Origin: Guillardia theta CCMP2712
Lineage: Eukaryota; Protista; Cryptophyta
DNA: 64,000 bases
Reading direction: 5' to 3'
Assembly: GCF_000315625.1 (NCBI RefSeq)
Contig: NW_005434595.1
Span: 106,442-170,441, forward strand
Below the pieces are notes generated by a model, which saw only the letters and a program-made list of their open reading frames with translations, was not told the origin of the DNA and searched no databases. A program made the translations under genes and the position numbers. Positions 1 through 64,000 of this stretch are shown one piece after another (positions within the stretch are counted from its first letter, which is position 1; each line of letters begins with the position of its first letter).

Positions 1-132
1 TTCCCCCTTTCCCCCTCATGTTCCTATCCTCTTCCGAAGTTCCTACTTTGCCCCATGGTCATCTTCTTCTTCATGTTGCCGCCTCCTTTATTCACATCCC
101 CTCCTCCCCTCTATATTCTACACTGACCCCCG

Positions 133-528
133 TCATAGCACGAGGTCCTCCCCCGTCGCTGATACCACCCGTCGTCTCGTCCTCTCCGCCAGCAGCTCCA
201 TCGAGTGCCTCAGCGCCGCAAGCTGCTTGCTCCTCGGGGGACACCCGTACTTGGCCTCCCGCCACTCCTCCGAGCCCGTCACGAGCTCGCTGCTGTGCTG
301 GAGCTTGAGGCTGTCCCGGAGTCTCTTGGAGATGTCACGGAGGGAGGAGAGGTCGAGGTCGGGGGCAGAGTTTGGGAGGGCATCGAGCGTGCAGAGGTGT
401 AGGAAGGTCGGCTGATCATCGAGGTCCATGGTGCACAGGCGGAGAGCCGCCCAGAAAGGAATGCCGTTAACGGGAGAGCCTGTACCCGAGAAGTTGGATG
501 GCGAAATTTGATGATAGTCGTGCTTTCG

Positions 529-560
<32 letters not shown>

Positions 561-579
561 AGGATGCAGGGGTGAACAC
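133..579 (-). CDS. Hypothetical protein, 3' part; weak resemblance to the Rubisco-LSMT substrate-binding region of SET-domain methyltransferases
   Basis: ORF 133..579 with coding-like composition (IPFWAALRLCTMDLDD...); a (GCAC)n tract at 527-560 is probably intronic; upstream exons not identified. Confidence 0.35.
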
Positions 580-589
580 GGGGACAGGA

Positions 590-860
590 GGGTAGTTACT
601 ACCCCACGCTGTCTCCTTTCACGAAAAGAGTTCTTTTCCTTTGTAGCTCATGGCATCCGGACTGCAGTGAAGCCACTTCAAGGACTACCGGTACTTCCTA
701 AGGACTCAGAAGGGGGTACATTTCAACCTCTTTACGGGATATGCCTCTTATTTTTACTCTGGCTCCTTTACGTAAAACCTTTTACATAACACAAATCTTT
801 TTAAACAAAGACAGCTTTATATCTGGTACCACTTTTACAATCCTGTTGTAGGAAAAAATC
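590..860. promoter_or_regulatory. TACCCC/GGGGTA-rich tract upstream of a gene
   Basis: TACTACCCC at 597, GGGGGTAC at 712; same motif class as other upstream intergenic regions. Confidence 0.3.
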
Positions 861-879
861 ATTTTTGGGCTCGTGTGAC

Positions 880-1545
880 TCCGAGGCTTTGAGTGGCCCG
901 AGACTGCTGTAAACGGAGCCCTGCAACTACAATGAGTCCCTTACCGCAGCAGCTCTCGGTCCAGCCCGGCTGAGTCTGGCGTGACAGTGAGCCTCGGACC
1001 CGGCCGCGGCGGGAGGGCGGCGGGCCCGTGGGGGCCGGGCGGGCTCGGGCGGTCCGGGCCCGGTCGGAGCCTCAGCGGCCTGGCAGTGAGCGGCCGGGCG
1101 GCCCCCGGCGCCGCCGCCGCACTGCCCGCATGCCATGGCCCGGCGGGGCCCGGCCGCCGGGGCGCCATGCTCGGATCCTGGCGGCGCGGCGCGCGGCGCG
1201 GCCGCGGCGGCGCGGGGGACTCGTCGGAACGTTCAACGCCGGGTTACGGTGGTCACCAGTGGCGCCGCGCGGCGGCGGCGCCACGCCCACGTGAGCCGGC
1301 CCCGCCGCACGGTGCGACGGTGCCACGGTGCGGGCAGGCTTCCGAACTCGGAAGCCCGGCTCGGTCGTCGGAACGTGATCGGACCTGGCGGGCCGAGGCT
1401 GCAGTGCCGGCGGTCACCGTCACTGCTCGGACACTGCGGCGTGACTCCCAGGATCACCGGATGCCCGCCAACCGTGGCATTCCGAATTGAAAGTTCAGTC
1501 ACGTCGCGAGTTACTCAATCTACAGTCAGATGACTCTCGGATCGA
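880..1545. other. GC-rich intergenic island (CCGG/GGCC/GTGAC/GACTC/GATCGG-rich), copy A
   Basis: Very high GC and CpG; only low-complexity Arg/Gly/Ala/Pro ORFs; GTGATCGGACC at about 1375 is also in copy C; lies 3' of the stop at 1668. Confidence 0.65.
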
Positions 1546-1667
1546 GGACTGAAAAGGTCTCAGTGGGTTGTCATAGTTAGTCGGTAGCATTATGGTAGCG
1601 TCACTCACGGCGTAGTACTGCCATACAATGAGCAGCTTTCATATGTTTTTCATTTCACAATCTTTCA

Positions 1668-2463
1668 TCACATGTATATGTAGTCTTCCTCTGGATCGCA
1701 CTCTGGAGGACAAAATTCAATGTTCTGATCATTGTCTTTCTCTCTGGCTGCAGCAGCCTGCTGTACACTTTTCGATGCGGGTATCATAGCTTCCTGCTGC
1801 TGAGTTGCTGGTGGTTTCACCTTGTTCTGCTGAGTTGCTGGTGGTTTCACCTTGTTCTGCTGGGTTGCTGGTGGTGTTTGTATTGGAGTCTTGGTCGGTT
1901 GAGCGACAGGTTTCCACACGACATCGCAATGGACGGGCGTTTCATCCCCTGTATCCATTTGAGATTCAGCCGCCCCGTAAATCTTGGCGGTCTGGTTGCT
2001 CCCGCTGCTAGTGCCAGAGAAGTCAGGATGTCTGCCATGTTGCTGGTTGGACTTTTCGTATAGTGTCCTCTGCTTTGCAGCTACGAGGACTTGATACGCA
2101 TCTCTGCTTCTCAAGCTGTAATCCCGTTTGTTGAGAGGATCGCCGAACACGCCCAGGTCTTGCACCTTGCATCATGGAGAAAGTGTCATTTTCAAACCAA
2201 GAAACTGATGGGTCCATGATACAAAGTTGCAGGCAGGCCACGTCAAACAGCCACATTTCCATCATAAAGGAACCGAAAACAATGCACTCCACACACATCA
2301 CTTCCTCTGCCCGATACAATCCCCCACATCCATCATACGCACATCCTCCACCACGATCTCTCCCCTGCCATGCTGCTGCTCCCCGTTCTACCTTTGGCGC
2401 CATTCTGCGCGGCGTCTCGACTTCATGGGAGCAAGCGTGCGCGCAGCTCTCTATGGCGCCCAT
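1668..2463 (-). CDS. Hypothetical protein with KVKPPATQQN repeats (multi-exon)
   Basis: ORFs 2023..2475 and 1668..2165; ATG at 2463 (MGAIESC..., possible N-myristoylation); exon joins not fully resolved. Confidence 0.45.
1793..1880 (-). repeat. 30-bp coding tandem repeat, about 2.7 copies
   Basis: CTGCTGAGTTGCTGGTGGTTTCACCTTGTT repeated; encodes PPATQQNKVK. Confidence 0.85.
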
Positions 2464-2675
2464 GGGAGATGTCAAAGTTGACTAAACATTTGAATGGAGA
2501 AGAGAGGGGATGAGGCCCCAGAAATTCAGTAGTGTTGATTTGACGTGAAAAGGCGCCGGGAGTATGGCAGGAGGAGGGGGAGGAGGAGGGGGAAGACATG
2601 AGGAGAGGAGGAGAGGGGAGAGGAGGAGGAGGAGAGGAGAGGAGGAAGACAGATAGATCCTAGGTGGAAGTGATC

Positions 2676-5622
2676 ATGAAGCAGACAAGAGTTCTAGCGA
2701 TCGCCTTGACATTCCTCGTGTTTTGCCTCCACACGCTGCATTCGCTTCCATACCCCTACGAGTCAAATGACGGTCTCAGAATCCACACTGTAGAAGGGCG
2801 CTTCATAGCAGTCGAGAACGAGCAGGCGTTGAACAACTCGTTGAGAGCTCCTCAAGCATCTTCTACCTCAGAAGCTGATCTCTCCGAATTCCTCAAGTTC
2901 GTCCTGAGCGAGTTGAACCCCTGCATTGAAGGGAAGCATGCATGCGACCCTCATGCTTCATGTATCCCGTTGGTGAAGGACGCGGCTCAAAGAGCGCTGG
3001 AGTACATCTGCACCTGCAAGGCTGGATGGAGTGGAAACGGGTTCTACTGTGAAAACATCAACGAATGCCAAGTTCATGGTTCAGATGTAAATCCGCTGTG
3101 TGAGAGTGGCATGTACTGCAAGGATACCATGGGATCCTTCGAATGTCTGAACAATCATGGATTCGATGGAATGGATAAGGGAACCATCCCTGTGGACGTT
3201 GACGAGTGCATGCAAGGCTCCCACAACTGTCATGAACATGCGCAATGTCACAACGTGCCAGGAAGCTTCACATGCACGTGCTCTTTGGGCTACAATGGAA
3301 ACGGGACCACCTGCTGGAACATGTGCCATGAAGCAGCTCCGGCTCAGCGCATAAACTGCTTTCAGGACGACACGCCCAGTGAGGAGACGTGCGTACATAG
3401 AGGCTGCTGTTGGAACCCGTCAGCGGATATGCCCAACACTCCCTGCTACTACCCACTTCCTGCGAACTTCTACCGATTGGTGTCATGGACAGAGACGAGC
3501 TCTGGCGTACTTGCGGTGCTCGATTGTGATGGCGAGATGCGATACGGAGATGGCCGAGGAGGAGGGGGCACCAGGCCGTTCCATATCGGACCGTTCGGGT
3601 CAGAGATTTGCCCCCTCCACCTCTACGTATCCTTTGAGTCAGAAGATCATCTGCAGATCAGAATCTTTGATGCCTCGAAGCCTCAATCTATGATCCCTCC
3701 TTACTTCTTCCCCGACCGGAGGACGAAGGAGCACAAGGCTGAGGACAGGAAGTACTCAGTGAAGTACATTGGTTACCCGTTCGGACTGATCGTCCAACGT
3801 GAACCGGACGGACTTGTGCTATTCAACTCGACGCCAGTCCCGGGCCGGATGAACGGGTTGAGCTTCGAGCCTCAGTTCATCTCTCTGTCAACGCAGCTGG
3901 AGGAAGGAACCATCTTCGATGGGCTGGGGCCAGCCTCCTCCACTCCCTATGAGTCAAAGGAGAGTCTGAAGACTTACCTGGTCTGGCCAAGCACTTCGAA
4001 CCAGAGCACATCCAGTCCTTTCCTCTTGTCATTGTCGAAAGAGCAGGAGGCGAAGTTCGGGCTGCTGATGTCCAACCCACATGCCATGGAGGTGCTGTTT
4101 GCGCGAGACTCTCTCACGTTCCGCATGATCGGCGGGGAGATCGACTTGAGGATCTTCGTTGGAGGAGGGAGCAAGACTATCGTCAAACGTCTTACAGACG
4201 TGGTGGGGAAGCTGGAGGATCTTCCGCCTTTGTGGTCGTTGGGGATGCTAGTCAAGCTGAACAGCACCACAAGCTCGGACAACGTTGGACAAGAGGCGGA
4301 AAATCTTATGGAAATGCTCGACAACCAAGATATCCCTTACGATGGGATTGTGGTGGATGTACGAGATTTCTCGGACTACAGGTAGGAAAGATGGAAGCAT
4401 GGTAAGATGAGTCGTTGTGACGCTTCAGTGGGACAGTGAGAACGAGTTGTACTCGAAGAATCTAGGTAGATCGGACAAGAACTTTGCAAGGAAGGTGATG
4501 TACAAACCCTCCCCACGATCTCTTGCAACTCCATCTGCAGCTCAATCAATGAAGGGATGCTGACTGTGAACTATGAACTAAGGTATCGGATATGAGCGTA
4601 CATGTACGAGGCCGAGGGAAGAAGCTGATAACTGCAGTCTATCCCTCATCGCTCACCCTCGAAGGTGAAAAGCTTGCGATTGACTCTTCAGACATGTGAA
4701 GATTTTCTTGCTTGTAGATGCAATCATACGGGACAAGTTCAACAAGCCCGTCAGAGGCAAGATGAAAGGAGAAGACGTTTTCTACTTGGACTTCTTCAAT
4801 CCGAACATCACGCGAACGTGGGGTGACAGGCTTGAAAGACTTTCCAAGATCATCGAGTTTGATGGGGTGAGGCTGGAAAAGAGAAAGCAAGAGCTATCCT
4901 AATCAGAGTTTCTGCCGACAGATCATGCTCGAGTCCTTCCAGCCAGAAAATGAATGCAATGGGATATGTTTGGTAAAGCTGATCTTTCTCCCTGCTCTCC
5001 CTTTCTTCGCTTTCTTCTCCCATTCCCGCCCCCTCCTCTCTCCTTCCCTTATACCTCTTCCTCTTGCTCCTCCATCTCATTTCATCCCTTTCAGGAAACT
5101 TGCGATAGATTGAACAAGTTCGACTCGACGGAGAAAGCCACATGCTCTCGCAGCTTTCAGACAGAAAGGAGAAGGTGATGGCAATAATTGGTCTTTTCTT
5201 TTCCTCCCCTCCCCTTCCCCCCCCCCCCCCCCCCCTTTTTTCCCCCCCCCCCCCCCCCCTCCCTCCTTCCTCAACTGAGGTCCACCCTTCTCTCTTCTCC
5301 CCTCAAATCTCCTTCCCTGATGCTCCCCTCTTCTCTCCTTCTCCTTCCTCTCCCCTTTCATGCCTTCTCCTCTTCTCCCCTCCCTTCCTTTTCCCTCCTC
5401 TCTCCTCTCTCCTCGTCTTTCTAGATATTCTGATCTTGGAGTTTGAGCAGGAGGAGTCACGTTTATGCCCCCTGGAAGCTCAGGAAGGAGGGAGGACATC
5501 GCTTCGACCCTGCCAACCCCCCGTACAGACCAGGAGGACGTGAACTTGAAAGGCAGACAATCCCAATGGACGGTCAGCAGTGCGTCGTGACAAGAGTGGA
5601 GGAGAGAGAGCAGGAGCGAGTG

Positions 5623-5687
<65 letters not shown>

Positions 5688-6807
5688 GAGGAAGTGGCTC
5701 ATCTGTGAGAACAGAGATCACTACAGTCTCCACAATCTCTACGAGATGTCAGCAGCGTTCGTGTCATATCAAGTTCTGTCGGATCTCCTTCCTTCCCGCC
5801 CCCTCATACTTTCACGATCGGACGCCCCTGGCATCGGCCAGTGGGCTACAGTGATGGATGACATGAAGTCTCAAGATTTCTCGTCTACTCTCTCTCGCCT
5901 GGTCAGCTCAGCGATCAGGTGAAACCTTCTCCTCCCCTCCCCTCCCCTCCTCTCCCCTCCCCTCCCCTCTCCTCTCCTCTCCTCTCCTCTCCTCTCCTGT
6001 CCTCTCCTGTCCTGTGCTGTCCTCTCCTCTCCTCTCCTCTCCTCTCCCCTTATCACTTCTTCTGTCCTCTCCTCTCCTGTCCTCTCCTCTCCTGTCCTCT
6101 CCAGTCCTCTCCTCTCCTCTCCTTTCCACCTCAACCTCATCCTCTTGCCTTATTAGTTTTCTCTCTTCGTTCTCTTAACGTTAAGCTCAGCTCGGGAATA
6201 GGAGGAGTCTCCCTGTTTGGAGGCGACGTCTGCGATCACAGCAGCAGAGGAGAGCGATGGGCTGAGTTTTGCCTCCGAAACCTTGAGATTTCCTCGCTCT
6301 TGCCGATCTTCTCAACAAGAGCAGAGACCCTTCATGCAATCCTGCATCCTTCTTCCAAGTTTGCAAGTGTGATGAAATTTCTGTTGAGAAGAAGGTACAG
6401 GTACGAGCATGATCGTGTCGAAGCGCGTGTTTGAGCTGACATGGGTCAAGTTTGACGAGCTACATCTACACCTGCGTGTACTTCTCGCACACTACGGGCG
6501 TTCCAGTGATTCGGCCGTTGCACATGGAGTTTTCAATGGCAGGAGACGAATCGAAGAAAGAAGAAGTAGCAGTGAGATGAGTTTGAAATCAGGATTTCAC
6601 ATCTTATCATATGTCGTCACAGAACAACATCATGTTCGTGCTCGGTTCATCTATCCTGGTCGTTGCAAACTTGAACATGGAAGGTAGCAGCATATCAGTG
6701 CAACTTCCTTCTCAGAGGTGAGAGGTTTGCCTGTAGCTCAAAGGAGATGATTTCTGAAACTTGTAAGGTGGTACAACCTCAACAGCGGATTGGAAGAGAA
6801 GCGAAGT

Positions 6808-6838
<31 letters not shown>

Positions 6839-8213
6839 AAGGGGCAGGAAAGATCGTGCTATCTGCTAAACTTGGGATTTTACCGGTGGCGATTGTGATA
6901 AGACAAAGACAGCTTTGTTGACAAACTTGTATTGTTGTTTGCTTCTGCAGATGCTCTTGAAGGGAGGCTCAGTACTGTCTCTGCAGTTTCCCGCTACAAA
7001 CATGAATGGTTTGTTTATCTTCATCTACAAACCCCGGTGATCTCGTTCGCAGACAAGAGTGAATCACCTTTCGTGTTTGTGTGCGCTCCGGACGAGGTGA
7101 GGAAAGAGAATATGAATGTTGAGAACAAGAATAATCCCTTGCGCTGTTTTGACTTGTCGAAAGTTGCCTTTGTCGCTCAATTTTGTCAAAATTATGATTC
7201 TTTTGCTCTTGATTTCTTGATTGTACCTGCAAGTCATTGTTCTTGCGCTCATCAAGAATTTCTCTTCTTTTCATGGAAATATTTTTTGTTGTGCGCATGC
7301 GTGATTGTGGGCAGGCAGGGAAGGGGGCTGGAGACCTTTACCTGGACGATGGGAAGTCACAGAAGAATGTTTTGAACGGTAAAGAGAGGAGAGGAGAGGA
7401 GAGGAGAAGAGAGGGGAGGAGAGGAGAAGAGAGGGGAGGAGAGAATGAGGAGAAGACAGGAAGAATACGAAAACGAGGAAAGAGAAGTGAATACAAAAAC
7501 AAGACAATCAGGATAAGAAATTGAGGAACAAGAAACCAGCACGAGGATACAACATGACTTCTTCTGATGTTTTCTCTCTGACAGGAAGGTTCAACTTGTT
7601 GCGATCAAACTGTTTTGTCGACGGGAAGAATCAGTTGGGAAACTTTACATTGCAATCTCTTAAGAGAGACAGTGCCTCTCAACCAGGTCCAATGAGATCA
7701 GAGATTCGTAAGGTTGATGATTGGCGATATTTGTTGTTCATGCCGTGATTTTGTTCTGTATCCTTCTTCACACAGATTGTCATCTTCGGCGCTTCTTTCC
7801 ACCATCCAGCGCAACTAGTTGTGAGAGTGAACGGGGTGAGAAAGAGCGATGTCTGTACATCTCGATTGTGATAAGTTGCTGCGCAGCATACGATGTCGAA
7901 CAAGAGAATCTACTACGAGGAGACAAGAAGCATCTTACACATAGACTTGTTTCGTGCGTCCAGTCAAGCAGGGGAGAGAGAGACCGAGGAGAGGAAAGAA
8001 GATTTGTATGTCAAGAAGCCAGAGGAGAGGGGGAGGGAGGGGAAAGAGGAGGAGAGGGGAAGGCAGGGAGACAGAAGGGTTGATACGATTGCTCCTTGGG
8101 ATTGGATGGAGCCAAGGGAGGAGAAGGGAAAGGCCGGGATGCAAGGAGAGGAGGGAGAAGGCAAGCTCGACGTTCTGAATGATCTCCATGTAGATTGGAG
8201 GATAGAGATGTGA
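2676..8213 (+). CDS. Secreted GH31 alpha-glucosidase-like protein with 3 EGF/EGF-Ca domains and a trefoil (P-type) domain; catalytic motifs degenerate
   Basis: Signal peptide; EGF Cys patterns (CENINEC, DVDEC...CHNVPGSFTCTC); trefoil CVHRGCCW...PCYY; GH31 landmarks PPLWSLG, YLDFFNP, HYSLHNLY, RPLILSRS, GGDVC, RYSLTSYIYT...GVPVIRPLHMEF, GDLYLDDGKS, C-terminal DWRIEM. Confidence 0.85.
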
Positions 8214-8400
8214 GAAGGATCGATATGATGTGAAAGATGTAAAGATAACAAGGTGTTGTGACTTTTCTCAATGAATTTGTCATGAATATGCTAGTTTACA
8301 TGTCCTCCTTCCCTCCTTTCTCCTCTCCACCCTGAAGTTTCTCTCCCTCCCCTCTTTTTCTGCTTCTTCCCTCCTCCCCCTCTCCTCCCTCGCTGCTGCT

Positions 8401-8540
8401 TCAGCCCTTGTGGGAGGTCAGTGGACGACGAGCGGGGGATGTGAATTGAGGGCGCGAAATGACGCGAGCGGTGAAGGGGCGAGGAGACTGAAAGCTTGAA
8501 AGACTGCGCCAGAGTGAGAAACGGTCATGATGATGATGAC

Positions 8541-8578
<38 letters not shown>

Positions 8579-8609
8579 CGATGATGATGATGACGATGAT
8601 GATGATGAC

Positions 8610-8691
<82 letters not shown>

Positions 8692-8812
8692 AGAGAGNNN
8701 NNNNNNNNNNNNNNNNNNNNNNNNNNNNNNNNNNNNNNNNNNNNNNNNNNNNNNNNNNNNNNNNNNNNNNNNNNNNNNNNNNNNNNNNNNNNNNNNNGAG
8801 AGAGAGAGGAGG

Positions 8813-8848
<36 letters not shown>

Positions 8849-11800
8849 GAGGAGGAGGAAGAGAAGGAGCAGGAGGAGCAGGAGGAAAGGGTTCAAACTC
8901 ACGAGGCTGAGGATGGGCAGAAGGTGCTCCTTAGCTTGGAGAGGTTGAGCTGAGCGAGACTGAAGGAAGCGTCGGGAGAGGAGGAGAACGCTTCTGCTCC
9001 TTCTCGTTCTTCTGCTGAGTCTGAGAATCTAGAGGGAGCATGCTCAGCTGATCCCAAACATGAAGAGGGATAGAAGAAGAAAATGGGAGGGGGAGGAGGA
9101 GGAGAAAGAAGAGCGACGAGAAGAATAATGAAGAGGAATCAGCAGGAGGGGCGAGCAGAAGAAAGAGCAGGAGCGGGAAGACAGGGCAGGGAGGGGAAGC
9201 AAGGAGCAGGGAGCAGGGAGCAGGGAGCAGGGAGCAGGGAGCAGGGAGCAGGGAGCAGGGAGCAGGGAGCAGGGAGCAGGGAGCAGGGAGCAGGGAGCAG
9301 GGAGCAGGGAGCAGGGAGCAGGAGCGAGAGGAGGGAGAGGGCTGAAGAAGCAGCGTGTATGCCTGAGGTCGGGGGTGAGGATGGAATCAAGATTGAGAGC
9401 GCGGGGGATGCTCGTCCTGCTCATCCTCGACCACTTGGGAGTGACTGAAGCAGAAATAGGACGAGACTGAGAAGAATGTCAGAGGAGGAGGAGGAGCGAG
9501 CAGGAGGAGCAGGAGGAAGGAAAGAAATGAGGAGGAGGGGGGTGGGAGGAAGCGAAGAATGGGGAGAGGGGAGGGGAAGAAGAAAGAGGGAGGCGGAGAG
9601 GGAGGGGAGAAGAGGAGGAGGGAGTACACGACAGACGAGGGCGGGAAAGAGGGAGAGAGGTGCGGAGGGACGAGGGAGACAAGAGAGGAGAGGAGAGGAG
9701 AGGAGGAGGAGGAGGAGGAGAAGGAGGACAGGGTCACCTTGGAGGATGGAGCTGGAGTATGAGCAGAGGAACTTGCTCCGACGGGGAGGAGAAGTTTCTC
9801 AGAGGACAGAGGTGCACGGATAGGACCACTTGAAGATGCTCTAGGACGAGGAGGGGGAGAGGAGAAGTCGAGGGGAGGAGAGTGAGGAGGAGGAGGAGGG
9901 CACAACCAGCCTTCGTTCAAGCTCGGAACCACCTTGATGACTTCATCGAAGAGGAAGGGGATTTCTTCCTGCTCGTGCTCCCTCCTGGCCTTGATGCTTC
10001 CTGACGCGCTCGCGTCTACAACGTTGCCGGTGGATGAGAAGATGCGATCGATGTCAGAGATGATGTCTTGTTTCATGAGATGCTGTTTGAGATCTTCTCT
10101 GTTCATCTCAACACTCCCCGGTGATGTTTCTTTGTTGTCGTCCTTTGTGGTTTCATTTTTGTCCTCCATCATAACAAACTCGTTGAGAGTTTTCTCCACG
10201 TGGAGCTTGTGCGATGAGAGAGAGAAGCTAGAGGGCTGTTCTTTCCTCCATATCCTGTCAAGATCTTCCTTCTCATCGATGAAAATGTTTGCTCTTTGAG
10301 TTTGTGTCGACGTCGACGTCATAGTTCTTCGAATTTCTTCCCTCAACATGCACTTCTCGCAAACATGATGGTGATGGTGGTGATGTTGATGATGATTGAT
10401 GTTGTTGTTGTTGACTTGATATTCCTCCGAGTCTGTCTCATCGGAATCGGAGCTCAACGTGTCAACTTCGTTCACTTGTACATCCTTGTCAGCAGTGGAA
10501 GGAGTAACAAAGAGGTTTGGGTCGTCAACAAACAGTGACGCGCCTTGTATGAAACCTGTTATGTGTTGTTCGTTGAGAGAATTCTTGGAGCTATCCATTT
10601 CTTTTATCTTTTTCTTGATGTCTTCAACAGCAATCTTCCTGTTGTTCTTGTTCTTTTCCATAACTTCCATTGCAAACTTTGCGCCTTCACGGAAAGCAAG
10701 TTTGAACATGACCAACTTTCTTTCTGCTGCCTCCTGTGACTTCTTCTCGCCATGGACCAGCCCTTGACGGAAGAAATCATACCTGATCGCGTTCGCCTGC
10801 TCAGTTGAGAGCGCAAGGGCAGCATTCATCTTCTTGATTTCTTGCTCGAACGTCATCATGTCTTGCAGAGTGTTCTTGTAGTTCTCTCTTCTCGTAACCA
10901 TTCTCGATGATGATTGCAACTTTGCAGCAGCTGCACTCTTCTGCTCGTGCTGACGTCGCAAAGTTTCATAGGCGTGTCTGAACAACGTTCTGTTCCGCTT
11001 GTCCACTTTCATCAAGTTTGCACAACCTTGTAAGAAGCTTGCGAGAGAGACATTTCCATCTTGATTGCATATCTCGATCATCAGCAACTCAACTAGCTGA
11101 AATTGCATCCCGGCAGTGAGCAGATCGTCTTTTACCAATGATTGCGATAGAGAATGCTTCCCTCCAATGTTGATCATCCTGAACATTGCACTCAACATCT
11201 CTTCATGTTCTTCCATCTTGAAGTCGTCTTCAACCTTCAACCTCACTGTTGTGATATTGTGTTTCATCTTTTCGATCAGCATCCGTAAATCTGTTTCCTC
11301 CCTGATATCTTCAAACCTTACACGATTGTCGTAAGTCAACGCGTTCTTCCCTATCCTTGTGAACTTCCAAGAGCTGTTCGGAGAAGATAACATGCATATG
11401 ACTTGTAGAACAACATTCAAAATGTCAATCGCTCTAAGATAATCGTCATGAAAGTTTTCTCACCGATGGGTTTACAAACTATCTTGGTTGCGATCTCAAA
11501 CTCCATTGAGCACACTGAGGAAGAACAGTATTCGTCGCTCATGAAAATCAGAATCACTTGGCTGTGCGACATGGCCTGTAGAGCATGATCAACAAGGAGA
11601 GGAAAATCACACAACAGCGAGAAACATGATGACGAAAGATCAAGAATGAAAAGTTCAAGTTCTGCAACAGCATTCAACATGGGACAACCTGCAAGATATT
11701 GTGAAACTTGTCAACATGGACATTCTTGTTCTGTGCATGCGAGGCAAGACAGCACTTCTTCGTCTCAAACTCGCTGATCCACGGACTCTCTTCCAGTATC

Positions 11801-24479: not shown

Positions 24480-26081
24480 GGAAGCGAGTGAAGGGGGGGG
24501 GGGGATGATGGAGGGAGAGGGGTGAGAGGGAGAGGGAGGGATATTTTGCAGGTGCCGTTGACTATCCGAAAGGTTCAAACTGAACGGAAGGGATTATGGC
24601 ATCAAGCAGTTCAGAGCACAAAACAGCTTCACCATCCCCAGACGTGAGTATGAAATGACATGTAGACCAACCTCATCATGTCAAGAAAATGCATGTCATA
24701 GTCAGAAAACTGCATTTCAAAGATACTATCACTCATGACAACCGGACAAGAAAACAACATAAACCACACACACAAAGTCAGGCAGGCCGACAGACAAAGA
24801 CACGAAGAAAAACAAGCAGGAAAGAGGGCAGACGTACATGACATGTTCAAACACTCAAACAGGCAACAAGTGAACGTGACTTGAGTTTTACATCAGGTGA
24901 AAGTCAGTATCTCTCGCCCCTAGGACTTCCGTTCGCTACCGGGTCAGCGACTGAAGATCATTTCTGTTCTCTGAGATTCAAATTTTCAGGGGAAATTTGC
25001 AAGGAGAGCGAAAATCAAACCTGCGATTTGAGTATCCCAAGGTAGCCTTTACTTTGACATGTTTTGCACTTTGATGTGGAACATGTTAAAATCATAAATG
25101 TTGTTTAATGTCCTAGAATGAGTGATGTGATGTTTGACACTGTAAGATATTGTTTCGTGTCTTCTAACCATCTCCTCTCCTCCCCCTCGTCTCCTCCCTC
25201 TCTCCTCTCTCCTCCCTCTCTCCTCTCTTCTCTCCTCTCCTCTCCTCTCCTCTCCTCTCCTCTCCTCTCCTCTCCTCTCCTCTCCTCTCCTCTCCTNNNN
25301 NNNNNNNNNNNNNNNNNNNNNNNNNNNNNNNNNNNNNNNNNNNNNNNNNNNNNNNNNNNNNNNNNNNNNNNNNNNNNNNNNNNNNNNNNNNNNNNNGAAC
25401 GGTCGAAAACCTCCCTCCCTCCCCCTTTCCCCCCCCTTCCCCCCACTGTCTATTCTTCCTTCGTCACCTTCTCTTCCCCACTTTCCAGCTCTCTCCTCTC
25501 CTCTCTCTCTGTTGCCCTTCTCTCCCCCTCCCTCCCTTCCTCCTCCTTCTCTCCCTTCCTCCTCCCTTCCCTTACTGCTTTCCCTGCTACTCTCTCCTTT
25601 ACCTCTTCAGCAGGTTCGCTGCGGGGCAAGCTGCGGGAGTCTCAGGCTGACGGCGTAGACTTTTGCATGTACGATGAGAGGAGAAGAGGAGAGATGAGAG
25701 CGGAGCAGCAGATCATCCTGATCTTGGAACTGACAGGACCACTGCTGGGCCGACGTCATGCTCGCAGAACAGAGTGAGCGGGAAGGAGGGAGGGAGAGCT
25801 GCGGTGAATGTAAACCTTGCAGGTGAAAACAAGCAGAATTGTGGGAGATGGAGTCAAGATAGTGAGTTCACTCCCTTTTTCTCTGCTTCTCTTTTCCTCC
25901 TCCTCCTTCTTATTCCATCGCAGCCATTCGCCTTCGAGCCTCAAGAGTGCTATTCGCCGTTAAAAAGCCCAGAGAGGTCCTCCTTCTCTCCCCCCCCCCC
26001 CCGCCCCCCCCCCCCCCCTCCTCTTCCTCTCTCTTCCTCGTCCTCCTCCTTCCGATCTCACCATCTTCTCAGGAGGTGACT

Positions 26082-27442
26082 TCAGCTCGTAAACTTCTTA
26101 ATGATCTCCACCTCCTCCTGCATGCAGCGGTCGAACAGCTCAGGGGACGCTCCTCCTGCGCCTACCGAGGAAGAAGTTCCTCCTCCTTCGCCTTGAGAGC
26201 TCGTCCGATCTGCTTCCTCGCAGATGAGGGGAGCTCCTTGTGCAGCAGCCAGAGCTTGCGTGCCGCATCGTTGTCTACTCCCTCCTCCTTCCCGTCCTTG
26301 AACGAGAAAGGTTTGTATCCAGATGTTGTGGGGTCTGGGCTGGCAGTGAACCAGTGTACTGCTCCTCCACTCTTTCCTCCTCCTCCCTGTTGAAGGACAG
26401 AAATTTGGCTCCCCACCGACTCGAAGCCTCCTTGCATGCATATTCCCGACCTCACGTCTCGGAGACACTTGGCCATGCTAGGAACGTCCACACGAAGTCC
26501 CTCCTCCTCCTTGCACATCTTCTCCAGCCACTCCTTCCCTGCTGCTTCCCTTCCTTCCGGCTCCAGGTCATCAGCCACCAGACCTCCTCTCCCTCCTCCC
26601 AGCATGACAACCTTCCAGTCGAACTCTACAGCTCCATCCCACCACCCCTCGGCCTTGGCAGTCTCTAGCAGCTTCGAGTGCGTCAGGTCAGGGCGGCGAA
26701 TGCTCACTCCATTGGAAATGTTTCTCCTCCTCCCCTTGCCCACCCTCTCCGCTGCCCACCAGCTCCGCCCTCCCGTCTCCATCACCCACGCCTCCTCTGC
26801 GTCTGCGAAGATGAAGGAGTTCTCGTAGCACCAGTCTCCGTCCTCCTCGCACGGCCCTCCCTGCCCGTGAGCCTCCAGCAGCGCCGCCGCAACCTCAACA
26901 GCCTCGCGTGCTCCTGCCGCTCGCTCGAGCACCAGTCGAACGAGGTCCATCCCGAGCAGCCGCTTCCCGCCATCGTCGCAGGAGGAAGCTTCTCTTGTCG
27001 TTACCGCCTCGTTCCCTGCGCACAGTCCCATCTCGTTGGCTCCCATCTCAGCTCCCCACAGCCATGCCGGTCGGCTGAGAATGACAGCAAAAGTCTTTCT
27101 TGCCTGAGGGATCTCAATGTACTGGCAGCGAACCTTGCTGCCCTCTGCATGCTCCTGAGAGTTGAAGCGAACGACCTCGTGCACTTCCGTGCATGGCCTG
27201 TCGCTGTTCTTGCTGAAGATAGTTGCTCCTTCTGCTCCGACGATGACGAAGGAGTCGCAAGACTGAGGAGGACGAGTGTGCATGTTGGTATCTAGGATTC
27301 TGCTGGCAGGGTTACTTCTCTTTGAAAACTTTGAGGGGCGGGGCAGAGCAGGGGGGTAGGAATTCAGAAGACCGTCCACAATCAAGAAGCAAGGAAAGAA
27401 AAGAAAACTCCAAAACAATCTTGATCGCATCCTATCAGTCAC
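26082..27442 (-). CDS. SCRN: Secernin-like peptidase (family C69, Ntn-hydrolase), with an apparent frameshift near the 3' end
   Basis: SCDSFV nucleophile Cys motif, FSKNSDRP, SRPAWLWGAEMGANE, GNEAV, LLGMDLVRL, HWFTASPDP...YKPF. Confidence 0.9.
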
Positions 27443-27879
27443 AAAAGTTCAGGAGATTCAGGGCGACTGCTTCATCGAATTGAAGAGCCTACAAACGCAT
27501 ACAACAACTTGTGTTATCACTCTAAAACATTGGTAAAAGAATTGAAATCGGTAGAAACAAGAAACAACATCAACGTGTTCAAAAAATCTTAATCTTTACT
27601 CCTTTGACTCCCCCTCCCTCCCTCCCTCCCTCCCTCCCTCCCTCTCCCTCCCCCTCCCCTCCTCCCTCCCTCCTCTCTCTCTCTCTCTCTCCCTTTTCCT
27701 TCGACGTTTCCTCTATGCAGGGATCGGACCTTCCACTTCATCTTTCAAAAAGTCACTGATAATTTGAAAATATAAAGTCAATTTTGATGCCAGAATACCA
27801 AATCTGATCGGGGAAGTTGTAAGAGTAAGCAGGAAGATGACCAACAGGCGCATCATCATTCAAGGCTGACTGACCCTAT

Positions 27880-28060
27880 AGCCTTCAGTCACCTGGCACC
27901 CGGCGATCCCGGCGGGCCCGAGCCTCCAACTCCGATGATCATCGATCGGGCCTCGCCGGCACTGAGGCTACTAACACAGCCGAGTCACATAGCCGCTCGG
28001 AGTGGAGCGCCGCCAGGCCGTGGCATCGGAGCTTAGGTGACGGTCATCGAGTGACAGGCT
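27880..28060. other. GC-rich intergenic island, copy B
   Basis: CCGG/GGCC, CCGATGATCATCGATCGG, GAGTCAC; just 3' of the CUL4 stop. Confidence 0.5.
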
Positions 28061-28101
28061 TGAAGGCAGAGAGCGCGTAAACGGCTGACAGCGATACAAT
28101 C

Positions 28102-31100
28102 TTATGCAAGATACTTGTAGACAGAGGGGCTATCCCGGTCCCTCTCTAGGTACTCTCTCTCTATCAGCGACTCGATCCTCTTCTTGAGGTCAGGAGGAGT
28201 CACTGGGAACTTGAGGATCTTGAACAGCTCTGAGATCAGCAGTGTGTGCGAGAGCGACTTTCTCGCCTTCATCACCCTCACTATAGCTGCGTCCACCTGG
28301 TACTGGCGGTCCTGGAAGACACTCTCGGTAGTCTTGTCGTTCTCTTCCTGAGTTTCCTTGAGCTGGATGGAGTTCACTTTGATTCTCAGCTGCTTGCTCT
28401 CGAACTTGGAGTTGAAAGTGAAACTGTCCCCGTCCTCCACGTCCCGACCCTTGGGCGACTGCGAGGAAGCATGAGGAAGGGAGAGCAATGAAGGGGATGG
28501 GACGGGACAAGAGGGAACTTCAACAACACAACGACTAGCAGGACCGCTGCTCACCTTGTTGAGGATTTTGATTTTCGCGCATGCCAATGACTGCAGGGTC
28601 ACCCGAAGCTCCTTGTCGTCCATCCCCACCGCCTACATCGAGACGTTAAGACAAGAGGAGCAAGCAGCAAGCTGCTGGAGGCCTACCCCAGCTATCTCCG
28701 AGAAGCTCAACTCGTCCGAACCGTTGAACAGCAGCAAGACCGCGGCTTGATACAACGAGACCAACAGCTCTTTCCTGCCTGCAGCATTCGGCCGGAACGT
28801 TGCCTGCAATATCATCAGGTCTACATCGCCGTGCTAGCAACCAGGCTTGACCTTCAACGAGCAGTGAGCCAGCGAGTTCTGCCACGTGAGCCTTCGCCCT
28901 TGATGCTTTGAAAGATAGAATTTCTCAAAGGCTTCTTGGTGATCGAGGATCTCCTTCGGCTGCTCTAGATGTCAGACACACAACAAACGAACAAGGAGGA
29001 GCGCTCGTGCACCAAGTTCAGTGGAGCAGGAGGATACGCGGGCCAATATCCGGTTGTCAAGACATGAACAGACAACTCGCTAGTGACCTAAACAAGAAAT
29101 GAGAAACAAGTGGGATGAAGTTCACAATGCCCAGTGTCAAAGCTCACTTTGTCGCTCAGATCCTTTCTTACGCTCGAGTTCGAATAGGCTGTCATGATGT
29201 CCTTTGACAACTCCATGTCCTGGTCGTGTTATCAGCGAGAACCAGCAGATCAAAATCCAGTTTACCTTGAACATCCCCTCTAGCTTGTTTGTGAATGATG
29301 ATCCACATTCTTGCTTTAATTTTGAAATGATTGCCTTCTCAGCATCTATTGAAGCGCTCTTGTTCAAAAGCAATCTCTTTGCGAGATCTTTCTTGAAGAA
29401 TGCCTCAAAGACATCTTTCCCCTGCAGATATCTGTTGCAGATCGCAATCAATTTCAAGCGAAGAAGAGAATCGGCAAAAAGAAATCACCGAAATAGGATC
29501 AAAACACGCTCGAGAATGAGCTCGGACTCCTGTTCTGAGATTCCCTTGCCTCCAGACCGCAACTGTTGAAAGGTTTGAGAATTGCACAAGAATGTATACT
29601 TGAATCAACCTGTTGATCTACAAACTTCGCTATCAGCTCTGCAGGTTTGTTCTGTCTTGCATTTATCAAAGTCTCAAAAGCATCTTTCAAGGCATGGCCT
29701 AGAAACGAAATTAGATGTCAAGCCGTTGATCTTACATCGGCAGAAAAAAGACATACTGAGTTCATCGTTGGAAGCGAAAGCTTGTTCCAGCAGTTCATCT
29801 AATCGAGCTTTGAAATCCAATAGGTCTTGAACCATCTCTAAGCCTCTTTCGTCATTCATCACAATTTCTACTCCAGTCTTCTTAATGTAAGCTGAGAAGG
29901 CTTGCTGAAAGGACGTCAGGTTGTGTTCAGCCCATCTATCAAGATTCTTACTCGGATGTTTGAAAGTCCATTTACACGCAAAAGTAAATTGTACAAGCGC
30001 TGAAGATCCTTGATTCTGATTGGACGCATGTCAGTGCCAACATTTCATCCTTTCCACAAGAGATGCACCGATGTTGTGTCATTAAGATTTCAAAACCTTT
30101 GTCTACAATGGTCTGTGCATGTGCCTGTGTCATGTGTCAACAGAAGGCAAGCGATTCACAACCATCTAAAATCAAGACTTGCCTCTAACAATTGTGCGTC
30201 CAGTTTTGAGATTAGCGGTTTTTTGGTTTGAATATCAAGATAATGACCAATCCTATCATGTTCCTGAAGAGCAAGTGAACATCTTGGATGAAATGCATTT
30301 GAATTTCACCTCCTCGATTCTACGTTCAACAAACAGCAAATAATTTGGGATATCAAGATCCTGTAACTTGTCACTTCCCTCCTGTCACACATACGTCAGT
30401 ATTACATAAGTACGGGCTGGCCATGCGCACCTGTCGATAAAACGACTCTGTATCGGCAAGAAATGCAGTTTCGAAGCTTGAATATAATTGTAATTGAGCC
30501 AGCATTCTTAACAGATTTCGGAGTAGTGACCGATTCACCTGTACATGAATTAGACCACTGCCGATACTGACTGCAAATATCATACCATGTCACCAGATCT
30601 CTCCTGCAATATCAAACTTAGCATGCCAGAGACTATCTTGTTCTGAACTTCAGGTGCTGAATTCAAATGCTTTCTAAAAGACTGCATTCATATAAGGTCA
30701 CAATTCTGTGACACTTTTTCCTCAAATTCTACCTGTAACCCCATTGCCCAAAGCGAGCAAACATTGCTTGATTGTATAACATAAGTTCTATCCTGTCGTT
30801 AAAATCAGGAACATTGTCAAGGTCAGACGGATAGCAACACCGACCAGGTACAAAAATATTGATCTAATAAGGGACATTTGATTGCAATGTTTTTGCCAGC
30901 AAGCTTCGACCGTCTCCAGGAAGATAGTAGCATCATCTGGTTGACCGACCTGAAGACCGAATGACCCTCACTTTCATCCAGGCTTCATCACAAATGCATA
31001 CCAGCGATTCTATCTCGGACTTGATGTGCTCTTCACAATCATTTTGTAAACGGGAATAAAGATTTGGGCCCAATTTGTGTATACATAAATCTTCAACGGC

Positions 31101-31571
31101 CTGACGCAAATATCAGAGCAAGGAAACATATAGTTAGGAAAGTCAGTTACCTTGTACAATTCTTCAAAACTTTGCTCGACAGGTTGCTCACGATGGACTG
31201 CGTGCACAGACATCTTAAGCTTCTTCCAAGTATCCTCTTCAAAGGTTTCTGGCAACTTGGGTTTTTCTGCGGTGGATTGGTCAACCAGAGAACACAGCTT
31301 GCACGTCGCAACACAAACCTTTCTTGAGGGAAATAATCATTTTCTTAGGATGAGCCCTGTTCTCACCAATCTGAGGCCTAGTGGACGGAAGGTTTCGACC
31401 GGAAGCACTGATGCCATCTTTATCCGTCTCCATCTTCTCTGAGCTGCTCACTGAGCTGTTCAAAGGCTCTTGCTCGTTTGTCAACGTCCGAAGACGCTTC
31501 TTCGCTGGTTCACCAACCGGCTTGTTCCACTTATCTTTGTCAGTGACTTGAGCACGAGATGCTCTTTGCAT
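28102..31571 (-). CDS. CUL4: Cullin-4 (multi-exon; 5' end uncertain)
   Basis: [10 protein letters not shown]...EELY; [11 protein letters not shown]; [21 protein letters not shown]; [15 protein letters not shown]; neddylation domain [18 protein letters not shown]...[17 protein letters not shown]. Confidence 0.95.
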
Positions 31572-32539
31572 TCAAACAGAAACAGAGACAGATGCAGGCA
31601 CAATCAGCGCCCCGCTATCTACTCCTTGCAATTTCGGGAGGCAAAGAACTGGCAAGTGGATCCGAGGAGATCGCTCAGCAAAAGAACGCCACAGCAGATC
31701 CTTTGCAACTTGACTGACAGGTCCAACAAGTCTTTCAATACCTCCCTGTAAGTAATTCACAGAAGGAAAAGGAGAATGAAGTCAGATTGAAGCCATTACG
31801 GCCACAAGCAGATCAACAAATGTACCTTCGACGCGCTTCATCTCTCGGACATTATGAGGTGGTCAGATCCCTGCATTCCCAGCTGAACGAAAATCAGACA
31901 ATCCAGCAGATAATCAACCATGCATTTCAGAAATGCCGCATCGAACAGGAATCACTACGAGGAATAAACTGGAATATGTGCTTAGATACAATTTTCCCAC
32001 CGACAGAATCTTGTATCACGATGAGCTAATATTCAACATGTTCACGCTTGCCCTTCGTGCACATGAGAATGCATATGTATCTGAAATCACTCTACCATCT
32101 GCAAAATCGCATATAGTATGAAAGCATGTCATTTCTAAGTGATCAACGCCACATGCCCACTTTGAGATACGGCAATTCCATGAAATCTTCCCTATCGGTC
32201 ATTCACGCAATTCGAAGTATCTACGATCATTACATTCCAAGAATATTACAACACATCTACAGAGTACGCTGTCACTTTTCCTGACAATCTCTGGCTCCTT
32301 CCTCTCCCATTGCTGCTGCTGACAAGCTTGAAAACTTCAAAGTTACCACTTCAACCAACTGGCATCCTTATCCAACCTTGTTAATACATCCCTCCCTGAC
32401 TTTCATCAACAGCACCACAACTATCATATCCAACTTTCCTTCTTTCATGATTCTTCTCCGCGGCTCCATTTCGCTCCCTGCATCTTATCCGCCTGCTCTT
32501 CTCGCCATCACGAGCCGCCGCCGCCAAAACTTTCACTCA

Positions 32540-32960
32540 ATGCCGCTACCCTACCCATCTACTGTAGCGGTTTGCAAGTTCAACCACCCCTGGATCTACT
32601 CACTACCCCCAAAAACTGGAATAAACCCCACTATTTCAAATTTATTTCGTGGTACTAGAGGGGGTACTTTCATGACCCCACCCTTAATCAAAGTATATCC
32701 CTACCCCCGGACATGAATCTACCACCCTACCCATGGTGTGCAATGTTTGGGTTGACGGAGGTCGGGCAAACAATAATTATTGCAGTGGGGTGGGTAGTTC
32801 TGAAGGGGGTGGGGGTAGGAGATCTTTGTTGACGAATCCACTATAGGGTGGGGGTTTTGAAAGGGTACTTTGGGAAAATCATGGTAGGGGTCAGCACAAG
32901 AGGGTGGGGTAGTCGTGGAGAGGATGAGGAGGGTGGGGGTGGTACCTTTCCCGCGCTTTT
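32540..32960. promoter_or_regulatory. TACCCC/GGGGTA-rich divergent intergenic tract
   Basis: CTACCCCC at about 32603 and 32701, GGGGGTACT at about 32660, GGGGTAG at about 32813 and 32906. Confidence 0.45.
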
Positions 32961-33045
32961 GGTTATTATGGAGTTCGAGCCGATCCCAACGAGCGGATGG
33001 AGAGGAGGGAGGGAGGAGGGAGGGAGGAGGGAGGGAGGAAAGAAG

Positions 33046-33891
33046 ATGAATGGAGGGAATGAATCGATGTCTCCTTTTTCATCGCCCTCTCTCTCCCCTT
33101 CTGATTCATCTGGACCTCCTTCTCCTTCCCTTCCACCCCTTCCTCAACCGCCTACCTCCCTGAGTGCGAACAGCGACCAGTCTCGTCAACAAGGCTCATT
33201 GTGTGTGCTTGAGCGACCAGAAACTACATCTACAGTCGATCTTGATGCGGACTATTTCAAACAAATGTCTCTAGGTCAAGACAATCACGTGGAGCAACAG
33301 TGTTATATGAGGGATTCGTCGCATGGAAGGGAGAAGGACGTGGAGGATCAGGTGTCGGCGCCACAAAGCCAAAGCTCTCTGTCGCGGCCATCCTGGAATA
33401 GCACAGCAATATTGCAGAAGAAGATGATAGAACAAGTGGCAAGAGAAGCAGACAAGAAAAACATCGAAAAAGAAGTGGCGAGAGAAATGAAGCGAATCAG
33501 CAAGCATGAGCGATCTGTTAAAGAACAACAGGCCAACACTTTGAAAGGAAACATAGGCATCTCATCAACTGGCTTGGCTGGAGAAAACCATTTTTCAGGG
33601 CTCACTGCTATCGATGACCACAAACCATCTCAGGTACTTCGACCGAAGGTGGTCAGGAAGCAAGTGGATCCTAAATGGGAATCCAACCTGGAGCTTTGCC
33701 CTGACATATCCCTGTTCAAGAACGATACTCCGTATAAGCAAAACAAAGGATGTGCGCTTCCTAAAGTGAGTGCCGACGTAAAGATGACGCGTCTTCCGTT
33801 CAGCTGCAGCCCTGTGTACCTTGACAGCTGTCTACGGGAGGACTTCTCTTGGAAGGAGATGTTTGAAGCTGATACGTCTGCGTTACGATAG
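33046..33891 (+). CDS. Hypothetical protein
   Basis: Long ORF (32848..33891) with coding-like composition from ATG 33046. Confidence 0.55.
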   Translation: MNGGNESMSPFSSPSLSPSDSSGPPSPSLPPLPQPPTSLSANSDQSRQQGSLCVLERPETTSTVDLDADYFKQMSLGQDNHVEQQCYMRDSSHGREKDVEDQVSAPQSQSSLSRPSWNSTAILQKKMIEQVAREADKKNIEKEVAREMKRISKHERSVKEQQANTLKGNIGISSTGLAGENHFSGLTAIDDHKPSQVLRPKVVRKQVDPKWESNLELCPDISLFKNDTPYKQNKGCALPKVSADVKMTRLPFSCSPVYLDSCLREDFSWKEMFEADTSALR

Positions 33892-34216
33892 ATCTCACAC
33901 GATGTTTGAGAACATCTTGTTGATGAGTGCAGAACGTTTGTAGATTTAGATTACTTATTTCAGTCTAGCTTGAATGAAGGAAGAATTTCGAGAATTTGGT
34001 TTTAAATGCGCTTTTAGAAACGAATTTACATGATGAAAGGGTTTGAACGTTGCGTTGCATACCGACTAGAATAAGCAAACACAAATCGTGATGATAGTAA
34101 GGAAGTTCTGATGAAGACATCTCCGCAAGGTTGATAAAAAATGATGATCCAGTTGATATCTAGTTCTCCCACAGTTCAACCGCGCCGAATCAATAAAAAT
34201 ATACAGATCCCGAGCA

Positions 34217-35285
34217 TCATGCAGGAAGATCCAGCTTACACGGCCATTTCTTGCCATCCTTCTTTGACCAGGATTCATTCCCCGTGGACAGGCCACCACT
34301 GGAAGCAACAGATGGAGTGAAGCTGTCTCGAGCACTGTCTGCCTTCGGGTCGATTTGTTTGGCAGATGAAAGGGAGGACCGAGACGTCCTGTCTGTGGTT
34401 CTTCCTCTCCCCTCGTCCTCATTCAAAAGGGCCGCCCTCTCGAGGTCGACATTCTGCACGTTGCAAGTCAACACAAACTTGCAGCACAAGAAACATCAAG
34501 GCTTAAGCTCTCACCTCTTCTGGAACATTTGCCAGTTCAAACAACATCTCAGAGGCAAACTTGGACAACGGGAGGGAACATACCAACTTGATCAAGATAG
34601 AGAGGACAATCCCAACTGAAAAGACGAAGGGGCCGAACGCCCATATCGAGTGACGCCCCTGGCCACTCTTCAAAGCATCATCTTGAAGACTGTCAGATGT
34701 TGCTTTCCCACTTTGAGATTCCGTGCTTTCAACAGCAGATAATTTGTTCGATGAAGAATGCAGAACTCCACCTTTGACCGACTTCTTCGCCTTGGCTTGC
34801 AACGTTGTCCCTCCCGCCACCATCTTCATGCGATTCGCGACTGATGGAACAACTACTTCATGTTGCTTCCCTGCAATCCACTGGGTCCAACTCCATCGAT
34901 GGGGCGGTAATAGCCCTTTCCAGTTTATCGATAATATCTCCTTCCCGGCTGAACGACCTATCATAAGGACAGGCAGAGTTAGACACATTCCCAATAGCAC
35001 GACAGTGGCCCGCATCTCTTTGCTCTTGATCCCCAAAGGAAAAACATTTTGCCCTGTTCCATGGCCCCTTCCCGTGTCCCTGGTATTCGAGCTTTGCGTA
35101 TGCTCAATTTTAGTAGGTTCGACTGCATGAACACTTCCATATCCGACAATCGTCGGTGCGAATGGATGAGGCGAAGGAGCAAAGACGGCATGACAATGAG
35201 ATTTCACTCCTGATGCACAGCCTCCTCCTCCTCCTCCTCCTCCTCCTCCTCCTCCTCCTCGCATTCCTGGCTCGCTCTCTTTCAT
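34217..35285 (-). CDS. Hypothetical membrane protein
   Basis: Hydrophobic segments MRATVVLLGMCLTLPVLMIG and WAFGPFVFSVGIVLSILIKL; terminal exon 34217..about 34455. Confidence 0.55.
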
Positions 35286-35429
35286 GGCATGAAAGTAGGA
35301 GCCTCCATTGGCAATTGCAATTCCGAAAATAGACACCGATAACGGCATGTAACCGTCCGGGGCTAACCGGGCAGCAGGCCCGGCCACTATCACTATCAAT
35401 TACTCGAGGATGTCAAGTTGGCACAAAGA

Positions 35430-35850
35430 AGTTGGTTATAAGAGACCCTACCCCTCCAATCGTGAGATTTTTGTAGGTACAAAGGTGGGTGTCTTCTAGT
35501 CAGACGTCACTACCCCTTCCAATTCCATCACCCCACCCCACACTATGAAGTTTTATGACCCTTTCTTCCTAGCAAGATGGGTTGTGCACTACCCTACCCC
35601 TGTATCTAAACACGTTTCGGCCTAATAAAAGTCACCCATTTGGCAATGGGTACCACCCGTCGGACCACCCACCACCTGACCAAAAATCCGATGACCCACC
35701 CCACATAAATGTGACGTTTTCATACATTTTTATGACAAAATAAGGGGTACAACATTTCGCATACTACCCCTGGTGAGTAGAAATATCGACTTACTACCCT
35801 ACCCCCCATGAGCAATAATAATGCTAGGCTACCTACCCGTACACCACCTC
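35430..35850. promoter_or_regulatory. TACCCC-rich divergent intergenic tract
   Basis: CTACCCC at about 35447, 35510, 35594, 35764 and 35799; GGGGTAC at 35744. Confidence 0.45.
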
Positions 35851-36348
35851 TTGAAGAAATGGACGATGTCACATGGACAAGAGGCGAAGAGGAAATGGTT
35901 CAGGAGGGGAGGGAGGTGTAGAGATATATGAGCATGTGAGGAAACGAAGGAACCTTGTGAGAGGACAAGATGTGCATACATTCAGGCATGTAGACTAGGA
36001 TGCAGGTTCAACATTGTGCCTGTGAGCATGGACAGCAGGAACTTCACAAGAAGGATAGGAATGGCACAGGTGGGTGAGAAGGAGACAGGGAGACAGGGAG
36101 ACAGGGAGATTGAAGAGGCAGATCTGAACAGCTGCCACCTTTCAACTCTCACATCAAAACCAATCTTGTTTAAGAAGCCAATATGAGGAGAAGTCGCATA
36201 CTATGAATTGTAGATTGTGACAAGACCTTTCAAGTGTTTGTCGGCGTTCCTTGTGCTTCGCGTCATTTTTTTTTGACATTTGTAAACAGGCGTTGTATTG
36301 AGATTGGTTTCTTGCTCCTCATGTTTGTGGTGGAACAGTGTTAGATCC

Positions 36349-37593
36349 ATGTGCACTTGCGTCAACACAAAGCTACTGAATCAGCATCTCAGCCTGCGCA
36401 GAAGAAGCGTCGCACGTTATTCTCTTTGTCTTCATTCGTTCGTTATGTTCCTGTCATCGGCACATCCTGCCAGTTCCAGTCCGCAGAGCCATCAAACATG
36501 CACCGAAGCTGTGAACTCAGACTTAGGTAATTCCAAACTTTCCAACGATAACAAGTTTGCTTTCTTGGCATGGCCCAACCAACTCTTTCAACCGAGGACA
36601 AACAAGGGCTCGACGGCCTTCTCCCCGCAGATGCGGACATCCAAGGCACATGAAGGGAGAGCGTGCACGAGACAGCATCAGCAAGCTTCCAGGACCCTCA
36701 TGAGCGGAGCGGCACACGACGATTGGGGGTCTGCGTCGGGGCACAGGTTCTTGTTTCTGCGCCATGGGAAAACCAACTACAATGCTGAAGGGAGGATACA
36801 AGGATCCACAGATTTCTCTAGGTTGACGGAGGAAGGAGAAGCGCAAGCAAGCTCTGTAGGAAGGATCCTGTCTGATATCCCCATAGACTCTGTCTTTGTC
36901 TCCCCGTTGACAAGAGCTCGGATGACGCTAGAACTGGCAGCAGCGGGGTCAGGAAGAAATCTCTCGGACTCTGCGATGGTTCTGGACGACTTGCGCGAAG
37001 TCGATCTGCATGAGTGGGAAGGGATGCTGAAGAAGGTGAGTTCGTGCTGAGAGTTGTCGGCATGGTGAACATGTCTGGAGCAGGAGATCAAGGAGATGTA
37101 CCCCGATATCTACTCCCTGTGGCGAGGTGAGAACCCACGAGAGTTCAAGTTAGACTCGGGCAAGTATCCCATCAGAGATCTCTGGAAACGAGCCGGGAAG
37201 GTGTGGGAAGTCCTGAGGCGAGATGCTGCCAACGGCAAGACGAGTTTGATCGTAGCACACAATGGCATCAATCAGGTCAAGATCGCAATGCAGATATCTT
37301 CTCTCCTCCTCACTCTCCTCACCCCAGGCTCTCCTCTGCACGACCCTGGGTTTGTCAGAAGAATATTTCCGAAAGCTCGAGTTTCCCAACTGCGGAATCG
37401 CTGAAGTGATTGTACCGTACGGTGAGTGACCGTCAATTCTTCGTCCAAGAACGTGCTGACTGGCAGTACAGGGCAGAGCAAGGCGAAGCAGTGGCGGTGG
37501 CTCTACCCCACTCCATCAGAATGGTCCTACCATGAGATGTACACCACTGATGATGATGCGGAGGAAACAAGCAAGACGTCTGCCTCCATGTGA
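36349..37593 (+). CDS. Histidine phosphatase (phosphoglycerate mutase family), similar to 2-carboxy-D-arabinitol-1-phosphatase; probably plastid-targeted
   Basis: LRHGKTNYNAEGRIQGSTDFSRLT, SPLTRARMT, LREVDLHEWEG, IVAHNGINQ; long N-terminal extension. Confidence 0.85.
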
Positions 37594-37794
37594 TGTCGAC
37601 ATGTGATGTCGATGTCGACCTTGGATAGTTCTTGCATCGTCACACAACAAGTATTGTTCATGTGTAGTGATGATAATGTTTGTGGTGTGCATGTATCATT
37701 CTGATTGAGTCTTCTTCATTTCTTCTCAGCTCAAAGTGTTCTCATAAAATTGTACAAAGCTTTCAATCGCTAACATTGGTCAATCTCGTCCGAG

Positions 37795-39436
37795 CTACAA
37801 CAGACTGTTGGCACGCGACTCGACTTGATTCTCCAACCCTTCGATCAGATGCTCGACTGTCCCAAGATGCCTGGCAAGAAGCGCTGCTTCTCGTCTCAAC
37901 CGATTGAAATTCATCATGCACATGTTGAGGGTTGATGACTTGTCTTTCAGCTCTCTGTTCTTCCTCACCATCTCATCCCTGAGTTGGCCTATCCTACCTT
38001 TCACTCTCTTTGCCTCTTCCATCGGCGCCTTCATTGCCTTCTCGTGCGCCTCTGCATGCTTCGCAGATTTCCTGGCCTGATCTTCCATTGCAATGATTGC
38101 AGCATGGCAATACTCGCTTTCAGATCCTGACAAGTCAGCCTCGAGCTTGTTGTTTCGCAATCGATCTGCATGCAACCTTGCATCCTTCTCAGCTTCCAAG
38201 AACAGGGAACGGGAAGCCTCGTGGCTCATTACTGCTGAGTTCTGTCTTTCATGCTCAGCTATCAGCGCTACCATTTGCTTGCTGTCTTGCATGAAACTTG
38301 CTGTGTATTCGTTGCTCTCGTTGCGCAAATTCCTGCATCTTTGTTCCAGTTTCTTGAGCCTGTTGTACTTCTCCGAGTTCCCGGCCCTCAGTTCTATTTC
38401 AAACCGTCGCAACCGCGGCAAGAAGGTAACTCGAATCCTCTCCAAGAGCTGAGAGACGCCTTTTAACACCTTCTCCTCAACCACTGCCTCCAATACTTTT
38501 GTAGGAGAAGCCTGCCTTGCAACAAGCATGAAATCTTCCAGTGAATATCGCCAGTCTATCGCATTCAAGGCCTTCAAGAACATGTCGTCCTGCTGCATCA
38601 ATTCCACGTCTTGTGTTAAATTTGAAATCAACGACAACAATCTCGTTAAGGATCGTGGGTCGCTGGTTTGCGGTCTATCCTCTGAGAGTTCTTCCCATTC
38701 TAGAAGGTCGCATTGGGATCTTTGAACCTGTTCTCGCTCCTAACACAAAGGTCAGACCATCAGATGCAAATCACTAGATGCAAATCATTACCTGCAGAAG
38801 CTCTATCATCTTGTTTTCTGATTTAATCTTCGCTCTCAGAATGTTTACTTCTTTGAGAGCCCTTTGCCTGTGAGCATCTGAAAAGGTAGACTGCTGGTTG
38901 CCACCCGTGTAATGCGCCAGGATTCGCTCCCATGTTCGCAGATTGTGATTGGAGATCGAGATGTTCTCACTTTTCCTGATGATTTGTTGATTCACTACAT
39001 CATTCACAGATTTGCAGAAAGAGATCTTGTTGAGAGATTGATTGGTCGACATCTCAATCAACTGAATGTATGAATGGCGGGATTGGATTGCAATTGTTTC
39101 CATGTCATGTAAGAAGGCTGCATATTTGGATATCAAGAACGCTTGTCGTCTTCTTGATCTTGACTTAGCAAGAAATCTATGCAAATATTTCTGTATCTTG
39201 CTCGAACCTGAAAACGCCTCTCTTGTCTCACCCACGTTGACTTGTTTTCTATTATCATATGACGCAAGATCCTCCGTGCACTTGCTGCTGTCGAGACATG
39301 GTACTTCCCCCTGGTCGCTTGCTTGTTCGTCACGAGGCCTCCATCCTGCTTCAACCTCACAGGCCGTAGGAAACCATAAGGAGACGATCAAAGCCAGCGT
39401 CAAGAGACACGTCTGATTGATGTTCATGTCTCCCAC
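37795..39436 (-). CDS. Coiled-coil protein with predicted signal peptide (2 exons)
   Basis: ORFs 38774..39436 (LLTLALIVSLWFPTA) and 37795..38640. Confidence 0.65.
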
Positions 39437-40019
39437 TGATCAAGCATCTAGTCGCATCCTTGATAGATCTGTGCTTCTACTCAATCTCCCTGGAAGGAAA
39501 CGAATCATTGTAATCGTACACGCTCATTCTATGCCCCCATCGAACTACAAGAAGCTGCGCCGAGCTTCCTGTTACAGCGTCGTCTCTGACTCGCTCAGTG
39601 GCGATTCGTAGCTTGAATGCTTGCAATGACCTCAATCAACTCAGGGCTACGAAATGAGGGGAGATGGTTTGTAGAGAGAGGTGGAGAAAGGAAGTTTTGG
39701 AGACGGAGGAAATGAAACAACCTGTCTGCCCAGGGGAAGGAGGAGAGGGGAGGGAGAGGGAGAAAAGGAGATAAGAAGAGATGAGATGAGAAGAGAAGAG
39801 AAGCAAGTAGCCTGAGAGGAAAGGAGGGCTACAAGGTCAGAAGAAGGGAGCAGGAGGGGAGAACGAGAGGGGAGGGGAGGGGAAAGGAGCAACGGCAGGG
39901 CGGCTAGTCTGCATCACTGAAAGAGCTCATCTCTTTAACTGATCCCTTTTAGCTGCCTTGGGTCTAAATAAGCAACATTTCAGTTAAATTTAATGAACTT
40001 CTAACTTAAGTTACTACTG

Positions 40020-40390
40020 GTGTACGGGGCCGGGTCCGGCGAGAAGTTAGCTCCGCAGGCGGCTCCGAGTCGGCCCGGACGGCGACGGGGTGCCGCCTCA
40101 GTCTGACCGGACTCCGCCGGGGAGCCTCGGGCTCGGGAGGCTCGGACTCGGGAGGCTCGGAGGCGCGGGCCGCCGGGGCCGCCCGGCCGGGCCGCGAAAA
40201 CTTGCCCCCCGGCGGCGCCAGTCACGAGTGTGACGATCGGCGTCGGGCCCCGGCTGGGGCGCTCGGACTCTGACTACCGTGATCGGACCGGCCGGCAGGC
40301 TTCCCGGCAGGCTTCGGTCAGGGACTCGGGGGCCACTTGGCTCCGACTCGTGACCCCGAACAGTGTCTCATCGACTGGTGAAGGTCATCG
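40020..40390. other. GC-rich intergenic island, copy C
   Basis: CCGG/GGCC/GACTC/GTGAC-rich; GTGATCGGACC at 40279; starts just after the DNAJC25 stop. Confidence 0.65.
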
Positions 40391-40395
40391 AGAAT

Positions 40396-42029
40396 TTATT
40401 GCTTCTTCATGAACCGCTTGACTCTCTTGTATCGATTTGACTGCTCAAGCAAGATGAGTGCGCGGCAGCGGGGAGTTTCAACGAGCGTAGGATCGTTGTC
40501 CATGAGTCCTACCTGCATGAACTCACGGCGCTTCTCCTCGTCCGCCTCCATCTGCTGCTGTTGCCATTCCTCGAGCTTCTCTTGATTCCAGAGTTGCAAC
40601 TCAAGGAACTGCAATTGATTCAGAGTGAGAACTTGATCATAATGACGCAACTGGCGACCTCCTGTCTTTCTTCATCCGGCAAGCTCACCCACACATCCTC
40701 TCGCATTCTAAGAATCTGTCGAGTGATGTATTCGTGTTCTTGAGCTCCATACTGCACAAGTTTGTGTAGATTGTAAGTTCGAACTCAAACCCTCAACTGT
40801 GAAAGAACCTCTTTGCCCAGAATTCTGAACATGAGAATCCAGCGGATATTGAACCATAGAGAATGAAGCTGCAATGTATCATAAGAAGCTACAGAGAACA
40901 TCAAACGATGAACGACAATATCCAAAGGAAGAACAATGATTCTGACGACGAGGACATCAAAGTATCTGTAACAACAGGAGGTCAGCGATGATCGCATCTT
41001 GCCCTTTAGCTCACGTGACTGGTTCACTAAGCTTTATTCCATTCACTGCCGTTCGCTCCAACACTTCCATCTCAGCCTAATTCAATGTCATGTGACGAAA
41101 CTGAAACACACTCGCCGAACCTTCTTCTCGATCTCTTTGAACTTGGCATGATCCTTGGCTGAAATACTCAAGTTATCTCACCAGCATGGCAGCAATATCA
41201 AAGTTCAGACGTTTCTTCAGATTCAAACTTCCCGACCCCAATTCTTGCATTCGATTCTTCACAAAGGCCTAAAGATATATCAGACACAATGGGTCTGACA
41301 GCTGTAGATTGCTGGACCTGAGTCTTGCTTTGACTTAGAATCATCTGAATGAGTCTGCTTCGCCTCGAATACGCTATGCTGTATTGGAGGATCGAAAGCA
41401 ACAACAAAATCCCCAGAATAACTAAACGAACATCCGACTTGGGAGCGTAGTATGCCTTAGCAAAAGGTCACGACCTGCCTCGGTGGAGTTGGGATCAACA
41501 CCTGATAGTAGTTGCTGTAATGCTCCCACAAATGGCGCTCTGGATGAGCCAGGAAATCATCATAAGCTTTTCTCACATCCTCGTTCTTCAGGACCTGTTC
41601 AACTCAAATCAGCACAAAGTCGACAGCCCGTGCACAATGACCTCATACGCACTGCCGATTTCAATGAATCTTTCCTGAGCATTAGGCTCATCGCTCTTAT
41701 CAGGGTGAAATTGCAGCGAAAGCCTAGCAGAATAGTTTCAGGGAAGGATCCTACAACATTTCTAATCCTGCTCCTTGCCTGCGATATGCCTTCTTTATGT
41801 CTGCACTCGTACAGTCTTGCTCCAGCTCCAAAACATCATAACATGATTTCGTCTTGCAGTATATATTCATCCCTTCTGGAAATCGATCCTTGGCCCTGCC
41901 ATCAACCACCTTGCCATGACAATCAGTTAAGTTGCAACCCAATCGGCAAGAATCAGAGCTCACCTTCACAAGGAACGTGGTGACGACCAAAAGGATCGCA
42001 GCTATCCTAACGTGAACCAGCGAAGGCAT
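40396..42029 (-). CDS. DNAJC25: ER membrane J-domain protein, DNAJC25-like (multi-exon)
   Basis: Signal peptide, NIYC...CYDVL...IKKAYRR, LSLQFHPDK, TM segments, C-terminal LWNQEKLEEW...RYKRVKRFMKK. Confidence 0.85.
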
Positions 42030-42279
42030 TGTTGCCGAACCAACTATCTGCTTCCTCGACCTACCCCGATTTGCTCTTTCCTAGAAACATGCGCCCCCCT
42101 ATCTTCCTCTCTTCTTTCACCTCCTCCTCCTCCTCGCTCGCTTTCTCCACCACGCTCCTTCCTCCTGCAGTGCACACCTTTTGCATCAGTTTTTACTCAA
42201 GCAATGTAAAACCAAGTTCCCCTCAGTGCATCCAACGGAAATATAACGTAGAACCGTATGTAACCGTCATACAGGTGGG

Positions 42280-42700
42280 GAAAGATAGATGCGAACCACA
42301 ATTGATGGTGGGGTAGTAAAAGTTTGAGATATATAGGGGTGGTTTTATATTCCGTGAGGACGTGGGGGTGATCCAGCGACTTCGAAAGAAGTAGGTGGGG
42401 TCAAAAGAGAGAAAGCGGGGAGGAGGGTGCGGGGCATTCATGATAAAGGTGGGGGTGGTCATGGTGGAATTCAGGGGTAATAATGAACTTTTAGGGCAGC
42501 TGGTGGGGGTTAGGGGTGAGGGTAGGTGGTATGAAAATGAACACCGGTAGTCTGAGAGAAATTTTTGGTTGAATACCCCCCTGATTCACAGAAAAATACC
42601 CGTGATCCATGTACCCACCCCGAAATGAATACTACCCTACCCATCAAACAAATCCTCCTGATTTGTCAGCGCATTCGAAAGTTCGATGTGGGGTTTCCAT
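42280..42700. promoter_or_regulatory. GGGGT/TACCC-rich divergent intergenic tract
   Basis: Many GGGGT runs; GGGGTAGT at 42310, TACTACCCTACCC at 42630. Confidence 0.45.
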
Positions 42701-43429
42701 TATTCAAAATATTTTGAATTGACTTTATTTTATTTGATTTTGAAATACTAATATATTAGTTATCTTGTATACTATATGAAAATAAAGTCAAATAGATGCT
42801 CCTCGGTGAAGTTTCTTGGCAAAGGGCACCGCTCTGCGGCACACAAGTACTCTTTGCAAAAGCGCGCGCATGCTAGCAAGGTAAAACATTCATGCATGAG
42901 CGTCGAGTTTCATGGGCAGGGAGTGGAGATAAGTCAAGAAGAGTTGAGGGAAAGAGCAAGGAACAATGTTCTCTCCTCGTTATCCTGTGATCTTCTCTTC
43001 CTAGATATCGGTTTCTTGTCTTCCCACTCGTTGTCTATCGCCGTGTTTTTGCCTATTTAGACCCTAATCTCGTGTTTATTGCTATCTTTGTCTACCTTTC
43101 AGTCGGATTTTCTTAGCGATGTTTACTTCGTTGCTATCATATGTTGGAATCCAACTCTGTCGTGCTGCACTCACCTAGTCTTCATGTCAATGTTGGATTC
43201 TTGGTGGGCATTCCTTCATAAAGTGAAAATCAGGATGTTGCCTTATGTTGCCTGGTTCCCTTGCAAACTTCCTGCCCTGAATCTACCATTGAAGGCTTGA
43301 AGTCTTTGTTTTGCCAATTTTTACTAGTTTTCATGAACTTTTTGTTCGATCTGATGTAGCATCTTGTGCAGGTGAAGGGTTCGAGGCAACTTAATCTGAT
43401 TGATCTGCTGTGATTGGTTTCGAATTGAG

Positions 43430-46093
43430 ATGGTCAAAACTCGAGGGTGGAGATTTCTTTCACTTTGTCTTTTGATTGCCCTCGTTGTCTTGTCGAATCA
43501 TGCAATCGCGGATTCCTTGGATCAGTCCGAGAACCAAGACGAAGGCGATGGAGAGCACGCAGATGGTAGCGAGGCATCCGGCACAAACAATAATCGGAAC
43601 TTGCAGGATGACGACCATTTGAAAGAGAAAATAAGGGCTGCATTTGACTCCAGCAAATCACCGAGCAATGTACAACCCTCTGCAGGTCTCGTTTTCCGAT
43701 GCATCGATTGCTCGATTCTGACTAGTGACTAGATGGCACGAATGGGGAATCTCACAATTCTCAACAAGCATCTCCAGGCTCAGGTCATGTAGCACAAGAA
43801 CAAGCAAGCTCTGGGAACACTGTTTCCGGAGAACAAGCGCAGAAGTCAAGTCACGGTTGATAAATTTCTGAAGAGGGGAATTCCACTTATGCGTTTCCTT
43901 GTGTTCAGACACAGTCCCCGAAGGATATGGTCTTTCGGTGCATGAATCCTCATCTATATGTCCAAATCAGCAAATTACAGTGTCTTGGATTGCACCTGCT
44001 AGTCGTCATGAGGTATTTCGCGATGGATTTTGATGTTGGCGTCATGAATAATCGTTTCATTAGAATGATTTCTTGGCGATCTTTCCCAAGGGCTCAAACA
44101 CGTACACCTTAAAACAAGAATTGGGGAGTCCAGGGCAACGAGAGGGCACATTAAAGTTTCATGGAGTGGGCACTACATCCAATCTTCTCTCTCCTGGAAG
44201 GTAATGCTTTCACACACCGTTTTTGGGATACTGATGTATTCTTTCTTGGTTGTTCATCGTCGATTCTGCAGCTATGAAGTTCGCTACATAGATTCAGCTA
44301 CTCAACAATCAAGGCAAACCAAAGACTTTGTTGTTCAAAGCTGTGTGGGAGGAAGTGGTGCTGCTAATTCCGCTCAGTCGACGGGTGCAGCAATCAACAC
44401 GGCTCAACCCTCTTCATTGGAGAACCCAAACAGAATGTCAATTGCTTCTGGACAGTCTTTCTCACCAAACATGAATTCTCCATCTGCTTTGCGAACCTCA
44501 GGGGCTTCGGCGTCGAACCTGCAGGGGAGTGTGGATCGTGCAGCAGTGGACGCTCAGAACCCCTCAGCAAGCAATGTCAACGCAGGGGCAAGCATGCCGC
44601 AGGCAGCAGGGACGGCGACGGGAGTGCAAGCGCAGGGAGGGATGCAAGCTCAGGGTCAAGGATCCTCCTCATCGTTGCCAGTCTCCCAGAGCGGGAATGT
44701 CCAGGCGGCAAGCACAGTGCAGACCCAGGCAGCAAGCGCAGTACAGACCCAGGCAGCAAGCAACGTCAACGCAGGGGCAAGCATGCCGCAGGCAGCAGGG
44801 ACGGCGACGGGAGTGCAAGCGCAGGGAGGGATGCAAGCTCAGGGTCAAGGATCCTCCTCATCGTTGCCAGTCTCCCAGAGCGGGAATGTCCAGGCGGCAA
44901 GCACAGTGCAGACCCAGGCAGCAAGCGCAGTACAGACCCAGGCAGCAAGCAACGTCAACGCAGGGGCAAGCATGCCGCAGGCAGCAGGGACGGCGACGGG
45001 AGTGCAAGCGCAGGGAGGGATGCAAGCTCAGGGTCTCAACGATGGAGTGTCGCGAGCGAGCTCTCTGAATGGTGACCAAGCTCGTGGAGTGAGTAAACGT
45101 TTTCTGTTACGTGATTCTTGCTTGGACTTGTTGGATTCTCTATCCCCTTCATCAATGGTGTGTAACTGATTTCCTTTCGTTCAGACCAATGACGAAAATC
45201 CCTATGCAATGGAAGGGAAGCACATACATTCAACTCAGCGGTCCCTGAGCAGTGGAGAATACATGCTCTCTGTCCCGTCAAGTGTTGCAGGTATTTAATG
45301 TTTGTATTCCAGCTCAGAGGCTTCAACTTATTTTTTTTTTACCAGATCCTTCGAAAGCCAGCAATGTTGGATCAGGTCTGAACCACATGATCTGAATGGT
45401 ATATGTAACAGATTTGTATAGCAGATAATGCAGCTCAAAAGCAGCAATTGAACCAAATGGGGCAGCTTCCACAGCAGCCTCCACAGCAACAGCAGCTTCT
45501 ACAGCAGCTTCCACTGGGGCAGCAGGGGCAGCAGGGGCAACAGGGGCAGCAGCAGCTTCTACAGCAGCTTCCACAGCAACAGCAGCTTCCACAGCAACAG
45601 CAGCAGGCTCCACAGCAGCAGCAGCAGCAGCAGGCTCCACAGCAGCAGCAGCAGCAGCAGGCTCCACAGCAGCAGCAGCAGCAGGCTCCACAGCAGCAGC
45701 AGCAGGCTCCACAGCAGCAGCAGCAGCAGGCTCCACAGCAGCAGCAGCAGGCTCCACAGCAGCAGCAGCAGCAGGCTCCACAGCAGCAGCAGCAGCAGGC
45801 TCCACAGCAGCAGCAGCAGGCTCCCGAAGGCCAGAAGCAAGCAGAAGGCCAGCAGCAAGCAGCAGGCCAGCAGCAGGCCGTGCAAGGGCAGCAGCAGCAA
45901 CAACAACAACAGCAGCAGCAGCAGGCCGTGCAAGGGCAGCAGCAGCAACAACAGCAGGCTCCCGAAGGCCAGAAGCAAGTAGAAGGCCAGAAGCAAGCAG
46001 ACGGCCAGAAGCAAGCAGAAGGCCAGCAACAGGTCGTGCAGGGTCAGCAGCAGCTTCCACAGCAGCAGCAGCAGCAAGCCACGGCAGGGCAAG

Positions 46094-46126
<33 letters not shown>

Positions 46127-49100
46127 CTCCCGAAGCCCAGAAGCAAGCAGATGGCCAGCAGCAGGCCGTGCAAGGGCAGCAGCAGCAGCAGCAGCAGCAA
46201 CAGCAACAGCAGCAGGCCGTGCAAGGGCAGCAAGTGCAGCAGCAGGCTCCCGAAGGCCAGAAGCAAGTAGAAGTCCAGCAACAGGTCGTGCAGGGTCAGC
46301 AGCAGCTTCCACAGCAGCAGGCTGCGCCAGGGCAAGGGCAGCAGGCCACGACAGGGCAAGGGCAGCAGGCCGCGCAAGGGCAAGGGCAGCAGCAGCAGCA
46401 GCAGGCTCCCGAAGCCCAGAAGCAAGCAGATGGCCAGAAGCAAGCAGAAGGTCAGAAGCAAGCAGAAGGTCAGAAGCAAGCAGAAAGTCAGAAGCAAGCA
46501 GATGGCCAGCAGCAGGCCGTGCAAGCACAGCAGACAAGTGAAAAGCAACAATCAAGCGGCTCAGGTTCTCAAGAAACTTCGAAGAATGGCGACAATTCTC
46601 AGCAATCTGTTGAACAATCCACGCAAAAAAAGGTCGACGCTCAAGAACAAGACAAGAAACAATCTACCGATCGTTCTGAATCGGCTGATGCAAAGAACAA
46701 TCAGCAAAACCAGCAAGATGTGAAGTCTGAAGGTTCAAAGGATAAGGAGGGTGCAAGTGCCAAAGCTCAAGGCGATCAAACTTCAACCAATACAAAGATT
46801 GATCCAAATGTAAATCAAGACTCCAAGAAAGGTAATCATCTTGAATTTGCCTATAGTGTTGAAGGGAGCGATAGAGATTGGATTTCTCTTGTTTGTTTGC
46901 ATCGCCTTATATTTGATAGACAAAGATTTTGACGATGTTGCTTTGTTTTTCCTTGATCAGGCGAAGACGATGCATCGAAAGGGAAATCTGCCGAAAAGGA
47001 TATCAAGGCTGATCAGCAGAAGAATCAGAGCTCCGCAGAAAAATCGAATGCCAAGGGACCGGATGAGAAGAAAACGCAACTCGGAAGCGGAGACAAGAGC
47101 AATAGCGATTCTGTGTCGAAATCGGACAAGCAAGAATCCAAAGACAGCTCAAAAACTGGCTCCTCTGGAGGCTGGTTTGGATGGCTTGGCTCTGGAGGTA
47201 GTAAGGACGAATCTGGCACCAAAAAGAGCACTGATAGTGCAGAATCGACCAAGGACGGAACAGAATCGAAGGCGGGTAAGGATGAGGGCAAGACAGAGAA
47301 AGTTGGCACAACTGATGGCAAATCTGATAAGCAAGCTGCAAACACTGACGTGCAAGGCAAAAGCAGTGAAGGAAAAGACCAGACAGCCCAAAGTAAGGAC
47401 TCAATGTCAAGCAAAGATTCGAAGCCAAGTAACGATATAAGTGAGAAATCCGAGGGAGGACCGAAAGCTTCAAATGATCAAGCGATGGCTGCAAAAGATT
47501 CCAGCACAAAGTCGAGCGCGGATAAGAAAAATGATGATAGCGAACAGTGGGGAGGAGATCGTAAGCAGGAGAAAAGTGCTTCAGGCTCAAGCACCCAATC
47601 GCAGAACGACAAGAGCAGTGTTGTTTCACAAGGGCAAAGCGAATCAAGCAGTAAGTCGGAACAAAACGTTGAGGGAAGCAGAAAGTCGAGTGAAGGTTCG
47701 CGCGATGAAATGGGCAAGAGCTCACAATCCTCCAGCTCAGACCGTACAAACTCCAAGTCTTCATCAGGAAGAGATGGCAGCTCGAAAAGCTCCAAACGTG
47801 ATGAAGATGACGAAGATGCGACTGTCATTAGGAAGAAGATCAATGGAGGCTGGTTCTCGTTGGCAGCAATCGCTGGCAATGGGACTGGAATGATAGTTGG
47901 GATCTCTGGCGTCGCTGTCATCATCCTAGCAGTAGGGGCCTTTGTAAGTCTGTTGCTCACCATCCAATCGTTTGACCAGCCTCTCCCACAGGTTGTAAGG
48001 AGAAGGCTGAGCGGGTCCAGCAAGGTACAGTCGAGAGGAAACTTTCGGTGGGTCTGACTCGTGCTGTGCTGGCGTCCTGGTGGTTCACAGGGGAGCTACT
48101 ACTCTATCGAGATGGGGGAAGGGGACCTCGAATCCGGGCAGGGGGTGCTCAATGAGGAGTTCAAATCGTTTGCCAAGGTTTCGAACTCTGTACGTTGATG
48201 CTGTTGTAGAGATCAGTTGGAGATTGAAAATGCTTCAAAGGTGGCAGAGGTTGCTGGAAAACAAGGCAGCGATGGCTGGGGGGATGAAGACGGGTGGGAT
48301 GAGGATTTTGACAACTTCGATTCCAAGGTTCGCTCCATTGTCGAGTATAGTGGGCACTTGCAACTAATGTCGGTGTTGTCGAACAGACTACTTATCCCAC
48401 TCTGACTGCTCTGGATAAGAATGGAATCAAGGTTGAAATTGTGTTGTCGTTCATTCCTACGTTGATCACTTGTGAAGGTGTTGTTCGACTTCGAGAAATC
48501 GGATCCAGGTACGCACAAGAATCTCCAGCGCACTCGTTCTTCAATCTCCACTTCTTCACCTCTCTTCTTCGTACCTCATCTCTTCTCAACTGACTTGCTG
48601 GACCCAGACTCTTTCACCACGATCATCATGGCAACCTTCAGGAACTCCCTCCCCCACGACATGACTGAGTTCGCGTGCAAGGTCGCTGTCCCCAAACACT
48701 TGCAGGTCTGTACCCCTCCTCGTCTCTTGGCTACTCTGAGGAGCGACGCAGATTACCATGGGTCCGCCGTCGAGCACAATCTTGAGGGGCAACGGAGGGG
48801 CCATCACGCAAACCATGAACGTGACCAATGGTCAAAGAGGGTCAAAGCCACTGAAGATGCGCCTTGTGATTCAGTGAGTCACGTTGCCTTACATCGCCCA
48901 TGTTTCCTTCGCTGTTCTCCCCTTCCCTCCTGTCACGTTCCAGCCTTGCCTCTTGTTCGCTCCTGCTCCGCTCTCCCCTTCTACCCCATACTCTCCCTTC
49001 ATCTTTGTGAGACTCTTTTTCTCCGCTCACGATGGCATGCAGGTATGTACAAAATGGAGAAAAGCTCCGAGAAAGCGCGGACGTTTCGAATTTTCCAAGG

Positions 49101-49155
49101 TTTCTTGTATGCGTATGTGGATCAAGAGGTCTGACTCTCTGCCAGTGGTCTGTGA
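43430..49155 (+). CDS. Type I membrane protein: signal peptide, Ig/SKICH-like beta-sandwich, 63-aa repeats, polyQ and S/K/D-rich stalk, TM helix, sorting-motif tail and C-terminal gamma-adaptin ear (GAE) domain
   Basis: Roughly 18 exons joined in frame by GT-AG introns from ATG 43430 to TGA 49155; TM GMIVGISGVAVIILAVGAFVV followed by RRR; GAE: YPTLTALDKNGIKVLFDF...ATFRN...VAVPKHLQITMGPPSS...ITQTMNVTN...PLKMRLVIQY...VSNFPSGL. Confidence 0.8.
44572..45035 (+). repeat. 189-bp (63-aa) coding tandem repeat, about 2.4 nearly identical copies
   Basis: ASNVNAGASMPQAAGTATGVQAQGGMQAQG... repeated; the antisense ORFs 44577 and 44766 are identical and 189 bp apart. Confidence 0.95.
45460..46530 (+). repeat. 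Polyglutamine/CAG-rich coding repeat region (APQQQQQ, EGQKQA units)
   Basis: ORF 45448..46932. Confidence 0.95.
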
Positions 49156-49264
49156 GGTGAATTAGGAAGAGGACATTCGAGCATTTGACATTCCCTGTCT
49201 TTCTAACGAAATATAAACGAGCTAAAGCATTAAAGTGCTACGTCTTGTCTCCACGGGCATCAGT

Positions 49265-60058: not shown

Positions 60059-63000
60059 ATGGAAGATACATCCCATGACAACGAACATTCTACTAACGGA
60101 GTTTCTGCGGGCGAGAAGGTCCAGGAAGAGAACGAACAGGAACCTGTAAACAATCCTGACGACTTCCTACAACCATCTGACGAAAAGATCGAGACATTCC
60201 AGAAGAAGGCTGTGCAGTATGGCGAAACAGAAATGATTGATGGCAATGAATTGAAGCCATCGCAATCGCTGTCGCTGATCAACGATTCAGAAGACGACGT
60301 TGCAAGAAACTCGCCCTTCTCTACCTTATCGAGGTACCTGAACAAATCGCTGGATGACGTACGACGAAGGACTTCGGGTAGTCAGATCTTCACAAAGTCT
60401 CCTTATGTGCTGGAGATTCAGCAGTTTTCCTCCAAGAAGGTATTCTACATCCCTCTACATGATAGTTGTTTCAATGATGCGATCTCCATTCCCAGAAACC
60501 CTTCAAAGGAGAGCTGAAAGGAGCTGGGAAGCATGAAGACAAAGACGGTATTTAACCTCCTCCTCTCACTCGTCCTCCTCTCACTCCATCACCTAACATG
60601 TCCGAAGGCTCCAGCAGCCACAATCGCTCACAATCTGCGATGTCGAGGCCGCCATGGAACCAAGAATGGCAGAGACCGGACGTGAGCTCTTGAGAAACTC
60701 TGTACGTGAGGGTGAGCAAGGGCGCAGGAGAACGGAAAAAGCTCGCGGGTCAAGACGGCGGGCTCACACAACGCGCGTCAAGCTGTCACTACTCCACTTG
60801 TCACTTTCTCTACCCTCATGAAAGACGAGGTTGCGATCGTTCATGTGTCTTGAAATGGTTGAAACGCTCTTGCAGGCGTACAAGTTTGCCAGCTCACTGT
60901 CATTGGCCGCCATTCATGAGATGATTTGGGCGCTGAAGGTGATATCCGGGATGTCGGTATGAGGGGTTGTAACGAGTTGGTTGCGAAGAGATGCAAACAC
61001 ACGTCGGATGTTGATCAGAAGACAACAAGCTTCCTCCGATCTTTGTTTTCCTTCTCACTTTCTCCCTCGCACAAGGACGAGGACGATGGGACAGGGGGAG
61101 AAGTTACGGCGAGGAAGAAGGAGCGGAAGTGGATCACTAGAGAAGTGCTACTCGCGCTTTTGAGAGGGATGAAGATCTACTTGACAAGCAGCAGAGGTTG
61201 TGAGGAAGCGAAAATGTGGTGGAAGCCGCTGCGCTATGATGATGTTTACAAGGCGATCGATCCGCAGACGGAGGCTAGTGGGATGACGATGAAGAGCACG
61301 ACTGGGATCTGGCTGAACTTGAGACTTTCTTGGAGCATGTTCGTTGGTTGTATGATGAGAGTCAGCCATGCCCTCGAGGAGAACAAGTTGCTTGACAGCT
61401 CCAACGCAGACAAGGAGGAGGAGGAGGAAGCGATGAACTTGGCAGATCTCAGTGCCCAGGCAGCAAACAACCCTGACGTTGAAGTGGAAGAGAGCGACTG
61501 GAAGAACTACAACCCGAGCGATGTTGAGGTGCAGGAGGTACAGGAGCTTTTCTTTCACGCAGGTAACGGCAAGAGGAGTTGCTCGCTGGACGCGCTGCAG
61601 CTGACGCTCTACATGAACCGATTCCTTCACACGTCAGTGTGCGAGATGATGAGGCTTGCGGAGATGTTGTCGGACGCCAACGGGACGATCTCAGCTGTGA
61701 ACTTTGCGAGAGTGTTGGCTTGCTACAGGTCAAGCTACACCAAGATCTCAGATGTCAGTTTTGGGATGTCGAACATTATCCGTCTAGTGCTTGTCCGTTT
61801 CGGGGACCCTGGGAGTTCGTTGCAAGTTGCGCACGCATTGAGACAGAACGTGTTTCTCTCTCTTCAGAGCCAAGTGCACAAGATGGGAGGGGAGATGAAT
61901 GTCGAGTTTGTGGTGTTGAACAACGCCAAGATGTCGCGGAGGAATCAGATGCGGTTGATGCATAGAAGGAAGTCAAGCGCTAGTGAGAGCTCAACAAACA
62001 TGAACCTTGCGAACATGTCCAAGATAGAGACAGAAATGACGGACGACGACTTGATCGAGTACTGTGAGGTCTGTCGGTCGTGGGCAGCGCATGTGTGGGT
62101 TTGTTTCATCCTCGATGAGAGCGTCTTTCTTCCTAGCCTGCCGCCCAGGTGCTCCAGCGAGCAGTTTGAGGGTCTATCGAGGAGTTTGCAGATGATGAAC
62201 GAAAGGAAATCTCTCGATGTCCTGAACTCGAGCTACTCGTTGTTCCCGCAGTCGTCTGCAGCGAGTTACTGTCTTGAGTTTGAGAACCATCATCATCACA
62301 GGAAGCTCCTGAAAGAACTGCAGAGGCTGACAGAGGACCCTTCACACATTATCTCGAGGTTGAAGTTGGATGTGAACATGTATAACATGCCGAGTGAAGT
62401 GCTCACTAGCGAGGTTGACAAGTTTCAACGACTTGTGAACTCCTTCCTCTCGCCGAACGAGGGATGCTCGGCGATGATGAAAGTGGAGAAGCGATTCCCC
62501 GTGTTTGTCATCCTGAAGGAAAATGCAGAGAACGTCAGTCAGCAGGGAGCTTACAAGTCAGTGTTGGAAGACGTTATGTCAAGAATCCCACCTGCCAACA
62601 AGTTTCGCTACAAGGTTTCTCCACAAGAGTTGCAGATCGGCAAATTACAGGACGTCGCGAGTAAGCAGAGCAAGATACAGAGCTCTTTCAAAGGTGCAGC
62701 GTCAAAGCTGAACAAGCTAACAAAGATGAATTCTGTCTTTCGCAACTCGAGCATACACTCTCCCAAGAAGCTCAGGAGCATGCTTGAAGAGATGTACCAC
62801 AGCGACTCCGATCTCAGCACCAACGATGAAGTAGGAGATTCGGTCTTGACCGAGAAGCAGTTCTTGCAGAAGGTAGCCAAGGAGGTCAAGGCTATGTTGT
62901 CTCAGGCTCTAATCCGAGCGATCCCTCCCTCCCACATGATCGACAACACAGTGTTACACGTGCGAAGGCTGCAGAGTATTCTGTACATGTTGAAGGAGAT

Positions 63001-64000
63001 TGGAAAGTTGAAGGATGCGAATGGAAGACCAAGTTGTCCGGTTGACAATGAGCAGCTTGCGGTAGTGAGGGCGATTGTGAAGTACATCGACTACTATGAG
63101 TACTCCAAACAAAGTGACAAGACCAAGAGCAATATGGAGCAGGCAGAGCTGATGGAGGAGAGGGGGAAGGAGCGCAAGAGGTATGTTTGAAGTGCAACTT
63201 GACTTTGAGGTGTCTTGTTGTGTTGTGGAAGAGGAAAGCTTGCATGAAAGGTTGTCTCCCTTTTTTGAGTTTGATGGCGGATGAAGTCCGTTGCGTATCT
63301 GCATGTTCTTTTCTCTCACTCCTCCTCCTCCTCCTCCTCCTCCTCCTCCTTGATAAACCTCCTCGTCGTCCTCCTCCTCTTCCCCTCCTCCTCCTCCTCC
63401 TCCTCCTCCTTCTCCTCCTCCTTGATAAACCTCCTCCTTCTTCTCCTCCTTCTCCTCCTCCTTTATCTTCTCCTCATTTCTCTTTGATTTGTTTCTATTC
63501 TCACTTCACCGCAGACTCCTCATGTCTCTATTGAGTTTTCGCGCTTCATACTCTAGCGGCAAGAAAAGTTTTCTTGCTCCCATCGGAGACATTCCATTCG
63601 AGTTTGAGATATATGACAGGTGATTGACTTTCCTTCAGAGATCTCGTGTATCTTAGATGCACAATGTCACATCTTCAATTTGTGTTGTGTTCGGATGTTA
63701 CTGTCATTCATCTGATCTCTGCACACAAGTACATATCTGAAATCCCATGTTTGAATGTACTCCTCATGCGGTATCTTGTTGCTACTGCTGAAGATTCGAT
63801 GAAATGTCTCGCTTGCCTCATGCTCGTCGAGACTGAGATGTCATACTTGCCATTTCATCTTGAACTTATCATCTGTATCTTTCTATCGTCAATGTTTCAT
63901 CTCAAACCCTCCTTCTTCGTTTCCTTCCTCTTCCCTGACCCCATCTCTCAACCCCTCTCTGTCTCCTTCCTTCCATCCTCCTCCTTCCCATCTCCCGCTC
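60059..64000 (+). CDS. Large protein with an EF-hand-like segment, a degenerate DUF4062/NWD-type TIR-like domain and a degenerate NACHT-like P-loop; continues beyond the window
   Basis: ORFs 60059..60517 and 60926..63190 plus in-frame exons at about 63514 and 63640; SLPPRCSSEQFEGL...SYCLE resembles the NWD1/2 N-terminus; ASYSSGKKS at the expected Walker A position. Confidence 0.55.

What the first reader, a model, noticed from the sequence alone, without database searches (positions are those of the whole stretch)
43430..49155. Single-pass membrane protein with its own gamma-adaptin ear (GAE) domain fused to a tail rich in ear-binding motifs
Seen in sequence: the exons 3' of the TM helix join in phase 0 as VVRRRLSGSSK | GSYYSIEMGEGDLES...FAK | LEIEN...DGWGDEDGWDEDFDNFDSK. 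A 59-nt intron (48328-48386, GT...CTAAT...CAG) then links in frame to five more short exons reading TTYPTLTALDKNGIKVLFDFEKSDPDSFTTIIMATFRNSLPHDMTEFACKVAVPKHLQITMGPPSSTILRGNGGAITQTMNVTNGQRGSKPLKMRLVIQYVQNGEKLRESADVSNFPSGL*. The GAE frame has no ATG of its own before an upstream TAG. The ORF track does not show this domain. Established: this matches the AP-1 gamma-adaptin/GGA ear fold (AVPK, ITQ, LKMRL, SNFP), which normally occurs in soluble coat adaptors and binds acidic DFxxF/PsiGxPsi motifs; YxxPhi binds adaptor mu subunits. Inference: a TGN46-like cargo or receptor (Ig-like head, about 1,000-aa Q/S-rich stalk) that carries its own adaptor appendage. It could recruit clathrin accessory proteins directly or be autoinhibited in cis by EDFDNF/WGDE. 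I know of no described protein with this architecture.
Basis: partly seen in the sequence, partly recalled or inferred. Interest (0 to 1): 0.85.

Follow-up and report, generated by a model that had tools for sequence, protein, structure and literature searches.

The report
Membrane protein carrying a gamma-adaptin ear
A cryptophyte alga (Guillardia theta) makes a 1,515-residue single-pass membrane protein whose cytosolic end is a complete gamma-adaptin "ear" domain, which is otherwise known only from soluble vesicle-coat adaptors; the public annotation shows only a 175-residue fragment named "AP-1 gamma 3".

Summary
The exons 3' of the transmembrane (TM) helix splice in frame into a full GAE (gamma-adaptin ear) domain: Pfam PF02883 scores 89 bits over the whole profile, and the gamma1-adaptin ear matches at E 2e-20. 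An AF2 model superposes on PDB 1gyu at 1.6 A.

A 2,664-nt contig in two RNA-like runs from different studies carries every junction from the stalk exon through the TM exon to the stop, including 48327/48387. Raw RNA-seq reads confirm the last four junctions and a poly(A) tail near 49249.

The window is Guillardia theta CCMP2712. The public model XP_005825985.1, "Adaptor protein complex 1 subunit gamma 3", equals residues 1341-1515 of my 18-exon, 1,515-aa model, so it is a truncation starting at an internal Met.

Orthologues with the same layout (signal peptide, Ig-like domain, disordered stalk, TM, tail, GAE) exist in Hanusia phi, Teleaulax amphioxeia and environmental cryptophytes. In one of these the gene is a single intronless 799-aa ORF on a 15.9-kb genomic contig.

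The ear is the best-conserved part (74-78% identity, against 36% for the luminal domain). Canonical gamma-ear motifs are absent from the tail. What is conserved there is a YxxPhi signal and an acidic di-Trp cluster. Function is inferred only.

The scan's own notes hold no earlier record of this feature on other DNA.

The parts
43430..49155 (+). Whole coding region: 18 exons, 1,515 codons plus stop. Exons: 43430-43685, 43733-43855, 43909-44012, 44064-44200, 44272-45088, 45185-45290, 45346-45375, 45422-46831, 46961-47943, 47992-48024, 48091-48189, 48241-48327, 48387-48431, 48478-48508, 48608-48705, 48752-48873, 49043-49099, 49146-49155.
   Evidence: Model built; all introns are GT-AG, 46-169 nt. 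The junctions from 46831/46961 onward are in the RNA contig. Exons 1-8 are ab initio. They are colinear with the orthologues, and their predicted share of 31-mers (0.698) matches the share held by the RNA-like runs (0.62-0.69).
43430..43510 (+). Signal peptide, residues 1-27 (basic n-region, Leu-rich core, A-I-A before the predicted cut). An acidic stretch follows, so it does not look like a plastid transit peptide.
   Evidence: Hydropathy peak at residues 7-30; sequence. The cleavage site is read from the sequence; no predictor was run.
43855..44347 (+). Luminal Ig-like beta-sandwich domain, residues about 127-232 (exons 3-5). It holds the only two luminal cysteines, C144 and C231; equivalent cysteines are present in the orthologues.
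   Evidence: 36% identity to Teleaulax P0024 residues 49-158 (E 4e-15) and to P0023 (E 3e-10). Alignment A3. AF2 of the orthologue domain gives 8 strands, pLDDT 72, pTM 0.70. Foldseek and Atlas give generic MG2 / fn3 / SKICH-like sandwiches at TM about 0.5-0.6. No Pfam hit.
44348..47853 (+). Disordered low-complexity stalk, residues 233-1292 (27% Q, 13% S, 11% A, 10% G, 7% K). It includes a 189-nt tandem repeat at 44565-45035 (2.5 copies, 99% matches) and CAG/Q-rich arrays at 45462-46514.
   Evidence: Composition; tandem repeats. The stalk cannot be aligned between genera, and its length varies from about 250 to 1,060 aa.
47851..47997 (+). Transmembrane helix, residues about 1292-1324, split by the 48-nt intron 47944-47991. 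It is followed by the RRR stop-transfer residues.
   Evidence: Hydropathy peak at 1297-1330, mean Kyte-Doolittle score 2.8. 100% identical in Hanusia. Junction 47943/47992 is in the RNA contigs.
47992..48327 (+). Cytosolic tail, residues 1323-1395 (net charge -8). It contains YYSI (48097-48108) and the acidic di-Trp/Phe cluster (48271-48321). Met1341 (48112-48114) is where the public 175-aa model starts.
   Evidence: Motif scan across four species. P0013 equals model residues 1341-1515. AF2 predicts the tail disordered.
48190..48240 (+). The true intron 11 (51 nt).
   Evidence: Joint 48189/48241 in the contigs of X1 and X2. The public protein P0013 uses the same junction.
48328..48386 (+). The 59-nt intron that links the tail exon to the first GAE exon. 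This is the junction the finding depends on.
   Evidence: Joint 48325/48385 with 'cut +2', which equals 48327/48387, GT..AG, in the contigs of X1 and X2; absent from DNA run X13.
48387..49152 (+). GAE (gamma-adaptin ear) domain, residues 1396-1515, in six exons. Groove residues include AVPK (48685-48696) and LKMRLV (48851-48868).
   Evidence: Pfam PF02883 at 89.2 bits. PDB gamma1 ear at E 2e-20. AF2 pLDDT 80-94 with 8 strands. Foldseek to 1gyu: TM 0.88, rmsd 1.6 A, 39% identity.
49156..49249 (+). 3' UTR up to the poly(A) addition site.
   Evidence: 11 raw RNA-seq reads end at 49249 with a run of A, and nearly all reads have the first mate on +.

Best explanation
Shown: positions 43430-49155 (+) are one Guillardia theta gene of 18 exons. 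It encodes a 1,515-aa type I membrane protein with this layout: signal peptide, a small disulfide-capable Ig-like luminal domain, a disordered Q/S-rich stalk of about 1,060 aa, one TM helix, a 73-aa acidic cytosolic tail, and a C-terminal gamma-adaptin-type ear (GAE). The public 175-aa 'AP-1 gamma 3' model is its truncated 3' end. The architecture is conserved across cryptophyte genera, and the ear is the most strongly conserved part.

Inferred mechanism: the protein travels through the secretory and endosomal system. The conserved Y[YF]SI signal, 14-22 residues from the membrane, lets adaptor mu subunits sort it into clathrin/AP carriers at the TGN or endosomes. The membrane-tethered ear keeps 6 of the 7 gamma1-ear ligand-groove positions identical or conservative. 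It would recruit the accessory proteins that normally dock on the AP-1 gamma or GGA ear (epsinR-like, gamma-synergin-like and similar) directly to the membrane patch where this protein sits. On this reading it is a cargo or receptor with a built-in adaptor appendage that promotes or tunes coat assembly around itself. Whatever its luminal Ig-like domain binds would be carried along.

My confidence in the architecture is about 0.93. My confidence in the accessory-recruitment mechanism is about 0.45. The overall figure given is for the whole statement.
For: One transcript: the 2,664-nt contigs in X1 (2018) and X2 (2014, a different study) carry every GT-AG junction from exon 8/9 to the stop. Raw reads confirm the last four junctions and the poly(A) site. 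DNA run X13 has no joints. The 31-mer shares in the RNA-like runs (0.59-0.61 for the 3' stretch, 0.62-0.69 for the 5' stretch) match the shares predicted by the exon model (0.595 and 0.698).

GAE identity.

Public model: P0013 is identical to model residues 1341-1515.

Orthologues with the same layout:
- Hanusia phi P0001, covering stalk, TM, tail and GAE.
- Teleaulax amphioxeia P0024, 954 aa.
- Environmental P0021, P0023 and P0032 with signal peptide, beta-domain, stalk, TM, tail and GAE.
- P0032 is an uninterrupted 799-aa ORF on a 15.9-kb multi-gene contig.

Topology: there are only two hydrophobic segments, at residues 7-30 and 1297-1330. Basic residues follow the TM helix. The only luminal cysteines are the two in the beta-domain.

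Conservation, Guillardia against Teleaulax or the environmental sequences: GAE 74-78%, tail 41-44%, beta-domain 36%, stalk not alignable.

Groove residues, from the alignment to 2a7b/1gyu: A753=A, K756=K, L762=M or I, P765=P, R793=K, R795=R, K797=V or L. The gamma1 numbering is from my own knowledge, but it lands on the right residue type at all seven positions. L762E abolishes epsinR binding, and the motif is proposed to bind a basic patch on the ear (PMC2172650). 1gyw and 1gyv are the A753D and L762E mutants.

YxxPhi is conserved in 4 of 4 tails.
Against: - No binding, localisation or protein-level data exist.
- K797 of the basic patch is lost in every family member.
- The junctions of exons 1-8 were not seen in reads. 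They rest on ab initio splicing, 31-mer shares and orthologue colinearity.
- De Bruijn contigs cannot by themselves exclude an additional short transcript that starts inside exon 10 or 11.
- X1 and X2 are only guessed to be RNA by the tool. However, they carry spliced forms that the DNA run lacks.
- The family was found only in cryptophytes, and only with searches of limited reach.
Confidence: 0.5

Rival explanations
1. The ear has been repurposed. It either binds the protein's own tail in cis (autoinhibition, as the GGA1 hinge WNSF motif does with the GGA1 GAE domain) or binds a lineage-specific ligand. The protein would then be a regulated switch, decoy or tether rather than a general recruiter of gamma-ear accessory proteins.
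For: GAE domains do bind W/F-containing acidic peptides, including an internal one: PDB 2dwx 'GGA1-GAE with the WNSF motif', 2ymt GEEWGPWV and 3zhf NPDWDFN (titles). The Guillardia and Hanusia tails contain FDNF in an acidic context, a few residues before the ear. K797 of the canonical basic patch is replaced in all members. The ear is much more strongly conserved than the rest of the protein, which fits a specific partner.
Against: FDNF is not conserved in Teleaulax or the environmental orthologues; they have W-x3-F instead. AF2 left the tail disordered at pLDDT 27-47 with no docked motif, though the alignment had only 7 rows. The motif lies only about 6 residues before strand 1, which may be too short a tether to reach the groove (inference).
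Confidence: 0.2
2. The conserved acidic di-Trp cluster (W-x5-W, W-x3-F) is the key signal. It binds a mu-homology domain such as that of delta-COP. The protein would then cycle in the early secretory pathway or interface with COPI, with the ear playing a secondary role.
For: The cluster is conserved in 4 of 4 tails, whereas the gamma-ear motifs are not. ELM class LIG_deltaCOP1_diTrp_1 describes tryptophan-based motifs surrounded by acidic residues that bind the delta-COP MHD (PMC7145657).
Against: This is a pattern match only. The exact ELM expression and the primary paper could not be read. Known instances are in soluble tethering and ArfGAP proteins, not in cargo tails. This reading does not explain why a gamma-type ear is the best-conserved domain.
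Confidence: 0.15
3. The functional product is the short soluble 175-aa tail-plus-ear protein, as currently annotated ('AP-1 gamma 3'), made from an internal promoter or start codon. On this reading the long form is minor or non-functional.
For: The public model starts at Met1341, and this Met is conserved (SIEM) in all orthologues. Contigs cannot exclude an internal transcription start. X20 coverage is 3'-biased and almost absent upstream.
Against: Splice junctions link the TM exon in frame to the tail exons in the same contig. The residues just upstream of Met1341 (GSY[YF]SIE), the TM helix and the luminal domain are conserved, and they sit in one ORF with the ear in three other taxa, including an intronless genomic ORF. 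The 3' bias of X20 fits a 3'-tag library with poly(A) reads.
Confidence: 0.07
4. Artefact: an assembly chimera, or an AP1G pseudogene fragment lying downstream of an unrelated membrane-protein gene.
For: None found.
Against: DNA run X13 covers the region with contigs that overlap across 48115-48127. The ear ORF is intact, spliced, polyadenylated and under strong conservation. The same fusion occurs in independent assemblies of other cryptophytes.
Confidence: 0.02

Closest known systems
AP-1 gamma1-adaptin appendage (ear) domain (PDB 1gyu, 1iu1, 2a7b)
   Same: Full-length homology: E 2e-20 and 39-40% identity. Same 8-strand beta-sandwich (TM 0.88, rmsd 1.6 A). Six of seven groove positions are kept or conservative. 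It is closer to gamma1 than to gamma2 (E 6e-11) or to GGA ears (E 5e-8 and weaker).
   Different: In gamma-adaptin the ear hangs from a hinge on an Adaptin_N trunk of about 600 aa in a soluble heterotetramer. Here there is no trunk: Pfam finds only PF02883 in the full-length orthologues. The ear is tethered to a membrane-spanning protein by a 73-aa tail. The K797 equivalent is lost.
GGA proteins (VHS-GAT-hinge-GAE), including GGA1 autoregulation by its hinge WNSF motif (PDB 2dwx)
   Same: A GAE domain at the C-terminus of a non-AP protein, preceded by an unstructured acidic linker that contains aromatic motifs. This gives a precedent for a linker motif binding its own ear (title of 2dwx).
   Different: There are no VHS or GAT domains. 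The ear is gamma-adaptin-like rather than GGA-like. Membrane attachment is by a TM helix, not by Arf or PI4P binding.
Public annotation XP_005825985.1 / EKX39005.1 / UniProt L1IT39, 'Adaptor protein complex 1 subunit gamma 3' (Guillardia theta CCMP2712)
   Same: Identical to residues 1341-1515 of the model, and it uses the same splice junctions in exons 11-18.
   Different: It starts at an internal Met 18 residues after the TM helix. It therefore misses the signal peptide, luminal domain, stalk, TM helix and YxxPhi signal. The name also implies an AP-1 large subunit, which this protein is not.
Type I sorting cargo or receptors with a mucin-like or disordered luminal stalk and a YxxPhi tail (TGN38/TGN46 type). 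This is a functional analogy, recalled from knowledge.
   Same: Signal peptide, long low-complexity luminal region, a single TM helix, and a short cytosolic tail with a YxxPhi signal close to the membrane.
   Different: No sequence homology was tested or claimed. No member of that class known to me carries a folded adaptor appendage in its tail.

Membership tests
GAE / Alpha_adaptinC2 domain (Pfam PF02883) | Profile match above the curated threshold over the whole domain | tested here: met
   89.2 bits against a cutoff of 27.6, profile positions 2-111 of 111. The public fragment P0013 scores 87.6 bits. Two exons hit consecutive parts of the profile separately.
GAE / Alpha_adaptinC2 domain (Pfam PF02883) | Eight-strand immunoglobulin-like beta-sandwich that superposes on solved gamma or GGA ears | tested here: met
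   AF2 pLDDT 80-94 for residues 58-175 of P0013. Foldseek to 1gyu: TM 0.88, rmsd 1.6 A over 116 columns. The top 26 hits are all gamma or GGA ears.
GAE / Alpha_adaptinC2 domain (Pfam PF02883) | Ligand groove: hydrophobic A753, L762 and P765 plus the basic patch K756, R793, R795 and K797 (gamma1 numbering) | tested here: inconclusive
   By alignment: A, M or I, P, K, K and R are retained or conservative, and K797 becomes V or L in all members. This is compatible with binding but does not prove it. The residue list is from my own knowledge, supported by the L762E and A753D entries.
GAE / Alpha_adaptinC2 domain (Pfam PF02883) | Binds PsiG[PDE][PsiLM] or [DE]FxD[FW] peptides of accessory proteins | not testable with these tools
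   Needs pull-down or ITC experiments.
AP-1 gamma-adaptin large subunit (the name the public record gives) | N-terminal Adaptin_N trunk (PF01602) that assembles with the beta1, mu1 and sigma1 subunits | tested here: not met
   Full-length orthologues P0021, P0023 and P0024 carry PF02883 only. The window's exons 3, 4, 5 and 9 give no Pfam hit. A true gamma-adaptin (P0026, Adaptin_N plus GAE) is only 34% identical in the ear.
AP-1 gamma-adaptin large subunit (the name the public record gives) | Soluble cytosolic protein with no signal peptide or TM helix | tested here: not met
   Hydrophobic segments at residues 7-30 and 1297-1330. The TM exon is spliced in frame to the ear exons.
GGA monomeric adaptors | VHS and GAT domains N-terminal to the GAE domain | tested here: not met
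   No VHS or GAT hit in any family member. The ear scores better against gamma1 than against GGA ears.
Type I membrane cargo or receptor sorted by AP complexes (a functional class) | Cleavable signal peptide, one TM helix, cytosolic C-terminus | tested here: met
   Hydropathy. RRR follows the TM helix. The cysteine pair and the low-complexity stalk lie on the N-terminal side. This was read from the sequence; no dedicated predictor was available.
Type I membrane cargo or receptor sorted by AP complexes (a functional class) | YxxPhi signal in the cytosolic tail | tested here: met
   YYSI or YFSI, 14-22 residues after the TM helix, in 4 of 4 species. Binding to mu subunits was not tested.
delta-COP di-Trp motif carriers (ELM LIG_deltaCOP1_diTrp_1) | Acidic W-x(1-6)-[WF] motif that binds the delta-COP MHD | tested here: inconclusive
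   The pattern is present and conserved in 4 of 4 tails. The class description is from PMC7145657. The exact expression was recalled from memory because the primary paper is not held. Binding cannot be tested here.

The most novel reading that the evidence does not exclude
Cryptophytes have a third architectural class of GAE proteins, beside gamma-adaptin and GGA: a transmembrane cargo or receptor with an adaptor appendage built into its own cytosolic tail. Part of the coat's accessory-protein hub would then be supplied by the cargo itself. This could serve a lineage-specific post-Golgi route, for example delivery to the periplast or cell surface, or to ejectisomes.
Probability: 0.4. Interest if true: 0.78.

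Novelty: new variant of a known kind. Interest (0 to 1): 0.62.

Why it matters
Appendage ("ear") domains are regarded as parts of soluble coat adaptors. They act as hubs that gather accessory proteins once the adaptor is on the membrane. A conserved membrane protein that carries a gamma-type ear breaks that division between cargo and coat. It also offers a natural experiment on whether tethering an ear to a membrane is enough to seed or steer clathrin/AP-1-type carriers.

There are two practical consequences:
- It corrects a public gene model. The third 'AP-1 gamma' of Guillardia theta is not an AP-1 subunit, which matters for comparative counts of adaptor paralogues.
- It defines a cryptophyte family (Guillardia, Hanusia, Teleaulax and environmental relatives) with clear, testable parts: a YxxPhi signal, an acidic di-Trp cluster and an ear groove.

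Tried and rejected
- The search for homologous proteins with the exon-8 ORF (region 350-461), meant to fish out a transcript-derived protein, was blank. The length filter excludes the full-length protein.
After that I sent it to no other tool. I worked from exact window references (exon 16) and from database proteins.
- Pfam on luminal exons 3-5 and on exon 9 gave no hits.
- the protein-atlas search, with adaptin and GGA families skipped, found no large cluster with this architecture. The only row was a generic PF02883 cluster at score 0.75.
- AF2 gave no confident contact between the tail and the ear, so cis docking is neither supported nor excluded.
- the luminal fold cannot be assigned beyond a generic Ig-like sandwich. 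SKICH, MG2 and fn3-like domains all match at TM about 0.5-0.6.
- four literature searches found no description of a transmembrane GAE protein.
- the delta-COP di-Trp paper (PMC4655537) is not held.
- I first took Hanusia P0025 for a possible paralogue. I rejected that reading because it is an intron-retaining isoform of P0001.
- I made no phylogeny of the ear against cryptophyte gamma-adaptins.

Full report
**1. Observation**

Every intron is GT-AG. The frame stays open from the large exon that ends at 47943 down to TGA at 49153-49155. In the frame of exon 13 there is a TAG inside the 59-nt intron and no ATG after it.

The domain call is solid:
- Two consecutive exons, given only as window references, each hit Pfam Alpha_adaptinC2 at consecutive profile positions. 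Exon 48610-48705 hits 28-54 at 22 bits; exon 48752-48871 hits 56-92 at 25.4 bits.
- Each of those exons alone pulls only gamma-adaptin ears from the PDB.
- The spliced domain scores 89.2 bits (E 2.7e-25) over the entire profile.
- It aligns end to end with the gamma1-adaptin ear at E about 2e-20. Gamma2 is weaker (6e-11) and the GGA ears weaker still (5e-8 and above).

**2. Is the ear joined to the membrane protein?**

RNA evidence:
- Runs X1 (2018) and X2 (2014, another study) each hold a 2,664-nt contig.
- That contig carries all nine junctions from 47943/47992 to 49099/49146, including the critical 48327/48387.
- It continues upstream across a further intron, 46832-46960.
- DNA run X13 covers the same stretch with no joints.
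- Raw RNA-seq reads (X20, 3'-biased, first mates on +) confirm four joints (48508/48608, 48705/48752, 48873/49043 with 23 reads, and 49099/49146) and end in poly(A) at about 49249.

The intron after '...FAK' is 48190-48240, so the protein reads ...FAKVSNS|VAEVAG... This does not change the frame.

The share of 31-mers that the RNA-like runs hold matches what the exon model predicts. For 46900-49300 the runs hold 0.59-0.61 against a predicted 0.595. For 43400-44560 they hold 0.62-0.69 against a predicted 0.698.

**3. Full gene model**

Ab initio splicing of the 5' part gives an 18-exon, 1,515-aa protein:

| Part | Residues |
|---|---|
| Signal peptide | 1-27 |
| Acidic, low-complexity stretch | 28-126 |
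| Beta-rich domain | about 127-232 |
| Stalk (27% Q, 13% S), with a 189-nt tandem repeat and CAG arrays | 233-1292 |
| TM helix | about 1292-1324 |
| Acidic tail | 1323-1395 |
| GAE domain | 1396-1515 |

Only two segments are hydrophobic enough for a membrane: residues 7-30 and 1297-1330. A signal peptide plus one TM helix followed by RRR puts the ear in the cytosol. This topology is read from the sequence; I had no dedicated predictor.

**4. Identity and relatives**

A search of 1.84 billion representative proteins with the 41-aa exon 16 (an exact window reference) returned P0001, P0002, P0003 and P0008. Cluster look-ups then showed the following:
- The window is Guillardia theta CCMP2712.
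- Its public protein is XP_005825985.1 / L1IT39, 'Adaptor protein complex 1 subunit gamma 3', 175 aa (P0013).
- P0013 is identical to residues 1341-1515 of my model. The annotation therefore begins at an internal Met 18 residues after the TM helix.

Orthologues:
- P0001 is Hanusia phi 'GAE domain-containing protein' (541 aa, 5'-partial). It runs through stalk, TM, tail and ear in one ORF.
- P0024 is Teleaulax amphioxeia (954 aa).
- P0021, P0023 and P0032 are environmental full-length proteins of 732-799 aa with signal peptide, the same beta-domain, a shorter stalk, TM, tail and ear.
- P0032 is an uninterrupted ORF on a 15.9-kb multi-gene contig. There the fusion does not depend on any splicing call.

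All of these carry only PF02883. The one real gamma-adaptin retrieved (P0026, Adaptin_N plus GAE) is 34% identical in the ear.

Region by region, Guillardia against Teleaulax or the environmental sequences:

| Region | Identity |
|---|---|
| Ear | 74-78% |
| Tail | 41-44% |
| Beta-domain | 36% (E 4e-15) |
| Stalk | not alignable |

The ear is thus the part under the strongest constraint. The match of the beta-domain also supports the ab initio 5' exons.

**5. Structure**

- AF2 of P0013, with a 7-row family alignment, folds residues 58-175 into an eight-strand sandwich at pLDDT 80-94. The tail stays disordered (pLDDT below 50).
- Foldseek puts the gamma1 ear first: 1gyu at TM 0.88, rmsd 1.6 A and 39% identity. 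Gamma2 and GGA ears follow, then the alpha-appendage sandwich.
- The luminal domain (AF2 pLDDT 72, pTM 0.70) is a generic Ig-like sandwich. SKICH, MG2 and fn3-like domains match at TM 0.5-0.6, which does not assign a family.
- Its only two cysteines align with cysteines in the orthologues.

**6. What the tail and groove say**

I aligned the ear to 2a7b/1gyu, with an offset of 702 to gamma1 numbering. The offset is from my own knowledge, but it is self-consistent at all seven positions. The groove positions come out as follows:

| gamma1 position | Residue in this family |
|---|---|
| A753 | A |
| K756 | K |
| L762 | M or I |
| P765 | P |
| R793 | K |
| R795 | R |
| K797 | V or L |

L762E abolishes epsinR binding, and the [DE]FxD[FW] motif is proposed to bind the basic patch (PMC2172650).

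A regular-expression scan of four tails found:
- Y[YF]SI in 4 of 4, located 14-22 residues from the membrane.
- An acidic W-x5-W plus W-x3-F cluster in 4 of 4.
- No PsiG[PDE][PsiLM] and no [DE]FxD[FW] in any tail.
- The loose Fxx[FW] core (FDNF) only in Guillardia and Hanusia.

So 'rich in ear-binding motifs' is not borne out. The conserved cluster resembles the acidic tryptophan motifs that ELM lists for the delta-COP MHD (PMC7145657). GAE domains can also bind W-containing peptides (titles of 2ymt, 3zhf and 2dwx).

**7. Interpretation**

Shown: this is one conserved gene for a type I membrane protein with a cytosolic gamma-type ear. It is not an AP-1 subunit and not a GGA.

Inferred: it is sorted through its YxxPhi signal. 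Its membrane-tethered ear recruits gamma-ear ligands locally, making it a cargo or receptor with a built-in appendage.

The rivals are cis autoinhibition or a private ligand, a COPI/MHD-centred role for the di-Trp cluster, and a co-existing short soluble isoform. None of these is excluded. Assembly chimera and pseudogene are excluded.

**8. Novelty**

Four full-text searches found no description of a transmembrane GAE protein. The sequences are public but are either truncated and misnamed (Guillardia) or only automatically named (Hanusia).

My searches found the family only in cryptophytes. Their reach was limited to one 41-aa phmmer query and to word-indexed searches, so absence elsewhere is not shown.

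An unverified scan note reports another shuffled-ear adaptor in the same genome (s1-430501). I did not test it.

I rate this a new variant of a known kind: a known domain in an undescribed, conserved architecture. It is of real interest to membrane-traffic biologists, but it has no functional data yet.

- The typed spliced GAE was used.

Noticed in passing
window 49265-49520 (- strand): A convergent minus-strand gene overlaps the 3' end. The RNA contigs of X1 and X2 run on from 49392 to about 49513 across a gap whose ends read CT..AC on the + strand, which is a GT-AG intron on the minus strand. The 45-aa ORF at 49265-49402 (-) is a basic coiled-coil-like peptide with no significant Pfam hit. 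The contig therefore merges two overlapping convergent transcripts.
   Followed up: partly
window 44565-45035: A 189-nt tandem repeat (2.5 copies, 99% matches) inside exon 5 encodes 63-aa repeats of the stalk. CAG/Q-rich arrays run from 45462 to 46514. Stalk length differs about four-fold between cryptophyte orthologues.
   Followed up: partly
window 49085 and 49095: Raw RNA-seq run X20 shows T>G at 49085 (12 of 52 reads) and C>A at 49095 (4 of 29 reads) in exon 17. The loose-end consensus sequences near 48748 and 49043 also have low agreement. This could be an allele, a strain difference or a close paralogue of the ear exons.
   Followed up: no
window 41751-42029 (- strand): The upstream neighbour on the minus strand begins with a hydrophobic signal-like segment. 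Its first exon ends in the start of a DnaJ domain (Pfam PF00226, 23.5 bits, profile positions 2-24).
   Followed up: partly
Hanusia phi proteins P0001 and P0025: The Hanusia orthologue has six extra residues (HPGGSQ) at the exon 10/11 junction compared with Guillardia. A second Hanusia transcript (P0025) retains introns, which breaks the ear.
   Followed up: partly
L002:1-13422 (ENA contig of a Teleaulax-like cryptophyte): In this genome the orthologous gene is intronless (799-aa ORF at 8001-10400), whereas Guillardia has 17 introns in its gene. GC content is 60% against 50% for the window.
   Followed up: partly
same genome, another piece (scan note s1-430501): An unverified first-reader note reports a GGA-like adaptor with an alpha-adaptin ear (VHS-GAT-UIM-hinge-alpha ear) elsewhere in this genome. 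If real, ear-domain shuffling may be recurrent in Guillardia.
   Followed up: no
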